From Candidatus Bathyarchaeota archaeon (lineage in GTDB: Archaea; Thermoproteota; Bathyarchaeia; 40CM-2-53-6; RBG-13-38-9): a DNA stretch of 64,000 nucleotides. Numbering within the stretch: position 1 is the first letter of the stretch; each line of letters starts with the position of its first letter. This document shows positions 1 through 64,000 of the stretch, in pieces. A program made the translations under genes and the position numbers. The stretch is from contig CAWECG010000004.1 of NCBI GenBank assembly GCA_963807605.1, positions 576,001-640,000 on the forward strand, in the 5' to 3' direction. The notes below the pieces were generated by a model. It was not told where the DNA came from. It did no database searches and saw only the letters and a program-made list of their open reading frames with translations.

Positions 1-72
1 AATCCTGAACTTACTAGGCGGATCTTCAGAGAAATAATAGAGCTTGCCGTCGATGTTCAGAGAAGACCATAA
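1..72 (+). CDS. 3' end of probable chorismate mutase (partial)
   Basis: Frame 1 reads NPELTRRIFREIIELAVDVQRRP*, like an AroQ C-terminal helix; lies directly upstream of prephenate dehydrogenase. Confidence 0.45.
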   Translation, partial: NPELTRRIFREIIELAVDVQRRP

Positions 73-126
73 TACATACTTCAATCAGACGAAAGCTTAT
101 TCTTCGTAAAAAGGGGTCTGACATTC

Positions 127-945
127 GTGACTCATCAAGGATCATCTTCGAAGCTCACTGTTTCAATCGTCGGGGGCTCTGGTAAGATGGGCCTTCTCTT
201 GGCCAGAATTCTGAAAGACAGAGTCCAAAGCGTGAGGATAGCCTCCCGAGACGATAGGAGAGCAGGCGAAGCTGCAGACAGCCTAGGCGTTGATTGGATA
301 CCGCTCGAAGAGGCGCATAAGAGCACCATTATCATGGTCTCCGTTCCCATAGACCAGACTGTCAGTGTGTGTCGACGCATCGGGCGAAAAATGGAAACGC
401 AATCCCTCCTTATCGATCTCGCGTCTGTGAAGACTGGCATCACCGACCTTATCGCGAAGAACACCCCTGACAGGATAGAATACCTCAGTCTGCACCCACT
501 ATTTGGCCCGCAAGTTAAAGACATCAAAGGCAAGAGGTGCATTGCAATTGCCGCAAGAGGCGGCCCAATAACCGAGGAGTTCATAAAAGTCTTGACAGAA
601 TGCGGAACAACCGTCACAAAGAGCACAGTTGAGGAGCATGACAAGGCAATGGCGGCCATCCAGGTACTTCATCACCATGCGCTTCTAACATTCTCTTCCA
701 CTTTGAATAGAATTGCTTTTGACCAGAAACTTCCAAGATATGTAACAGAATCCTTGGAGAGAACTCTTCAGAATCTTGAGGGCATGCAAGAAAGCTGGGA
801 GACGATATCTAGTATTCAAAAGCGTAATCCGCATGCACAAAAGGTAAGAGAGGCTTTCGTCGAGAGCGCCAATGAGTTGGTCACGTTTAATGAGAATCTA
901 AAGACCAATCTCCACCGTGCCGTCTCATTGTTGCGATCCCCGTAG
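127..945 (+). CDS. tyrA: Prephenate dehydrogenase
   Basis: Rossmann IVGGSGKMG, DLASVK, SLHPLFGP and EEHDKAMA motifs. Confidence 0.9.
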   Translation: MTHQGSSSKLTVSIVGGSGKMGLLLARILKDRVQSVRIASRDDRRAGEAADSLGVDWIPLEEAHKSTIIMVSVPIDQTVSVCRRIGRKMETQSLLIDLASVKTGITDLIAKNTPDRIEYLSLHPLFGPQVKDIKGKRCIAIAARGGPITEEFIKVLTECGTTVTKSTVEEHDKAMAAIQVLHHHALLTFSSTLNRIAFDQKLPRYVTESLERTLQNLEGMQESWETISSIQKRNPHAQKVREAFVESANELVTFNENLKTNLHRAVSLLRSP

Positions 946-949
946 AAGC

Positions 950-2334
950 TTGACACTCCCCTGCCTAAAGACAGGGGATTCTAGCTTCTATCATGTTCAT
1001 CGGTTGATGGGTCATAGCGTTGTTGCGCTCCCACCTCATTCCATCCCACTTTAGAAGGTTAGGTCGTGTCATCGCCCTGTTAATGACTCCCGCAGGGAGC
1101 TTAACACCCTGAGTGAGTCCTATATTTACAACACCAATAGCATCCCTATGAGCCTCCAATCCACAGTTAAGGCATTTGAAGAGTCTACCTTTTCTCTCAA
1201 TACTTTCTGACCCACATCTCACGCATCTGCTTGAAGTCTTGTATTCACTGACTTCTTTGACCCGTATCCCATACTCCTGCGCTGTATGTTCCAGTCTTTG
1301 AATAATATAGTTGAAACTCCAGAAGTTGTGGATCATTGAATTGCTCTTCTTGCCTTTGCTATTGTCATCTCTGATGCCTGTTAGGTCTCCTATCACAATC
1401 TTTGAAACACCGAGATCATATAGATCTCTTACCATGACCCTTATCATGGTGTTGATGGCCTGCCTGAATCTCCGTTGCCTTATACTGTAGAGTTTGCTGA
1501 GTCGCTTCGAACTCTTCTTGCCGTTGACTGCTTCAAGCATGCTCTGGCAATCCGCTATTCTCCTATTCCAGTACCACCAATCTGCTAGGAGGTTTCTTCC
1601 ATTGTATGCTATTGGTTGTCTCCATCCTTCAAGCCAGATGGTGAACAGGTTGATTATGCCGGGGTCGATGTAGCATGTCTTGGAGCCTTTCGGCTTAAAC
1701 AATGGCTTTACCTTTACAGCCTGAAAGACACGCCACTTCCCATCAACCTCATCATAGATGACCTCGGCCTTTCCCTGCTTGCCACCCCATCTTGTCTTGC
1801 CTCGGATGGTTATTTTCATCTTCTTGGGTAGTTTCATCACTCCATCCTTCAGGCTGTAGATGTCGTTTCTCAGAACCATCATCAGCTTGTATTTTCCATC
1901 TCGCTTCCAGTATCCAGGCATACACACCTTCTCAATATTTAGTGGCAGTCTGCCTTCTCGCTCCAGCTGCTTTAATGCGAAGAAGCTCCTCCATGACTCG
2001 TTGCTCTTCCTGATGATCTGTTGAGATGTCGCCGAATCGATTAGTGGTGTGTACTTTCGATAGAGGTCTTTGCATCTCCAATCTAGGGGTTGATAGTTCA
2101 TGTATGCCTGTCTTTTGCGGTAGGTTGCCTCATTCCAAAGTTTGGCACAGTTGGTGGCTTTATTCCTCAGTGTTCTTTCTTGCTCCATTGTTGGGGCAAG
2201 GATGAAGGTGTTGGTTCTCCGCATGAAACTACCTGTATTATTATTGAAACACCAAGACATTTAAGCCCCAGACGTCTCACTCTGGTTGCAATTCATCCCA
2301 CCCCTGAAGGGGTGGGCTTTCTTGCTAGTTCAAT
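950..2334 (-). mobile_element. IS200/IS605-family tnpB-only element, family F1 copy 1
   Basis: Minus strand: TTAC|ATTGAACTAGCAAGAAAG-hairpin left end; right end GAAT-CCCCTGTCTTTAGGCAGGGG-AGTGTCAA; both ends also found at copies 2-4 and the right end at copy 5, with different flanks. Confidence 0.95.
965..2224 (-). CDS. tnpB: TnpB RNA-guided endonuclease (F1, intact, 419 aa)
   Basis: RuvC-I IDPG, IVIGDL, VSEYKTS, CxxC..CxxC zinc finger, HRD; start set at ATG 2224 by comparison with copy 2. Confidence 0.93.
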   Translation of the reverse strand: MRRTNTFILAPTMEQERTLRNKATNCAKLWNEATYRKRQAYMNYQPLDWRCKDLYRKYTPLIDSATSQQIIRKSNESWRSFFALKQLEREGRLPLNIEKVCMPGYWKRDGKYKLMMVLRNDIYSLKDGVMKLPKKMKITIRGKTRWGGKQGKAEVIYDEVDGKWRVFQAVKVKPLFKPKGSKTCYIDPGIINLFTIWLEGWRQPIAYNGRNLLADWWYWNRRIADCQSMLEAVNGKKSSKRLSKLYSIRQRRFRQAINTMIRVMVRDLYDLGVSKIVIGDLTGIRDDNSKGKKSNSMIHNFWSFNYIIQRLEHTAQEYGIRVKEVSEYKTSSRCVRCGSESIERKGRLFKCLNCGLEAHRDAIGVVNIGLTQGVKLPAGVINRAMTRPNLLKWDGMRWERNNAMTHQPMNMIEARIPCL

Positions 2335-2403
2335 GTAAAGTCACTGAGTACTCCATAAAAGTTATACGCTATTGCTCACCTACTGTAGTCAGGTGTCATT
2401 GAA

Positions 2404-2652
2404 TTGTGCGAGTCATCTGAGGAGCCGAGGTGGACGACTTGGCTACTGTTCGGCTGCTCCAATTCCGAGGAACATCCGGACGACGCTGAGAAGGGAATTG
2501 CTGTCATAACCAACGATATGAGGACGCAGCAGGTCACGGCAGTCATGGAGGAGCGGATATGCAGCCTGTGCGGAGCACCCTTTGAGACCATTGGCGAAGA
2601 GAGCGCGCTAACACCCTACTTGAACCTTGATATTGAACGATTTCGATCCTGA
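2404..2652 (+). CDS. Small hypothetical protein, possibly Zn-binding or decayed
   Basis: 82-aa ORF with C..H and CSLC motifs in the space between the IS and gatE. Confidence 0.35.
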   Translation: MCESSEEPRWTTWLLFGCSNSEEHPDDAEKGIAVITNDMRTQQVTAVMEERICSLCGAPFETIGEESALTPYLNLDIERFRS

Positions 2653-2725
2653 TGGCTACGCAATACTGAAGGATGACGAGATCACAGGCTGACTATTATC
2701 AGAGGAGGACGTCGGCCGTGCAACG

Positions 2726-4627
2726 CTAGGCTTTGCCTAGCCGCCTAGCGATCTCTTCTCTCAGTATTTCACTTACCTTCTTTGCCTCCACCTTACCCCT
2801 AACTTCCGACATAATTATATTCATTAATCTTCCAGTCGATGATCCGCCTTCTTGTTTCAGCAGCTCAGTATTCCTTTCAAGTAAGGCATTCACTCTGTCT
2901 CTCAATTCATTATCTGAGATAGTGGCCAGACCAAGTCCTTCAACAGCGTTCTTGACATCTGCCCCTGGTTTTTGAGCTAGCCATTTCAGAAGGTCAGGAA
3001 CCGACTCCTTCGCAGTTAGATTTGAATCAACTGCTTTGAAGACTTCGATAATCTTCTCGTCGCTAAGATTCTCTGTCGGAACCCCTTCTCTGTTGAGACT
3101 TTTGATTATCTCTGTTAGGCTGGTGGCTACGAATGATGGGGCGACACCGGTGTCCCGCGTGATATTTTCGAAGAGTTGCAAGTAATCAGAGTTTACCAGC
3201 TGCTCGGCCAGTTTCTTGTTAATCTTGTAGGTCGCGGCCAGCTGGTTTACAATATCATCTGGCATGGTTGGAAGGCTCATTCTTAATCTAGAAAGCCTCT
3301 CTTCAGTCACGGTCACTGGAGGCACATCAGTCTCCGGATACATTCTTGCGGCGCCGGGCCTTGGCCGCATATATCTGCTTGTTCCATCATCATTAGCAGC
3401 ACGAGTTTCTTCTGGAACGCCGGTGAGACATTCCCTTGCCCTCTCGATCACCGCTCTCAGAGCTTCCTGAGCTCTCTCTTCAGAATCGGCAACAAAGGCG
3501 ACTGCGTCATCTTCTGATGCGTTCAGCTTCTTCCTGAGTTCAAGCACCTCTTCTTGGGATATACCGTAGTTCGGCAACTCGTCTGTGTGGAAGATTCCAC
3601 CAACCCCTCCCCAGTAGATTGCCCTCTGAGCCATCTCCGTCCCTAGTCTATGGCCGTTCTGAAGCTCTGCACCCAGCAATCCTCTGTATCTCGGAAGCAT
3701 AACTGCCAGAACTATTCCTCCTTTCTTAAGAGTTGATGACAGAACCTTGGACTTAGTCTCGGCGAATATTGCTGAGACTTCCAGGAATTCCCTTTTCAAA
3801 TCGTTCTCTTTAACGCCTCTAGCCTCGAGTTCATTTTTGATCTTTAGAAGTGCAAGTTGTCTCGCTACCTCGCCCTCAACAATTTTGGGTATTAGTTCAA
3901 GCTTCTGTACGCCTTTGATCTCTATGAGTGCACCTTGTCTCGTCGAGATGTTGAGGTCTTGGCGTATTGTTCCAAGTCCTCTCTTGACCCTTCTTGTCGC
4001 CCTCAACAATCTCCCTATTTCCAGGGCGACCTCTTCAGCCTCTTCAGGTGACTTTATGGAGGGTGCTGTTGCAATCTCTATGAGTGGGATTCCAAGTCTA
4101 TCGATTCTGTAGGTTGTGATCTGTCCAGACTCTGCAATCTTCCTGGCTGCGTCTTCTTCTACGCTCAGATGTTGGATTCCTACCTTCTCATTCTTTCCTA
4201 TGACGCCACCTAGAGAGATTACGCATGTTCTCTGGAAACCTGTCGTGTTTGAGCCGTCTATGACTATCTTTCTCATCACGTGTATCTCGTCTACAGGTTT
4301 CGAATTCATAAGCAAAGATGCTGTGAGGGCGACGTCGATCGCCTCCTCATTCAGTTTGTGCGGAGGCTCCTCATCCATTTCAACAAGACATGAAGTATCG
4401 CTGGACACTTCATACTCTATTGTTCTCTCTTTCTTGAATTCGAACAGTGCTGCTTGGTCGACTTGGCCCAACTCGCTCTGGGTGGGTCTGAGTATCCGAG
4501 TGAAATTTATGTTGGGTTTCTCAGAGAGCTCTGTGGGGCAGCTGCAAAAGAGCTTGTGTCTCGTGTCTAGTTGTTGGTGTATCTCCAGTCCTACTTTCAG
4601 TCCAATCTCTTGATAGTCAACATTCAC
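2726..4627 (-). CDS. gatE: Glu-tRNA(Gln) amidotransferase subunit E
   Basis: GLEIHQQL, DGSNTTGFQRT, RGLGTIRQD, PGAARMYPETD; GTG start at 4627 overlaps the gatD stop (GTGA). Confidence 0.97.
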   Translation of the reverse strand: MNVDYQEIGLKVGLEIHQQLDTRHKLFCSCPTELSEKPNINFTRILRPTQSELGQVDQAALFEFKKERTIEYEVSSDTSCLVEMDEEPPHKLNEEAIDVALTASLLMNSKPVDEIHVMRKIVIDGSNTTGFQRTCVISLGGVIGKNEKVGIQHLSVEEDAARKIAESGQITTYRIDRLGIPLIEIATAPSIKSPEEAEEVALEIGRLLRATRRVKRGLGTIRQDLNISTRQGALIEIKGVQKLELIPKIVEGEVARQLALLKIKNELEARGVKENDLKREFLEVSAIFAETKSKVLSSTLKKGGIVLAVMLPRYRGLLGAELQNGHRLGTEMAQRAIYWGGVGGIFHTDELPNYGISQEEVLELRKKLNASEDDAVAFVADSEERAQEALRAVIERARECLTGVPEETRAANDDGTSRYMRPRPGAARMYPETDVPPVTVTEERLSRLRMSLPTMPDDIVNQLAATYKINKKLAEQLVNSDYLQLFENITRDTGVAPSFVATSLTEIIKSLNREGVPTENLSDEKIIEVFKAVDSNLTAKESVPDLLKWLAQKPGADVKNAVEGLGLATISDNELRDRVNALLERNTELLKQEGGSSTGRLMNIIMSEVRGKVEAKKVSEILREEIARRLGKA

Positions 4628-5967
4628 CAAATTGAGTCCTCGGGCATAGTTCTTTGAGTAATCTCTCTGGCTATGTTTGTAGTGAGAATGTTCTTGACCT
4701 TCTCGAGATTTTTTGTTTGACCCAGTGCCCACATTGTCTTGACCAGAGCTGTTTCTGGGAGCATGTCCTCTAAAGGCACCACTCCTAGGTCCAAAAGGTC
4801 GCGGCCTGTAGCATAGACGTTCATGTTGACTCTACCCCAGAGGCACTGTGAAGTCATCCCAACTAGTGTGCCTCTTTCAATCGCTTCTTGGATAGACTCT
4901 TGGAGATTTTTGCTCACGTGTCCTAGACCCGTGCCTTCGAGAACTATTCCCGAGTATCGTTCATCGTTTGCCCATTTGATTATTGCATCACTCATTCCGG
5001 GGTAGAACTTCAGCAAGAGGACTTTCTCGTTGAAGTTTGTCCTTAATTCAAGTCTTCTCGTGGGATCCCGCCTGGAGTAATCGGAACAAATCATCTCAAG
5101 CGAGGCGGTCTGCAGATCATAAGCTGCGAGTGGGGGGGAATTTATAGATTTGAAAGCGTACCGACTGCTTGTATGGCATTTCCTAACTTTTGTCCCTCTA
5201 TGAACTGTAATGGTCTTGTCTGAGGAACCACCATGCATTGCGACCGCCACTTCCGCGAAGGGGGCCTTTGAGGCCATGGCCACTGCACCCATAAGGTTGG
5301 AGGCAGCGTCTGAGCTCGGCCTGTCTGAAGATCTTTGGGAACCGACGAGGATGACAGGAACGGGAAGGTTTCCTAGAATGAAGCTCAGAGCCGCTGACGT
5401 GTAAGCCATCGTGTCCGTTCCATGACAGACAACAACGCCATGTGTACCGGACTTCACAGCCTCCGAGATCTCTTGGGCCATTCCGACCCAATGCCTCGGC
5501 GCCATGTTCTCGCTTAACTCACTATAGAGAATATGAGCGTTTACATCGGCCAACTCAGAGAGTTCGGGAACAGCGCTGTATAGATCGGCGGCAGATAGGG
5601 CGGGTTGAACCGCTCCTGTCCTATAGTCAACTCTGCTTGCTATTGTCCCTCCTGTGCTGATTATGTCGATCCGTTCGAGTCCCTTCTTGCCTGATGGTTG
5701 GATCGTGCTTGTAAAGGCAGGCTTAGCCCCGATCCCAATCCGTTCGATCTTACTCACTGATGATATATTGACCCCAATATTGTAGCCGCTTCCAATCTTG
5801 ATGACCACGTGGAGATCATCCCCTGACTCTGATCGGGGCATCAGTCCCCCTTTGTAGATCTCCCCGTCCTTAACGATTCTTATCCTATCACCTATCGAGG
5901 TTTTTGCATCACTGAGAATCTTGTAGGCTCTTCCAGTGTAGCCCTTCAGCTCATCAGTAGACTGCAA
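4624..5967 (-). CDS. gatD: Glu-tRNA(Gln) amidotransferase subunit D
   Basis: STGGTIASRVDY, HGTDTM, GSQRSSDRPSSD; adjacent to gatE. Confidence 0.97.
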   Translation of the reverse strand: MQSTDELKGYTGRAYKILSDAKTSIGDRIRIVKDGEIYKGGLMPRSESGDDLHVVIKIGSGYNIGVNISSVSKIERIGIGAKPAFTSTIQPSGKKGLERIDIISTGGTIASRVDYRTGAVQPALSAADLYSAVPELSELADVNAHILYSELSENMAPRHWVGMAQEISEAVKSGTHGVVVCHGTDTMAYTSAALSFILGNLPVPVILVGSQRSSDRPSSDAASNLMGAVAMASKAPFAEVAVAMHGGSSDKTITVHRGTKVRKCHTSSRYAFKSINSPPLAAYDLQTASLEMICSDYSRRDPTRRLELRTNFNEKVLLLKFYPGMSDAIIKWANDERYSGIVLEGTGLGHVSKNLQESIQEAIERGTLVGMTSQCLWGRVNMNVYATGRDLLDLGVVPLEDMLPETALVKTMWALGQTKNLEKVKNILTTNIAREITQRTMPEDSIW

Positions 5968-5982
5968 GTCTTCATCTCACCG

Positions 5983-7602
5983 CTACTCGGTATCAGCCCT
6001 AGTTTCCGGCTCATGCAGGCTCTTTGACATGTAGGGACCCTCTAGAGAATATCCAGACTTCATAAAGTATCTTCTCGAGCCAAGGGCGCTCGTCACAAGA
6101 ATCTTCCTGCACCCATAGTTGCTAGCAGCTATCTCCTCGGCCTTACCCAGGAGACGGGATCCAAACCCCTTATGCTGCCACACATCTGGAACCGACTCTC
6201 CAACTGGGACTAGGGGACCTAGGACGTGTATTTCGCGTATTATACCAGCTGCTTTTCCTGCAATCTCTTTTCTGTGAGCACTATCTGAAGGTATTCTCAG
6301 TCTAGTGTAGCCGACTAAACACCCAGAGTCAGGATCTTCTATTGAGATGAACACTTCCATACCTTCTGATGCCTCGTATGTGCGAGTCATGAGCCTCAGA
6401 TTGTCTGTCTGGGGAAGGTGTTCTTTTCTTCTGAGTCTGTGTCCTACCTCTCTGCATCTGATGCATCTGCACTTCAGGCCTTTCTCACTCATCGTCTTGA
6501 GGACCATCTCTCGAAGATTTCCTCTCTTAACACCTGCGAGGATAAGGTAGGCGGGAATATCCCTCTGTATCCGCATTATCCTAATCCACGGTGGAACCAT
6601 CTTCTTGATCTGACTTAGAAGCTCAATCGATTCTTCAAGCTCGTATGGACGGTATGATCCTTTAAGCCACCAATTATGAAGCTTGGTTCCTTTCAACACG
6701 AGGCAGGGGTAGATCTTCAACATATCGGGCTTGAGTCTTGGATCTTCGAAGAGCCTCCTGAAGGCTTCAAGATCCCTCTGAGCATTGGAGCCGGGTAGAC
6801 CGGGCATCATATGAGCAACAATCTTCAAGCCTGAGTCCTTCAAGGTCTGGAATGACTCTATGACTGCGTCCAAGTGGTGACCTCTATCGACCAAATCATA
6901 GACGTCGTCGTAGAGGTTCTGAACCCCCACCTCTACTCTGGTAACGCCCATTAAGAGCATATTGTCGACGTCATCTTTCTTCGTATAGTCCGGTCGTGTC
7001 TCGACTGTTATTCCAACGTTTCTGTTCTTGCTCCACGTAGCTTTCTCCATAGCATCTTCCAGAGATCTTGACGGTTTCTCCGTAATGGCGTCAAGACATC
7101 CTTTGATGAATGATCTTTGATATTCGATCGGCGAGGCTGGGAAGGTCCCTCCCTGAATTATGAGCTCAATCTTACTGGTGCTATGTCCTATCGCCTTGAG
7201 TTGGTCCAATCTGCTTCTGACCTGCAGGAATGGGTCGAACATGTTCTGCAGTCCTCTCATCGCAGCAGGCTCTTTTCCCGTATAGCTGGAAGGTACACCT
7301 TGCTCGTGTGGACAGTAAGCGCATCTCCCGTGAGGGCAGTCACGTGGTTGACTCATCACAGAGATGATGTTTACGCCGGAGAGGCTCCTTACTCGTTTAA
7401 GTTGGAGAACGGAGAGAAGACTGGCCCGTTCACTTTGAGACGCAAGAGATAGGATTTCTGAGTTCTTGGGCAGAAACTCAAGGTGATGATGCTTGCTGGA
7501 TTCGAGCTTCAACTTGTTAACATCAACCGTCCCGCTTGGATTTTCTATCAGCTTATCAAGTACTTCTCGACATACAGCGCTCCGGACTACTGAGGTCTTC
7601 AT
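5983..7602 (-). CDS. elp3: Elp3 radical-SAM/KAT tRNA U34 acetyltransferase
   Basis: CPHGRCAYCP, GGTF, ETRPD, KIYPC, QHKGFG motifs. Confidence 0.95.
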   Translation of the reverse strand: MKTSVVRSAVCREVLDKLIENPSGTVDVNKLKLESSKHHHLEFLPKNSEILSLASQSERASLLSVLQLKRVRSLSGVNIISVMSQPRDCPHGRCAYCPHEQGVPSSYTGKEPAAMRGLQNMFDPFLQVRSRLDQLKAIGHSTSKIELIIQGGTFPASPIEYQRSFIKGCLDAITEKPSRSLEDAMEKATWSKNRNVGITVETRPDYTKKDDVDNMLLMGVTRVEVGVQNLYDDVYDLVDRGHHLDAVIESFQTLKDSGLKIVAHMMPGLPGSNAQRDLEAFRRLFEDPRLKPDMLKIYPCLVLKGTKLHNWWLKGSYRPYELEESIELLSQIKKMVPPWIRIMRIQRDIPAYLILAGVKRGNLREMVLKTMSEKGLKCRCIRCREVGHRLRRKEHLPQTDNLRLMTRTYEASEGMEVFISIEDPDSGCLVGYTRLRIPSDSAHRKEIAGKAAGIIREIHVLGPLVPVGESVPDVWQHKGFGSRLLGKAEEIAASNYGCRKILVTSALGSRRYFMKSGYSLEGPYMSKSLHEPETRADTE

Positions 7603-7643
7603 TGAGTTCTACGGCCACCCATGGAGTCAAGTGAGTTTAATCC

Positions 7644-9027
7644 TTGACACTCCCCTGCCTAAAGACAGGGGATTCTAGCTTCTATCATGTTCATCGGTTG
7701 ATGGGTCATAGCGTTGTTGCGCTCCCACCTCATTCCATCCCACTTTAGAAGGTTAGGGCGTGTCATCGCCCTGTTAATGACTCCCGCAGGGAGCTTAACC
7801 CCCTGAGTGAGTCCTATATTTACAACACCAATAGCATCCCTATTTGCTTCTAGTCCACAATTAAGGCATTTGAAGAGTCTGCCTTTCCTTTCAATGTTTT
7901 CTGACCCACATCTCACGCATTTGCTCGAAGTCTTGTATTCGCTGACTTCTTTGATCCGTATCCTATACTCTTGCGCTGTATGTTTCAGTCTTTGAATGAT
8001 GTAGTTGAAGCTCCAGAAGTTGTGGATTATGGCGTTGCTCTTCTTTCCTTTATCGTTGCCGTCTCTGATGCCTGTTAGGTCTCCTATCACAATCTTTGAA
8101 ACACCGAGATCATATAGATCTCTTACCATGTTTCTTATCATGGCATTGATGGCTTGCCTGAATCTCCGTTGTCTCATCCTATACAGTTTGCTGAGTCGCT
8201 TCGAACTTTTCTTGCCGTTGACTGCTTCAAGTCTGCTCTGACATTCCGCTATTCTAGTGACCCAGTACCACCAATCAGAGAGTAGATTTCTACCACTGTA
8301 TGCTACTGGTTGCCTCCATCCTTCAAGCCAGATGGTGAACAGGTTAATGATACCGATGTCGATGTAGCATGTCTTGGAGCCTTGCGGCTTAAACAATGGC
8401 TTTACCTTTACAGCCTGAAAGACACGCCACTTCCCATCAACCTCATCATAGATGACCTCGGCCTTTCCCTGCTTCCCACTCCATGTGGGTTTGCCTTGGA
8501 TGGGTATCTTCAACTTCTTTGGTAGCTTCATCGCTCCATCCTTCAGGCTGTAGATGTCGTTTCTCAGAACCATCATCAGCCTGTATTTTCCATCTCGCTT
8601 CCAGAAGCCAGGCGTACACACCTTCTCAATATTTAGTGGCAGTCTGCCTTCTCGCTCCAGCTGCTTTAATGCGAAGAAGCTCCTCCATGACTCGTTGCTC
8701 TTCCTGATGATCTGTTGAGATGTCGCCGAATCGATTAGTGGTGTATACTTTCGATAGAGGTCTTTGTACTCCCAATTTAGGGGTTGATAGTTCATGTATG
8801 CCTGTCTTTTGCGGTAGGTTGCCTCGTTCCAAAGTTTGGCACAGTTGGTAGCTTTATCCCTCAGTATCTTCTCTTGCTCCGCTGTTGGATCAAGGATGAA
8901 GGTGTTGGTTCTCTGCATGAAACTACCAGTATTATTATTGAAACACCAGACATTTAAGCCCCAAACGTCTCACTCTGGTCGCAATTCATCCCACCCCTGA
9001 AGGGGTGAGCTTTCTTGCTAGTTCAAT
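7644..9027 (-). mobile_element. IS200/IS605 tnpB-only element, F1 copy 2
   Basis: Same ends as copy 1; TTAC target at 9028-9031; inserted just upstream of the elp3 TATA-like box. Confidence 0.95.
7659..8918 (-). CDS. tnpB: TnpB (F1 copy 2, intact 419 aa)
   Basis: Closely similar to copy 1; IDIG, IVIGDL, EYKTS, NRD. Confidence 0.93.
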   Translation of the reverse strand: MQRTNTFILDPTAEQEKILRDKATNCAKLWNEATYRKRQAYMNYQPLNWEYKDLYRKYTPLIDSATSQQIIRKSNESWRSFFALKQLEREGRLPLNIEKVCTPGFWKRDGKYRLMMVLRNDIYSLKDGAMKLPKKLKIPIQGKPTWSGKQGKAEVIYDEVDGKWRVFQAVKVKPLFKPQGSKTCYIDIGIINLFTIWLEGWRQPVAYSGRNLLSDWWYWVTRIAECQSRLEAVNGKKSSKRLSKLYRMRQRRFRQAINAMIRNMVRDLYDLGVSKIVIGDLTGIRDGNDKGKKSNAIIHNFWSFNYIIQRLKHTAQEYRIRIKEVSEYKTSSKCVRCGSENIERKGRLFKCLNCGLEANRDAIGVVNIGLTQGVKLPAGVINRAMTRPNLLKWDGMRWERNNAMTHQPMNMIEARIPCL

Positions 9028-9808
9028 GTAAGACGATACCTGTTATTTTTGGGTTCTAGGTTGGTTCATCTCTTGTCTGCCTCTCGCTCTAGGTGATCTT
9101 TTTCACGGATCTGTTGTGAAGCCTAGCCTCGATAAAACAGGAACGAATCATTGGTTTTAGGAGAACTAGCGGTCCTAGACATAGACCTATCGGAAAAGGG
9201 AATAAAATGTAAACTGATGGTCTAGGCGCGCGGCTGGAAAGAACTTGAGAAAGTAGACGAGAAGTACAGGTTGATAAGGGACGCTCGAATTGAGATGGCT
9301 AAGAGAGACCTTGAGCGAACAGAAGCACTGGAGAAGAGGAAGAAAGCCTAATTCACTTTCCACTCTCCCTTCCATTCTTATTCTGTTAGCCTTGAGTTGT
9401 TTAGGGATATTTCTTGCCTGTTTTGAAGACGAAAGGGATTGAAGAGGTTAGGTTTTGGCGAGCGCGGTCTGTAGTTCTATAGCACTTATAAGCTTAATCT
9501 GTCTCGAACGAATCCGCTAGTCTAGGCAGAGATGCAATATGGTTTGAGTGTGAATCTTCCCTTTTCGGTGACCAGTCTTCGCGAATGGGCTACAAAGACA
9601 TTGAGAACGTAGAGGCTGAGAAAGATGTCCAGCAAAAGACAAGATTGATCTTAGGAACACGGTCTCAAAGAATGGACCAAGCAGAATCAATGTCAACTAA
9701 GCAAGAAACATCATAAATTGGAGGAAAGGAAAATCGAACCCTAGAATCACATTCAGAATACTACTGATCATACCTGCCTTCCTAATCTTACGACCGAATG
9801 CAGACCAA

Positions 9809-10351
9809 GTGTATCCCCCGGAAATGCGATTCGCACTAATCATTTGGCTGGTATCAGCGTTTTGGTTGTCGTTCTGGATTCCAGAGCGACTAGATGGAAG
9901 TGGAAAAGCGTTACTGAGAGTTTTTGCAATTCTTTTCCTGATCGCTTGGTTTTCCATAAGCATGATTCCGACGTTTTATGATTATTTTGTCCTGCACCTT
10001 TATGGTGGTACTGAATTCAATGTCCCAGAATTTGCAGCTTGGGTGATCCAAACGACCTTCTATTGGTATTGGGGATGGTGGGTCTTCAGTTATTGGATTG
10101 GACTATTGTTTATCGTGGGAATTGTACTTCTAATTCTGAGTTTCCAGCTTCCAAAGGAGAAACTTAATCCTAGAGCCGATAGGGCAACTAGAGACGAGCC
10201 CAAACCCTTAGGCAAAATCAAATCGGAAACAGTTCCATTGACTAAAGAGGAACTTATACGAAGCGCTATGAAAGCCCTTGATCAGGGAGACAAAGAACTT
10301 GCCAAGAAGTTTATGGACCAAGCAGAATCAATGCGCCACGACAATCACTAG
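9809..10351 (+). CDS. Hypothetical membrane protein
   Basis: Three hydrophobic Trp-rich segments and a charged helical C-terminus. Confidence 0.6.
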   Translation: MYPPEMRFALIIWLVSAFWLSFWIPERLDGSGKALLRVFAILFLIAWFSISMIPTFYDYFVLHLYGGTEFNVPEFAAWVIQTTFYWYWGWWVFSYWIGLLFIVGIVLLILSFQLPKEKLNPRADRATRDEPKPLGKIKSETVPLTKEELIRSAMKALDQGDKELAKKFMDQAESMRHDNH

Positions 10352-10419
10352 TTTTCTTCGCGCTCCTGTGTCTCCTCATCCACACTGCCCTTTTTTTAAA
10401 AATACCGCCATTAAGGTCT

Positions 10420-11743
<1,324 letters not shown>

Positions 11744-11763
11744 ATAAATCGAATCCACAGACG

Positions 11764-12033
11764 CTAGAAGCCTTCGTTAAGGCTATCCAGTCGTTTCAGC
11801 TTGGCAAGCAAGTCGGATCTGTGCCTGCAAGGTTGCTCAATCTCACGATGAGTTGCGAAGAGGCTACAGTAGTCACAATACATAATCTCAATATCCACAC
11901 CCTTCAATCTTGTAATCCTGTGCGACGGATGAGGATTCATCAAGACAACCTCCGACTTAACTATCAACTGAGAAATCATGGAGAATAAAAGACAGAGAGA
12001 ACAGCGAAAAGCCCCAAGCCGGTTGTCGACCAA
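11764..12033 (-). CDS. Small hypothetical protein with CxxC/CxH
   Basis: YCDYC...CRH; start uncertain. Confidence 0.3.
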   Translation of the reverse strand: MVDNRLGAFRCSLCLLFSMISQLIVKSEVVLMNPHPSHRITRLKGVDIEIMYCDYCSLFATHREIEQPCRHRSDLLAKLKRLDSLNEGF

Positions 12034-12269
12034 CTCAACATCAAAAAAAGCGATTTCTTAGGTCTAAGCTTGACAAGGGAGAAACCGTCATACACAAGCT
12101 AGACAAGACCATAGCAAAGAAATAGAAGACACACCTAGACCCTGACGAATTGTCCCAACAAACTTGACAGAACCGCTGAGATCTCCACCCTCTTAGACCA
12201 CACTTCGACGGAAAAAAATAACCTTACGAAACCGTATCCTTCATATTCAGAAGTGTGTGATGAGACGTT

Positions 12270-12596
12270 ATGGAAGACAATATATCAGCTCTAAGAGATG
12301 AGACACCGGAACTCTTCGAACTTATTTTGATTGGCTCACATATTGAAGTAGAGAGAATGATAAAGAAACTGCATTCCAAGCACGATATCAAAGGCGCTAT
12401 TGCTCGTGAGTACATCGACGAGATTAAGAATGCTTGGCAAGCTTCCATGAGAGGAGAGCTTCTGGAGGATTACTTTCAGAGGATAAGAACGGAACTCATT
12501 AAAGAGAAGAATGCGTCGACACCCAAGATGCTCCTCATAAGAGATTATCAGAAGTTCATCAACGAATCTAGGAGAAGCGAGCTATCTCTCCACTAA
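12270..12596 (+). CDS. Hypothetical alpha-helical protein
   Basis: 108-aa ATG-started ORF with protein-like composition; no recognised motif. Confidence 0.55.
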   Translation: MEDNISALRDETPELFELILIGSHIEVERMIKKLHSKHDIKGAIAREYIDEIKNAWQASMRGELLEDYFQRIRTELIKEKNASTPKMLLIRDYQKFINESRRSELSLH

Positions 12597-12761
12597 CAAC
12601 ACTGGATAACTATGCGCATCTATTGACATGCCTCGGCTAAGGCTCACGAAGAAATCTAGCCCTGATGTGCTAGCGCGCGCCAGAGCAGTGCTGCTGGTTC
12701 TGTGGTAGCATGTTGGATGAAGTCTGTATTCTGACCGTCTGTGACAGGTCCCAGAAGCAGT

Positions 12762-12965
12762 CTAGAATCTTTTGCCTCTTCTGCCTCGTCCGCCTCTTCC
12801 TCCGCCGGCCCAGTTTTGTCCGATCTTCCTGCCGAGCAGGAATCTCTTAGCATGAATTCTTCTAAACCGTATTCTTGGCGATGGAGAAACGTGTGCTGTT
12901 GCTTGTATTTTTGGTGTCTGGCTCCTGACCTTTCCAGCCTTTGTCAATGATCCGTGAGTCGGCAT
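12762..12965 (-). CDS. rps30e: 30S ribosomal protein S30e (eS30)
   Basis: MPTHGSLTKAGKVRSQTPKI signature; TTAAAT TATA-like box upstream. Confidence 0.95.
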   Translation of the reverse strand: MPTHGSLTKAGKVRSQTPKIQATAHVSPSPRIRFRRIHAKRFLLGRKIGQNWAGGGRGGRGRRGKRF

Positions 12966-13018
12966 CCTAATCGACCTTGAAGCTTACATTTCGGTAAGGA
13001 GTGATTTAAGGATGTCCT

Positions 13019-13882
13019 CTATATCGGTACGCGTCTCCCCGAATGGTCGCGCTTCGTTACGCCAAGCTCCTTCATGCGCTTTAGCGTCTCGCCATCAAAG
13101 ACGGGCCCCTCCTTGCAGACTCTGTAAGAATCTATGATGCAACTTCCACACACCCCTATCCCGCACTTGATGATCCGCTCAAGACTGGCTTCGACTGGGA
13201 CTGAGTATTCAGAACCAAGATCAACGATCTTCTTGATCATCGCTTCCGGACCGCATGTATAGATGATATCATAATCATTCTTCTTTAGTTCAGCCTCAGC
13301 GACTTCAGAGGCGAGGCCCTTCACCCCGTATGCCCCATCCTCCGTCACAGGAATCACTTCGCCTCCGACCATCTGAGCGTTCAGTCGCATCCTATCCAAG
13401 AAGAGAAGCTCACCCGTGATCGGCGCTCCAATAATTGCAGTGAAGGTTTGGATATTCTTGGCAAGTAGATCTGAGAGGGGCCCAAGCGGCGCCCCTCCAG
13501 CACCACCCGCAATAATTAGGGGTTTCTTACTGCTCATTAGGGTGAAGCCTGTGCCGTAGGGGCCTCGTACCCCTATTGGTTGTCCTGTCTTCTTAGAGTG
13601 GAGGTTGTTGGTTGAGGGGCCGGCCATCTTAACAGTGATTGCGGCGAAGCCATCTTGCGTCATGGATGAGATGCTCATTGGTATCTCGTCTAGACCTGGT
13701 ATCCAGACCATTAGGAACTGTCCAGGTGTGGCTCTGGAGGAGGGTTCGTCTCTGAAGTAGACTGACTTTATCGTTGCTGTCTCGAATGTGGTTTTCTCGA
13801 TCCTCACGATTCTCGGTGTATGAATGGGCTTGGTCTGTGGTCTGGACTCTGAATGCAATTTGGCCACAGAAGACAACTGCAT
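13019..13882 (-). CDS. pyrK: Dihydroorotate dehydrogenase electron transfer subunit
   Basis: PGQFLMVWIPG, RGPYG, CGPE, CGIGVCGSC..C 2Fe-2S motif; start approximate. Confidence 0.9.
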   Translation of the reverse strand: MQLSSVAKLHSESRPQTKPIHTPRIVRIEKTTFETATIKSVYFRDEPSSRATPGQFLMVWIPGLDEIPMSISSMTQDGFAAITVKMAGPSTNNLHSKKTGQPIGVRGPYGTGFTLMSSKKPLIIAGGAGGAPLGPLSDLLAKNIQTFTAIIGAPITGELLFLDRMRLNAQMVGGEVIPVTEDGAYGVKGLASEVAEAELKKNDYDIIYTCGPEAMIKKIVDLGSEYSVPVEASLERIIKCGIGVCGSCIIDSYRVCKEGPVFDGETLKRMKELGVTKRDHSGRRVPI

Positions 13883-13910
13883 TTGCGTGGAGTCTAAAAG
13901 TCTTTCTTGA

Positions 13911-15350
13911 TCAGTCCTGGAAGAAGTGTCTGGTCTGGCCCATCGTCTGGACATCTAGAGGCTTGATATTAACAACGACAGGGAAGTCTCTGACTATATC
14001 GCCGACGATGAGGCAGTTGTGGGCGGGAAGATCTTTAACGATCGATTTTAGACTCTCAGCATCTATCTTCGCCACTTTTGAAACCGCATCCAAGTCATGT
14101 TCATTCGTGAAGTTGAACATGAAGATGTTGTCAGCCTGTCTGTAGACGCTCTCTTGGACAGTATCGGGCGAGTTGGTCACGAAGGTTGTGAATATGCCGA
14201 GATGTCTCATCCTTGTCACTATATCGTCCCAGTAGGTCTCTCGCAGGTAGAAGTGCGCCTCCTCTGCGAAGAGGAAGACTGCTTTCAACCTCATCTCTGA
14301 GAGTTCTTCCGTCACTTTGCTTATGAATAGTTCAACTATCAGTCTTCGGCTGATTGGATGTTCATCTTTCATGTTGATGACGTAGGCGTGGCCTTCATTC
14401 ATTTTCTTCTCAAAGGTGCTGAAGTCGAATGCTTGGGACTGATCGTTGGTGAAGAGTTCTAGATCCAGCAGGGTGTTGAATCTTGAGTAGATGGCTTCTC
14501 TGACGCTTTCGTGGCATGGGAATCTCCTGATGGAATCGTTGAGCGAATCGAGGTTTAGATTTCCATTTCTCTCAAGCTCATTCCACATTCTAGAGAAGAC
14601 CTTTGACGAGGTCCTGGGAAGGTCTAGGGCGTAGATCATGGTGTTAAGAAATGTCTTCAGACCAACCCCTGCTAAGCTGAACCTGAGGTTCTGGCCTGAT
14701 TTCAGAACGGAGATCTTATCTGCCACAGCATTAGGCTCGTCATTCTTTCCGCGGCCTATGTTTACATATTCACCGTTGATGTCGATTATCAGACATGGGG
14801 CTCCGTTCTGGACTAAACTTAATATGAGCAACTTAGAGAGATGTGACTTTCCTACTCCCTTCTTTCCGGTTATGATGTTCAGCCTCCCGTCGAGCATCTT
14901 CACATCTACTGTAAGGGAGTCTGACCTTGTTCTTCCAAGGGTGACGGGTCTTTTCCCATCCGTCGTCGAGGCCAACTTCTCGATCGGGTAAGGGACTATT
15001 CTCGAGGTTGTTCTTGATGGGAGCCATGATGCTTCTGTCTTGGCTTTTCCGCCTTCAATCGCGCCCCTGATCTTGCAAACGAGTAGTTTAGTGTCTTTCA
15101 AGACAGCGATCTGAGATGAGATGTTGAATGGATCATAATCACATCCTTGAACCGAATCCTCAGTCATAGCGTCCCTAAGTATATCTTCAAGGATGCCGGG
15201 CAGATTTGCGAATTGAATATCTATTACCTGGACCATGAGTCCCTTCTTCAGCTTCTTATCATCGATAAGCAGGTAGTCACCCTTCTCGATCATCTCTTCC
15301 GGTGAACATATGATCTGTACAGTATCGCCCTGTTTCTTGTAGATCTTCAG
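13911..15350 (-). CDS. HerA/FtsK-superfamily ATPase
   Basis: Walker A GKKGVGKS, IIDINGEY, Walker B FAEEAH; frame stays open to a CTG at 15350 immediately after the upstream gene's TGA. Confidence 0.85.
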   Translation of the reverse strand: MKIYKKQGDTVQIICSPEEMIEKGDYLLIDDKKLKKGLMVQVIDIQFANLPGILEDILRDAMTEDSVQGCDYDPFNISSQIAVLKDTKLLVCKIRGAIEGGKAKTEASWLPSRTTSRIVPYPIEKLASTTDGKRPVTLGRTRSDSLTVDVKMLDGRLNIITGKKGVGKSHLSKLLILSLVQNGAPCLIIDINGEYVNIGRGKNDEPNAVADKISVLKSGQNLRFSLAGVGLKTFLNTMIYALDLPRTSSKVFSRMWNELERNGNLNLDSLNDSIRRFPCHESVREAIYSRFNTLLDLELFTNDQSQAFDFSTFEKKMNEGHAYVINMKDEHPISRRLIVELFISKVTEELSEMRLKAVFLFAEEAHFYLRETYWDDIVTRMRHLGIFTTFVTNSPDTVQESVYRQADNIFMFNFTNEHDLDAVSKVAKIDAESLKSIVKDLPAHNCLIVGDIVRDFPVVVNIKPLDVQTMGQTRHFFQD

Positions 15351-16466
15351 TCAAGCCGCCTCCATCGATGTGCCGTAGGGACCGAAGAGGGATCTTCTGA
15401 GGCTAAACCTAGGCGCGAGTCGGAGCCCGTACTCTATCGACAGATGCCTCTGAATAGCCAAGATCTCATTCGCTGTGAAGGTTGAGAGAATATGTGCCAG
15501 CCTGAGTGTCTCCGGATAGCCTTGTTCGAGAACGTCTGTGTTAATCAGGCGCCCCATGGCTGTAAGCCCCAGTTCTTCAGGCACTTGGCGATCAATATCG
15601 ACTCTGAACGGAAGGCCCTGTGCGGCTAGTTTCGCTACGTAGACTCTTCCCATCAACCTGACAGGGGTCGAAGGAAATTGCGGAGCTATCAGTTTATCAA
15701 TATTCAATATGCACGGAGGTTTTGCCCTATCCAAGAGTCTAGTTATCCTCTTGCCGGAGAAGCAAAGTCTTGTCTCCTTTGAGAAGGCAACTGCCACGTT
15801 GCCATTCTCTCTTGAGCTGTTAAGAAGATCCTCGACACAAGCCGCTGGGTTGTCTGGCGTACCGGCGGTTAGAGAGCCATCCAAAAGGACTATTCCCTGT
15901 GAAAGGCTTGAGCAGGCGAATCTCTGCATCCATCTCTCCAGTGTATTTCTAAGCCTCGCGAGCAAGCGTTCAGTCACGGGCGACCATGCCGAGTATGAGA
16001 GACCTTGATGCGTGTGTGATCGCTTGTTGAGAAACCTAGCGATTGAGTCGTTGAGGTGGAAGGTGAGCGGTCCACATCTGGTAAAGTTGTAGCCTGATCC
16101 TTCCCTCCATACGAGAGCTCCTCTAATGGAATATATGAACCCCTCCTCAGATTCTCCAACCCTTACGCTTGAGACGTCGACTGCAGCAACAGGACAGCTC
16201 CCTTTGACGACTGGCAGCGGCCTTGGTTCATCGCTTATCGGCGTGTTTGTCAGGTCTACGTGAGGATCCTCCTCGACTTCCTCTTCTAAGCTAACCTCGA
16301 CTGTTGAGACTTCTCTAGGTTCAAAGAATCCGCCGTTGATCGTACGCATCGATTTGCTGCTCAGATCGAGGAGGAATTCTGGAAGCAGTGTCGTTTTTGA
16401 TTCTTCAAAGAGTAATCTACTTATCTTTGAATCTTCAAATTCTATGCCTTGGGTGCGGTGTGTCAG
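15351..16466 (-). CDS. NurA-like nuclease
   Basis: AAVDVSS, LLDGSL, FSKET, GYPETLRLAH motifs; frame open to CTG at 16466 after a G-rich RBS-like run. Confidence 0.8.
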   Translation of the reverse strand: MTHRTQGIEFEDSKISRLLFEESKTTLLPEFLLDLSSKSMRTINGGFFEPREVSTVEVSLEEEVEEDPHVDLTNTPISDEPRPLPVVKGSCPVAAVDVSSVRVGESEEGFIYSIRGALVWREGSGYNFTRCGPLTFHLNDSIARFLNKRSHTHQGLSYSAWSPVTERLLARLRNTLERWMQRFACSSLSQGIVLLDGSLTAGTPDNPAACVEDLLNSSRENGNVAVAFSKETRLCFSGKRITRLLDRAKPPCILNIDKLIAPQFPSTPVRLMGRVYVAKLAAQGLPFRVDIDRQVPEELGLTAMGRLINTDVLEQGYPETLRLAHILSTFTANEILAIQRHLSIEYGLRLAPRFSLRRSLFGPYGTSMEAA

Positions 16467-16536
16467 TTATTTCCCCCCTGTGGGAGTTTGCCCTCCAAAC
16501 TCCTGTGGCCGCCGCACCTACTCGCGCTCGTGGCAG

Positions 16537-17079
16537 TTAACTGCCAGGCTTGCGGCCTCCTTCGAGGTTTCTATCTCCGGCATCCCCCAGGGTCTTTAGA
16601 GTCTCTTGGACCTCTCTGGTTCCGGCTGCTGTGAGCCTGTAGCTGCCTTTTTCTACACGTTCTACTATCCCGGCTTTGCTCATCTCGGTCAGCGTATTCT
16701 GGATGGTTTTCTGAGCTTTCCCTATTGCCTTGGTTATCTCCTCCAACTGTACGTCATCTGATACCTTCTTTCCCAGTTTGAGGGCTACTTGGGCCGCAAG
16801 CAGGATCGTTGCTACAGCCTGGTCTGTGGAGAGGTCTGATCTCAACAGTATCGGCTGGCCGTCGCGTGTCAAGTTGACGAAAGCTGATATCTCCTCAAGG
16901 AGCGCGAGGTAGTCTGGACTGTAGATCAATTTTGAGGCAATGTCGTAGGCAGGATAGATCTCTGCTATGTATTGGCTTATTGCCCTGAGGACCTTTTCAG
17001 GTTCGCCTTCTATGGTATGTTTGAATCCTCCATGCTCTATTTGGACTTTCAATTTTGATTCTTGACTCATCTTTCTCAT
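16537..17079 (-). CDS. Winged-helix protein, paralog 4
   Basis: N-terminal KVQIEHGGFKHTIEGE, VNLTRDGQP, C-terminal EMSKAGIVERVEKGSYRLTAAG. Confidence 0.8.
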   Translation of the reverse strand: MRKMSQESKLKVQIEHGGFKHTIEGEPEKVLRAISQYIAEIYPAYDIASKLIYSPDYLALLEEISAFVNLTRDGQPILLRSDLSTDQAVATILLAAQVALKLGKKVSDDVQLEEITKAIGKAQKTIQNTLTEMSKAGIVERVEKGSYRLTAAGTREVQETLKTLGDAGDRNLEGGRKPGS

Positions 17080-17080
17080 C

Positions 17081-17578
17081 TCACGGAGTGAGTTTGGGTA
17101 GGATGTTTTGCATGAAGTTGTCAAGCCCATAGGTCGTTATCCGGTACTCGCCTTTGCCTATTCTCTCGACCAGTCCTTCTGTACACATCTCGCTTATTCT
17201 GCCGGCTACGGTTCCAGCTGTTTTCTTGGTGTAGGTTATCAGGTTACCAATCAGAGCCTTTTCGGAATCTAGATTCTTGGTGATGTAGCCGATGTGGACC
17301 TTGGCTAGGTGGAGGAGGATTAGTTCGCGGTCGGTTAGGTGTTCAGTTGGTACTATTACGACGACTCCTTCTGGTGTGAGTTTCATTATCTCGGAGCATG
17401 ATGAGAGGAGCTTCTCCTCATCCACTGTCAGCGTGAGTTTCGATATGAGCTCTAGTTTGGGAATGTTTTCTGACATGAAGCTGATCAATTCGCGGATCAC
17501 TTCGCTAGCGTCTCCTTTGATCTTCTTCTCTAGATTGTTGTATTTGATCCAGACCTCGACCGTTCTATCTTCGCTCAA
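17081..17578 (-). CDS. Winged-helix protein, paralog 3
   Basis: EVWIKYNNLEKKIKGD, MKLTPEGVV, RISEMCTEGLVERIGKGEYRITTYG. Confidence 0.8.
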   Translation of the reverse strand: MSEDRTVEVWIKYNNLEKKIKGDASEVIRELISFMSENIPKLELISKLTLTVDEEKLLSSCSEIMKLTPEGVVVIVPTEHLTDRELILLHLAKVHIGYITKNLDSEKALIGNLITYTKKTAGTVAGRISEMCTEGLVERIGKGEYRITTYGLDNFMQNILPKLTP

Positions 17579-18044
17579 CTGGGGTCCCTCCTGGCTTCAT
17601 CGACTTGACTGTGTTTTCTACCCACTGTTTTCCTGCGACTGTGAGTTTGTAGACGTCGCCTTCCCTGTAGGCTAGGCCTTCGCGTTTGAGTTCACTGAGT
17701 CTGCTTGCAAATCCGACTGAGAGGAATCCGCTGAGGCTCAGTAGGCGGCTGAGTTCTCTCGGTCTGACACCCTGTGGATCCATCGCGTATAGAAGAATGG
17801 CAACTGCCTCGCGGTCCGTCAGCTTTTCTCTTGTGACTGTCAGCACGGGTCCTTCAGTTGTCAGTTGGACTATCCTTGAGAGGATGTCTTTCTCACCTAC
17901 GGCTGTTGACTGGGTCGAGATCATGCTATCGATGACCTCGAGCCATTCGGGAAACTCTTTGATGCGGTCTATGATCTCGTCGAAGTTTTCTCCTTCGAGT
18001 TCTATGTTACCGTAGCTTCTGTGGAGTACGAGCTTGACCTTCAA
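17565..18044 (-). CDS. Winged-helix protein, paralog 2
   Basis: NIELEGE, VQLTTEGPV, RLSELKREGLAYREGDVYKLTVAG. Confidence 0.8.
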   Translation of the reverse strand: MKVKLVLHRSYGNIELEGENFDEIIDRIKEFPEWLEVIDSMISTQSTAVGEKDILSRIVQLTTEGPVLTVTREKLTDREAVAILLYAMDPQGVRPRELSRLLSLSGFLSVGFASRLSELKREGLAYREGDVYKLTVAGKQWVENTVKSMKPGGTPVERR

Positions 18045-18077
18045 AGCTTTTCTGAGACTGTTGTACTATGGAAAACG

Positions 18078-18127
18078 TATATAAGGTTTGCCGTAAAGTA
18101 TGAAGTATACGTAACGTTTACAGGCAA
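18078..18127 (-). promoter_or_regulatory. Internal BRE/TATA promoter with adjacent inverted repeat (candidate operator)
   Basis: Minus-strand CAAACCTTATATA ~35 nt before the paralog-2 start; imperfect IR TTGCCGTAAA (18088-18097) / TTTACAGGCAA (18117-18127). Confidence 0.5.
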
Positions 18128-18160
18128 CTCTGACATGGGGTTACATCCATTGTCCAAGAC

Positions 18161-18670
18161 TTATCGGAGCCTTCTCAGAACCTCATTCTCAACCCACTGC
18201 AACCCAGCGCCTGAGAGAGAATACTTACCGTTTTCAGCAACTAGCCGACCTTCCCTCCTAAGTTCACTCGCTCTGGCCCTCACTGCTTCAGGCTTCATCG
18301 TCTTCCAGCTTGAGCTGAGGATATTGCTCAGTTCATCACACTCAACGGCTGTTGGCTTAGCCGCATAGAGAATAAGTGCCAAGGCCTCCTTTGCCTTAAG
18401 AGAGTCCACTGGGATCGTCAGTCGGGGTCTGCCTTCCGGCGTGAGTTCAACAATACCTTCCAGAGAAGGCGTAACCGTGGTGCGGGTCGCCCCAAACTCG
18501 GAGAATGTCTTTTGAACAGGTTGTTGCTCAACACTTGTCTGGGGGAGGCTTTCCAGAAGCTTCTCGAAGTATTCTTTTACGTATGCAAAATCACCTTCGA
18601 GTTCAACTTCATAGTCCCCGCGTCTTATTCTGAATCTCAGGGTCTTTTCCTCGCTCAACCTTTCTCCCAT
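18161..18670 (-). CDS. Winged-helix protein, paralog 1
   Basis: RFRIRRGDYEVELEGD, VELTPEGRP, RASELRREGRLVAENGKYSLSGAG. Confidence 0.8.
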   Translation of the reverse strand: MGERLSEEKTLRFRIRRGDYEVELEGDFAYVKEYFEKLLESLPQTSVEQQPVQKTFSEFGATRTTVTPSLEGIVELTPEGRPRLTIPVDSLKAKEALALILYAAKPTAVECDELSNILSSSWKTMKPEAVRARASELRREGRLVAENGKYSLSGAGLQWVENEVLRRLR

Positions 18671-18703
18671 CCAATGTCGTCCTCAAGAGGCTGTCGGAAA
18701 ATT

Positions 18704-18870
18704 CTTCATATTGACATCTCCATATATGGGGATGGAGCGTTACCTCCGTGCGCTCTAGCCCGCCCATCATATCGGGTGGCTTCCACCCGCCAAGGCGTAT
18801 GCTTTACAGGCATAAGCCATGATAGCCGCTGCATTCTTTCCTTTGCGGCGTAGCGGGTGTGGGCTGTAAG
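18704..18870 (-). ncRNA. Putative omegaRNA-like scaffold overlapping the 3' end of the TnpB-like gene
   Basis: Clustered stems: CGGGTGG/CCACCCG (18773-18789), GGCGTATGC/GCATAAGCC, GCCGC/GCGGC, enclosing AGCCCGCCC (18757-65)/GGGTGTGGGCT (18855-65). Confidence 0.5.
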
Positions 18871-20271
18871 TCGCTCTATCAAAGGCTCCACATCTTTTGC
18901 ATCCTGCATATTCATCCTTCCATCGGTGGATATGCTAGGCTTCAGATATGGATGCCCGTGATCTTGAAGTAGAATTTTCTTAACCCAGGCTTGACGTTTA
19001 CGTATGCGTCCTGCAACTGTCTTCAGCTGGTCTGGGCTGAGATGTTCCTGTAGACCAAGTGCTCGTCTGCCAAGTATGAGTGCTGCAAGCTGATGTACAC
19101 TCATCCTTGGAAAGATTGGTTTGTATTTTGCTTCGGCGACTCGACTTGTATAGGCTGCTGGAATCCCTGCTAGGATCCACTCACGCCTCAGCGCTTTTGT
19201 GGCTGCAAGTGTGATAAGCTTCTTCCGCATGAAGTTGGCTATGAGTCTGTTCGCTCCGCCATGTTCAATACCTTTGAAATCGTTCAGGTCTTCAATGACC
19301 AGCACATTAACACCAAAGAAGCTTGCCCATTTGAGAGCCTTCTCTAGAAGGTTGCTTGCAAGCCACAGTCTCTTTTCCTTGCGGGCATAGATGAGTGCTG
19401 GTTCCTTGAAGGATTTGGCTGCAATGAGGTTTCCATCGCTGTTTACTATGACCAAGTCAATATGGGTAGGATTAACATCTATTGCAACCAATCTTGTCCC
19501 AGACCAAGGTTTGATCGGTTTGTCTGAGACCTCGAAGGATACGTAACAGTCATAATTTCCGTCAGGACGTTTCACCAGACGAATGGTGTATGGTCGAGTT
19601 GGATTCTTCGCCTTGACTGGGTGAACTGGTGGAAGGGTTTGGTCGGCGATGGCGTTGAAGATTCGCAGGTACGTTTCTGGCACGTGTAGTGGGACCATAA
19701 AGTTATCATGATTTGCTCCCCAACTTCGGATGTCAAGCATGAAGTCGCCATCAATTTTGCGGATGCGTGTGTGCAGGTTGCCCTTGTTCCATCCATCCCC
19801 AACGCTTACGAGTTGTCCTCGACGCTTCATGCGCCACCTCTCCGATCCTATGTGTTTTCGTCCGCCAAACACGACCTTCGGCAACGTACCATTCTTGAGA
19901 TGTGTTTGGATTGTGGCTTTTCGTTTCTCCAGCTTTGCGATCCGCATCTCATAGCCATGCTTCTTCAATGGGTTACAGGTTCGGTTCAGCTTCTTCTGGA
20001 CTTGGCCGATCTTCCAGTTTACTTCTTGAATGTGAAGGGCCAGCAGTTCTCGCTGACTCCCAATAATGGCTTTGGCTTGGAAGATGGCGTTATTCCGCCA
20101 GAGATAATTCTGAATACCGTAACGCTCCAAAAGGATGGGTGCGACTTCTGGCTGCTTGGTTCCAGGAATAAGTTGGTTGTAGGCTGAGCGGACCATACTC
20201 TGGAATATTCGACATGCATCGTCTAGGCTTAGATTCTGTTGTGCTTTGCAGTGAACTGTGTAGAATTGCAA
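18706..20271 (-). CDS. Divergent TnpB-related RuvC protein (no Zn finger, His at RuvC-III position)
   Basis: VVFGGRK, AIDVNP (RuvC-I), VIEDL (RuvC-II), AYTS..KY, SVHQLAALILGRR; GGTGA RBS before TTG. Confidence 0.8.
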   Translation of the reverse strand: MQFYTVHCKAQQNLSLDDACRIFQSMVRSAYNQLIPGTKQPEVAPILLERYGIQNYLWRNNAIFQAKAIIGSQRELLALHIQEVNWKIGQVQKKLNRTCNPLKKHGYEMRIAKLEKRKATIQTHLKNGTLPKVVFGGRKHIGSERWRMKRRGQLVSVGDGWNKGNLHTRIRKIDGDFMLDIRSWGANHDNFMVPLHVPETYLRIFNAIADQTLPPVHPVKAKNPTRPYTIRLVKRPDGNYDCYVSFEVSDKPIKPWSGTRLVAIDVNPTHIDLVIVNSDGNLIAAKSFKEPALIYARKEKRLWLASNLLEKALKWASFFGVNVLVIEDLNDFKGIEHGGANRLIANFMRKKLITLAATKALRREWILAGIPAAYTSRVAEAKYKPIFPRMSVHQLAALILGRRALGLQEHLSPDQLKTVAGRIRKRQAWVKKILLQDHGHPYLKPSISTDGRMNMQDAKDVEPLIERLTAHTRYAAKERMQRLSWLMPVKHTPWRVEATRYDGRARAHGGNAPSPYMEMSI

Positions 20272-20453
20272 ATCGCAGACTCACCCATAATTCTCCAGAT
20301 GGTGTTTTAAACAAATTTGTATCAATTTTCCGACAGCCTATTTAATCTTTAATGACCGATCAAACCTCGACAAGACCGGTTGATTCTGGCGCGCGAAATA
20401 TAGGCACGGTCAGTTAATGTTCTATCCGTTTTGAACCTTCACGTACTCTTTTT

Positions 20454-21341
20454 TTATTCGGTGCCGACTGACTCCTCAGCCAACAGGTAAAGTGAGCAGA
20501 AATCCAAGACTCCTTTGCCGGTTGAAGCAGCCTGCGACAGCATTTTGCGAACCAGATCAGTTACAGGCACGGAGACTTTCATTTCCTTGGCCTGTGCGAG
20601 TACAATATCGAAATCTTTCTCCATCATCTTTACGGTGAACGCCGGGGTGAAGTCACGGTTGATCAATGCCTTCGTCTTGTATCCAACAAAAGGAGAGGCG
20701 ATAGCACTGTTATTCATGACCTCCAGCATCTTGTCTGTTGCCAAGCCTGAGCGGTTGCCAAAGACCAGTGCCTCAGCCATGGCTTGGCATGTAACACCTA
20801 TCACCATGTTGAGCACCAGCTTCATGTATCTGGCCTCTTCTCCTGAACCCAGATAGAAGACCTTCTGACCCAAGACCTTTAAGATTGGCAGTGATCTTTC
20901 ATAGGTATCTCGTCTGCCTGAGACCATAATGCCGAGGGTGCCCGCGGCAGCCATCACTGTGCTTCCACTAACAGGAGCACGAAGCAAACTTACTCCTTTC
21001 TCTTCTGCCACTTTCGCCAGCTGGACTGAGGTCTGAGGAGAGACTGTACTCATATCAATCAAAGTACTACCGGGCTTCGCCCCTGCTAGCACTCCGCGGG
21101 GAGGCAGGGTAACAGCCTCTAGTGCCGCTGAGTCTGATACCATAGTGAAGATGATGCTTGCGTCATGCACCAAATCCTCTGGCGTCTCAGCAACTCTTAC
21201 TCCGCGAGCAGCAAGTTCAGCAACTTTTTCCCGAGTCCTGTTGTATACTGTAACGGCATAACCTGCATGGGTCAGGCGCTCCGACATGGGCCGGCCCATC
21301 TTTCCCATTCCTATCCACCCGATGCATGGCCTCTCAGACAT
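20454..21341 (-). CDS. NAD(P)-dependent beta-hydroxyacid dehydrogenase (3-hydroxyisobutyrate dehydrogenase family)
   Basis: WIGMGKMG, DMSTVSP, APVSGS, MKLVLN, KDF. Confidence 0.9.
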   Translation of the reverse strand: MSERPCIGWIGMGKMGRPMSERLTHAGYAVTVYNRTREKVAELAARGVRVAETPEDLVHDASIIFTMVSDSAALEAVTLPPRGVLAGAKPGSTLIDMSTVSPQTSVQLAKVAEEKGVSLLRAPVSGSTVMAAAGTLGIMVSGRRDTYERSLPILKVLGQKVFYLGSGEEARYMKLVLNMVIGVTCQAMAEALVFGNRSGLATDKMLEVMNNSAIASPFVGYKTKALINRDFTPAFTVKMMEKDFDIVLAQAKEMKVSVPVTDLVRKMLSQAASTGKGVLDFCSLYLLAEESVGTE

Positions 21342-21465
21342 TCTGCTGCCTTCTCCTCCGCAAGTTGGATCTAGCCATTCAGGAATAAGATAAGCACATC
21401 ACCCTAAAAGAACCAACTACTCGGCAAAACTCTTTATTTAATCAGTAATGTAAAATAGCCGGCGT

Positions 21466-21601
21466 GCGGCCGTAGTCTAGATGTGGCTACTGGACTATTC
21501 CCAGAGCGCAGGACAATCTAGTCTAGGACATTGGCCTTCCATGACCACTAAGCTGTCGAAAACAGCCAACAACCCGGGTCCGAATCCCGGCGGCCGCACC
21601 A
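21466..21601 (+). tRNA. tRNA-Gly(TCC) with two introns and encoded CCA
   Basis: Acceptor GCGGCCG/CGGCCGC-ACCA, anticodon stem TTGGC/GCCAA with TCC at 21538-40, T-arm CCGGG-TCCGAAT-CCCGG; 22-nt 37/38 intron 21542-21563; ~36-nt D-arm intron ~21490-21525; TTTATTTA box upstream. Confidence 0.88.
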
Positions 21602-21741
21602 CGATGTCATGTGTAGACAAATCAATCTACCAGATGTAGCAATAATTAGGCTCAGAGTCAGAAGTACCTCAATGGGGTTCAATTCTGCTTCTAAGCACCG
21701 AGGCGGGGGGTGATTACGCTCGCGCAGCGAGCGCCCGAACA

Positions 21742-22911
21742 TCATCTGCTGACATGAACCACTTTAGCAGGCGGGAAACCGTTAAAGTAAGTGGATGAAG
21801 CATGTGAATATGCACCAATGTTTTCAGAATACACTAAATCCCCTATATTGAGCTCAGGCAACTCTGCACTTAATGTGATTGTATCGAATGCATCACACGT
21901 TGGTCCAAACACTGCAGAAATATTCTTCTCTCCCTCTTTGAAGGTCTTGATTGGATAGATGCAGTGGTCAAAGATTTGTCCTGAAAATGTATGGTATATT
22001 CCGTCATCGATATAGTAACATGGCTTCCCATCACGGACAGCTTTGCCGATAACCTTCGCAACCAAGGTACACGCGTTGGCCACTAGAAATCTTCCAGGCT
22101 CAGCAAGTATCTCCATATCTGGCGTGAATAGTCTTTTGATTTCGGCATTCAGTTTTCTCGCAAGTAACTTAATCGATCTCACTTTAGGATTGTACTTAAC
22201 GGGAAAGCCCCCACCTATATCGAGGATCTTGATTTTCTGACCACCTCGTGTCTCTGCCTCTTTTAATATGTTTGCAGAAAGCTGCAGTCCTTGGACATAA
22301 TTCTCAAAATTTGTGCATTGACTACCAACATGGAAACTTAATCCTTCAACAACAAGGCCCATACCAAATGCTTCAACAATCAAATCGACTGCCTCACCCG
22401 GATCAGCACCGAACTTTGAGGAAAGCTCAACCATTGAACCGGTATTAGGGACTCTTATCCTCAACACAAGACCGGCATGAGGCGCGTACTGCACTATTTT
22501 TTTCAGCTCTTCAATATTATCAAAAGTGACAAGTGGCTTGTATTTATCAAGAGCTTCAAGAGTCTCTATTGGTTTGATGGTGTTAGCATAGATTATTTTG
22601 TCCCATATCCAATCCTGCCGCTCTTTATCAGGCATATGCTTGATATTGTCATATACCAGCATGAATTCGGGCATGGATGCAACGTCGAAGCTACAGCCCA
22701 TATCAAAAAGCGTCTTCACAATGCCAGGATCTGGATTTGCTTTTACAGCAAAATACGCCTGGACACTAGGCAAATGCTCCTTAAATTCGTTGTAATTCTG
22801 TCTTATCTTTTCGTGGTCGATTACAAAGATAGGAGTTCCGTGCTCCTTCGCCAGCTTCTGTAAAAGTTCCTTTTTGGTCTCGTCGATATGGGGCACGCCG
22901 TTATCATGCAC
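21742..22911 (-). CDS. PLP fold-type III ornithine/lysine decarboxylase
   Basis: YFAVKANP, FDVAS, SFHVGSQ, DIGGGF, EPGR, GPTCDAFD, GAY. Confidence 0.92.
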   Translation of the reverse strand: MHDNGVPHIDETKKELLQKLAKEHGTPIFVIDHEKIRQNYNEFKEHLPSVQAYFAVKANPDPGIVKTLFDMGCSFDVASMPEFMLVYDNIKHMPDKERQDWIWDKIIYANTIKPIETLEALDKYKPLVTFDNIEELKKIVQYAPHAGLVLRIRVPNTGSMVELSSKFGADPGEAVDLIVEAFGMGLVVEGLSFHVGSQCTNFENYVQGLQLSANILKEAETRGGQKIKILDIGGGFPVKYNPKVRSIKLLARKLNAEIKRLFTPDMEILAEPGRFLVANACTLVAKVIGKAVRDGKPCYYIDDGIYHTFSGQIFDHCIYPIKTFKEGEKNISAVFGPTCDAFDTITLSAELPELNIGDLVYSENIGAYSHASSTYFNGFPPAKVVHVSR

Positions 22912-22970
22912 GTGCTTTTGTCTCGTCCTTCCCCGCTTCGTCGTCGGTTTTTGCCATTAGGTAAGATGCG

Positions 22971-24413
22971 CTATTGAACAAATAAGAAGTTTTTGAATTG
23001 CCAGACATCGCTGTTGTCATAATTGTTTGCAGGATTCTCTTTGAAGTATACCAGCCTGTTCCTCAAGGGAGTCCAATCAGACGGTCCTGAAAAAAATTCA
23101 CCAAGGTATGGCTTAGCGATGTCTAATACAAAGTCGTGGGGCAGATCGTCAGGGAGGCAAAAGCCCTTTCTGGGGTTTTCAATCATCCACATAACTGCGG
23201 TTATGACCCCCAATGCCACCTGGACCGTTGTTGCGTTCTCTCCCGGGGCAAGCTTCCTTGATTCTTCTATCGACAATATGCTGCCTGTCCACCACGAGCC
23301 ATACGGATGGCCCATCAATAGAGCACCCAAAATATCTGCACCAGAAATGATATCGCTATCATCCATTATCCGTGACTTTGATTGCATCTCGTAATTCCTG
23401 CACCGGAGCTCATGCAACGATGCTATTGTTGCATCACATGGCATGTACGCGTAGTGTACAGTTGGCCTGTAAATCGCTTTACCATTTTTCCAGACAGTCC
23501 ATCGATCTGAGATTCCAAATGCCTCGCCGTGCCGTATTACCATCCCAACTATTTCATTGTGCGGAACATATGACCGTACCCAAGTGTTAATTCCCATCTG
23601 GGCGAGCATAATCTGATTCTTCGGCCCTGTTGGTGGCACATGAGCAAGTTCCGGAAGCTCTTTTTCATGTGTACCCCATCCCATCTCTGCAGGAGCCGTG
23701 CCTTCTTCCCGTAACCCCTCAATACTCCATGTCCCGACAAACTCATCAACTTGTTTTGGCTTATTGGAAATCTGAGTGTCTCTCTCTGAACAATGAATGA
23801 CTTTTACCCCTATCTCCATGGCAAGCTCAGGAAAATTCTGCTCCTTGATCAGTCGCTTGATCGTATCTGGTTCTTTTGCTATCTCATCCGCAACCATTTT
23901 ATTTGCTATGTCAATCAGGCCTTGCTTTGCGAAATGAGATATCAGACCCGGGTTGGCACCATGGTCAACTACAAATGTTGTGGCGTTTTTCCAGTCTTTT
24001 GTTAGCTCCCGAAGGCTCATCTGTCGGTAATAGAGGGATTTCTCATAGGGGCTCGCACTGAATCTCTCACCATAGGAGTCCCAGTCTTCAACTGAGGAGT
24101 TTACATAGAGCACTTCATGCTCATGGCACCATTTGACGATGTCACAGCATTCTATATTCCACGCAAGATCGATAAGCAATCCTCCCGGCGAAAGGTACTC
24201 TGAAAGAATATGGTCAAGTTCTTCAGGAGTGATTTTTCGCTGGAAGAATTTTATGCCTTTCTCGGTCCATGGCTCAAGTTCTTTTGTTTTGTCTTCGAAA
24301 TCTAGTATCGTGATATTCTCATAAGGTATTGTGATATGCTTGAGCAAGATCGGCAGCGTGCACTTTGCCACTGCACCATATCCAATAATCAAAACCTTGT
24401 TTCTAAATTCCAT
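22971..24413 (-). CDS. hss: Homospermidine synthase
   Basis: IIGYGAV, HGANPGLISHF, SERDTQ, TWSIEG, GWGTHE, HGEA, RPTVHYAY, NATTVQV. Confidence 0.92.
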   Translation of the reverse strand: MEFRNKVLIIGYGAVAKCTLPILLKHITIPYENITILDFEDKTKELEPWTEKGIKFFQRKITPEELDHILSEYLSPGGLLIDLAWNIECCDIVKWCHEHEVLYVNSSVEDWDSYGERFSASPYEKSLYYRQMSLRELTKDWKNATTFVVDHGANPGLISHFAKQGLIDIANKMVADEIAKEPDTIKRLIKEQNFPELAMEIGVKVIHCSERDTQISNKPKQVDEFVGTWSIEGLREEGTAPAEMGWGTHEKELPELAHVPPTGPKNQIMLAQMGINTWVRSYVPHNEIVGMVIRHGEAFGISDRWTVWKNGKAIYRPTVHYAYMPCDATIASLHELRCRNYEMQSKSRIMDDSDIISGADILGALLMGHPYGSWWTGSILSIEESRKLAPGENATTVQVALGVITAVMWMIENPRKGFCLPDDLPHDFVLDIAKPYLGEFFSGPSDWTPLRNRLVYFKENPANNYDNSDVWQFKNFLFVQ

Positions 24414-24523
24414 TGCAAATTCTACGCCCGCGTATTACACCGTTGGTGTGGTGTAAGTTTAGAGTAGCTTAATAACCGATTAGCCATCCCCCTGGCTCCG
24501 GCAATTTTCACTTAAATTCTACG

Positions 24524-24540
24524 TCTCGGTGGCCGCATCA
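24524..24540 (+). repeat. Degenerate copy of tRNA-Gly 3' end (att-like)
   Basis: TCTCGGTGGCCGCATCA vs tRNA TCCCGGCGGCCGCACCA (14/17, all C>T). Confidence 0.45.
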
Positions 24541-24561
24541 CTTGAGCAATTAAAGGGGGAT

Positions 24562-25227
24562 TTAGTCTTTGAACTTCTTCTCTCCGGCCTTTATGGGTAC
24601 TTCAAGCCAATTGTCCTTGGGAGGTAACGGGCAGCTGTAGTCCTCGCTGTATGCACAGTAAGGGTTGTAGGCCCTGTTGAAGTCTAGCAGAAAGAGTCCA
24701 TCCGGTCTCTGCTCCACATCTAGATATCTGGCAGCGTCATAGGACTCTCCTCCTGATGTCGCGTCCCTGAATGGGATGAAGAGCGATTCTTTCTCGCCTT
24801 CATCTTGGGGTGTGAGAACGTCTTTGTATGCCTGAAGAGTCTGTGTCTTGCCTTCTATTGTAAATCTGAGGTAGCCCGCCTTGATGTATTCTCGCTCTTG
24901 ACCTGTGCTGGTGGCAATTCTGGAAGTGGCGGGATTGGGGTATCTGTTGAGTTTGCAGAGGAATCTGTAGGACGGATTCACGGGGAAAAAGTTCAGACCT
25001 TCGAACGTTGATCTCATATTTTCTGGGATGGGGGATTGTGGATGGTTTTTGAAGGCTTGATCCTTTTCCTGACGCATCTGAAGGATTGCTTCGACCTCAC
25101 TTTTCGTCATCTTTCCAAGAGGTTCTGATGGTGCTTCACCCTCAAGTGGGGCCCCACACGAATCGCAATATTTCGCGTTAGCCTCCTGCGTTTCACCGCA
25201 GTTTGGACAGATTGGTTCCGAACCCAT
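24562..25227 (-). CDS. DUF1684-like protein with N-terminal zinc ribbon
   Basis: CPNC..CDSC; FIPFRDATSG.ESY..ARYL, LDFNRAYNPYCAYS..SCPLPP. Confidence 0.85.
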   Translation of the reverse strand: MGSEPICPNCGETQEANAKYCDSCGAPLEGEAPSEPLGKMTKSEVEAILQMRQEKDQAFKNHPQSPIPENMRSTFEGLNFFPVNPSYRFLCKLNRYPNPATSRIATSTGQEREYIKAGYLRFTIEGKTQTLQAYKDVLTPQDEGEKESLFIPFRDATSGGESYDAARYLDVEQRPDGLFLLDFNRAYNPYCAYSEDYSCPLPPKDNWLEVPIKAGEKKFKD

Positions 25228-25309
25228 TTTTCGTCGACAACTTACTCTCAGAATTCTCGTGGTTAAGCCTTGTCATTGTTCCTGAGGTTGTAACGCGCAC
25301 GATGGGGTG

Positions 25310-25807
25310 TTACGGGTTGAGTGCGTAGAGGAGATAGTTCAGGCAACTCGCCAAACTTACCCAAGCCAAGTATGGAATCAGTAATGAGGCAGCTACTTTC
25401 GAGACTCTGAAGAAGAAGATTGTTGTAAAGACAATCATGAACCATAACACTACGATATCAATTAAGCCCAGAAGGGGGGACTTTAGCCCAAAAAACAAGT
25501 AGGACCAAAGGACATTCAATGCCAGCTGAACAAAGAACATAATGATGGGGTTCCTTACAGCATCGTTGCCACGCCCAGTATTCCAGATCATGAAGAAAGA
25601 GATGCCCATCAATAGGTAGAGCGTCGTCCAAACTGGTGCAAAAACCCAGTTCGGAGGAGCGACATTTGGCTTGTGGAGATTAGCATACCACGTTGATATT
25701 GCAGGAATCGTGAATATGGAGCCCACGAGTCCAGCTATTTGGCATAAGACGATGGCCATAACCAAACGAGTATAGGTCTTACCTTTGCCCTCTTCCATAG
25801 TATTCAC
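25310..25807 (-). CDS. tspO: TspO/MBR tryptophan-rich membrane protein
   Basis: WYANLHKP..PPNWVFAPVWTTLY, LNVLWSYLFFG, PYLAWV. Confidence 0.92.
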   Translation of the reverse strand: MNTMEEGKGKTYTRLVMAIVLCQIAGLVGSIFTIPAISTWYANLHKPNVAPPNWVFAPVWTTLYLLMGISFFMIWNTGRGNDAVRNPIIMFFVQLALNVLWSYLFFGLKSPLLGLIDIVVLWFMIVFTTIFFFRVSKVAASLLIPYLAWVSLASCLNYLLYALNP

Positions 25808-26226
25808 CGCATAATCGCGTTATTAGCAAAAGCTACAGTTGACTCATCATTAAAGACGGAACCTACATAAAACACTGATCGGACACGTGTACATGAGACA
25901 AACATCCGGAGAGATCTGCAGAGACGCTTAAACTGCAGGAATTTATCACTGAATACTAAAGAAGCCGATGCTCGTTAGTCAGCCTTCTATGACCGACCTA
26001 AACACTAGAAACATGTTGCTTGACTTTTAGCGCGCGCTGTCTGCCTATCTAGAGATATCCTAAGGCCGCACCATGTCAAGGAATAGGATCCTTAGAAGAA
26101 CTGCTGTAACATAGAATCCCGTTTCTTAGCAGTTAGTCAATAAAAGAGGTTTCGCGTATTATCTTTTTTGAAGACGCCTTCAACGCGTTTGAAAACTATC
26201 TATTCTTAAGTAGCAGCCAATTCAAA

Positions 26227-27569
26227 AAAAGGTGAGCGGGAAATCCCCCACCCTTTAGGGGTGGGATGAAAGCGAACTGGTATCAGCATTATAAGCGGAG
26301 TTTACAAAAAACTTAGTGAGTACAATGCAGTCTTCAGTACGCTATAGGCTTTACCCAACAAGGGAACAAGAGGAGGAGATGTCTGCAATCCTTGAGCTTT
26401 GCCGGTGGCTCTACAACTACTTCTTGGGAATAGTTAGGTACAGTGTAAAGGTGCCAAACAGGAAACTTCTACAAGAGATGATCCCTGCCCTATGCAGATA
26501 CAAGCCTGAGCTTGAGAAGCTACACTCAAAGACACGGCAATACGTCCTCTACCAACTGTACTCTAATCTCAGGGCACTCTCACAGATGAAGAAGAAAGGC
26601 AGGAAGGTTGGGAGGCTAAGATTCAAGGGACGTGGATGGTTCAAGGCCTTCATCTACAACCAATCTGGATTCTCAATCAAGCATGGTGCCAAGCAGATAC
26701 GACAGATGGGATTACTCCACCTCAGCAAGATAGGAGAAATTCCAGTCAGACTGCATAGAGAGATTGATGGTGAGATCAAACAGGTTATCATCAAACATTC
26801 TGCAAACAACAATTGGTATGCAATAACCTCCATTGAATATGACCATCCGATAAATACTGAGCCAGCGGACAGAAGCAAAACTGTTGGGGTAGATGTTGGC
26901 ATAGTAAACTATGCCTACGATTCTAATGGAAGAGTGACCCCTCATCCGCATAACATCGACAAAAAACTGAAGAGACTCCAAAGAGAGCAAAGGCAGCTAT
27001 CAAGAAAGAAGGGATCAAGAAACAGGATGAAGCAGAAGGTCAAGGTTGCATCAATCCATGAGGACATAACAAACTGCAGGAATGACTTCCTGCACAAACT
27101 CTCAAGGTACTACGTTGACAAACACGATGTAATCTGCATGGAAGATCTGAATATTCAGGATTTGATGCAGGGGATCCCTAATGCCAAGAATATGGCTGAT
27201 GCTTCATGGGGAAGATTTGGAATGATGGTGGGGTACAAGGCTGAAACCGCCTGTAAACATCGAATACAAGTACCGCCCCAGAACACCAGCCAGGATTGCA
27301 GTGGATGTGGCGCTAAGGTTCCTAAGACTCTTGCAGTGAGGATACACAAGTGTCCCCATTGTAGGCTAAAGATTGATAGGGACTTCAATGCATCACTCAA
27401 TATAAGGCGTTTAGGACTGGAAAGAATAGGGTGGGAACCATCCGAATACACGCCTGTGGAGATGAAGCCTCTACCAACCATTATTCGTGGGCATGCTTCG
27501 TCGCTGAAGCAGGAACTTCTCCATCCGCAAGGGGAGAAGCCCACACCCTTCAGGGGTGGGTAAGTTCAC
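26227..27569 (+). mobile_element. IS200/IS605 tnpB-only element, family F3
   Basis: Left end AAAAGGTGAGCGGGAAAT-CCCCCACCCTTTAGGGGTGGG; right end GAAG-CCCACACCCTTCAGGGGTGGG-TAAGTTCAC; left boundary +/-1. Confidence 0.88.
26316..27563 (+). CDS. tnpB: TnpB (F3, canonical D-E-D)
   Basis: RYRLYP, GVDVG, CMEDL, CSGC..CPHC, DRDFNAS. Confidence 0.93.
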   Translation: MSTMQSSVRYRLYPTREQEEEMSAILELCRWLYNYFLGIVRYSVKVPNRKLLQEMIPALCRYKPELEKLHSKTRQYVLYQLYSNLRALSQMKKKGRKVGRLRFKGRGWFKAFIYNQSGFSIKHGAKQIRQMGLLHLSKIGEIPVRLHREIDGEIKQVIIKHSANNNWYAITSIEYDHPINTEPADRSKTVGVDVGIVNYAYDSNGRVTPHPHNIDKKLKRLQREQRQLSRKKGSRNRMKQKVKVASIHEDITNCRNDFLHKLSRYYVDKHDVICMEDLNIQDLMQGIPNAKNMADASWGRFGMMVGYKAETACKHRIQVPPQNTSQDCSGCGAKVPKTLAVRIHKCPHCRLKIDRDFNASLNIRRLGLERIGWEPSEYTPVEMKPLPTIIRGHASSLKQELLHPQGEKPTPFRGG

Positions 27570-27606
27570 GAAAACATAAACAGTAGCATGTCCGAGTCGC
27601 TGGAAT

Positions 27607-28934
27607 TTGTCCGAAGAACTGGTAAAGAAGGCTTTGAAGACTATCGGACTAACTGATAAGGAGTCAGAAGTTTACATAATTCTTGGAGGAAGCGGCGTTT
27701 TAAGAGGCATGGATATCTCGAAGCGCCTGAGTATGCACAAGGCACAGGTATACAGCATTCTGAAGAGTCTTCAAAGAAAGGGTGTAGTGGAGGCCACTCT
27801 CGAATCTCCTACGCGCTTCAGCGCTGTTTCACTTGAAGACCTGCTAGACTCCTTTATCCGAGCAAGAAGGGATGAAGCTAATTCTATAGAGAAAGAGAAA
27901 GACGTCCTACTAGCTAGTTGGGAACTTACTAAATCAGGCGATACCCTTGTAGCCCCAGAGAAATTCGTGGCGATTCAAGGACCAAAGAAGATCGAGCATA
28001 AGATCCTAGAGATGATCAACGAAACGAAAAAAGAGATTAGAGCGATCACTACAAGTCTTGACATAATTCGAGCCGATCAGACGCAGCTTACAAGGGAAAT
28101 AGTGAACAAACCAACAAGAACCGCGCTATCAAGATCAGAATTCTCACAAGCGTGTCAAAAGAGAACCTGAACATAATAAAGAACGCCGTCAAAGTCGGCT
28201 CGAACAGACGTCTGGACATGAAATGGCGCCACCTCGATCTCAAGTCAGGCTCAACCCCTCGAGTCATAATAAAGGATGGGAAAGAGACCTTCATACTGCA
28301 ATCAGAAGATTATCCTATGCAAGTCCGAGAGGGAACTGGCCTATGGACCAACAGTGCGCTGATCACTGACGTGAACATGAGGCTCTTTACAGAACTGTGG
28401 AATTCTGGAATAGATATAGGCGAAAAGATGCGCGAGATTGGAACCAGAAAGCCGCTGGGAAGGACTTTAACGATCGGGAATTGGCAAAGAGCATATGAAG
28501 AATTCGGTGACAGGATGGAGAAGGCTAAGAACGAGATAATCCAAATTGGGCCATCGATCGATATTCTCAAACACCAAGGCAAGTACACGATACCAGAGGT
28601 CTTCAAGAGACGTGTCAAACTACGCGCGATGGTTCCACTCGATGCAGATACCCTAAGAAATGCTCAAGATCTCTCGAAGTACTGTGAAATAAGAGATCCT
28701 AACGTTGGCTACTTAGGAATGGCACTCATCGACGGCGAACATCTCTTCCAATTCAACGTACAAGCACGCGATCCTCAAGTGATCAAACCCTCCTTCTACT
28801 TCAGAAACACATTCTACACAAACGAACCAAGCCATATCAGAAGAGCAAGCGAAATGCTGGAGGGGTTATGGCGCAGGTCCGCTAAGATATCAGATATCGA
28901 AGATGGTCTGAGAGGAAAGAAGATGACCGGTTAG
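27607..28934 (+). pseudogene. TrmB-family transcriptional regulator, frameshifted near 28110
   Basis: N-terminal TrmB wHTH (GLTDKESEVY..VYSILKSLQRKG); one extra A in AACAAACC joins it to TNKNRAIKIRILTSVSKENL and the tandem C-terminal domains. Confidence 0.8.
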
Positions 28935-29264
28935 GTCGACACCTCTACAGGCTAGCTCCACTCATCCTTAGCGCGCGCGTAGAAAGAGCCAAGACATAAG
29001 CGAACTTCTCATTTTAGACTACATCCTTCACTTTGTCCCCCGGCCTTCCCTCTAACGGCTCCACTCTCATCCCTGACTCATATCATCAATAGTTCACGTT
29101 TCGACCGGTATGAGGTTACAGGTCCTGCTGAAACGGATGCACATGGTTCAAAGCCTGTTCAACTTCACAAACTCGTCGTACAGCGTTTCTAGTCGGAAGT
29201 GTAAACCCATCGTCATTGAAGGTCTTCTTCGTATCAGGGTTTGATGACTGAATCGTTACATGTT

Positions 29265-30419
29265 CTAAGCCGCTTTCAAAGAGTAAGCAGCTATTGCCCC
29301 CATTGTCGGAAATAGTGCCATGCCTATGAAGCTAGGCGTTAGCTTATTGGTCATGTCAATAATGAGTCCTATGAACGGTGGAGCAGTGGCTACTGCCAGA
29401 CTCAGACATGCTGTAAATATTCCATAACCAGTTCCTGCCGCAGATTGTCCCAGGATCCGAGGAGGCAGCATCATCGCAGTTGGGACAATCATGAATACCG
29501 AAGCTCCCATGATTGCAACGGCCAATATCACTGCTTGATCAGGCAAATAAGGCATGATTCCTAAGATCACTACTACTGATAAGAAATTCGCGATCAGGAT
29601 GATCCTACGGTGCCTGATCCAATGCAATATCCAACCATATATCGGCACACATAGGATGCCCGCCAACATAACCACGGTGGCAAGCAGATTCGCGTAGATT
29701 GGGTCTGTTCCCCTAAACCTCTCGAAGAGCACTGGAAACCACGTTGTGAACGCGAAGACAGTGGCGAAAGAGAATCCGTAAATACACCCCGCCTTCCAAA
29801 CTTCAAGATTCCTGACAGTCTGGCTGGCTTTTATTCTTTTTTCATATGTGAGTTTGACCGGGCCTTCCTTAATCAGAGACACGAAAACTACCAGGCTTAA
29901 TGTGGCCAAAGCAACGTCAAGGTATAATGGATAGCGCCATCCAAAATTAAACATCAAAACGCTTACCAGTGGAAAAGCTAGAAGGGTGGCAAATGGCAGA
30001 TTTATCCCATAAACACCCATAGCTCTTCCAAGCTCCTTCAGTGAAAACCATTGAGTGACTATTGAGGGCAGTAGCGTTATCATGATCATCCCTCCAACTC
30101 CGAAGATAAAACGCCCCACCAAGGCGATTTGATAAGAATCGCTGATGGCAACCACAAAACTGCCAAGTGTCATCATGCTTGTTGCCAGAGCTCCAACACG
30201 TCTGGCACCGTAATGGTCGATGAGCATCCCTGCAGGTATCGTTACAAGAACTCCTGGGACAAAAAGGATGGACATCAACAAACCAGCTTGCGCGTGACTG
30301 ATGCCGAAATCCTTCATTATCGACGGAATCAAAGGGGGAATCGACTGGACGGTGAAAGCGACTGTGACAATGACGTAGAACACCGAGAATAACATGACCC
30401 ACCGATATCGCAGATCCAT
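29265..30419 (-). CDS. MFS transporter
   Basis: About 12 hydrophobic segments; motif A GMLIDHYGARR. Confidence 0.9.
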   Translation of the reverse strand: MDLRYRWVMLFSVFYVIVTVAFTVQSIPPLIPSIMKDFGISHAQAGLLMSILFVPGVLVTIPAGMLIDHYGARRVGALATSMMTLGSFVVAISDSYQIALVGRFIFGVGGMIMITLLPSIVTQWFSLKELGRAMGVYGINLPFATLLAFPLVSVLMFNFGWRYPLYLDVALATLSLVVFVSLIKEGPVKLTYEKRIKASQTVRNLEVWKAGCIYGFSFATVFAFTTWFPVLFERFRGTDPIYANLLATVVMLAGILCVPIYGWILHWIRHRRIILIANFLSVVVILGIMPYLPDQAVILAVAIMGASVFMIVPTAMMLPPRILGQSAAGTGYGIFTACLSLAVATAPPFIGLIIDMTNKLTPSFIGMALFPTMGAIAAYSLKAA

Positions 30420-30564
30420 GAAACCAATTTCACCCTTTAAACCCAAGGCAACCGAATCGTGCCTTCTTCTCAACAGCTTCGAATACTTGTCATGGGTGGT
30501 CTCTTGGAGAAAAGGAGACCCCGTCAAGAACTGGGGAGCTTGGATGTCTCATTAGGCTTTGGAA

Positions 30565-31251
30565 CTAGTAGCCTAGATTCTCTCCGACCAGCAGGACTGT
30601 AGTCTCTGTCTTCATAGGCTTCTTTTCTATTATGGTAATGATGTGGCAATGTCGGTCTGGAGGTTGGCACTCATTCAAGTCGCAACATCCTTTTTCCGTG
30701 CATGGTGTTTTGCCGCCTAGTCTTTTCACATTCATGGGAGCTGAAACTTCTCTAACACGCTTAATCCCGTCTTCAACAGTCTTGACTATCTTGTTGATTC
30801 CTGCCACAACGATGACTCTTCTGGGGCCAAAAGCCATGGCGGCTACTCTATTTCCCAAGCCATCGATGTTGATCAGTTTTCCGTCCTCTGTTATTGCATT
30901 GCTGCTCGTTAAGAATACGTCAGCATCAAAATGTCTCTTCCTGATAGCTAGGTGTTCTTCCATCTTATACTTCTTAGCCCATATATCGTCAACCTGATCT
31001 CCACGGTTCCTCAAGGCATCGTCGAGACCGATTTGTCGTATCGTCATAGAACCAGCAATCCCAACTTTGGATCCCTTCGGTATTAGTTGTAGCAGCTCTT
31101 CAAGTGCTGCAGCCTTCGTAGGAACGTGGAAAGAGTCGAAGCCATTCTTCTTTAGAGCTTCTACCGTTCTCTTGGTTTTGTCCTCGATGAACCACTCTGT
31201 ACTTTGTTTCAGTTCAACTTCCCAAGTGTTCGCTTTTGACATCCTGACCAC
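30565..31251 (-). CDS. LUD-domain (lactate utilisation-like) protein
   Basis: SSNAITEDGKLINIDGLGNRVAA, GINKIV, PC...G.C..C..PDRHC. Confidence 0.88.
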   Translation of the reverse strand: MVRMSKANTWEVELKQSTEWFIEDKTKRTVEALKKNGFDSFHVPTKAAALEELLQLIPKGSKVGIAGSMTIRQIGLDDALRNRGDQVDDIWAKKYKMEEHLAIRKRHFDADVFLTSSNAITEDGKLINIDGLGNRVAAMAFGPRRVIVVAGINKIVKTVEDGIKRVREVSAPMNVKRLGGKTPCTEKGCCDLNECQPPDRHCHIITIIEKKPMKTETTVLLVGENLGY

Positions 31252-31332
31252 TTCAAGAGTTTGACTGAGTCCGCCGGTCCAGCCCCTTAAGTCTATCTAT
31301 CTTAAATGGCAAGAACAACAATTTGAAAGAGC

Positions 31333-31377
31333 TTGACACTCACCCAGCCGAAGCTCGGGCTTTCTTGCTATTTTTCT
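31333..31377 (-). mobile_element. 45-bp IS605 left-end/right-end fusion scar
   Basis: Minus strand: TTAC|AGAAAAATAGCAAGAAAG-CCCGAGCTTCGGCTGGG-TGAGTGTCAA. Confidence 0.8.
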
Positions 31378-31548
31378 GTAACAAAGGAGACTATATCTAC
31401 AAGATTGAAAGCCTGTGAACCAGACGCCCCTGACATAACTGATTTCCTCAAAAGTGTCCTCAGCCCACGGTTTAAGCTCTCAAACTGGCAAAGATCAGAC
31501 TTGGAACTGAAGTTTATGAGCGAGGAACAACTATGAAAGAATTAAGGG

Positions 31549-31980
31549 ATGACATCCAAAATGACCCAAGAGAAACCTAACACAAACTCCCTGTTTGTTC
31601 ACACGAGTATCCGAACCAGCAATATGGAGCGATCGATTGATTTCTACACTCGAATTATGGGGCTAAAACTTCTTAGTCGGCGTGAGATAGCCCAGAACAA
31701 TGCCGAGATAGTATTTCTTCAAGATCCTGAAGGGAAGGGAGCTAGACTCGAATTGACAATCTTCAGGAATCAAAAGCGATTCGTCCAAGCTGAATATGAA
31801 GACCGATTATTCGATCATCTTGCCTTTGAAGTGAAGAATATGGATCAGATTATCTCTTTGCTCAGAAAGGAAAAAATCACAATTACAGATGAACCTTTCA
31901 AACTGGGTCCTACTGGGCCTCTCATAGCGTTCGTTGAAGATCCGGATGGAATATTGATTGAACTAATTGAGAGAAAATGA
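31549..31980 (+). CDS. VOC/glyoxalase family protein
   Basis: HTSIR..MERSIDFY, LELT, HLAFEV, FVEDPDGILIELIE. Confidence 0.92.
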   Translation: MTSKMTQEKPNTNSLFVHTSIRTSNMERSIDFYTRIMGLKLLSRREIAQNNAEIVFLQDPEGKGARLELTIFRNQKRFVQAEYEDRLFDHLAFEVKNMDQIISLLRKEKITITDEPFKLGPTGPLIAFVEDPDGILIELIERK

Positions 31981-32099
31981 GAGAGTAAGCACCTATCTTC
32001 GCCCTGCGCATAGGTCATGGGGTTTCACTAATTTTTTAGCGAAGAGTTCATAGTAACGTGCGACTCTGACGGTTTCGCTGTGTTCACGTTAAAAGAGAG

Positions 32100-33242
32100 C
32101 TATTTCTTGCCCCTTCTGAAATACTCAACTGCCTTGATCAACATGGCGAAGGATTCTCGGGTCTTGCTGTAATCGCATAATGGTGTAAGATTCCAAAGGA
32201 TTATGTGCCGCAAGCCTCGGTGAGCATATTCTTCTATTCCATCAATTATCTCATCGACCGTTCCGTGCAGATATCTGTGCTCACATATCTCTTCAGGCAC
32301 CTTGTCTAAGGCCGATGTGATTTCAGCTTGATTCACCCTTGTCGGTACGTACTGCCTGTAGGCATTGAAATCTCCAAAAGGATGCTTGTACCCGAACTTT
32401 TCATAGGTCGTGGATGGGGTCAGGAGGGCGTATGCTTTAGCTGCAACTGAATTGAACATCCGGTGACAATCCTCATGCTCTTCAGATATTATTAATGAGG
32501 TAAGAAGGGCGGGCGTCACGCCTCCCGGATCTCTTCCAGCCTTCTTTGCTGCATCTCTAACCTTATTCAGCTTCTCAGAGTAATCTCCAGCTTCCAGATG
32601 TTCCGGGAGCCAGCCGTCGCCTAGTCGTCCTGTTATTTCCAGGGTCTTCTCGGAATGTGCGCCTACCCATATTGGCGGGAATCTGCCCTCCTTTTCCGGC
32701 GGGAGGGCCATTACGGCGTCTCTGAGCTTCCAGATGTTGCCGTCGTAGTTTACATTCTTGCCTGACCAAAGAAGTCTAATCACTTCGATGCTTTCCTTGA
32801 GTCTTCTTGCAGGCGATTCCCATGCCAATCCGTAAGGCACAATATTCTCTGCTTCCCCAGGCCCTATTCCCAGGATCGTTCGCCCCTTGGATATGTGGTC
32901 TAAGGTCAGGAAGGCTTGAGCTATCATTGCTGGGTGTCTTCTGAAAGAATCCGTGACTGCAGAACCGAGAATGACGCTGGAGGTATTTGCTGCAACGGAT
33001 GCCATTAATGTGAGAGTCTCAAGAAAGATGTGAGGGTTCTTCTGAAACTTTGCAAGCTCTATGAGCTCTGGCTTCCAGAGACTGTCTGGAATCCATCCCA
33101 TCAGATGGTCAGGCCACCAGATTGAATCATACACCTCTTCCATTTTCTTTACAGTCTTCACGACATTCTCAAATGGAGGAAAGATGGGCCCCTGTGTGCC
33201 GATGCGAAGTTCATAATCGGTCAAGTCAAGCCGCTTCTGCAA
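32100..33242 (-). CDS. LLM-class flavin/F420-dependent oxidoreductase
   Basis: WWPDH, TLDHISKGRTILGIGPGE, PPIWVGA, GDGWLP. Confidence 0.9.
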   Translation of the reverse strand: MQKRLDLTDYELRIGTQGPIFPPFENVVKTVKKMEEVYDSIWWPDHLMGWIPDSLWKPELIELAKFQKNPHIFLETLTLMASVAANTSSVILGSAVTDSFRRHPAMIAQAFLTLDHISKGRTILGIGPGEAENIVPYGLAWESPARRLKESIEVIRLLWSGKNVNYDGNIWKLRDAVMALPPEKEGRFPPIWVGAHSEKTLEITGRLGDGWLPEHLEAGDYSEKLNKVRDAAKKAGRDPGGVTPALLTSLIISEEHEDCHRMFNSVAAKAYALLTPSTTYEKFGYKHPFGDFNAYRQYVPTRVNQAEITSALDKVPEEICEHRYLHGTVDEIIDGIEEYAHRGLRHIILWNLTPLCDYSKTRESFAMLIKAVEYFRRGKK

Positions 33243-33594
33243 ACAGGAAGCTCAGTCCAAGTATTTAACCACAAGATAGCTACTGGAACGTAAGAGATCT
33301 TGTCGGTTCAACGAATCAAGAACCCGAGCACGTTAGAATGATCAACTGCCTAGGATTGCTTTGAGATCCTCATCCGGCGTCGTTATTGACATAGGATTGA
33401 AGTTTTTCACCTAGTCACCTCGATTGTGACCTGGTAGGGCTAATTCCACGAGTTTTTCATGATGATCCCTTATGCTTTAGGGAAAGACTAAATTCTCTCT
33501 CTCACCACTGGTAACTTTGGATGTTCAAGTGCGCGTACGTGAAAGCGAAACTAATCACAAACCCTTATGTGACAAGCGTCATATTGCTGGAAAA

Positions 33595-35655
33595 ATGATG
33601 AGGCGTTTGGCAACTGCAACCAAAGCAACCCACTTAAACCGCAAGGCAGCCTTCCTCCTAACAGGATTAACTCTGCTGCTTCTCTTGCCAGCTAGCGCGC
33701 GGGCTACGACAGTGGCTCAAAGCTCGACTTACTACGGAACTTCGACCCCAAACCCCCTCCAGCGGAATCTTGATGCGTATGGGAAAGGGCCGTTTTGTGC
33801 AGGCTGTCACTACATGCTATACCCTCTCCCTCCCGAGACGCTTAGGTTCACTGCCCCCCCATCAACGTACCCTGTTGGCCCCACACAGGCAGAACCTGGG
33901 ATCAAACGTCTTACTGACAGCCCAGGAAGGAACGTCGGAGCCGTCTACAGTCCTAAAGAGAACAGAATTGTCTGGGATACGGACAGCCTCGGGAACTGGA
34001 CCATCTGGATAATGAATGATGATGGAAGCAACAAGAAACAACTAACCTCTAACAGTGTGATTAGCGGTTGGCCTTCATGGAGTCCAGACGGCCAAGAACT
34101 AACGTACTGGTCCTACGATCCAGCATTAAAGACCTGTGACATATGGAAGATGAAGAATGACGGAACCTTCAAAGTAAGACTAACAACTGATGGAACCTTC
34201 AAGGGATCTCCAATGTGGAGTCCAAGAGGTGACCGAATAGGCTACACAGCAAACAAGACAGGAAACATGGAAGCATATATCATCAACACCGATGGAACTG
34301 GAGAAAGACAGATCACCCACGGCCACCCATCCACACGTTCCGTAGAGACCCGCGTCACGTGGCACCCAGACGGGCGAAGACTATACTATCAGGTGTTAAC
34401 CTTCCCTCTACCTCCGAATACTGTTCCGACTATAACTGGAGACGTAGCGTTCGTTGAGATATTCGTAGTGAATGTGGACACAGGCTACGAGGCCAATTTG
34501 ACTCCCAAACTACATGAGAATGTTCGAAGCGTCAGTTCTGATGGCAAGATGATGGCGTGCATCTCCCTACGTTCACCCAACTACGGTCTCTGGGTTATGA
34601 ATGATGACGGAACAAACCAGAGACGACTAACGTGGAATAGTACAGGTGACAGAGATCCACACTTCAGCCCAGACGGGAAAAGGATTGCCTACTGGTCCAT
34701 AACGTCTGGGAATCCCGATATATGGATGATTAATGCTGACGGAAGCAATAACACCAGGTTGACGAACAGTCCTTACATGGACTATTACCCAACTTGGAGT
34801 CCTGATGGAAAGAGAATAGCCTTCGAATCAGATAGAGCCGGCAGTTTCGACATCTGGGTTGTCTCCTTGGACCAACCCCTTATTGCAGATGCGGAATTTG
34901 AAACTTGCGCGGTCCAGGGCGGCACAGGAAAAGTTCTACTGAAAATGAGACTCAAGGATTCTAATACTCCGGTTCAACTTGAGAAAGTCGGATTACACTT
35001 CGATTGGGATCCTGATGGCAAATACAATGAGATTTCAACTTCACTTCCGAAGATTCTTTCTAAAGTAGGCGATGTTTATCAGGCCACCCTAAATTTTACA
35101 GTTCCTCAAAATGCTGATTTGGGATACCATTTCTACGACGTCAAGGTTCAATACTCAAACGTGAAAGGTGGAGCCGCTGGCGCAGGCGGGGTGTATGAAG
35201 ACTCAGCCGGAGATTTGAAGGTGGGGACCCCAGAACACGCACAATGTGACAGACTTTACGTGGAGCTTGGTGGAAAGCTGGAACAGCTCCATGGGCAAGC
35301 GATAAACCGCTCATTCGCGCTCGGCAGCGCTACCTCAGAAGTTACTTTGCCTCTGAAAGGGTACTTCGATTACCTCCGGAAAAAAGACGCAGAATCTTTC
35401 CTCAACGCAAACGATGAATTCAATGAAGGAAGATATCTGTATCTTGCTGGAGACTATGGTTCAGCTCTATCGCACTTCCAAAGAGTGAAGACTCTTGTCA
35501 GTCAGATATCATTAGAAACGATAGGCCAGAGTCCATCCAATTTGTCGGTTTTGGCGGCATTAATACCAGTCGCTTTAATCGTAACCCTCCTCGCCTTTCA
35601 CATTACGAGAACTAGAAGGAACCAACAGGAGAAGCTCGGAACCTCTAAACGATGA
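33595..35655 (+). CDS. Secreted, C-terminally anchored TolB-like (PD40) beta-propeller protein with a CxxCH motif
   Basis: Signal-peptide-like N-terminus, CAGCH (33796-33810), repeated WSPDG / IWIMNxDG units, C-terminal TM helix plus basic tail. Confidence 0.85.
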   Translation: MMRRLATATKATHLNRKAAFLLTGLTLLLLLPASARATTVAQSSTYYGTSTPNPLQRNLDAYGKGPFCAGCHYMLYPLPPETLRFTAPPSTYPVGPTQAEPGIKRLTDSPGRNVGAVYSPKENRIVWDTDSLGNWTIWIMNDDGSNKKQLTSNSVISGWPSWSPDGQELTYWSYDPALKTCDIWKMKNDGTFKVRLTTDGTFKGSPMWSPRGDRIGYTANKTGNMEAYIINTDGTGERQITHGHPSTRSVETRVTWHPDGRRLYYQVLTFPLPPNTVPTITGDVAFVEIFVVNVDTGYEANLTPKLHENVRSVSSDGKMMACISLRSPNYGLWVMNDDGTNQRRLTWNSTGDRDPHFSPDGKRIAYWSITSGNPDIWMINADGSNNTRLTNSPYMDYYPTWSPDGKRIAFESDRAGSFDIWVVSLDQPLIADAEFETCAVQGGTGKVLLKMRLKDSNTPVQLEKVGLHFDWDPDGKYNEISTSLPKILSKVGDVYQATLNFTVPQNADLGYHFYDVKVQYSNVKGGAAGAGGVYEDSAGDLKVGTPEHAQCDRLYVELGGKLEQLHGQAINRSFALGSATSEVTLPLKGYFDYLRKKDAESFLNANDEFNEGRYLYLAGDYGSALSHFQRVKTLVSQISLETIGQSPSNLSVLAALIPVALIVTLLAFHITRTRRNQQEKLGTSKR

Positions 35656-35769
35656 TTCCTAGCTGACTTGCACAGCCGGACATACTAATCAGAGTTTCAG
35701 CCGTTCTACCGCAAACTGGTGCGATAGGATATTTCTCTATTTTACGCGCTCGCAAGTCAAACCGCCTCC

Positions 35770-35817
35770 GTGAACTTACCCACCCCTCAAGGGTGTAGGA
35801 TTTCCCGCTCACCTTTT
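35770..35817 (-). mobile_element. 48-bp left-end/right-end fusion scar of family F3
   Basis: Minus strand: TTAA|AAAAGGTGAGCGGGAAAT-CCTACACCCTTGAGGGGTGGG-TAAGTTCAC, matching the F3 LE start and RE finish. Confidence 0.85.
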
Positions 35818-35868
35818 TTAACACCTAAGATGGATTTCTGACAAGAAAAAGAAAAGGGGGTGACTGCT

Positions 35869-36138
35869 CTACCAGTAGCCAAGCATAGGTGGTCTGAAGT
35901 ATGCTGGCCATGAGTACGCATAGAACCGCGGGTAGGCATAATAGGGTTGGAAATACTGAGGCATGAAGAATGGATAGCGCCCATTACTGTAAGCCGCCGC
36001 ACCTAAGAGTCCACCTACAGCACCACCAGCTATGCCTCCTATCACTAGTCCTGCCGGTCCCCCTAGAATCAGGCCACCGAGGCCTCCCAGAAAAGCACCT
36101 CCGAGTGCCCCACCAACTACGTACGACATATAATTCAC
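35869..36138 (-). CDS. Small glycine-zipper protein with Tyr/Pro/Phe-rich tail
   Basis: Repeated GxxxG motifs; GGTGA RBS upstream; T-rich tract downstream on the coding strand. Confidence 0.7.
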   Translation of the reverse strand: MNYMSYVVGGALGGAFLGGLGGLILGGPAGLVIGGIAGGAVGGLLGAAAYSNGRYPFFMPQYFQPYYAYPRFYAYSWPAYFRPPMLGYW

Positions 36139-36354
36139 CTTAACAGAATTATGTTAGCGCTACAGTAAAAGATATCGCCTTCAAGACATTGGAGCCCCAG
36201 ATCATGTCCAGAGTATTGGAACACTGCACGAAGGTCTCGCGACATGTGGCAGTTTACGGGGGAATAATAAGCTAGACTGGGAATAGATCATAAAAAACCG
36301 TGGCAAGCCCCTGAAAACTTGCCCGATATTGAAGAGTCGAGGCATCAGATCCAC

Positions 36355-36792
36355 ATGGAGGTCAACATTCGTCAACCGAAAACAGCTGAGGACTTTAAGA
36401 ATTACTACGATTTACGATGGAGGATTCTCAGAAAACCTTGGAACCAGCCCAAGGGAAGCCAGAGAGATGAGCATGAGGAAAGGGCAATCCACATTATGGC
36501 ATGCATGGGCGAGGAGACAGTTGGGGTGGGAAGGGTTCATTTCAACTCTCTTGAGGAAGCCCAATTGAGGTACATGGCGGTTGAGACGAGTTATCAGGGC
36601 AAGGGCATCGGGAGCTTGATGCTTAGAGAGCTCGAAAAGAGAGCAAGGAAACAAGGAGCAAAATACATGGTGGTGAATGGGAGGGAGAACGCGGTGAGAT
36701 TCTACAAGAAGAATGGTTATACGTTAGTGGGTGATGCTCCGACCCTCTTTGGATGCATCAAACAGTCGAGGTTACGGAAGGATTTTGAATGA
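36355..36792 (+). CDS. GNAT acetyltransferase
   Basis: LRWRILRKPW, AQLRYMAV..YQGKGIG, AVRFYKKNGY. Confidence 0.9.
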   Translation: MEVNIRQPKTAEDFKNYYDLRWRILRKPWNQPKGSQRDEHEERAIHIMACMGEETVGVGRVHFNSLEEAQLRYMAVETSYQGKGIGSLMLRELEKRARKQGAKYMVVNGRENAVRFYKKNGYTLVGDAPTLFGCIKQSRLRKDFE

Positions 36793-37007
36793 ACACGAGA
36801 CAACTCACACGCACGTGTCCGTGAATTTTGGAAGGATCGAGTTGAGATTGTGGGTGATAGTGTGGGCATTCCTTGGTCAGACGTTGTTGGCTAGGATTCT
36901 CTCGTTGGAACCCAAATTATTTAGCTTTGAATGATCCAAGTATATCTAGAGCGCACACGCATAGTTACAATGAACATTTTGGTTAAAGATTGAAGAGTGT
37001 TTGACTG

Positions 37008-37430
37008 ATGGCAGACATTTACCCCTGCATTAACTGCAGAAATCCTTTGACATTGGATGCCGACTTCTGCGATCAATGTGGTCATCCTTCTTCAGGAAGT
37101 CTTTGGGCGGCATTACGGAGACTTGAAGATCAGCTAAGAGATTTGGAAAAACAGCTAAAGTCAAAGAAGATGAAGGCCCCAGCCGTTCGCCCAAAGAAGA
37201 TCCCGATGGATAAATTCGATGAACTTTACAAGAAGGGATTGAATGATAGGGAGATAGCCAGAGAACTCGACGTAGCCTTTTCAAGAATATACAGAATGCG
37301 AAAGAAGTTGAATCTACAGGCTAACGCTCCGCGGGGTTTCCCGAAATACGTCTATGAGAGGAGAAAGAAACAACCCGGAGAGAAAGCAGATTCAAAAACC
37401 ATCGCAGAAGGTCAAACAAAACAGACCTAG
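37008..37430 (+). CDS. Zinc-ribbon / coiled-coil / HTH protein
   Basis: CINC..CDQC; heptad region; GLNDREIARELDV..RIYRMRKKL. Confidence 0.75.
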   Translation: MADIYPCINCRNPLTLDADFCDQCGHPSSGSLWAALRRLEDQLRDLEKQLKSKKMKAPAVRPKKIPMDKFDELYKKGLNDREIARELDVAFSRIYRMRKKLNLQANAPRGFPKYVYERRKKQPGEKADSKTIAEGQTKQT

Positions 37431-37710
37431 AAAATCGTCATATCTTAACTGATGGTTCGCGCCCAGAACACATTTGACTCTGCATCGCAAACGTAGTCCT
37501 GATGAAGACCCTCAATCGCGACCCAGACTAGTAGCCTCATCGATCATGGTCGGATACTAGAGTCTGTCTTTCAAGTTCTTCAATTTGCTAATTCAGAACT
37601 GCTGGGAAGCCATTGCCTTTCTACGCGGACGCAGTATAGGGAATCCTCACAAGCTGATCTTATCTCATCTGATATATTGGCAGACGGTAGGCCGACTGTT
37701 GATATCGAGT

Positions 37711-38826
37711 CTAACTTCTTTTAGATGCGGCTGAGACTACAGCCCGAGCGACATCTTCAGGCGTCATCCCCGGAGACTCTACTTCATTGTCCATGTAGAA
37801 ACGGCAGATTCGATCAGCTAAGCTTTGCTTCACGACTTCTGCATCTCTTAGTGCGCTCTCCAGTAGCTTGAGGCGCTCTCGTGGAACGAAGGAGAAATCT
37901 CCCGTTATCATGATATCCACTATCCTATCGTCAAAGGTCTCGACCAGAACGCGCAGGAGTCCGCCTGTCGTTTTGTAGACGGACTCTCCCACGAAGGCTC
38001 TGCCTGATATCTTGAGGTTTCTCTTACTGATCAGGTCTCTGTGTTCATTCCCTATGGAGTGGAGCCAGTCCAAACTCATATACTTCTTCTCAAGCGATTC
38101 GATAATCTCCGATTCGGCCTGTGAGAGTTCACCTTCTACTAGCGCAGAGTTCAAGCTGGCCTCATAGTTTCGCCTTAACAGTTCTCTGACGTGCTCTCGG
38201 CTCGGCGGATCTGGAAGCTCGTTTTCTATCGTAGTCAGTCTCTCTCTGAGGGTCTTCGCGACCTTGTCTCTGAACTTTTCGTTGGGCACCTTCAATATCC
38301 GAGTCATTTCTTCGAAATTGAAGTCGAAAATGATATTCCCTGTAAGGATCGCAACTGAGCCGATCTCGGTGGCACCACTTCCGCTTAGCTTCCTTCCTTC
38401 AACTTCTATATCGTTGATGGACCTGTATTGTGCTGGGATATCGATGTCGTTGTAGGTCTTTGTCGGAGCGACTAGAAACTTCTTGAAGAGCTCCTGAATA
38501 GAGCCAGGGACTTCAGGGTCAGACTTCTTGGCTATGACTTGGTAGAAGAGTTGATCTCCGTCTAGGTAGACTGCCCCGCCCCCGAGAATCCGCCTCACTA
38601 CAGGCAAACCCTTCAGGCTACAATACTCAGTATCAACCTCCACCTCTATTTCCTGGCGGTAACCCACACAGACGAGTGGGTTGTTGGGGCTGCAGAGTAT
38701 GATGGTGCTTGGTGACATATTCTTGTCCACCGCCAGTGCTACGGCGTGGTAGACGACTTGAGTCGTAAGAGGAGGCAGATCGGCAAGGTCAAGAAGACGC
38801 CACGCAGAACCCAAGGCGGATATCAA
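37711..38826 (-). CDS. lplA: Lipoate-protein ligase A
   Basis: VVRRILGGGAVYLD, NDIEVEGRKLSGSG, C-terminal GG..ITGDF domain. Confidence 0.9.
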   Translation of the reverse strand: MISALGSAWRLLDLADLPPLTTQVVYHAVALAVDKNMSPSTIILCSPNNPLVCVGYRQEIEVEVDTEYCSLKGLPVVRRILGGGAVYLDGDQLFYQVIAKKSDPEVPGSIQELFKKFLVAPTKTYNDIDIPAQYRSINDIEVEGRKLSGSGATEIGSVAILTGNIIFDFNFEEMTRILKVPNEKFRDKVAKTLRERLTTIENELPDPPSREHVRELLRRNYEASLNSALVEGELSQAESEIIESLEKKYMSLDWLHSIGNEHRDLISKRNLKISGRAFVGESVYKTTGGLLRVLVETFDDRIVDIMITGDFSFVPRERLKLLESALRDAEVVKQSLADRICRFYMDNEVESPGMTPEDVARAVVSAASKRS

Positions 38827-38893
38827 CTCTTACACGAAAGAGTATTCCAGGTTGTAAAACAGTTTAACTCAGATATACAGCAACGTCCGAATT

Positions 38894-39640
38894 TTACTTC
38901 ATTCGCTCGAAGGACCTTGTTCCGATCGTGAACATCACTGCCGCGAACCCTGCAAGAATGGCAAGGTCTAGTGAGAGAGGAAACTGTGAAATCCCTATAG
39001 TTACTGTCCTGAGACTGTCAACACCGTACGTTACGGGATCGATGTATGTTATAGTTGAGAGCCAGAGAGGAAGACCTTTCAGGGGAAAGAGTGCGCCGCT
39101 GAAGAAGAAAAGCGGAAAGACGAGGAAACTCACAATCATGTTGAACCCTTCCGGGCTTTCCATAAGTGAACCTATTATCAGACCGGCACTTACCAGACTA
39201 AGAGACAGTAGGAAGAGTATGAGAATGGCCAGCAGGAAGATTGAGGGTGTCAAGTAGACCCCGAGTGTGAAGCTTATCATAAGCATTATGAAGGCTTGGA
39301 TCATCGAGTCTGTACATCCACCAAGGACTTTCCCGACAAAAATCGTGGTCCTCGAGAGCGGGGCCACAAGAACCGCCTTGAGTATATCGATCTTCCTGTC
39401 CCAGATGATATAGACCCCGTAGAAGACTGAGCTGAACAGAACGCTCATAGCCAGGATCCCCGGGTAGATGAAGACTTGATAGTTGACAGCTCCTATATTC
39501 ACCGCTGAACCGAGCCCTCCACCGAAAACAAAGATCCAGAGTATGGGATTCACAATGGAGGTTACGACACGCGACTTCTCACGCGTGAAGACCTTGAACT
39601 CTCTAAACCAGAGAGCGTAGATCGCCTCGGCTTGACTCAT
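38894..39640 (-). CDS. ABC-2 type exporter permease
   Basis: Six TM segments, FFFSGALFP, DPVTYGVDSLR. Confidence 0.9.
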   Translation of the reverse strand: MSQAEAIYALWFREFKVFTREKSRVVTSIVNPILWIFVFGGGLGSAVNIGAVNYQVFIYPGILAMSVLFSSVFYGVYIIWDRKIDILKAVLVAPLSRTTIFVGKVLGGCTDSMIQAFIMLMISFTLGVYLTPSIFLLAILILFLLSLSLVSAGLIIGSLMESPEGFNMIVSFLVFPLFFFSGALFPLKGLPLWLSTITYIDPVTYGVDSLRTVTIGISQFPLSLDLAILAGFAAVMFTIGTRSFERMK

Positions 39641-40608
39641 CTCGTGGTTCTCCTTCGTATGATTCTTTGGGCGATTCCACCCTCACCCGTCTCCTCCCTA
39701 ATCTCCTTGCCCGTGTACCTGATAAAAACGTCCTCCAAGCTTGCAGGTCTGACCTCGACACTCTCGACTTTTCCAGCCGTATTAAGTATCTCTTGGAGAT
39801 GTTCGTTCGAATTTCTAACCGTCAGGATGATGTAGTTGTCTTCCACCTCGATCTTACTGACGCTCTGCATCTTCCTGAACCGATCAGTATCTGAAATTGA
39901 TGTTTTCAAGCAAACGATGTCTCCTCCAACCGTCTCCTTAAGGTTTTGAGGGGTGTCCATGACGATTATCTTCCCCTGATCGATTATTGCGATTCTGTCG
40001 CAGAGTCTGTCAGCCTCTTCCATATAATGTGTCGAGAGGATTATGGTCATCTCGAGTTTCTTGGACAGGTTCTCTATGTATTCCCAGATATGTTCGCGAG
40101 TCTGAGGGTCTAGTCCTAGGGTAGGTTCATCCAAGAATAACACCTTGGGAAGGTGGAGGAGACCTCGAGCTATCTCGAGCCTTCTCCTCATCCCCCCAGA
40201 GTAGGTCTTGACAAGGCTATGTTGTCGGTCTTTGAGGGCTACCAGCTCAAGGACGTCGTCTATCCTCTCATCTCGTATCTTCTTGGGAATGCGATACCAC
40301 ATTGCATGGAACTGCAGATTCTCTCTTCCAGTAAGTATATCGTCGACGCTAGGTTCTTGAAATACTATGCCGATGGACTTCCGGACATCGCCAGGTTTCC
40401 TCAGTATGTCGTAGCCATTGACCGTGGCAGTACCCTCGGTCGGCCGCAGAATTGTGCAGAGCATTGAAATGCTCGTCGTCTTGCCGGCACCGTTGGGCCC
40501 GAGTATGCCAAAGATCTCTCCCTGTTTGATCTTGATGTTAAGCCGATCCACGGCTGTGAGATCCTTAAACCTCTTAGTAAGGTCGAAGGTCTCTATAGCA
40601 TTCTCCAA
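39637..40608 (-). CDS. ABC exporter ATP-binding subunit (DrrA-like)
   Basis: GPNGAGKT, YSGGMRRR, LFLDEPT, STHYMEEA. Confidence 0.93.
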   Translation of the reverse strand: MENAIETFDLTKRFKDLTAVDRLNIKIKQGEIFGILGPNGAGKTTSISMLCTILRPTEGTATVNGYDILRKPGDVRKSIGIVFQEPSVDDILTGRENLQFHAMWYRIPKKIRDERIDDVLELVALKDRQHSLVKTYSGGMRRRLEIARGLLHLPKVLFLDEPTLGLDPQTREHIWEYIENLSKKLEMTIILSTHYMEEADRLCDRIAIIDQGKIIVMDTPQNLKETVGGDIVCLKTSISDTDRFRKMQSVSKIEVEDNYIILTVRNSNEHLQEILNTAGKVESVEVRPASLEDVFIRYTGKEIREETGEGGIAQRIIRRRTTR

Positions 40609-40787
40609 TGTCCGGTGAACTCCTAGGTGGAGATAAGTCTAGAGTGGCGACCTATTTGTCTTGCTCCAGATCCGAATACATCTTGATTTTTTTCTTGCTA
40701 TTCGGGAGTTACCGCACGTATTCTTGGAGTAGATATGGGAAGCGCAACCTGATGTCACGTCTCAAAGGTTCATTAGCCACTCCGTTT

Positions 40788-42050
40788 CTAAAAATGTGTA
40801 TTTTTATGCACGACATTTTTATTCGGAGCGTTGGATGGCTCTGTCCCACCTGCTCCTCGGTCCTTGGCCGGGGTGTACAGGTATTCATTCTTCTTCGCCA
40901 TCCAAGAGGCGTCCGCACTCACGGCAAACGGTTGGCCGCATAGGCGTAGTCCACGTTGAACTATCTCCAGTGAGGAGAGCTTGTTTCGTGCGTAGTCCAC
41001 GCCGCAGGTGTCACACTTTGATATCTCCCAGGCTGGGTGCTTTAGTTTGTCACTGCAGACGGGACACTCTGAGGAGGTCCCTCTTGGGTTCACGTACAAG
41101 GTGCGATTAGGAGATTTGTACTCGACCATAGACTGGTAGAGGCGGTAGGGCCATCGGTTCAGGTGCATCCTGAACCTCTTTCCTTTGTTCTTTCCGCCTT
41201 TTCTAATGCCTTTGAGATTCTCGAAGATATGTGAGGTGCCCGGGTTTGCTTTCACGGTCTCTGTGCTGAGTTTGTGGAGGGTGTCGTTTATGCGGTTTTT
41301 TTGTCTGCCCCGTGTCTCTCTCAGTTTCCTTTCACGTTTCTGCGGGTTCTTGACGTGCAGTTGGATTTGTCGTCGTCTTCTTGAGAAATCGTTTTGGATT
41401 CTGGTTATTTGTGTGATTGGGGTAGTTTTCACGTCTTCGAGGCTTGGTGTGCTGTTGGCAATCACGGTGGTGGAGTCGATGGTGCTAAAGTTCAGGTCGC
41501 TGCCAACAAATCTGCCGCCTATGGGTTTATTGTCGTCTGTGATGGTGAATGTGAGGCAGATCTTTCTGTCGGTTATCAGCAGCTCGGATGGTCTGCCTCT
41601 GTTGTATTCTTGGTAGTGTTTGTTGGCGGTGTTGAGTGGTAACCATACGTACTGGTTTGGTTGTAGCGTTACCCTGATCTTGTCGTCCATGATTCTGAAC
41701 AGTTCTGTGTCGATGCGCATCGCCAGCCTTTGGACGTCTGGGATTCGTAGTTCACCGTGATGATTCTTCCTGTACGAGCGAATTATTCCTGTCGCCGCTC
41801 TGCACACGGGGTTGATGTGGTGTCTTGCATAGTCGTATCTGGAGTTGAACCAGTCTCTTGTTTCTCTTCTCAGTATTATTGGGGAAGGTATTCTGCGCTC
41901 CTTGTCTCTCACGATTATTCTGTAGGCGAGTTGGAGCGAGTAATTGATGGCATCTCGCATGTCCTGAAGGTACTTCACTGTTGCCTCCGACGGTTCGTAG
42001 CCCCAAGCAATCGTCCTCTTCCCTCCCTTCGACCTCCACGGATGATTCAA
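40788..42050 (-). CDS. tnpB: IS607-associated TnpB (RuvC-III Asp apparently Asn)
   Basis: GSDLN, IFENL, GTSSECPVC..CDTC, DYARN. Confidence 0.85.
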   Translation of the reverse strand: MNHPWRSKGGKRTIAWGYEPSEATVKYLQDMRDAINYSLQLAYRIIVRDKERRIPSPIILRRETRDWFNSRYDYARHHINPVCRAATGIIRSYRKNHHGELRIPDVQRLAMRIDTELFRIMDDKIRVTLQPNQYVWLPLNTANKHYQEYNRGRPSELLITDRKICLTFTITDDNKPIGGRFVGSDLNFSTIDSTTVIANSTPSLEDVKTTPITQITRIQNDFSRRRRQIQLHVKNPQKRERKLRETRGRQKNRINDTLHKLSTETVKANPGTSHIFENLKGIRKGGKNKGKRFRMHLNRWPYRLYQSMVEYKSPNRTLYVNPRGTSSECPVCSDKLKHPAWEISKCDTCGVDYARNKLSSLEIVQRGLRLCGQPFAVSADASWMAKKNEYLYTPAKDRGAGGTEPSNAPNKNVVHKNTHF

Positions 42051-42658
42051 CGTGCCGTTACCTCCTTTACGGTGGCAAGTAGCTTCTTGGTCTTGTGGCT
42101 TCTGAGTCCATACAGCTTCGCTGAGAGAGAAGTGATTATGGTTATCAGATCCTGAACGAGCTCTTCCTGTGAAGAGATAAACTCTCTATTGTTGACCGCC
42201 ACGATCTCCGTTCCGAATTTCTCGCATAGCCATTGAATCAGGTCGAAGCCGAACCTTGCGAGCCTGTCCTCATATGTAACATAAAGCTTTGATACTTTCC
42301 TGTTCACGATGGCTTCTAGGAGCTTTCGAAGGTCTCTTCTCCGAAAGTTTAGCCCAGACCTGATGTCGCTGAAGACTTCTGCATCGGGCGAAGCGATCTC
42401 TTTTAGTACCCGGATCTGTCTCTCAAGGATTCCTTTCTGGTCATGGGAGGAGACTCGGGCGTAGATTGCTTCCCTTCTATCTTCGGGTAGACTGAGAACT
42501 CTTCTGATTTCGCTCTCGGGAATGCGTCTCATACCACTTGGAAGCCTGATACATTTTATCTTGCCCGCCCTATCCCAAACCTGAATTGTATGCACGGTTA
42601 CACCGAGAGCTGATGCAGCCTCTTTCGGACGGTAACTCTTCTCCACGCTGAAATACAC
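42047..42658 (-). CDS. tnpA: IS607 serine recombinase transposase
   Basis: N-terminal MerR-like HTH, IYARVSS, SGLNFRR, EDRLARFG, ELVQDL..SAKLYGLRSHK. Confidence 0.95.
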   Translation of the reverse strand: MYFSVEKSYRPKEAASALGVTVHTIQVWDRAGKIKCIRLPSGMRRIPESEIRRVLSLPEDRREAIYARVSSHDQKGILERQIRVLKEIASPDAEVFSDIRSGLNFRRRDLRKLLEAIVNRKVSKLYVTYEDRLARFGFDLIQWLCEKFGTEIVAVNNREFISSQEELVQDLITIITSLSAKLYGLRSHKTKKLLATVKEVTAR

Positions 42659-42886
42659 CCAAATACATAATTATACATACTTGTTTATGACTGTTACATT
42701 ACCCTCTGGGTTAGAGAGGCGTTCAAGGTCGTGTAGACTTGTCGAAGGCGGAAAGCGTTGGGCTTAACATACTACTCATAACCTCCAGACAAGATCTTGG
42801 ACATCCAGAGTCCAAGAGAATACAAACTACTATCCATCAAGCAGATGATAGATATTGACTCGGCCTTAAGGCATTTAGGTAGGAAA

Positions 42887-44272
42887 TTGACACTCCACTG
42901 TCTAAAGATAGGGGATTCTAGCTTCTATCATGTTCATCGGTTGATGGGTCATAGCGTTGTTGCGCTCCCACCTCATTCCATCCCACTTTAGAAGGTTAGG
43001 GCGTGTCATCACCCTGTTAATGACTCCCGCAGGGAGCTTAACACCCTGAGTGAGTCCTATATTTACAACACCAATAGCATCCCTATGAGCCTCCAATCCA
43101 CAGTTAAGGCATTTGAAGAGTCTACCTTTTCTCTCAATACTTTCTGACCCACATCTCACGCATCTGCTTGAAGTCTTGTATTCACTGACTTCTTTGACCC
43201 GTATCCCATACTCCTGCGCTGTATGTTCCAGTCTTTGAATAATATAGTTGAAACTCCAGAAGTTGTGGATCATTGAATTGCTCTTCTTGCCTTTGCTATT
43301 GTCATCTCTGATGCCTGTTAGGTCTCCTATCACAATCTTTGAAACACCGAGATCATATCAGATCTCTTACCATGACCCTTATCATGGTGTTGATGGCCTG
43401 CCTGAATCTCCGTTGCCTTATACTGTAGAGTTTGCTGAGTCGCTTCGAACTCTTCTTGCCGTTGACTGCTTCAAGCATGCTCTGGCAATCCGCTATTCTC
43501 CTATTCCAGTACCACCAATCTGCTAGGAGGTTTCTTCCATTGTATGCTATTGGTTGCCTCCATCCTTCAAGCCAGATGGTGAACAGGTTGATTACGCCGG
43601 GGTCGATGTAGCATGTCTTGGAGCCTTTCGGCTTAAACAATGGCTTTACCTTTACAGCCTGAAAGACACGCCACTTCCCATCAACCTCATCATAGATGAC
43701 CTCGGCCTTTCCCTGCTTGCCACCCCATCTTGTCTTGCCTCGGATGGGTATCTTCAACTTCTTTGGTAGCTTCATCACTTCATCCTTCAGGCTGTAGATG
43801 TCGTTTCTCAGAACCATCATCAGCCTGTAGTTTCCATGTCGCTTCCAGTATCCAGGCATACACACCTTCTCCATGTTTGGCGGAAGTTTGCCTTCTCGCT
43901 CCAGCTGCTTTAATGCAAAGAAGCCCCTCCATGACTCGTTGCTCTTCCTGATGATCTGTTGAGATGTCGCCGAATCGATTAGTGGTGTGTACTTTCGATA
44001 GAGGTCTTTGCATCTCCAATCTAGGGGTTGATAGTTCATGTATGCCTGTCTTTTGCGGTAGGTTGCCTCATTCCAAAGTTTGGCACAGTTGGTAGCTTTA
44101 TCCCTCAGCATCCTCTCTTGCTCCACCGTTGGATCAAGGATGAAGGTGTTAGTTCTCCGCATGAAACTACCAGCATTATCATTGAAACACCAAGACATTT
44201 AAGCCCCAAACGTCTCACTCTTGTCGCAATTCATCCCACCCCTGAAGGAGTGGGCTTTCTTGCTAGTTCAAT
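42887..44272 (-). mobile_element. IS200/IS605 tnpB-only element, F1 copy 3
   Basis: F1 ends; TTAC target at 44273-44276. Confidence 0.93.
42902..44162 (-). pseudogene. tnpB: tnpB F1 copy 3, frameshifted
   Basis: 1-nt insertion near 43359 relative to copy 1 (GATCATATcAGATC) splits the ORF. Confidence 0.88.
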
Positions 44273-44304
44273 GTAAGATAGTCCGACATGTAGGCTGACT
44301 GGCT

Positions 44305-44583
44305 ATGTCGGAACCCGAGATAACCACTGTAAGCAAGAAAGGGCAGGTCGTAATACCGAGGGGGATAAGGGAGAAGATGAAGCTGGTGCCGAAGACAAGA
44401 CTTCTTGTATACGATTACGATGACACCTTGATTCTCAAGAAACTCATCATTCCGGACGTCGAGATCGAGATGAAGGCCTTGTGGAAAGAGATCGATAAGA
44501 GAATAGACAAGAAGCACAGACCCACCCAGAGAGAGGTAGATGAGGAGATACACGCCTACAGGAAAGAGAAGAAAGCTGAGTGA
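44305..44583 (+). CDS. AbrB/MazE-type antitoxin
   Basis: VSKKGQVVIPRGIRE; overlaps the PIN gene. Confidence 0.88.
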   Translation: MSEPEITTVSKKGQVVIPRGIREKMKLVPKTRLLVYDYDDTLILKKLIIPDVEIEMKALWKEIDKRIDKKHRPTQREVDEEIHAYRKEKKAE

Positions 44584-45020
44584 GCATGCTCAGAGCGGTG
44601 CTGGACACAAATGTCTTAGTGTCGAGTCTATTAGCCCTCGGAAAGCCGAGAGAGCTCCTGACGAGAATTCTTAGGAGAGAAATGGCTCTCGTGATCTCGA
44701 AAGAGATCCTGAACGAGTTCATGAGAGTTATGAGAAGAAAGAGATTCTCAGAGTATGCTACAGAAGAGCAGGTTAGGAGATTTGTTGAAAACGTCAAGAA
44801 ATCCGCTGAGCTTGTGATGTTGAAAAACGATCTTAAAGTGATCGATGAAGATCCGAAAGACGATATCGTCATAAACACGGCATTAGATGGAAGTGCTGAC
44901 CTCATAATCTCAGAAGATCATCATCTGCTCAGTCTCAGAGAATTCAAAGATATCAAGATCGTATCCGTAGACGAAGCTTTACGCATACTCAAGAAGGGCA
45001 GCCGAGCATGCAAGCCTTAG
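44580..45020 (+). CDS. PIN-domain toxin (VapC-like)
   Basis: VLDTNVLVS, E, DPKDD, SEDHHL. Confidence 0.9.
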   Translation: MSMLRAVLDTNVLVSSLLALGKPRELLTRILRREMALVISKEILNEFMRVMRRKRFSEYATEEQVRRFVENVKKSAELVMLKNDLKVIDEDPKDDIVINTALDGSADLIISEDHHLLSLREFKDIKIVSVDEALRILKKGSRACKP

Positions 45021-45032
45021 TTCCACATTTAC

Positions 45033-46399
45033 ATTGAACTAGCAAGAAAGCCCACTCCTTCAGGGGTGGGATGAATTGCGACCAGAGTGAGACGTTTGGG
45101 GCTTAAATGTCTGGTGTTTCAATGATAATGCTGGTAGTTTCATGCGGAGAACTAACACCTTCATCCTTGCCCCAACAATGGAGCAAGAAAGAACACAGGG
45201 ATAGAGCTACCAACTGTGCTAAACTTTGGAACGAGGCAACCTACCGTAGAAGACAGGCATACATGAACTATCAACCGATAGATTGGGAGTGCAAAGACCT
45301 CTATGAAAAGTATACACCGCTAATCGATTCAGCGACATCTCAACAGATCATCAGAAAGAGCAACGAATCATGGAGGAGCTTCTTTGCCCTAAAGAAGATG
45401 GAGCGAGAAGGCAGACTGCCACTAAATATTGAGAAAGTATGTACGCCAGGGTTCTGGAAAAAAGATGGAAAATACAGGCTGATGATGGTTCTGAGAAACG
45501 ACATCTACAGCCTGAAGAATGGAACGATGAAGATATCCATCCGAGGCAAACCCAGATGGGGTGGCAAGCAGGGAAAAGCCGAGGTCATCTATGATGAGGC
45601 TGATGGGAAGTGGCGTGTCTTTCAGGCAGTAAAGGTAAAGCCATTGTTTAAGCCGAAAGGCTCCAAGACATGCTACATCGACCCCGGCGTAATCAACCTG
45701 TTCACCATCTGGCTTGAAGGATGGAGGCAACCAATAGCATGCAATGGAAGAAATCTACTCTCTGATTGGCGGTACTGGAATGAAAGAATAGCAAGTTGCC
45801 AGAGCACTCTTGAAACAATCAATGGTAAGAAAAACTCAAAGCAGCTAAGCAGATTCTACAGGATGAGACAACGGAGATTCCGACAGGCCATCAACACTAT
45901 GATAAGAAGCGTGGCCAGAGACCTCTATGATCTCGGTGTTTCAAAGATTATGATAGGAGATCTAACGGGCATAAGAGAGAACAATGGAGAGAATAGTCAC
46001 AAGGTCAACTCAATGATTCATAACTTTTGGAGCTTCAACTACATTATTCAAAGACTAAAGTGTACAGCGCAGGAATATGGCATAAGAGTGAAAGAAGTCA
46101 GCGAATACAAAACTTCAAGCAGATGCATAAGATGCAGCTCAGAAAACATTGAGAGAAAAGGCAGACTCTTCAAGTGTCTAGAATGTGGATTGGAGGCTCA
46201 TAGGGATGCTATTGGTGTTGTAAATATAGGACTCACTCAGGGGGTTAAGCTCCCTGCGGGAGTGATTAACAGGGCGATGACACGCCCTAACCTTCTAAAG
46301 TGGGATGGAATGAGGTGGGAGCGCAACAACGCTATGACCCATCAACCGATGAACATGATAGAAGCTAGAATCCCCTGTCTTTAGGCAGGGGAGTGTCAA
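45033..46399 (+). mobile_element. IS200/IS605 tnpB-only element, F1 copy 4
   Basis: TTAC (45029-32)|ATTGAAC left end; right end ...GAGTGTCAA. Confidence 0.93.
45142..46384 (+). pseudogene. tnpB: tnpB F1 copy 4, N-terminal frameshift
   Basis: Homologous start ATG 45142 (MRRTNTF) hits a stop after a 2-nt deletion near 45196; also lacks five residues (LPKKx). Confidence 0.8.
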
Positions 46400-46805
46400 A
46401 GGTTTTACTCTTCAAGGATCAGATGCAGATCCTGTTCGCGACGTCAGCCGATTCATGAAGAAACCTCATACCGAACGTATCACATCTAATTCATCAAACT
46501 CCCAATATTCACCCCTGCGATCTCCAATGCGGCCTTAGCATCTTGTAGGTGTCATAGAAAGAGGAGCTTCTTTCCATACTCATTCATCGGTGGCTATTGG
46601 ACTTTGATCACAAGTACTGTAGATGGACACCTCCTGTAGACTACCTCACAGACCTCAAACCGACCAACTATTTTTCAATCAGGTCTACAGTACTGAGATC
46701 TTCGAACGTCCAATCGACCTATGGTGGAATTTAATAGGGGCATGGTTTCGATCTTTTGGAGGCTTTTGTCTTTCAAGCATGCACTTCAAGGGGATCTTGA
46801 CTTCA

Positions 46806-47579
46806 ATGGATGAATCATACGCACTTGAGGCTGAGTCGGTCTCGAAGTCCTTCGGCACCGTGAAGGCTGTTGACAGCGTAGATCTACATATCCGTAGAGG
46901 CGAAGTCTATGGGCTGCTTGGGCCGAATGGCTCTGGTAAATCCACCTTGATGAAGATGAGTCTAGGACTGTTGAAACCTGATGCCGGCTCAGTTAAGGTT
47001 TATGGAATCGATGTTCAGGAGGATCCTCTGCGGGCTAAACAAATCACTGGTTACGTGCCCGAATCTCCTCGCCTTTACGACTTCCTGACAGCCCTTGAAT
47101 ATCTAGACTTTGTCGCAGACATTCGCCAGATGAACTCTCAAGTCAAAGTAGAGCGGGTGAACGAGTTTCTCAGGGCGTTCGAACTTGAAGGACGGGAGAA
47201 TGAGATGCTCAGCGGTTACTCGCAGGGGATGAGGCAAAAGGTAGTGATAACCGCCGCGTTACTTCACAGACCCAAACTGTTGATCTTGGATGAACCACTG
47301 AACGGACTGGACCCGAGATCTGCTCGAATAGTCAAGGATCTGATCTATAAACTTGCGAAGGAAGGAGTCACAGCAGTATTCAGCACCCACATCTTAGAGA
47401 TAGCTGAGGCCGTATGCGACCGCATAGCGATAATGTTCAGGGGAAAGGTGCTCGCTGAAGGCACGCCGACTGAGCTTCGCAAGCAGGCGGGTATGCCGGG
47501 CTCAACCTTGGAGGAACTCTTCCTGAAACTAACAGGGACAGGAGACGTAAGAGAGATAGTTGAGGCTTTGCTGAAGTGA
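46806..47579 (+). CDS. ABC transporter ATP-binding protein
   Basis: GPNGSGKS, YSQGMRQK, LILDEP, STH. Confidence 0.92.
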   Translation: MDESYALEAESVSKSFGTVKAVDSVDLHIRRGEVYGLLGPNGSGKSTLMKMSLGLLKPDAGSVKVYGIDVQEDPLRAKQITGYVPESPRLYDFLTALEYLDFVADIRQMNSQVKVERVNEFLRAFELEGRENEMLSGYSQGMRQKVVITAALLHRPKLLILDEPLNGLDPRSARIVKDLIYKLAKEGVTAVFSTHILEIAEAVCDRIAIMFRGKVLAEGTPTELRKQAGMPGSTLEELFLKLTGTGDVREIVEALLK

Positions 47580-49207
47580 ACCTCAAGACAGTCCACAGTC
47601 TGGCACTGGTGTTAATTGTTTCTCAGTTGCGGGCGACTCGCCGAACGAGTAACAGATTAGGCGCTCTCAGAAGGCCATCCGCAGTACTCCTCATAGATGG
47701 CCTAGCCTTCCTAGGCGCTTATATGCTGACTCAAAGGCTCACTCCGATAGTCACTAACGGTTCGCACTTGGCTGTCCAGGTCAACGTCGACCTACCCATG
47801 TTCCTGATTTTTGTGGTGATGCTGTCGGGATTGTTGTGGGAGATCAGCTACTCATTCGCTTTTACATCGACCGACATGGTCAACTATCTGCCCATCTCTG
47901 CAGCAGAGTACGTCTTAGCATCTTCAGTCTCTACTGTCTTCTCATACTCTATCTTTCTGGCTGGCGGTTTGGGAGTCGCGCTCTCTCTTGCGCAGCAGTT
48001 CGGTCTCCTCCGCTTATGGTTTGTGACAGCTGCAATGAGCTTAGTCGCGGTATTCATAGGCGCCTTTGGCGTTGAGATGATGAGGTCGTTTACGAATAGG
48101 GCCTCTTCTTTATTCTACAGACGCAGCGGGAGACCAGTTTTGATATTGAGAACAATAGTTCTCATAGCGGCTATAGTATCCTTTCAGCTGGCCTTCAATC
48201 CGAGATTCGTAATCATTATTCTCGGAGGCGTGACAGCGGGGGCGCAGGCAGCCTGGTATTTCCCCCTGGTGTGGCCGTCACTGACCGTAGTTCAACTTCT
48301 CGGAGCAAAATGGGTCTCCTCTTCTCTTTACGCTGTACTCAGTTTGGCCCTCACATCCAGCTTCTACTTGGCCGCCACCAAGCTGCGACAGATTTACTGG
48401 ATGACAACCCCAGTATCGGTCAGACTCCCTGCAGGCGCATATACTTCCAAAACTGGACTTCTGAGGAGACTCGGTTTGGATGATGCTGAGAGTGCGATTG
48501 TCAGGAAGGATTTCAGATCACTCACCCGTCGCAGAGAGATGGCCAGATTCCTAGCCCTTCCAGTTCTAATAGTCATCTCAATGCTGATTCCCTCATTAAT
48601 GTCAACCGAAGAGCAGCCACCCCTATTCTCAAACGTCATCTCCTGGGCCTTCCCGCTAATGCTCGGCATCATATCTTTCGCCCTGCTTAATTCGATGATA
48701 AGCATTGGACAAGAGGGACATTCGATCTGGAGCCTCTACGCGGCCCCGATATCCCCTAGAGAGTTAGTCCGGGCCAAAGTAGGCGCAAATTTAATCCTGA
48801 CCTTACCTGTAGCCGGAGCGTTCTGGCTTGGCGTAACCCTACTTGGACATCAAAGCCTCAAAACATCCACAGCTTTCCTTCTAATCCTGATCGCAACCAG
48901 CCTCGTTGAATCCCTTGTGGGCGTCATGGTTGGTTTGAGGTTTCCAGACTTCAATGAGACCATAAGAAGCCGCTTCATCCGGATCCCTGGTATGCTACTT
49001 GGCATGTTGATTGGCGCAATCGCTGAAGGCATCCTACTCGTACCCTATGGGTTCTACCTCTTTCTCGAAGTAACATCAATGAACAGAGATGCTTACTTCA
49101 TTCTCGCCTCTCTAGTCACCGTCGGCCTCGCGACACTGACCTCAAATATTGCCTATCGATATTGCCTGTCCAGAGCCAAAAGACTCCTTCAAGAAATACC
49201 CGTTTAA
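47576..49207 (+). CDS. ABC exporter permease (large, multi-TM)
   Basis: Two hydrophobic halves, YLPIS and AIVRKDFR motifs; coupled to the ATPase gene. Confidence 0.8.
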   Translation: MNLKTVHSLALVLIVSQLRATRRTSNRLGALRRPSAVLLIDGLAFLGAYMLTQRLTPIVTNGSHLAVQVNVDLPMFLIFVVMLSGLLWEISYSFAFTSTDMVNYLPISAAEYVLASSVSTVFSYSIFLAGGLGVALSLAQQFGLLRLWFVTAAMSLVAVFIGAFGVEMMRSFTNRASSLFYRRSGRPVLILRTIVLIAAIVSFQLAFNPRFVIIILGGVTAGAQAAWYFPLVWPSLTVVQLLGAKWVSSSLYAVLSLALTSSFYLAATKLRQIYWMTTPVSVRLPAGAYTSKTGLLRRLGLDDAESAIVRKDFRSLTRRREMARFLALPVLIVISMLIPSLMSTEEQPPLFSNVISWAFPLMLGIISFALLNSMISIGQEGHSIWSLYAAPISPRELVRAKVGANLILTLPVAGAFWLGVTLLGHQSLKTSTAFLLILIATSLVESLVGVMVGLRFPDFNETIRSRFIRIPGMLLGMLIGAIAEGILLVPYGFYLFLEVTSMNRDAYFILASLVTVGLATLTSNIAYRYCLSRAKRLLQEIPV

Positions 49208-49391
49208 TTGCAGAGTTATCCGAATAGTCATCGGGCTTGTTGACATGAAAAGGAAGATAGATACAATTGAGAGGAGAATACGGTGAGATCGTCAAAGAAC
49301 AGCCTGTATATTGCGAAGGCTTCAGCCTTTTTCGGCGCCTTCAAAAAGGAATGGAAGATAACTGGTTCAATGAGTCAACCCTTAACTGGAC

Positions 49392-49811
49392 TTGATGCGA
49401 ATGGCAATTGAGCCAAGCGCGATCCGTAACAAAATTGATAGCGACAGGTTTGCAAAATTCTTGGGGATTCAGCTGCTTGAGTTGAAGGAGGGGTATAGCA
49501 AGCTCTCTATGACTCTCACGGACAAGATGCTCAATTTTCATAATGTGGGGCACGGTGGTGCGATATTCGCCCTTGCGGACGCGGCATTCGCGGCTGCAGC
49601 CAACTCGCACGGCCAAAAGGCACTAGCTCTCTGCATGAACATCAACTACTGCTCGCCGGCGAAAGAGGGGATGAAGCTTATAGCAGAGGGCTTCGAGGAG
49701 AACCTCGGCAGAAGGACAGGCCTCTATCGAATGATTGTGAGAAGCGACGAGGGGCAACTAATTGCGACATCTTATGGCACTGTCTACCGTAAGCCAGAAG
49801 AATCTATCTAG
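49392..49811 (+). CDS. PaaI-like hotdog thioesterase
   Basis: NFHNVGHGGAIFALADAAF. Confidence 0.9.
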   Translation: MMRMAIEPSAIRNKIDSDRFAKFLGIQLLELKEGYSKLSMTLTDKMLNFHNVGHGGAIFALADAAFAAAANSHGQKALALCMNINYCSPAKEGMKLIAEGFEENLGRRTGLYRMIVRSDEGQLIATSYGTVYRKPEESI

Positions 49812-49867
49812 GCAACTCAAGAAGGCAACAGCGCTGGTGAAGAGATCTTTGGCACAATCGCTTAGGT

Positions 49868-51082
49868 CTACTTACCCGGGAGACTCTCACGGGATTTGCT
49901 AATGAATGCGACAAGAGCTATAATGCCTGCGGTGGCCGTTACAACGCTGAACTGAAAAGCCGCAGCCGGACTGATATTGCTCCATAGTGCCCCGAATGAT
50001 GCATTCGCGACGAAGGCCCCTATGCCGATAATGGTATAGTAGATGGCGTAGGCGGTCCCCTTCAGGTCCGGCTTTGTGAAGTCGGGGATTATGGCACGCT
50101 GAACAGTGTCTGAGATCGCGAGGTAGCTCCCGAAGAGGAAGGCTATTACAAATCCATATAGAGGATTTCCCATAACGAAGAAGCCTAGTGCCGACGTGAA
50201 AAGGAAGACCACGTACCCGAGGCCGAGCACGGGGATCTTTCCTACCCTGTCAGCCAATATTCCTGCCGGTACCCCAAGGATAACGGTGGCAACATTGAGG
50301 ACGGCATAGACGAGCGGGATATAGTTCATCTCAATCCCTAAAGATCCGGCCTTCAAAAGAATGAATGAGAAGTCGTATGCACCTACAGAGAATACTCCTA
50401 GAGTCAGAAGCAACAAGACAAATCGCCGGTCCAGTACTTCTCTTGCATTCTTGAAGATGCTTCTCTGTCTTACCGGCCCACGATAATCACGCACGAAGAA
50501 GACGAGTATCAACAGAGCTATTGCGGCAGGGATGAAAGAGAGCCAGAAGACTCCGCGTATGCCGATGAATGGGATAACGGCGAATGCTACGATCGGGCCG
50601 AGGACGGCACCTACTTGGTCAAGTGACGCTTGGAGACCGAATGCTCTTCCAGATTTTGACTTGGCCACTGAGTCGCTTATCAGGGCGTCCCTGGGCGAAG
50701 TTCTGATGCCCTTTCCAGCTCTGTCTGATACTCTTACCAGCAAGGCTTGGCTCCAGGAGCTGGTTACTGCAAAGATGGGTTTGCTGATTGAGGACAATCC
50801 GTATCCGAGGAGAACAAGAGGCTTCCGTCTAGCGATCTTGTCTGTCAGCAGGCCTGAGAAGACTCTGAACAAGTAGTTAGCGGCTTCAGCAACACCCTCG
50901 ATGAGTCCTAGGACTGCGGCTGAACCACCTAGGTCTTTTACGATGAAGAAAGGTAGAACGCCCAGAATCATCTCCGTTGACACGTCTGTGGAAAGGCTGA
51001 CATATCCGAGTCTAACCACGTTCCGAAAGCCAAGCTCGCCCTCATGCTCGTCACTTGACTTGGACATGCTCACATCATCCAA
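49868..51082 (-). CDS. MFS transporter
   Basis: DRAGKGIRTSPRDALI, GILADRVGK. Confidence 0.92.
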   Translation of the reverse strand: MDDVSMSKSSDEHEGELGFRNVVRLGYVSLSTDVSTEMILGVLPFFIVKDLGGSAAVLGLIEGVAEAANYLFRVFSGLLTDKIARRKPLVLLGYGLSSISKPIFAVTSSWSQALLVRVSDRAGKGIRTSPRDALISDSVAKSKSGRAFGLQASLDQVGAVLGPIVAFAVIPFIGIRGVFWLSFIPAAIALLILVFFVRDYRGPVRQRSIFKNAREVLDRRFVLLLLTLGVFSVGAYDFSFILLKAGSLGIEMNYIPLVYAVLNVATVILGVPAGILADRVGKIPVLGLGYVVFLFTSALGFFVMGNPLYGFVIAFLFGSYLAISDTVQRAIIPDFTKPDLKGTAYAIYYTIIGIGAFVANASFGALWSNISPAAAFQFSVVTATAGIIALVAFISKSRESLPGK

Positions 51083-51265
51083 TCATGTTCAGGCATTATT
51101 CCCTAATTAGACTTCATCAGATTATCGAAATGTGATTTGGTGTTTCTGAGTCTTAAGAGCTGGACCTGCGATTGCTTGTTCTGATTGGCGGAGTAAGCTA
51201 TAACAGTTCGCTCTCGAATTAGTCTTAAGTCTCACGCTGTGAAGATACATAATACGGGTTAGATA

Positions 51266-52144
51266 TTGTCCCTTTCAAAAAGGTCGTATCTGTTTGCAAT
51301 ATTGGTGATATTTGCTTCATCTTACTCTCAGTACTGGGTCAGGGGTCTGGGTGCGATCTCGAGCTTCTTCGTTGTTTACGGGATCCCACTGATTATCACC
51401 GGCATTATCTTTGGTTCTGAAATTAATCAAAGAGCCTTCAAGAACACGTACAGGGCTTTGAAGTTTGGACTGGCCTCCTTTGGAGGCTTTACAATTCTGG
51501 GCACTCTTGCATCCGTTGCTATCTTCTATATGTTATTGATTCTTGATCCTTCATCTGTGAATCTCTTGAATCGACCTAACCCGGTGCTTAATATACCGCC
51601 TGGGCTTGCCTGGGTAATGATAGGGGTCTCATTCATTATTGTTGGACCGGCTGAGGAGTATATCTTCAGGGGTTTCGTTTACGGCGGCATGCTCAACCTT
51701 TTCAAGGAACGGCATTGGCTAAGCCTCGCCTTTGCATCATCAATAATATTTGCAATTGTGCATCTGTATTATGCATTAGTGTATAGTATTGCTTCGCTAG
51801 TCCAATTTGCTGACCTTGTAACCTTCGGCATGGCGATGGCGATCACATACTACCTCTCAGACGGAAATCTTGTCGTCCCCGCACTGATCCACGGAGCATA
51901 CGACGCCACAGGATTCCTCGGTGTAGCAGTATCATCAGACCTAGGACTCTTCTTCAGAGGAATGTTGGTTTTGACTGGAATAATCGTCGGCTTGGGCCTC
52001 TTCTTCCAGAATATCCTCAGAAGGAGAGAACAAACCCGAGACATTTCAACCTATACAGGCATGATCTCATCACACTACCAAGTCAGCTACCCACGTCTAA
52101 AGGCGTGGGCTTGGAATGGTGATACCAACGCAAGAGTTGACTAG
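51266..52144 (+). CDS. CPBP/CAAX (Abi) intramembrane protease; C-terminus altered by the IsrB insertion
   Basis: EEYIFRG, FAIVH, HGAYD; the empty site would end ...HYQMKN*. Confidence 0.88.
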   Translation: MSLSKRSYLFAILVIFASSYSQYWVRGLGAISSFFVVYGIPLIITGIIFGSEINQRAFKNTYRALKFGLASFGGFTILGTLASVAIFYMLLILDPSSVNLLNRPNPVLNIPPGLAWVMIGVSFIIVGPAEEYIFRGFVYGGMLNLFKERHWLSLAFASSIIFAIVHLYYALVYSIASLVQFADLVTFGMAMAITYYLSDGNLVVPALIHGAYDATGFLGVAVSSDLGLFFRGMLVLTGIIVGLGLFFQNILRRREQTRDISTYTGMISSHYQVSYPRLKAWAWNGDTNARVD

Positions 52145-52310
52145 CCTAAGTCCAACTGGGACTACGCCTTCGGAGCTAAAAGCACGTACAGACGCCGCCC
52201 TAATCTGTACCTCTGCGGCAGAACCACTGAATGCCACAACCAGTAGCAATACTGGTTTAAGCTCTGTTGGCTTTGGCGAAGGGAAACTCGACTCTTGGCG
52301 GAGAGGGGCC
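52082..52310 (+). ncRNA. omegaRNA (HEARO-like) scaffold upstream of isrB
   Basis: GTCAGC..hairpin..GTTGACTAGCCTAAG..ACTACG..GGCGAAGGG pattern typical of IscB/IsrB leaders; 3' limit approximate. Confidence 0.75.
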
Positions 52311-53368
52311 GCAATCGGTAACATCCCCGTCACCTCCTCTGACGGAACACTTCTAATGCCATGCAAACCAACAAAAGCAAGAAAGCTGCTCAGAGATGGC
52401 AAAGCAACAAAGAAGTGGAGCAAACTCGGAATCTTCTACATAAAACTAAACTTCACACCAAAACAACCAGCCACACAACCACTCGTCGTCGGCATCGACC
52501 CAGGATCCAAGTTTGAAGGCATCTCAATCGTAGGAACTGAAGATACAGTGCTTAACGTCATGTCAGAAGCCACAACATGGGTTAAGAAAGCAGTTGAAAC
52601 AAGAAGAGAAATGCGACGAGCTAGAAGACACCGAAACACTAGATGTCGTCCTTGCAGATTCAGTAATAGGCCAACACGAAGAAACAGATTACCACCATCA
52701 ACAAAAGCCAGATGGGACACAAAACTCAGAATAATTCAGCAACTCCAGCAAACCTTACCACTATCCGTAGCCATAGTTGAAGATATTAAAGCCAAGACAA
52801 GGAAGGGTCAACGGAAATGGAACAGCAACTTCAGTCCCATAGAGGCAGGCAAACAATACTTCTACACTGAACTCAGAAAGACTGGACTAAAAGTAGAAAC
52901 AAGACAAGGCTCAGAGACGCAGCAACTCAGACAGGCATATGGTTTAAAGAAGCTGCGTAACAAATCAAAACCTGTATTTGAAACTCATTGTATTGACGCA
53001 TGGACGCTAGCCGCCTCAATCACTGGAGCTAAGCAGCCAACAACCAGAAGCCTACACTACCTAATTCCTATTCGTTTTCATCGAAGGCAACTGCACAGAT
53101 TTGAAGCGGAAAAAGGAGGAGCTAGGAAAAGGTATGGTGGCACCAACTCGCTTGGAATCAAGAAGGGCACACTCGTCGAGCACGCTAAATACGGTTTCTG
53201 TTATGTTGGAGGCAACTTGAAAGACCGCTTCAGCCTACACGACTTAACAACAGGAAAAAGACTAATACAAAACGCTAATAGAACAGATTTCAAAATGCTA
53301 ACAAGAATATCCTTCAGACACCAATTCCTCCCACCCATAAATGGCGTGGGTTTCCTTGGTGATTTTTG
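52082..53368 (+). mobile_element. IS200/IS605-superfamily IsrB (OMEGA) element
   Basis: 5' end GTCAGCTACCCACGTCTAAAGGCGTGGGCTTG; 3' end CAATTCCTCCCACCCATAAATGGCGTGGGTTTCCTTGG...TTTG|ATGA. Confidence 0.9.
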
Positions 53369-53369
53369 A
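52314..53369 (+). CDS. isrB: IsrB RNA-guided nickase (PLMP, RuvC, RRxRR, no HNH)
   Basis: LLMPC, GIDPG, RRARR, VEDI, HCIDAW; no HNH insertion; start codon uncertain (ATC at 52314). Confidence 0.85.
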   Translation: MGNIPVTSSDGTLLMPCKPTKARKLLRDGKATKKWSKLGIFYIKLNFTPKQPATQPLVVGIDPGSKFEGISIVGTEDTVLNVMSEATTWVKKAVETRREMRRARRHRNTRCRPCRFSNRPTRRNRLPPSTKARWDTKLRIIQQLQQTLPLSVAIVEDIKAKTRKGQRKWNSNFSPIEAGKQYFYTELRKTGLKVETRQGSETQQLRQAYGLKKLRNKSKPVFETHCIDAWTLAASITGAKQPTTRSLHYLIPIRFHRRQLHRFEAEKGGARKRYGGTNSLGIKKGTLVEHAKYGFCYVGGNLKDRFSLHDLTTGKRLIQNANRTDFKMLTRISFRHQFLPPINGVGFLGDF

Positions 53370-53482
53370 TGAAGAATTAGATATTTTGAGAGTAACGAAT
53401 AGATCAAAGGCAGACGAGCCCTAGGCAAAACTCAGGGGGTGATGTCAGAAGGGTTCGACTGAGATCTCTTGGAGTTCTGATT

Positions 53483-53710
53483 ATGCTTCTTGGAATTGCA
53501 GCGTACTTAAACGGCTTGTTATTTACGCCCTTTCCACCCTTTCTCTTCTACGAGGATACGACTACTGTTCAGCGGCCATTCAATCGATATTGGCCTCATT
53601 CAGCACCTGAGATGAATCTATTAGCGACAATTGGTTTTGACGTCGCTATTCTAGGAGCAATCCCCGCGATAATCGGAGTTTTAAAACCCAGGTTCTGGAA
53701 GAAAATGTGA
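53483..53710 (+). CDS. Small membrane protein
   Basis: Two hydrophobic segments; start uncertain. Confidence 0.4.
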   Translation: MLLGIAAYLNGLLFTPFPPFLFYEDTTTVQRPFNRYWPHSAPEMNLLATIGFDVAILGAIPAIIGVLKPRFWKKM

Positions 53711-53732
53711 TTAAGATCATGAAGGACGCGAG

Positions 53733-54422
53733 TTGAGTTTAGTTGTCGGTCTACCACCCACATGGATAGGTATTTTTTTCATTTCTGATGCTGCTGTTAA
53801 TCGTAGTTGTTCTCTTCTTCTTGTAGGGGCCACCGAAGTTGCCTTTCAACGACTGGGATTTGATCGACTGCAGATCATCTTAATTCTCATTGGAACATTT
53901 CTTGGATCCTCAGTAGATGTTCCTGTGCGACGGTTGAAGAGATTCGAGCGGCGTCTCGAGGCGCAGGAGGTTAGGCTCTTCTGGATTACTTACCGGATCC
54001 CTCGTGTCCTAGTCGAGGATGTCTCAACATTAATCACCATCAACCTGGGTGGAGCGATTATTCCCACGGTTGTCTCTATCTATCTCTTGATTGGTCATCC
54101 TCAGGTTTTATTCTACGCATTACTTGGAGTCTCTTGGACGACAATTATTGTGCATCTTGCAGCTCAGAGAGTGCCAAGCTTTGGAATAGTTACGCCTGCC
54201 TTTATCCCACCACTAACTGCTGCACTTATTGCCTATGTTCTTCAGCCGAGTGCACCTAATATTCTCGCTTACGTCTCAGGAACCTTGGGCACTCTGATTG
54301 GAGCCGATCTGACTAATCTTCGTGGAGTAGGTGAGCTTGGCGCTCCTGTCGTTAGCATCGGAGGCGCGGGGACGTTCGACGGCGTCTTTCTTAGCAGTTT
54401 AATAGCAGTTCTTTTGGTTTGA
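53733..54422 (+). CDS. DUF1614-like membrane protein
   Basis: INLGGAIIP, GTLGTLIGADL, SIGGAGTFDGVF. Confidence 0.85.
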   Translation: MSLVVGLPPTWIGIFFISDAAVNRSCSLLLVGATEVAFQRLGFDRLQIILILIGTFLGSSVDVPVRRLKRFERRLEAQEVRLFWITYRIPRVLVEDVSTLITINLGGAIIPTVVSIYLLIGHPQVLFYALLGVSWTTIIVHLAAQRVPSFGIVTPAFIPPLTAALIAYVLQPSAPNILAYVSGTLGTLIGADLTNLRGVGELGAPVVSIGGAGTFDGVFLSSLIAVLLV

Positions 54423-54562
54423 AGTCAGAGCGGGCATCGGACCAGTGGCCTCGGGAAATTGCTGAGGCATGTCGCAATAACCATAGAATAACGAAAAGTT
54501 CAAGCATATTGTCAGGAAAGATTGATTTCTTATGGCTTTTCTTAACCTAGAGGCTCTCGATC

Positions 54563-55999
54563 TTGAAAAAATATGATCTCATATCAATTGGGACTGGTTC
54601 CGCGATGAATATCGTCGAGTCTATGATTCAACAGAATCCGCTGATCAAGGTGGCTGTGATCGACAAAGATGAGCCTGGCGGGATCTGTCTGACTCGAGGT
54701 TGTATACCGTCAAAAATTCTTCTTTATCCTGCTGAACTGGTGAGGACGATAGAGAGAGCGGGAGAATTCGGCATAGATATCGACATCAAAAAGATCAGTT
54801 TTGAAGAAGTAATGCAGCGGATGAGGAGACTCGTCGGCAAGGACATAGAGAGTATTCGTCAAGGGCTCAACCATTCGAGGAACATAGACTACTACAACAC
54901 GCCGGCCGAGTTCGTTGCACCTTGCACATTGAAGGTTGCTGATGAGACGATAATGTCGGAGATGATATTTCTCTGCACAGGATCAAGACCGGGGATACCG
55001 CCCATTGAGGGTCTGCAAGAAGCAGGCTACCTTACCAGTGACACCATCCTAAAGCTAGACAAGTTGCCCAAGAGTGTTGCAATAATCGGCGGAGGATACA
55101 TCGCGGCTGAGTATGGACACTTCCTGTCAGCTATGGGGTCGAATGTCACGATAATCGGAAGAAACTCCCGATTCATTCCGGAAGAAGAGCCGGAGATCTC
55201 AGCCCTTGCCAAGAGAGAATTAGGAAGGCATGTGACGATCATAACAAACCATGAGGTACGCAAGGTAGAGAAGACATTCGGTGGTCCGAAGAATGTCATC
55301 GCAGTTAACATAGACAGCGGAGAGAAGACAACGGTAAGTGCGGAGAAGATACTTCTTGCTTCGGGACGCAGATCAAATGCAGACATCCTTCACCCGGAGA
55401 AAGGAGGAATCAAGACTGACGAAAGAGGATGGATTAGTGTTAATGAGTATCTTGAGACCTCACAGCCAGGCGTCTGGGCCTTTGGTGATGCTGATGGCAA
55501 GTACCAGTTCAAGCACGTAGCAAACTACGAGTCTATCGTGGTATACCAGAACGCGGTTTGGAAACAAGGTATCAAAGTGGACTATCACGCAGTACCGCAT
55601 GCGATATTCACAGATCCCGAGATTGCCAGTGTGGGCCTAAAAGAGGAAGATGCGACGGAAAGGTATGGCGGGGAAAATTTGTTGATAGGATTTCAGAGGT
55701 ACGAAGATACTGCCAAGGGAGAAGCTATGGACGTTAGAGACTGCTTCGTCAAAGTGATCGTTGAGAGAAACACCTTGAAGATCCTAGGAGCACACATAAT
55801 CGGGCCGCATGCTTCTGTTCTGATACAAGAGATTGTAAACCTCATGTACACTCCTGATCAAAGCGCAACGTCCATAATCCATGGAATGCACATTCACCCT
55901 GCACTGACCGAGGTTGTGGAGAGGGCATTCCACACCTTAATGCCTCCCGTACAGTACCGCCACGTGATCGAGGAGCACTACAAACTGCCGCTAGACTAG
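54563..55999 (+). CDS. Dihydrolipoamide dehydrogenase / pyridine nucleotide-disulfide reductase
   Basis: GGICLTRGCIPSK, GGGYIAAE, HIHPALTE. Confidence 0.9.
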   Translation: MKKYDLISIGTGSAMNIVESMIQQNPLIKVAVIDKDEPGGICLTRGCIPSKILLYPAELVRTIERAGEFGIDIDIKKISFEEVMQRMRRLVGKDIESIRQGLNHSRNIDYYNTPAEFVAPCTLKVADETIMSEMIFLCTGSRPGIPPIEGLQEAGYLTSDTILKLDKLPKSVAIIGGGYIAAEYGHFLSAMGSNVTIIGRNSRFIPEEEPEISALAKRELGRHVTIITNHEVRKVEKTFGGPKNVIAVNIDSGEKTTVSAEKILLASGRRSNADILHPEKGGIKTDERGWISVNEYLETSQPGVWAFGDADGKYQFKHVANYESIVVYQNAVWKQGIKVDYHAVPHAIFTDPEIASVGLKEEDATERYGGENLLIGFQRYEDTAKGEAMDVRDCFVKVIVERNTLKILGAHIIGPHASVLIQEIVNLMYTPDQSATSIIHGMHIHPALTEVVERAFHTLMPPVQYRHVIEEHYKLPLD

Positions 56000-56046
56000 G
56001 ATCATATGTAGACCGGTAAGACATAATAGTGCAAGAAGCTGGCGCG

Positions 56047-57390
56047 TCAGGGCATCGGGTGCACAGGGAAGAAATATAAAAAGAATCCCAAGGCTACCAG
56101 CACGTTCAACGCAAGAACCTTAACACCATATTTTCTTGGCAAGAGTTTCCATGTAAAGGCTAGGCCCAGTGCAATGAAGGGCAATGTATAGATCATGTAG
56201 TAGTTGAATCCGATACGCCGCACAGCTAAGCTCAAGACAACCCAAGGAGTGAAGTTGAGAGCGATGCCTCCCGCTATGAAAAGCGCCGTCTCCCAATCCT
56301 TCTTTCTGATGAATGCTAATGCGAGACCGACTATGGCAGGCCATATGCCATACCACAGGGCTAGGTTTGCCTGTGCATGGTACCAGATTGGGGTATAATG
56401 TGTAGGCTTGCCGTTGGCTGTAACGGTTACGTCTGTCCTATAGTAGGTTGGTGAGTTAAACGGGTCAACGGGAAGAATCCAGTTCCACGCGTACTGGTAC
56501 GGAGCATAGGTCTCGTTGATTACTAAGCCGTGAGGTCCGTGGTAGTTGGCGATGAAGAGCACGTGTTGAACAGGATTCCAAATCACGTTTAACGCGCCCG
56601 TGCTCTGGCTTGTGGTTACGATTGTGGTTATTGCAGTGCCGCTAGGACCGATAACCACGTTGCGAGTAACAAAGTTCGTTATACTGGTTGCGGTCGGAGG
56701 TGTATACCTTATGTCGTAAACCCATAGAAGACCGCCGAAGACGACCAGTGCAATTAGTGTGTATCGTAGTCCAGTCCTAAATGCTGGTTTAAGGGTACGT
56801 CTGTTCACGGCGATATGGTAGATCGCCAATGCGCCAAACATGAACATGCTCATCTCCCGTGCGAGAAAGGCCAAGCCCATGCTTGCAGCCGACCAACTGT
56901 AGCGTTTCCTAAAGTACAATTCAATCGCCAAGAACCCGAATAGAAAAGCGGGCATGTCTATCAGCAAGGTCCCGCCGTGAATGAAGAACACCGTATCGAA
57001 AGCCAGCAGCATCGTTGCGCCCATCGCCCAGGGGTCGCCGAGGAGACGTTTTGCTATCAGATAGAAGAGGTAGAGTGCGAGGACTTGCATGATGACTTGG
57101 GGGAAACGCCAGCCGAACCAGTTGTTGCCAAAAATTGCAATGCCCAATGCGCCGATGAGTTTCGGAAGCGGCGGATGCTCCGCGTTTGCTGCTATCCCCT
57201 GCAGTGTACTTACACTAGCGGGAACGTAGTGTGCCTCATCGAAGACCATGCCACCGTCCGACGGAAAAGCAATCTGAAGCATGTGAATAGCAAAGTAGAG
57301 TAGTAGGAAGTGGCTGATTCGAAACTGGCTGGCAAGATCAAGGATCCTTTTCCAGATTGCTGTGACGTCAATCTCGATCTTGACCTTCAA
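56047..57390 (-). CDS. GT-C fold glycosyltransferase (PMT/GT39-like)
   Basis: VFDEAHYV, EHPPLPKL, FGWRF; multiple TM segments. Confidence 0.82.
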   Translation of the reverse strand: MKVKIEIDVTAIWKRILDLASQFRISHFLLLYFAIHMLQIAFPSDGGMVFDEAHYVPASVSTLQGIAANAEHPPLPKLIGALGIAIFGNNWFGWRFPQVIMQVLALYLFYLIAKRLLGDPWAMGATMLLAFDTVFFIHGGTLLIDMPAFLFGFLAIELYFRKRYSWSAASMGLAFLAREMSMFMFGALAIYHIAVNRRTLKPAFRTGLRYTLIALVVFGGLLWVYDIRYTPPTATSITNFVTRNVVIGPSGTAITTIVTTSQSTGALNVIWNPVQHVLFIANYHGPHGLVINETYAPYQYAWNWILPVDPFNSPTYYRTDVTVTANGKPTHYTPIWYHAQANLALWYGIWPAIVGLALAFIRKKDWETALFIAGGIALNFTPWVVLSLAVRRIGFNYYMIYTLPFIALGLAFTWKLLPRKYGVKVLALNVLVALGFFLYFFPVHPMP

Positions 57391-57875
57391 TTCCTTCTCG
57401 CCTCAACCAGGATTCTTGAATAAGACAGTGCAGGCGTAAATAAACGTACAAAGAGATCGAAGAACCGGGTAAAATACGTCGTATCGATAAACTCAAGTCT
57501 CTCAACCTCAAATCCAGATACTTGCATTAGATTTCTGACGTGTTCCATCGTGAAGAGAGCGTAGTGCCTGTCTTTTCCACCGTGTTTTGAATATCCACCC
57601 GTATGGGTTCCAAGCAGATAATATTTCAGGCAGGCCGCATTATCCGTAATAAGTCTAAGCAAGCCGCCCTCTCTAAGAACTCGTCTGATCTCTGTCAGAT
57701 GCTGGCCGGGATTCGGCATGTGCTCCAGCACATTGCGCTCATAGACCTCGGCGAAGACGCCATCTCGAAAAGGCAGATGCTGAGCGTCTCCAATAATGTT
57801 GGCCGCGGATCCGGCTGCAAAATCGAGTCTTACATCACCGATTCTTTCTTTTCCACAGCCTATGTTGAGCGTCAA
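57387..57875 (-). CDS. Class I SAM-dependent methyltransferase
   Basis: LNIGCG, GDAQHLPF, VLEH, RVLREGG. Confidence 0.85.
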   Translation of the reverse strand: MTLNIGCGKERIGDVRLDFAAGSAANIIGDAQHLPFRDGVFAEVYERNVLEHMPNPGQHLTEIRRVLREGGLLRLITDNAACLKYYLLGTHTGGYSKHGGKDRHYALFTMEHVRNLMQVSGFEVERLEFIDTTYFTRFFDLFVRLFTPALSYSRILVEARRN

Positions 57876-57879
57876 GCCT

Positions 57880-59043
57880 TCAGCGTCTCTGTTCGTCTAA
57901 GACCCTCTCCAAAAGATCAACGTGTGTTTCCCAATTGAATGTTGTCGCCCAAATTTTAGCTGCACGTGACATCTTGCTCCATACTTCCCTGCTGCTCAGA
58001 ATAGAGTCTAGTTTGCCCGCGAAATCCTCTATATCGTACGGTTTAGCATGGAATCCTGATTCCCCATTCAACACCGTCTCTCCCACGCCGCTGTCCCCCC
58101 AGACTACAGCCGGTGTACCGAAGCTCTGGGCTTCCAAAGGACCAAGTCCAAACGGCTCGTATATGCTGGTTTGCACGTATGCTTTGGCATGCTTGTAGAA
58201 TGAATACAGGTCGCTGTCTTCAAGAAAACCCGTGAACTTCACTCGCTCCCCGAGCCCCATCTTCAAGGCAATTCTTTTCAAGGTTGGTGTATGTGCTGTT
58301 TCTTCCCCAGTGACTACCAGTGAAGGCTGAGATTTTTTCAAATGCTTCAAGATGTAAAACGCTAAATCGATACGTTTCCAGGGGTAGTGGCGGCTCGCGG
58401 TAATGATCATGTTTTCTCGTTTTGATTCAACCTGTTTTGCGGGCATTTCAATCCCTGGGTAACATACGTACCCGCCTACACCATATTCTCTTTCAAAGAG
58501 CCTACGCGTCCAAGCGCTGTTGAATAACAACTTGTCAGCGTTCCTATGGCACATCTTGTCCAGGTGTCTTGCTATTGGACGCCCAAACACGCCTAACGAT
58601 CCGTCGAGTAGCAGGAAGTCAGCTTTAGTCGCCCAATTCCCCGCTGCTTCAGGACGCTTGTGAATGAATGTTGTTAGTTGATGCAGGTAGCCGACGTAAG
58701 GTGTCCCGAATAGCTTCTTGGTTCTGTACCCAAGCCACATGCTCGGCTGGGAATGACATAGGAGTATGTCACAGTCAGCCAATTCCCACATCTTAAAGGG
58801 GAGTAGAGAAGACGCTATCATAGCAGACGCTTCTCGGAACGGGAAGGGGAGACGGAGAGCCGGAACGATCCTTTCAGGCTTTGCTTCAACAAGACTCTGG
58901 GGAAACGATTTATTCCACCGAATTATTGGGCTGAAAAGCCGGACCTCATGACCCCGATCGCGTAGACGTCGGGTTTGCTCAAGCACCACACGTTCGCCAC
59001 CGCCAGAATAGAGAAACCCCATGTGGACGATGTGGATCCTCAA
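57880..59043 (-). CDS. GT4 glycosyltransferase
   Basis: GGGERV, EPFGLGPLEA. Confidence 0.9.
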   Translation of the reverse strand: MRIHIVHMGFLYSGGGERVVLEQTRRLRDRGHEVRLFSPIIRWNKSFPQSLVEAKPERIVPALRLPFPFREASAMIASSLLPFKMWELADCDILLCHSQPSMWLGYRTKKLFGTPYVGYLHQLTTFIHKRPEAAGNWATKADFLLLDGSLGVFGRPIARHLDKMCHRNADKLLFNSAWTRRLFEREYGVGGYVCYPGIEMPAKQVESKRENMIITASRHYPWKRIDLAFYILKHLKKSQPSLVVTGEETAHTPTLKRIALKMGLGERVKFTGFLEDSDLYSFYKHAKAYVQTSIYEPFGLGPLEAQSFGTPAVVWGDSGVGETVLNGESGFHAKPYDIEDFAGKLDSILSSREVWSKMSRAAKIWATTFNWETHVDLLERVLDEQRR

Positions 59044-59116
59044 GAGTCTACCCGCTATCCTCAGACAATCTGCTCCACATTCAGCGTACGTTTATCTGGA
59101 TAGGACAAGTGAATTG

Positions 59117-60441
59117 GTGACATCCTCCCATGGCTAAAGCCGTGGGCTTCCCGCTTCAACATCTTTGCTTACCATTCCTCTTAGGGATGGCAGAGGCTCA
59201 GACTCTGCGGGCGTATTCACCCACCGTCCGTGGGCATAGTCGGGTTTGAAGCCTGACAGACCAATCTTCTTGATTAGTTTAGCCGAGTTCTCGTCTCTTG
59301 GAATCGACTCACCGCAATTCAGGCATATATGATCTCTCTCGCTCAGGTCTTTCGGCACCCATGATAGGCAGTCGTGGCAGAATTGTGTGGTACCCCATGG
59401 GTCGACCGGCATGAACCATTTGCCGAGCAGGTTGGCTTTGAATTGTGCCTTACGGAAGAACCTTCCGGGCGAAGCGTCTTGGAGGCTCTTGGCTAGGCAG
59501 TGATTCTTCACCATGTTAGCTACAGCTAGTCTTTCCAAGAATAGGATATCAGTGGTCTTGTACAGTGTTGCCAGTGTCTTGTTTTGGTAGTCGTCTCTCT
59601 GACAGGCTACATGAAGGTGTTGCCTTGCCACTCTCAAAGCCAGCTTTCTCCTATTTCTTGAGCCCTTCTTTGCTCTTGATATTACTCGCTGCAGTCTCCT
59701 GATCTTCTCCTCAGACTTTCTCAGAAACTTCGGTGGCTCCATCGTGGTTGCATCTGAAAGCGTTAGGAACTTAATCAGCCCTATGTCTCCCCCTTTGATC
59801 CGCTCATCTGGAATCTGCGCGATGGGGGTCTTCTCCTGATTTGGAATCTTGCAGGCGAATACCACATACCACTGTCCAGCATTGTATTTTACAGTCAAAG
59901 TTTTGACTTGACCTTCCACCGGTCTATGCATGAAGATTCGGACATTCCCTATCCCCGAGAGGTACAGCTTACTGTTGCATAGTTTGAAGCCTGATTGTGG
60001 GTAGGTGAAGGAGAGATACTTCCTCGGATGTTTCTGCTTGGGAAATCTTGCTCTACCCTCAAAGTAGTTCTTGAACGATCCGGCAAGCCTTGTGGCAACA
60101 CTCTGGACAACCTGACTATGTATTCCCTGAAGATTCTCGTCTTCTCGTCTAAACTCTAGCGCCTTCAGCCTCAAGTCGGTTCTGCTCAGACTGATGTGCT
60201 CCTGTTTCCAAGTACCGATCTTCAGGTCCCTAAGTGTGTTGTATAGCTCACACAATGTGGACAGGTGGCTTTTCATCAGCCTTCCCTGCCCCACTTTAGG
60301 GTATATACGGTACTTGTAGGCTAGAAGCATTCTTAACCATCAATAAATACATGTTTTGAACAAAATTTAAACATCTGGCATCTCACTCTGGAACGCAATT
60401 CATCCCACGGCTAAAGCCGTAGGTTTTCTCGCGCACTTTCT
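59117..60441 (-). mobile_element. IS200/IS605 tnpB-only element, F2 copy B
   Basis: Same ends as 10420-11743; TTAT target at 60442-60445. Confidence 0.93.
59134..60330 (-). CDS. tnpB: TnpB (F2 copy B, intact)
   Basis: Closely similar to 10437-11633. Confidence 0.93.
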   Translation of the reverse strand: MLLAYKYRIYPKVGQGRLMKSHLSTLCELYNTLRDLKIGTWKQEHISLSRTDLRLKALEFRREDENLQGIHSQVVQSVATRLAGSFKNYFEGRARFPKQKHPRKYLSFTYPQSGFKLCNSKLYLSGIGNVRIFMHRPVEGQVKTLTVKYNAGQWYVVFACKIPNQEKTPIAQIPDERIKGGDIGLIKFLTLSDATTMEPPKFLRKSEEKIRRLQRVISRAKKGSRNRRKLALRVARQHLHVACQRDDYQNKTLATLYKTTDILFLERLAVANMVKNHCLAKSLQDASPGRFFRKAQFKANLLGKWFMPVDPWGTTQFCHDCLSWVPKDLSERDHICLNCGESIPRDENSAKLIKKIGLSGFKPDYAHGRWVNTPAESEPLPSLRGMVSKDVEAGSPRL

Positions 60442-60868
60442 ATAAGAGGGAAGTTTATGTTTGGTTAATAGAATACCAGACTCATGATGAGTACAACCGA
60501 CGATTTGGATATGACTGACAGGTCCATCATGTCCCGATTTTTAACAAGTAAAGCCGTGTCCCATCAACATAAAGAACCCTGATCTGGATACTTCTCGAGG
60601 CCTTTCAATTCTACCCTAGATCTATTGCCTACGGATCCACTGCCCTAATTGAATGCTAGCTTCTGGTGACTTTAGTCTATTCTTCAGCCAATTCTCTCCC
60701 CATCCGAAGTCTTTCCTCATTATGCAGTCTCTCTTCTCTTTGGCATAGGGACCGGAACTAACTGGATACTTATAGTCCGGATCAAACATCTCAGATAGAT
60801 ATGTAGAAGGGGGATTTATCTCCAAGCACTGAAATACCCTGAGCTAAAGCTCAGGGGGTCAATGCCGG

Positions 60869-61183
60869 TTACGCTATGTATTCGGTGATGGGCCTCTGTT
60901 TGGATTGTAGATAGATATCATGGTCCACGGCTTTCCAATGCTTCCTCTGGCTATGTTCCAAGTAATACTTGATGGCTTCATTTGTGGTAGCGCCGACGGA
61001 GCGGTAGAAGTAACCTGCCGTCCAGAAAGCGTCACCCCAGAGCTTCGCCTTGACCCTGTCCCAGTATTTCTCCCGGAGTCTTCGTGAACTTGCTCCTTTC
61101 AGGAGACGCGCCAGCTCCGAGACGGCCAGATTCTTGCATGCGCCCACGAAGATGTGGGCATGGTCCGGACCGAACTCTATGGC
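60869..61183 (-). pseudogene. tnpA: 5'-truncated IS200 Y1 transposase
   Basis: AIEFGPDHAHIF (HUH), LKGASS, FWTAGYFYRSVG, IKYYLEHSQ; right-end hairpin at 60829-60860. Confidence 0.88.
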
Positions 61184-61315
61184 CTGAACTACGGCAGGCT
61201 AAAGCCTGCCGGGTCTTTTGAATCTCCCTCGACAGAATCCTAGGGTTTGCGGCCCCATTGCTCTGACGCAATTCCTCTCCAACTTGAAAGATGGAGCGTC
61301 CTTGCTTTACAAACA
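61184..61315 (-). mobile_element. ~130-bp non-coding IS200/IS605 mini-element (PATE-like)
   Basis: TCAC|TGTTTGTAAAGCAAG-GACG-hairpin left end; GACC-CGGCAGGCTTTAGCCTGCCG-TAGTTCAG right end. Confidence 0.75.
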
Positions 61316-61461
61316 GTGAAAGCCTATCAAGGAATTCTGCGTCTTAGGTCAATTCTCTCTCCTAACTCTGATATTGCTTAGGCGATAACTCGTGCGACTT
61401 CCTCGCCTTTGTCATGGTCCAAAAATCGTCGTGAACTGCGTTTTTTCAACCATTCAGTGCC

Positions 61462-61860
61462 TCAGATCCATTCGCTATGAATGTCATTGATTTTTCTGAA
61501 ATGTGGATCGTCGGATAACACGCGCTTGGATCTAGTCTCTATGCATGTTGCAGCAACGATCGAGTCGGCGGTAGGCAGGTCGCTGTATCGGCATCGGAGA
61601 GCTGCGGACATGAGCGCGATTTTCGAGGTTAGGTCAACTATCTTGAGTCGCGAGGTTAGAATGGAATTGACTCGTAGTTGAGCTACTTCCTTCCCTACGT
61701 TCTCGAACATGAACTTGTAGATCTCATGGATTACGATGGTCGGGACGAAGGTCGTCTCCCGTTGAAGGTCGACCATCTTTCGTGATGTTTTCGCTTTGAG
61801 TTCTTCTGTGTCTGCAAGATAGTGGGTTAGAAAGAACCGTGTGTCAACGGTTGTAGCCAT
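61462..61860 (-). CDS. PIN-domain toxin (VapC)
   Basis: VDTRFF, HEI, ADSIVAA, SDDPHF. Confidence 0.88.
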   Translation of the reverse strand: MATTVDTRFFLTHYLADTEELKAKTSRKMVDLQRETTFVPTIVIHEIYKFMFENVGKEVAQLRVNSILTSRLKIVDLTSKIALMSAALRCRYSDLPTADSIVAATCIETRSKRVLSDDPHFRKINDIHSEWI

Positions 61861-61862
61861 GC

Positions 61863-62102
61863 CTAGTACCTGTCTTGGCGTCTGATGTCGTCCAGTTTTT
61901 TCTTCATCTGTTCCAGAGGAAGTTTGGGTGAGTCGACTCCGGCTAGGTCTTCGAGTGGGGTTATCGGCTTGATGAGAATGCCATCGCCGCTTTCCTTAAC
62001 GAGAACTTGCATCCCCTCCCTTATCCCATACTTTCTTCTCTTGGATGCGGGTATCGTAACCTGACCTTTCCTCGTCACCAAAACGATTTCTTCCGACATC
62101 AC
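61863..62102 (-). CDS. AbrB/MazE-type antitoxin
   Basis: VTRKGQVTIPA..RKYGIREG. Confidence 0.88.
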   Translation of the reverse strand: MMSEEIVLVTRKGQVTIPASKRRKYGIREGMQVLVKESGDGILIKPITPLEDLAGVDSPKLPLEQMKKKLDDIRRQDRY

Positions 62103-62559
62103 AATCAGTCCTACAAGGCGTCGCGGTTGTACTTAAGCGAATCGTACAACTTTGGATAGTAGATGAACAATCCGAGAGTATCTCAGGATTTCCCTCTGTG
62201 TCTCCTAGTAGGGAGATTGCCACATCAAACTTCGATGAGGCACGTATTCGCCTTCCCTACGCCATTGGAAGATCTGTTTTGCCTGTGCTAGATCATGAGT
62301 CTTCACTCCATCGAACAAGCTTCTGTAGTATTCGTGGAGATATTCCACCTTCTCGAAATGAATCCTCAGCGGCGACGCGACCGCGGTCAAGGACGATGTT
62401 CTTGACACCAGATCCTGTTGCAGTCAACCTTTCTAGGAGGGTCACGTGTGGAGGAAAAATGGGTGACGAATACCTTACCAAGAGAGGCAATCAGCTCCGC
62501 CAGACCATTATAGACCTCTCCTGCTGGCTTCAGCCAGAGCGAGAATGCACGGTGGGCTG

Positions 62560-62897
62560 CCCTCAGAGTCTCTTGCCAAACGCACGTTGGGTTCTCTCGT
62601 ACTCTTCTGTCAACCCTATATCCCAAACATGCTGCAACCTAAATCCGTATACCACTTCTTTCGTGCAGAACCACTCAATGAAATTGCCCGGTTCATCACC
62701 TCGCCCTCCTTGACGCAGAATTCATCTGTTCTTTGGAGGGTCGGAAACGGTAGTATGTAGATGCATGCTCCAATCACCTGACCAGTCGGGTGCAGAGGCT
62801 TTTCCTGGAATCCTACGATTCGCATCTCGTGGTCGAGGGTCACTATGGAGCCTCTTCTTGCTTGGTCTGAATCTTCGGCATCAAAGAACATTATGTC
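62560..62897 (-). pseudogene. Sugar-phosphate nucleotidyltransferase remnant abutting F1 copy 5
   Basis: GFQEKP...IGACIYIL, then a frameshifted VWDIG segment. Confidence 0.6.
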
Positions 62898-64000
62898 TTG
62901 ACACTCCCCTGCCTAAAGATAGGGGATTCTAGCTTCTATCATGTTCATTGGTTGGTGGGTCACTGCCCTTCTAGGCTGCCACCTCATTCCATCCCATTTT
63001 AGAAGGTTAGGGTGCGTCATCACCCTGATAGCTGTTCCTTCACGTTGAAGGTTTGCCATTTTCAAGACTCCAATAGCATCCCTGTGAACTTCCATCCCAC
63101 ACTCCAAGCATTTGAAGAGTCTGCCTTTTCTCTCAATGTTTTCTGAGCTGCATCTTATGCATCTGCTTGAAGTCTTGTATTCGCTGACTTCTTTTACTCT
63201 TATGCCGTATTCTTGTGCCGTACACTTTAGTCTTTGAATGATGTATTTGAAGCTCCAGAAGTTATGGATCATAGCGTTGCTCTTCTTTCCTTTATCGTTG
63301 CCGTCTCTGATGCCTGTTAGGTCTCCTATCACAATCTTTGAAACACCGAGATCATAGAGGTCTCTTACCATGACTCTTATCATGGTGTTGATGGCCTGCC
63401 GGAATCTCCGTTGCCTTATCCTGTACAGTCTATTGAGTTGCTTTGAACTTTTCTTGCCGTTGATTGTTTCAAGTATGCTCTGGCAGTCTGCTATTCTATC
63501 GACCCAGTACCACCAATCAGAGAGTAGATTTCTCCCACTGTATGCTATTGGTTGTTTCCATCCTTCAAGCCAGATGGTGAACAGGTTGATTACACCGGGG
63601 TCGATGTAGCATGTCTTGGAGCCTTTCGGCTTGAATAATGGCCTAACCTTTACGGCCTGAAAGACACACCACTTTCCAGCCAAATCATCATAGATGACCT
63701 CGGCTTTCCCCTGTCTTCCGCTCCATTTTGGCTTGCCTCGGATGGGCATCTTCAACTTCTTTGGTAGTCTCATCACTCCATCCTTTACACTATAGCAGTC
63801 GTTCCTCAGAACCATCATCAGCCTGTATTTCCCATCTCTCTTCCAGTATCCTGGCATACACACCTTCTCCATGTTTGGCGGAAGTTTGCCTTCTCGCTCC
63901 AGCTGCTTTAATGCGAAGAAGCTTCTCCATGACTCGTTGCCCTTCCTGATGATCTGTTGAGATGTCGCCGAATCGATTAGTGGCGTATACTTTCGATAGA
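62898..64000 (-). mobile_element. tnpB: IS200/IS605 tnpB element, F1 copy 5 (runs off the window; tnpB stop at 62913)
   Basis: F1 right end TTGACACTCCCC; ORF homologous to copy 1 with a divergent C-terminal/omegaRNA region. Confidence 0.93.

Follow-up and report, generated by a model that had tools for sequence, protein, structure and literature searches.

Divergent NurA-HerA genes of Bathyarchaeia are accompanied by an undescribed family of winged-helix paralogs that probably serves the control or targeting of DNA-break processing

The locus described here lies in a 64,000-nucleotide stretch of a Candidatus Bathyarchaeota archaeon genome (the window in what follows, at its full length). Six genes, all on the minus strand, encode four winged helix-turn-helix (wHTH) proteins, a NurA-like nuclease and a HerA-like ATPase, and are accompanied by candidate DNA and RNA elements:

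18161..18670, minus strand: P1, outermost wHTH paralog, 169 aa (open reading frame; homology to P2, 4e-18)
18106..18118, no strand assigned: candidate operator motif AACGTTACGTATA, containing the near-palindrome TACGTNACGTA, ahead of the putative promoter of P2 (read from the sequence)
18078..18084, minus strand: TATA-box-like TTATATA, 34 nt ahead of the start codon of P2 (read from the sequence)
17565..18044, minus strand: P2, wHTH paralog, 159 aa, TTG start (open reading frame and BLASTP)
17081..17578, minus strand: P3, wHTH paralog, 165 aa (open reading frame and BLASTP)
16537..17079, minus strand: P4, wHTH paralog adjoining nurA, 180 aa (open reading frame and BLASTP)
16449..16521, minus strand: predicted RNA structure at the nurA 5' end (21-locus alignment, covariance model)
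15351..16466, minus strand: nurA-like nuclease gene (Pfam NurA and conservation of the upstream frame)
13911..15293, minus strand: herA-like gene for an FtsK/HerA-class ATPase, 460 aa (DUF87, Walker A/B)

A previous sequence-only reading had described four paralogs clustered with NurA- and HerA-like genes beside pyrK, and this arrangement is borne out by the six minus-strand frames, by pairwise E-values between the paralogs of 4e-18 to 1e-7 (2e-6 for P2-P4) and by the identification of the neighboring pyrK (NF000796, 258.9 bits against a cut-off of 224). Its description of paralogs 2-4 as overlapping or abutting also holds, with 14 nt shared by P2 and P3 and with P3 and P4 abutting or overlapping, but nurA and herA, given there as abutting too, are separated by 57 nt in the window, the abutting arrangement being that of the relatives (median gap −1 nt). 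Transposase-like genes flank the window copy of the cluster. An upstream ATG at 17130 would extend P4 to 197 aa (16537-17130), while the initial Met of the 180-aa form is the same start as in the orthologs. The ATG-started frame of nurA covers 15351-16349 (332 aa); the real start is probably a CTG at 16466, 39 codons further upstream, which would give a protein of 371 aa, and these 39 codons are ∼70% identical to those of relatives with a TTG start at the same site.

P1-P4 are true and ancient paralogs, with P1-P2 and P3-P4 as the closest pairs (BLASTP E 4e-18 and 5e-17), followed by P2-P3 (1e-9), P1-P3 and P1-P4 (1e-7 each) and P2-P4. The motifs noticed earlier recur throughout the family, as G25 (in the EG that ends the hairpin), G74 (in the central T-P-E-G) and the wing residues Y147 and G153 each reach at least 90% conservation among 150 members. 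An AF2 model of P4 (pLDDT 84.9) displays a beta-hairpin (residues 10-25), helices (27-64), a small hairpin (68-78), a wHTH (85-149) and a C-terminal helix (151-175), and its residues 79-178 superpose on MarR/PadR/ArsR/Sso10a-type DNA binders with Z-scores of 9-11 and rmsd of 1.8-3.7 Å; for Sso10a-type chromatin proteins, the wHTH and C-terminal helix yield Z 9.1-9.4. The N-terminal module gave no significant fold match in structure comparison (best Z 3.8), the value for the Lsr2 dimerisation domain (Z 3.0) lying within noise. None of P1-P4 scored above the cut-off of any curated family, those of MarR, PadR, ArsR and TrmB in Pfam included, so that the earlier proposal to look for a characterized family returned none. 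The best curated match, HVO_A0261_N, reached 26 bits against a cut-off of 35 and was weakly matched by 59 of the 150 members, and the best E-values listed for these 150 against curated families included no strong one. Kite/ScpB-MksE-type models likewise gave only 16.7 bits for MksE (cut-off 27) and an E-value of 0.013 for JetB, and PADLOC-DB 2.0 offered weak wHTH-type models (Csa3, AbiEi) at 7e-7 or worse. The resemblance to MarR/PadR/ArsR/TrmB regulators is one of fold level only. The paralogs form a small family, for which 1.84 billion proteins yielded 307 representatives at E ≤1e-10. Neither longer proteins (one unrelated match) nor the best 150 representatives showed a fusion with NurA or HerA, and a literature search found no publication describing a system of these paralogs with NurA-HerA. 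The paralogs are thus an undescribed family of ∼165-aa proteins that are of DNA-binding type by fold.

Both partner proteins carry the motifs expected of their families and are far from characterized examples, so their activities are inferred from conserved motifs. The NurA-like protein matches Pfam NurA (PF09376) marginally, at 23.8 bits against a gathering cut-off of 21 (protein residues 54-286, model positions 3-249 of 254), was missed by a six-frame genome search at E ≤0.01, and its profile found no solved structure at E ≤0.01. Across 85 orthologs, D97, D196, K230, R288, D290, Y317 and H325 do not vary, and conservation of E177 is at least 90%; D97, D196, D290, H325 and E177 may correspond to the RNase-H-like catalytic positions of solved NurA proteins. 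The HerA-like protein contains DUF87 (PF01935, 6e-14, 53.1 bits against a cut-off of 23.2), and 82 orthologs keep Walker A (GxKGxGKSH, 143-151) and Walker B (FLFAEEAH, 340-347) at a conservation of at least 95%. The Walker patterns agree with the intact motifs reported from the single sequence. Scores against the canonical HerA equivalogs NF040937 and NF040819 were 22.7 versus 800 bits and 13.4 versus 970 bits, respectively, and a tree of 59 HerA sequences places the window type and the mre11-rad50-linked HerA in separate clades. PDB 8j4u matches the HerA-like protein by sequence at 1.2e-7, over the C-terminal third.

The previous reading took this locus for a second HerA-NurA machine, and had itself named the absence of another herA/nurA pair as evidence against that idea. 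In the 94% complete source genome, canonical HerA queries and the NurA profile revealed no other pair: the HerA queries matched only the window HerA and a 619-aa HerA-like protein, and the NurA matches were confined to the window. That part of the proposal is therefore not supported for this genome. The related statement that the cluster lacks Mre11/Rad50 is correct for the window, where neither gene adjoins herA or nurA, but not for the genome, which encodes Mre11-Rad50 pairs at C3:364973-368651 and C1:514543-517969, nor for 10 of 80 related loci, in which mre11-rad50 lies directly downstream of the window-type herA on the same strand. Hence, the missing mre11-rad50 of the window reflects a local rearrangement, and the position of these genes directly after herA in relatives argues for a module of DNA-end resection rather than a defence island. 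A canonical herA-mre11-rad50 operon occurs alongside the window-type module in three other genomes.

The paralog profile matches 128 of 151 class genomes (86/94 among the high-quality ones), window-type HerA is present in 88/151, and a second wHTH-linked HerA type occurs in 37/151, in complementary families. Across 301 genomes of the phylum, the paralogs and NurA-HerA are present or absent together at the family level, the paralogs being nearly absent from families without these HerA types (1/45, 0/14, 0/23 and 0/20). Among 80 fetched class loci, nurA directly precedes herA in 79, the single miss being a contig end, and the paralogs lie upstream of the pair in 60, always on the strand of herA (60/60). 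In loci from other classes of the phylum nurA stands beside herA in 12/12, and the whole paralog-nurA-herA row, with the paralogs upstream on the same strand, is kept in 10/12. The wHTH genes are thus linked to NurA-HerA as the earlier reading had supposed, and this conserved neighborhood supports a functional tie. The remaining 20/80 loci have no paralog within ∼9 kb; certain families have the two blocks in divergent orientation, far apart, or unlinked with both still in the genome, and in some the paralogs stand beside gatD/gatE instead of nurA-herA. The 155 paralog sequences fall into four orthogroups in fixed order, one to four members preceding nurA-herA: P4 (51 sequences) is always nearest nurA, P3 (47) is mostly second from it, P2 (42) is third, or second in two-paralog loci, and P1 (15), present in only part of the lineage, is always outermost. 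Median gaps are 3.5 nt within the paralog row and −1 nt in nurA-herA, against a 199-nt spacer between the blocks, and 71 of 96 paralog-paralog junctions have gaps of ≤10 nt. The gene pyrK occurs in 22/80 loci, within ∼2 kb of herA in 20 of the 22 and directly downstream in most; gatD/gatE and a tRNA-intron endonuclease are neighbors elsewhere, and the transposase genes flanking the window copy recur in 0/80 related loci. The cluster is old, single-copy and vertically inherited, as the age and stability suggested for it previously would require. Identity of the window HerA drops stepwise with taxonomic distance, being 88% within the genus, 77-84% within the family, ∼50-65% within the order, 44-52% within the class and 34-47% beyond it, in other classes.

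Two kinds of putative control element were found here. The near-palindrome before the P2 promoter is newly found, conserved and operator-like: with ≤2 mismatches allowed, the 13-nt motif was matched 44 times in 2.5 Mb, and in 13 loci, one of them the window, a match stands 32-65 nt before the start of a paralog gene. Within its own genome the motif occurs exactly only once, at the P2 promoter, so no regulon is seen. The TTATATA at 18078..18084 would act as the promoter element of P2. In 25 of 64 further loci, from families other than that of the window, a strongly conserved inverted repeat lies beside the nurA TATA box. At the RNA level, we detected a covarying helix, also newly found here, that would bury the ribosome-binding site of nurA. 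Its outer helix pairs GGUGCGGCGG with nurA codons 3-6 and encloses a hairpin, a G-rich ribosome-binding site and the start codon; it is 98.3% paired over 21 loci (slid controls, 40-62%), though compensatory changes are limited to two pairs in two independent events, its 3' arm being coding sequence. RNAalifold recovers both the outer helix and the hairpin helix, the minimum free energy is −35.7 kcal/mol (z −2.05), and Rfam gave no match. The covariance model yielded 29 matches in 100 sources (1.63 Mb), 8 of them outside the training set; the 21 training matches and one placed new match (L121) sit at a nurA start.

Taken together, the best explanation of the window is that it holds the DNA-end-resection genes of archaea in the form proper to this lineage, with a divergent NurA and a HerA hexameric motor ATPase, and the paralogs probably make up a module devoted to controlling or targeting the processing of DNA breaks. 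Between these roles we lean, at slightly less than an even chance, to a dedicated heteromeric control module of the NurA-HerA pair with an added RNA layer on nurA. The paralogs would form dimers or heteromers through their N-terminal modules and C-terminal helices, and the resulting DNA-binding unit might bind the near-palindrome before its own promoter and, in other families, the palindrome over the nurA TATA box, so setting nurA-herA expression. By pairing the P4-nurA spacer with nurA codons 3-6, the RNA helix would hide the ribosome-binding site and start codon; NurA would be made only once the helix opens, as might happen when ribosomes complete P4. NurA-HerA would then unwind and digest DNA ends for recombination, with Mre11-Rad50 encoded elsewhere in the genome. 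We read the paralogs as regulators because of their MarR/PadR/ArsR/Sso10a-type fold, the near-palindrome, the inverted repeat at the nurA TATA box and the two separable blocks. Against this, the window motif is only a near-palindrome, at one promoter of the genome, and the palindrome at the nurA promoter belongs to other families; moreover, two to four translationally coupled paralogs in fixed order with a conserved extra N-terminal domain are unusual for plain transcription factors, and fit stoichiometric complex subunits as well or better.

Those features bring in a less likely but substantial alternative, in which the paralogs are stoichiometric structural subunits of a DNA-binding hetero-oligomer. 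As an adaptor docked on NurA and/or HerA, it would recognise DNA ends or load the machine onto them, and would either take over from or complement Mre11-Rad50. The fixed order over 155 sequences, the ≤10-nt gaps in 71/96 junctions typical of co-assembled complexes, the constant adjacency of P4-type genes to nurA, the family-level co-occurrence in 301 genomes and an RNA element that may couple NurA synthesis to P4 translation would all suit it, and a conserved N-terminal module without known fold (best Z 3.8) is what a private interaction surface would look like. It fits less well with the 20/80 loci without a nearby paralog, the divergent or distant blocks of some families, the median 199-nt spacer with promoter-like elements and the absence of NurA/HerA fusions among longer proteins or the best 150 representatives. 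Rather improbable, in our opinion, is the more elaborate proposal of a hetero-oligomeric DNA-end or damage sensor that docks on the non-canonical NurA-HerA and, with the RNA switch, makes a self-contained damage-gated resection machine; if true, it would be an undescribed accessory complex of archaeal recombination common to Bathyarchaeia and several other Thermoproteota classes.

Two further explanations carry far less weight. General chromatin or segregation proteins, whose place near nurA-herA is historical and without functional link, are suggested by the Sso10a-like wHTH and C-terminal helix (Z 9.1-9.4) and by the gatD/gatE neighborhood in some families, but this is very unlikely for so small a family (307 representatives in 1.84 billion proteins), nearly confined to families with these HerA types and linked to them across classes, two HerA types and both parallel and divergent orientations. 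We give hardly any credence to an anti-virus or anti-plasmid defence system, in which DNA-binding sensors would serve a HerA-nuclease pair. Such a role could be read from the best PADLOC match of HerA (mad8, 9.8e-19, 66 bits), from several partly matching defence HerA models, from the transposase-like genes around the window copy and from the sole solved sequence relatives, chains labelled only as a nucleoside triphosphate hydrolase or an ATP-binding protein (8j4u, 1.2e-7), which we take to be parts of defence HerA assemblies. However, PADLOC-DB 2.0 matched no complete system and none of its families matched NurA, the flanking transposase genes recur in 0/80 related loci, and the cluster is single-copy, present in most class genomes and follows taxonomy in its identity, with housekeeping neighbors (pyrK in 22/80; gatD/gatE and tRNA-intron endonuclease elsewhere) and mre11-rad50 in the same row in 10/80 loci.

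NurA-HerA is the DNA-end-resection engine of archaea, and its recruitment and control are poorly understood. A whole archaeal class and other classes of the phylum pair a divergent NurA-HerA with private, undescribed wHTH paralogs, accompanied by conserved candidate DNA and RNA control elements, and this variant replaces the 'missing' canonical HerA of these genomes. The operator candidate, the RNA helix over the nurA start and the two to four partner proteins offer testable handles on the control or targeting of break processing; Bathyarchaeia hosts have no genetic system, yet their proteins can be expressed and assayed.

Among known systems, defence-type HerA-effector pairs (Sir2-HerA and DUF4297-HerA; the HerA and mad8 models of PADLOC) likewise pair a HerA-class ATPase with a nuclease, and mad8 gives the best PADLOC score, 66 bits; the window module differs from these pairs in its housekeeping-like distribution, its linkage to mre11-rad50 and pyrK, and its lack of any effector of theirs. 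The paralogs resemble MarR/PadR/ArsR/Sso10a-type proteins up to the post-wing helix that those families use to dimerise, but add a conserved ∼80-aa N-terminal module and come as sets of two to four in fixed order. Leader structures that sequester ribosome-binding sites serve as a general class in translational coupling or as RNA thermometers; the predicted nurA helix would similarly hide a Shine-Dalgarno-like G-run and the start codon, but it matches no Rfam family and its 3' arm is nurA codons 3-6. Canonical archaeal HerA-NurA forms an end-resection complex with Mre11-Rad50, encoded in the herA-mre11-rad50-nurA operons of Sulfolobus, Pyrococcus and Thermococcus. A role of this system in recombination is named in a published account (PMC5797428). 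The window shares with it a NurA-domain nuclease adjoining an FtsK/HerA-class ATPase with intact Walker motifs, in a single-copy, vertically transmitted module that has mre11-rad50 in the row in 10/80 related loci; it differs in that its HerA and NurA score far below the equivalogs, with HerA in a separate clade, and in that nurA precedes herA, with one to four wHTH paralogs in front that the described system does not include.

The sequence-only reading had described four consecutive winged-helix (wHTH) ORFs as paralogs, and their pairwise BLASTP E-values (4e-18 for P1-P2, 5e-17 for P3-P4, 1e-9 for P2-P3, with the remaining pairs between 1e-7 and 2e-6) bear this out; judged on their sequences, P1-P4 are true paralogs. 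The tight packing claimed for the last three also held, with a 14 nt overlap between P2 and P3 and with P3 and P4 abutting. The genes of the cluster and its immediate neighbour are as follows.

18161-18670, minus strand: P1, ORF of 169 aa
17565-18044, minus strand: P2, ORF of 159 aa
17081-17578, minus strand: P3, ORF of 165 aa
16537-17130, minus strand: P4, 197 aa; 180 aa if translated from the Met at 17079, which matches the ortholog starts
15351-16349, probably 15351-16466, minus strand: nurA-like ORF, Pfam NurA
13911-15293, minus strand: herA-like gene, 460 aa, DUF87/HerA
13019-13954, minus strand: pyrK, NF000796, 258.9 bits against a cut-off of 224

Pfam assigned the nuclease ORF to NurA with 23.8 bits, above the cut-off of 21, and the ATPase ORF to DUF87/HerA at 6e-14, while the NCBIfam equivalogs of canonical repair HerA scored only 22.7 and 13.4 bits against cut-offs of 800 and 970 bits, respectively. 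The nurA gene probably extends over 15351-16466 (371 aa), since the 39 codons before the first ATG are conserved in frame, ∼70% identical to relatives, and begin at a putative CTG start (16464-16466, TTG in close relatives) preceded by a TAA stop and by a GGGGGG run that resembles a ribosome-binding site.

None of the four paralogs matched a family above threshold in Pfam, NCBIfam or PADLOC, and a scan of 150 family members returned winged-helix models only below threshold, such as HVO_A0261_N in 59 of them. An AlphaFold2 model of P4, built from an alignment of 150 sequences (mean pLDDT 84.9), predicts the following elements.

Residues 10-25: beta-hairpin
Residues 27-64: three helices
Residues 68-78: small hairpin with a conserved T-P-E-G
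Residues 85-149: canonical winged helix
Residues 151-175: long C-terminal helix

In this model, residues 79-178 resemble DNA binders of the MarR, PadR, ArsR, AspA and Sso10a types (Z 9-11). Foldseek returned nothing at E ≤1e-3 for the whole model, and the N-terminal 82 residues modeled alone (pLDDT 81, pTM 0.45) reached a best VIA-align Z of 3.8, with none at Z 5 or above. ESCRT-II/Vps25, ScpB/kite and GINS were not among the fold-search matches listed and gave no family match above cut-off. The family is small and archaeal, with 1005 representatives at E ≤1e-3 and 307 at ≤1e-10 among 1.84 billion proteins. Its named matches are hypothetical proteins of Bathyarchaeia/Bathyarchaeota, apart from two that bear generic regulator names and one under the name [Eubacterium] cellulosolvens, and its ESM Atlas neighbours are unnamed clusters from Bathyarchaeota and Nitrososphaerota. 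A search for longer members yielded a single match, which carries an unrelated PALP domain, and no fusion to NurA or HerA appeared either among the longer proteins or among the best 150 representatives. Rare fused forms do occur among those 150 (library proteins P0122, P0252, P0172 and P0192), although they may be gene-calling artefacts: a Ser/Thr protein kinase with two truncated family copies behind it, a DUF488 joined C-terminally to a family member, and two proteins with an uncharacterised 200-aa N-terminal domain that lacks a Pfam match and in which visual inspection suggests a PD-(D/E)XK-like D...ExK pattern.

Of 151 genomes sampled from the class Bathyarchaeia, 128 matched the four-paralog profile (86 of the 94 high-quality ones), with three to five copies, mostly four, in the family of the window; copy number in the rest of the class ranges from one to five. 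The divergent HerA of the window type is single-copy, was found in 88 of the 151 genomes, and its identity drops stepwise as taxonomic distance grows. Among the 80 class loci fetched around this HerA, nurA immediately precedes herA in 79, the sole exception ending at a contig edge, and paralogs lie upstream of the pair in 60, without exception on the same strand as herA. Loci with zero, one, two, three and four paralogs number 20, 5, 23, 23 and 9, counts that are underestimates in families with an additional, more divergent wHTH protein (wing ...VRRWKT-x-GYVY...), because the profile missed it at E ≤1e-5. This extra protein is encoded within or beside the row, in the paralog-nurA spacer at seven loci (L047, L056, L069, L070, L077, L078 and L086) and upstream of the first paralog at seven others (L043, L045, L048, L051, L066, L116 and L117). 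A tree of 155 paralog sequences, leaving out 5 matches below 40 bits, resolved four orthogroups, each holding its position in the row: outward from nurA, the P4 type always comes closest, followed by the P3, P2 and P1 types. Gaps between paralogs have a median of 3.5 nt (≤10 nt in 71 of 96 junctions) and those between nurA and herA a median of -1 nt (≤10 nt in 71 of 79), with a median spacer of 199 nt between the paralogs and nurA.

The association extends across the phylum Thermoproteota. In a sample of 301 genomes, the paralog profile was present in 122 and the HerA in 107, and their presence or absence agrees family by family. Families with both contain paralogs and HerA in 12/12 and 12/12, 12/12 and 12/12, and 17/18 and 18/18 genomes; those without, in 1/45 and 0/45, 0/14 and 0/14, 0/23 and 0/23, and 0/20 and 0/20, a pattern that is descriptive only because related genomes are not independent. 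All 12 loci fetched from other classes keep nurA-herA, 10 of them with upstream paralogs. Within Bathyarchaeia, families devoid of the window-type HerA carry the paralogs ∼3 kb or less, and sometimes in divergent orientation, from a different NurA-HerA pair (Pfam NurA 1e-12 to 1e-19, plus DUF87). This other HerA was found in 37 of the 151 genomes, in families complementary to the window type, so that both together account for 125. In a few families, the paralogs adjoin gatD/gatE or a tRNA-intron endonuclease gene and nurA-herA is located elsewhere. A tree of 59 HerA sequences, which took every third class locus, resolved the window type, the canonical HerA linked to mre11-rad50 and the second wHTH-linked type as three clades. 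In one lineage, the wHTH-linked HerA (L122:3009-5519, minus strand) contains an intein in DUF87 (Intein_splicing 5.9e-20).

Two putative promoters in the cluster and its relatives carry palindromic elements. The P1-P2 interval contains the near-palindrome AACGTTACGTATA (18106-18118); a TATA-like TTATATA (18078-18084) lies 21 nt downstream of it, and the P2 start 61 nt downstream. With up to two mismatches allowed, the motif is present in 13 loci, counting the window, at 32-65 nt before the start of a paralog gene, and some of these loci have the perfect palindrome TACGTTACGTA; no other exact copy of the 13-nt motif of the window exists in the source genome, where it is confined to this promoter. 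Of 64 loci that lack the RNA element described below, 25 (among L035-L067, from other Bathyarchaeia families) display a strongly conserved inverted repeat, TTGYRCA...TGCRCAA, ∼60-100 nt upstream of nurA; the repeat abuts the nurA TATA box (TTAAATA) and is followed ∼25-30 nt downstream by TATTGGTGAAT. This repeat is absent from the window. Loci bearing it also contain a small divergently transcribed gene, whose product starts with a similar beta-hairpin/helix module.

The P4-nurA spacer of the window carries an RNA element (16449-16521), in which GGUGCGGCGG pairs with nurA codons 3-6 (CACCGCACC) to form an outer helix enclosing a variable hairpin, a G-rich ribosome-binding site and the start codon. 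Pairing in the outer helix reaches 98.3% across 21 loci, versus 40-62% with a slid partner. Two of its positions changed on both sides, U-A to C-G in one clade and G-C to A-U in another, both changes altering a NurA amino acid. RNAalifold recovered both helices, the inner one showing compensatory changes, and the fold of the window itself reproduces the structure (-35.7 kcal/mol, z -2.05). Run against 100 sources (1.63 Mb), a covariance model matched 29 times, 8 of these outside the training set; the 21 training matches and the one new match whose position was checked (L121) all fall at a nurA start. Rfam gave no match at E ≤1 in 13000-20500.

Because the neighbourhood is conserved across classes and across two HerA types, the paralogs are very probably functionally linked to NurA-HerA; a chromatin role unrelated to the pair is disfavoured as very unlikely. 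As for how the link would work, we tentatively favour a dedicated heteromeric control module formed by the paralogs, to which point the regulator-type fold together with the palindromic elements at two promoters, as well as the two-block layout with its spacer and the fact that divergent or unlinked arrangements are tolerated. In the main rival, which we consider less likely, the paralogs would be stoichiometric subunits or a loader of NurA-HerA; in its favour are the fixed order of the translationally coupled paralogs, their private N-terminal module and an RNA element that may couple NurA synthesis to P4. Full-text literature searches returned no description of wHTH paralogs with NurA-HerA.

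That the cluster is a defence system is disfavoured and most unlikely, even though the best PADLOC match of the window HerA is a defence model (mad8, MADS), on which a literature search yielded nothing bearing on HerA. A mobile defence island is unlikely when the adjacency to mre11-rad50, the HerA clades, the pyrK neighbour and the absence of the window's TnpB-like and 521-aa genes from 80 related loci are taken together. pyrK is present in 22 of the 80 loci, within ∼2 kb of herA in 20 of those and mostly directly downstream. The window contains a TnpB/IS605 OrfB-like gene (10437-11633, minus strand; OrfB_IS605 2.4e-16, Cas12f1-like TNB 2.9e-12), with at least nine near-identical copies in the genome, one also in the window region of contig C4, and a single-copy 521-aa ORF (18706-20271, minus strand) ending 35 nt before P1, with no Pfam family and a weak IS605-type transposase N-terminal match (TIGR01765, E 0.032). 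Both genes are missing from all 80 related loci, and hence the 521-aa ORF may have displaced P1's own promoter.

The suggestion that the paralogs serve a second HerA-NurA machine was not upheld: in the source genome, 94% complete, no other NurA-HerA pair was found, since two canonical HerA queries matched only the window HerA (2e-13) and one 619-aa HerA-like protein, and a NurA profile matched the window only. A six-frame search of this genome with PF09376 gave zero matches and missed the window's own nurA too, being too insensitive for counting NurA genes. The 619-aa ATPase (contig C3:714205-717913, fetched as L008:2206-5914; PADLOC 'HerA, Type III coevolved' 1.4e-38) is encoded by a gene overlapping that of a 622-aa protein without a family in Pfam, NCBIfam or PADLOC, and the two may constitute a separate HerA-effector pair. 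Also on C3 (413270-417682, L009:10271-14683), a row encoding a JAB-ThiF fusion, a TrmB-like wHTH and a 747-aa TraG/HerA-like ATPase, with a TrwB-like ATPase 10 kb upstream, resembles an integrated conjugative or ubiquitin-like module.

Mre11-Rad50-like pairs are encoded in the source genome at C3:364973-368651 and C1:514543-517969. Ten of the 80 related loci have mre11 and rad50 directly after the window-type herA and on its strand, the gap to mre11 being just 3-21 nt in five of them. A further Bathyarchaeia locus (L058:3436-10177) has both HerA types side by side, with a canonical-clade herA and then mre11 on the same strand 2.5 kb downstream of the window-type nurA-herA. The canonical-gene and neighbourhood results together tie the pair to DNA-break processing. 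In three genomes of other classes, this module occurs together with a canonical herA-mre11-rad50 operon, whose best NCBIfam matches are helicase_HerA (1e-68), Mre11_Sulfo (1e-61) and Rad50 (7e-87), none of which reaches its equivalog cut-off.

Follow-up and report, generated by a model that had tools for sequence, protein, structure and literature searches.

The window analyzed here, a 64-kb stretch of a Bathyarchaeia genome, contains a compact mobile element in which a tnpB gene lies between two terminal inverted repeats (TIRs). The initial annotation had read this locus as an RNA-guided nuclease captured by a cut-and-paste transposon and mobilized in trans. The features of the element and its immediate flanks, listed in the direction in which tnpB is read, are as follows:

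20341..20344, minus strand: candidate TAM, TAAA (YAAR), abutting the left end; the same motif is found in 6 of 7 homologous copies
18687..20340, minus strand: whole non-autonomous element, 1654 bp, with boundaries taken from the junctions of nine two-ended copies
20324..20340, minus strand: left (upstream) TIR, 17 bp, of which the first base varies (T in the window copy)
20305..20311, minus strand: TATA-like sequence upstream of the start codon, a putative archaeal promoter read from the sequence
18706..20271, minus strand: tnpB, 521 aa, TTG start
19477-19479, 19291-19293 and 19093-19095: codons of the RuvC residues D265, E327 and H393
18687..18872, minus strand: predicted omegaRNA scaffold of seven helices and a terminal pseudoknot, mostly inside the ORF, with conservation continuing to about 18924
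18742..18746, minus strand: loop motif GAGGU, the predicted 5′ strand of the pseudoknot, in hairpin 18735-18755
18687..18703, plus strand: right TIR, 17 bp; conservation ceases right after ...CCTC
18687-18691: last five bases of the right end, the predicted 3′ strand of the RNA pseudoknot
18667..18686, minus strand: predicted guide, in the host flank beyond the right end and running into the start of the next gene, placed by the conservation boundary and known TnpB architecture

The element sits between a TATA-like sequence (20341-20352) and the start of a 169-aa gene (18670-18686), and this gene may therefore now rely on read-through from the element. A sigma-70 promoter scan was uninformative, the host being an archaeon. 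Elsewhere in the window there are six tnpB genes of the ordinary IS605 type (7659-8918, 10437-11633, 26316-27563, 40788-42050, 45107-46384 and 59134-60330), and four short paralogous ORFs (13911-18670), at least two of which remain adjacent in relatives, lie beside NurA-like and HerA-like genes.

The catalytic residues proposed from the sequence, comprising the RuvC Asp and Glu together with a His at the RuvC-III position, are invariant in 25 close homologues, and the suggested loss of the zinc finger also holds, as the protein has neither a C4 arrangement nor CxxC pairs between E327 and H393. Conservation extends to 109 distant homologues, which retain D265 in 108 cases, E327 in 106 and H393 in 102 (Asp occupies the RuvC-III position in 5); in a deeper hhalign alignment, H393 is aligned to the DRD motif region of ordinary TnpBs. 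Confidence in the structure model is high up to about residue 420, beyond which the model is disordered, and the last ~85 residues, predicted to be disordered, are encoded by a stretch that overlaps the predicted RNA. The top Foldseek matches of the model are Cas12k and Cas12f (E 1e-7), and its RuvC fold is matched with Z 14.4 and an rmsd of 2.6 over 136 aligned residues; as modeled, the protein has a TnpB/Cas12f-related architecture of WED/REC and RuvC domains. A Pfam search with the window protein alone returned no match. Its homologues match PF27229, TIGR01765 and NF040570, all below cut-off (for NF040570, E 6e-7 to 2e-12, under the curated cut-off); 30 were found in the first search, most of them annotated PF27229, and 2220 in the profile search. 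Codon comparison shows purifying selection on tnpB, with dN/dS of 0.09-0.19 over codons 2-430. Among the homologues, a 1208-aa protein (P0033) has a C-terminal half that matches the family of the window TnpB and may be a fusion, and one locus (L318:401-4533) carries a run of three tnpB genes, in which a back-to-back pair of PF27229 genes is followed by one of IS605 type.

The perfect 16-bp inverted repeat reported at 18688-18703 and 20324-20339 is present, separated on one side by 2 nt from the stop codon and on the other by 52 nt from the TTG start of the 521-aa ORF. The repeats were thus placed correctly, but the element extent derived from them (18688-20339) is one base short on each side; comparison of junctions gives ends of 17 bp with a variable first base, and an element of 18687-20340. 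The inverted ends are not a chance arrangement, because the same pair bounds eight further homologues in unrelated flanks. Homologues of 50-90% identity keep the same ends in unrelated surroundings, where loss of the TIRs would have spoken against the initial annotation, and the nine two-ended copies in all provide the additional insertions that it had called for. Target duplications flank seven of the nine, with lengths of 5, 6, 6, 7, 8, 8 (with one mismatch) and 11 bp. The earlier statement that there is no clear target-site duplication therefore applies to the window copy, and also to the copy L314, but not to the family. In two other genomes (G001:C85 and G008:C28), the flanking host genes are adjacent without the element; the empty site in relatives has diverged too far to show whether a duplication was lost. 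A left end identical at 95 of 96 positions lies at a different site in the same-genus genome G001, which argues for recent movement. The host genome (2.65 Mb, 94% complete) holds one copy of the gene. Searches of collections of genome contigs and of viral contigs confirmed no relative, and an exact 16-mer scan of the genome contigs returned mostly chance matches, with one in Bathyarchaeota (L095 in G233, the same place as L233).

The 16 inner bases of the left end are identical to the left end of an autonomous IS1182-like element, and the same ends bound this complete 16.4-kb transposon in another Bathyarchaeia genome from the host's taxonomic order (L249:260-16709, G233:C1). It is sited just after the 3′ end of a tRNA with an 8-bp duplication; besides a DDE transposase of 353 aa and a partner ORF that overlaps it, it encodes cargo that includes a methylase, an MvaI/BcnI endonuclease and HerA-NurA. 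In four further metagenomic loci (L287, L290, L292 and L294) the end lies 550-590 nt upstream of the transposase, and G323 is similar. A DDE transposase bounded by the same ends, as the initial annotation had anticipated, thus exists, in other genomes only. These transposases are about 350 aa long and comprise DUF772 and DDE_Tnp_1 with conserved acidic residues; we call them IS1182-like because IS1182 is their best NCBIfam family, with scores of 116 and 132.6 bits that do not reach the model cut-off of 270. Of 61 related genomes, 11 contain the end motif, and a reversed control gave no match. No cognate transposase was found in the host assembly, where the best matches have 26-28% identity and ends that are related but different, nor in any of the tnpB loci retrieved; it was never seen in one element with a window-type tnpB. 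As the transposase was not found in the assembly, we infer that the element moves in trans. The carrier family has nevertheless been active in this lineage, since the host genome contains a cargo-only element of 3.5 kb and some ten additional ends.

This cargo-only element (G000:C1:562702-566180) has the same ends and a 7-bp duplication without a transposase, carries ABC-transporter and PadR-like genes, and lies beside a tRNA-like 3′ end. Two convergent ends 88 kb apart (G000:C3:347089-435490), with a 6-bp near-duplication containing one mismatch, possibly delimit a single cargo element of very large size, but equally good matches arise by chance in two other end pairs. More broadly, large cargo transposons with defence-type genes, headed by an IS1182-like transposase and an overlapping ORF of ~157 aa, are seen at L249, L287, L290, L292, L294, L231 and L229, with cargo comprising methylases, restriction endonucleases, HerA-NurA, ParB and HEPN genes. 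TnpB-free ends follow a tRNA 3′ end in 13 of 37 cases, 12 of these within 9-14 nt, and a degenerate end of the same family that starts inside the right-hand duplication of L249 (L249:16708-16732) suggests repeated insertion at one tRNA site. No description of tRNA-adjacent IS1182-like cargo transposons was found in the literature searched. Two other IS1182-like elements, whose ends share the register of the window element, are present in the host in 14 copies on contigs C1, C3, C4 and C5 of G000 (L058-L065); almost every copy has GCGCGC, part of a TAGCGCGCTA-like palindrome, as its insertion site. These abundant elements (transposases of 342 and 360 aa) are unlikely partners of the window element, as their ends differ at ~5 of 16 positions and they occupy GCGCGC sites. 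Two other candidates were set aside: casposons, for which there are Cas1 matches in the genome but ends tied to the IS1182-like gene, and Aloposons, whose gene content is different.

The closest relatives of the window TnpB that lack inverted ends (40-46% identity) are of the IS607 type. One (L026) is preceded by a remnant of an IS607 tnpA with HTH and resolvase matches, another (L024) by a similar C-terminal tnpA piece without a Pfam match of its own, and a third (L023) was put among the IS607-type rows by its end sequence only. In the tree, the TIR-bounded clade is monophyletic (100/99) and nested inside an IS607-type grade, with monophyly of the three IS607-type rows rejected (p-AU 0.026). 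The IS607 ancestry of tnpB is shown by these sequence relationships, and that its nearest non-TIR relatives are IS607-type fits a capture. Together with the DDE transposase between the same ends, these relatives uphold the proposed capture by a cut-and-paste transposon.

The same ends have also enclosed another tnpB. In the host genome, a broken second tnpB (G000:C4:719934-721306; L057) lies between them with a 6-bp duplication, and its frame is open in another genome (L325:797-2220; G309), where the interior of the left end resembles that of L005. This protein has a zinc finger and an NAD motif and is unrelated to the window TnpB; its relatives are of the IS605 type, with hairpin ends and, at L320, a Y1 tnpA. 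Two tnpBs of separate origin between the same ends show that the same shell has carried two unrelated TnpBs.

The nested hairpins described at the 3′ end of the gene find support in covariation, but not in the folding of the single sequence (z=-1.17, not significant). Of 40 pairs proposed for the final 190 nt, 21 have changes in both partners, compared with 0 of 500 shuffles and 4-8 in slid controls, in a shuffle test that is inflated by related sequences and for a structure itself drawn from the same sequences. Across codons 445-521, synonymous divergence drops to roughly half while dN/dS rises. An Rfam search returned nothing meaningful. Pairing is possible between the loop GAGGU and the five terminal bases, RCCUC; the corresponding strands in the IS607-type relatives are GAGUU and RACUC. 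This helix 7 is 99% paired, with a change from G-C to U-A in three IS607-type rows. In the window TnpB family, every right end (17 of 17) terminates in C; at 37 TnpB-free ends, the other strand has T in 35 and another base in 2, and the G required for a terminal C in none. This pattern is suggestive of a switch in which the 3′ strand of the pseudoknot came to be supplied by the inverted end in place of the IS607 end, support that is not statistical because the three related rows represent one evolutionary event. By computation, the structured conserved RNA region stops at the right end and is followed by variable flank. The guide is accordingly predicted in the 3′ flank, as first noted; since both ends extend one base further, it would start one base later than proposed, from 18686 downward (TTGAGG...).

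The four bases 5′ of the duplication in the seven duplicated copies are CAAG, TAAG, TAAA, CAAG, TGAC, TAAA and TAAG, six of which conform to YAAR (5.17 bits; 0 of 200000 random draws from the same flanks). The other side of the duplication shows no motif in these seven copies, and L314, which has no duplication, carries TAAA 6 nt from its end. If the guide begins with the duplicated bases, YAAR lies where a TAM must be, and it is probably the TAM of this family. Four TnpB-free elements, imperfect controls since three of them are tRNA-adjacent, have YAAR on 0 of 8 duplication-defined sides, and CA on one side in three of the four. In the IS607-type relatives, the left-junction motif, read by eye, seems to be RGTCT, and the unrelated second tnpB in the same ends has AAAG or ATAG 5′ of its duplication. 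YAAR may therefore partly be a preference of the transposase; sequence comparison cannot separate a TAM, a transposase preference and their co-evolution.

We consider it likely that the ends of a Bathyarchaeia IS1182-like DDE transposon family captured an IS607-derived tnpB along with the scaffold of its guide RNA. The transposase of the carrier family would move the element in trans, leaving duplications that differ in length. A single transcript started at the internal promoter would yield the protein and, from its 3′ part, the omegaRNA, with the right inverted end closing the RNA pseudoknot. The guide would then consist of the duplicated target and the downstream host DNA, and the TAM, probably YAAR, would lie just 5′ of the duplication. 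An empty allele would thus present a TAM with a full match and be cut; at a filled junction, either the TAM would be present next to a match that is short, or the match would be full and the TAM missing. Repair from the filled chromosome copy would restore or spread the element.

The capture and trans movement could also have occurred as proposed with YAAR being a one-sided preference of the transposase, and TnpB having another TAM or being only partly adapted. This is unlikely on balance: the two unrelated TnpBs in the same ends do share an AAG/TAG-like motif 5′ of the duplication, where their presumed ancestral motifs differ (RGTCT for the IS607 type and TTGAG/TCGAG for the IS605 type), and YAAR occurs 0-11 nt outside 12 of 37 TnpB-free ends (9 at 5-8 nt; about half made by the tRNA CCA end), but the duplication-defined sides of the TnpB-free elements lack it and the motif is polar with respect to tnpB. 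Preference and TAM are, moreover, not mutually exclusive; in IS605 and IS607 elements, target preference and TAM coincide. A protein that binds guide-matched DNA without cutting, as a repressor or a passive passenger, would account for the replacement of the third catalytic Asp by His and for an insertion that separates a TATA-like sequence from the start of a host gene, with a guide that matches the promoter region. We regard this as quite unlikely, given the retention of all three residues in nearly all distant homologues and guides that differ at every insertion, unlike a fixed regulatory target; conserved rearrangements of this kind have been argued to stay active (Altae-Tran et al. 2023, PNAS, PMC10691335). 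The literature searched yielded no activity report for a D-E-H TnpB specifically.

TnpB could alternatively help to choose the site, if its reading of the TAM positioned the transposase such that the right end joins next to YAAR and the other cut floats. The fixed boundary on the YAAR side, a duplication length of 0 to 11 bp and TnpB-free elements without the motif all agree with this, but post-insertion selection, with homing of roughly 1/60 insertions with a TAM, predicts the same snapshot, and variable duplications (6-8 bp) are found in TnpB-free elements too; we hold it to be the least probable of these readings. Its extension, in which the ends form a reusable shell for IS607 and IS605 TnpBs and TnpB, beyond acting as a guard, steers a separately encoded transposase, the right-end joint being fixed beside its TAM and the duplication length floating, is very unlikely; if true, it would amount to a simple precursor of targeting in which RNA and protein assist a single-subunit DDE transposase.

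A tnpB between DDE-type ends, solo copies included, is already published. Altae-Tran et al. described inverted repeats in six DDE-associated TnpB branches (DDE-1 to DDE-6), as well as solo TnpBs whose ends match and which were presumed to be mobilized in trans (PMC10691335). The window element resembles these in having tnpB between TIRs, the 3′ end of the gene near the transposon end and solo copies. By the main-text description it is set apart by duplications that vary in length and sequence and by a TAM candidate outside the duplication; IS607 ancestry and the use of an end in the pseudoknot are traced here for the window element. Its carrier scores best as IS1182-like, unlike the carrier families named in a 2026 review (ISL2, IS630 and IS1031; PMC13565253), and no description of an IS1182-like carrier of tnpB was found in the literature searched, the coverage of which was incomplete. 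New here are the IS1182-like carrier, duplications that vary in length, an IS607 origin that can be traced and the capture of tnpB on two occasions. With a His at RuvC-III and no C4 zinc finger, the window TnpB matches the description of the RIIIr-4 clade, in which the RuvC-III Asp is replaced by His and the C4 zinc finger is absent, and it would thereby belong to this clade; the main text of PMC10691335 links no DDE carrier to it. A guide boundary and a candidate TAM can now be named for a D-E-H TnpB without a zinc finger.

The element combines traits of several systems. It shares an RNA scaffold and pseudoknot with its closest non-TIR, IS607-type relatives, but unlike IS607 elements, which have neither TIRs nor duplications, it has inverted ends, duplications within the family and no serine recombinase. 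The TIRs and duplications of the family likewise distinguish it from IS200/IS605 elements, which have a Y1 tnpA or subterminal hairpin ends and neither feature. The partner transposase is like those of IS1182 in combining DUF772 with DDE_Tnp_1, and the other IS1182-like ends of the host are in the same register; unlike IS1182, it falls below the family cut-off at about 350 aa, is followed by the ~157-aa partner ORF and kilobases of cargo, and often lies just past a tRNA 3′ end. This tRNA-adjacent cargo transposon with defence genes may merit separate study. For TnpB itself, the locus offers a traceable change of carrier in which the donor family, the acceptor family and the RNA base pair that changed are all identifiable. 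Prokaryotic DDE-TnpB pairs have been described as rare, and as puzzling because duplications complicate target recognition (PMC13565253). The window TnpB family provides a testable answer to this puzzle, with the TAM outside the duplication and the duplication inside the guide. Fanzors in eukaryotic DDE transposons are similarly RNA-guided TnpB homologues inside an element with TIRs and target-site duplications; there the TAM includes the 5′ duplication and the scaffold includes the 3′ one, whereas in the window family the duplication is variable and would form the first bases of the guide.
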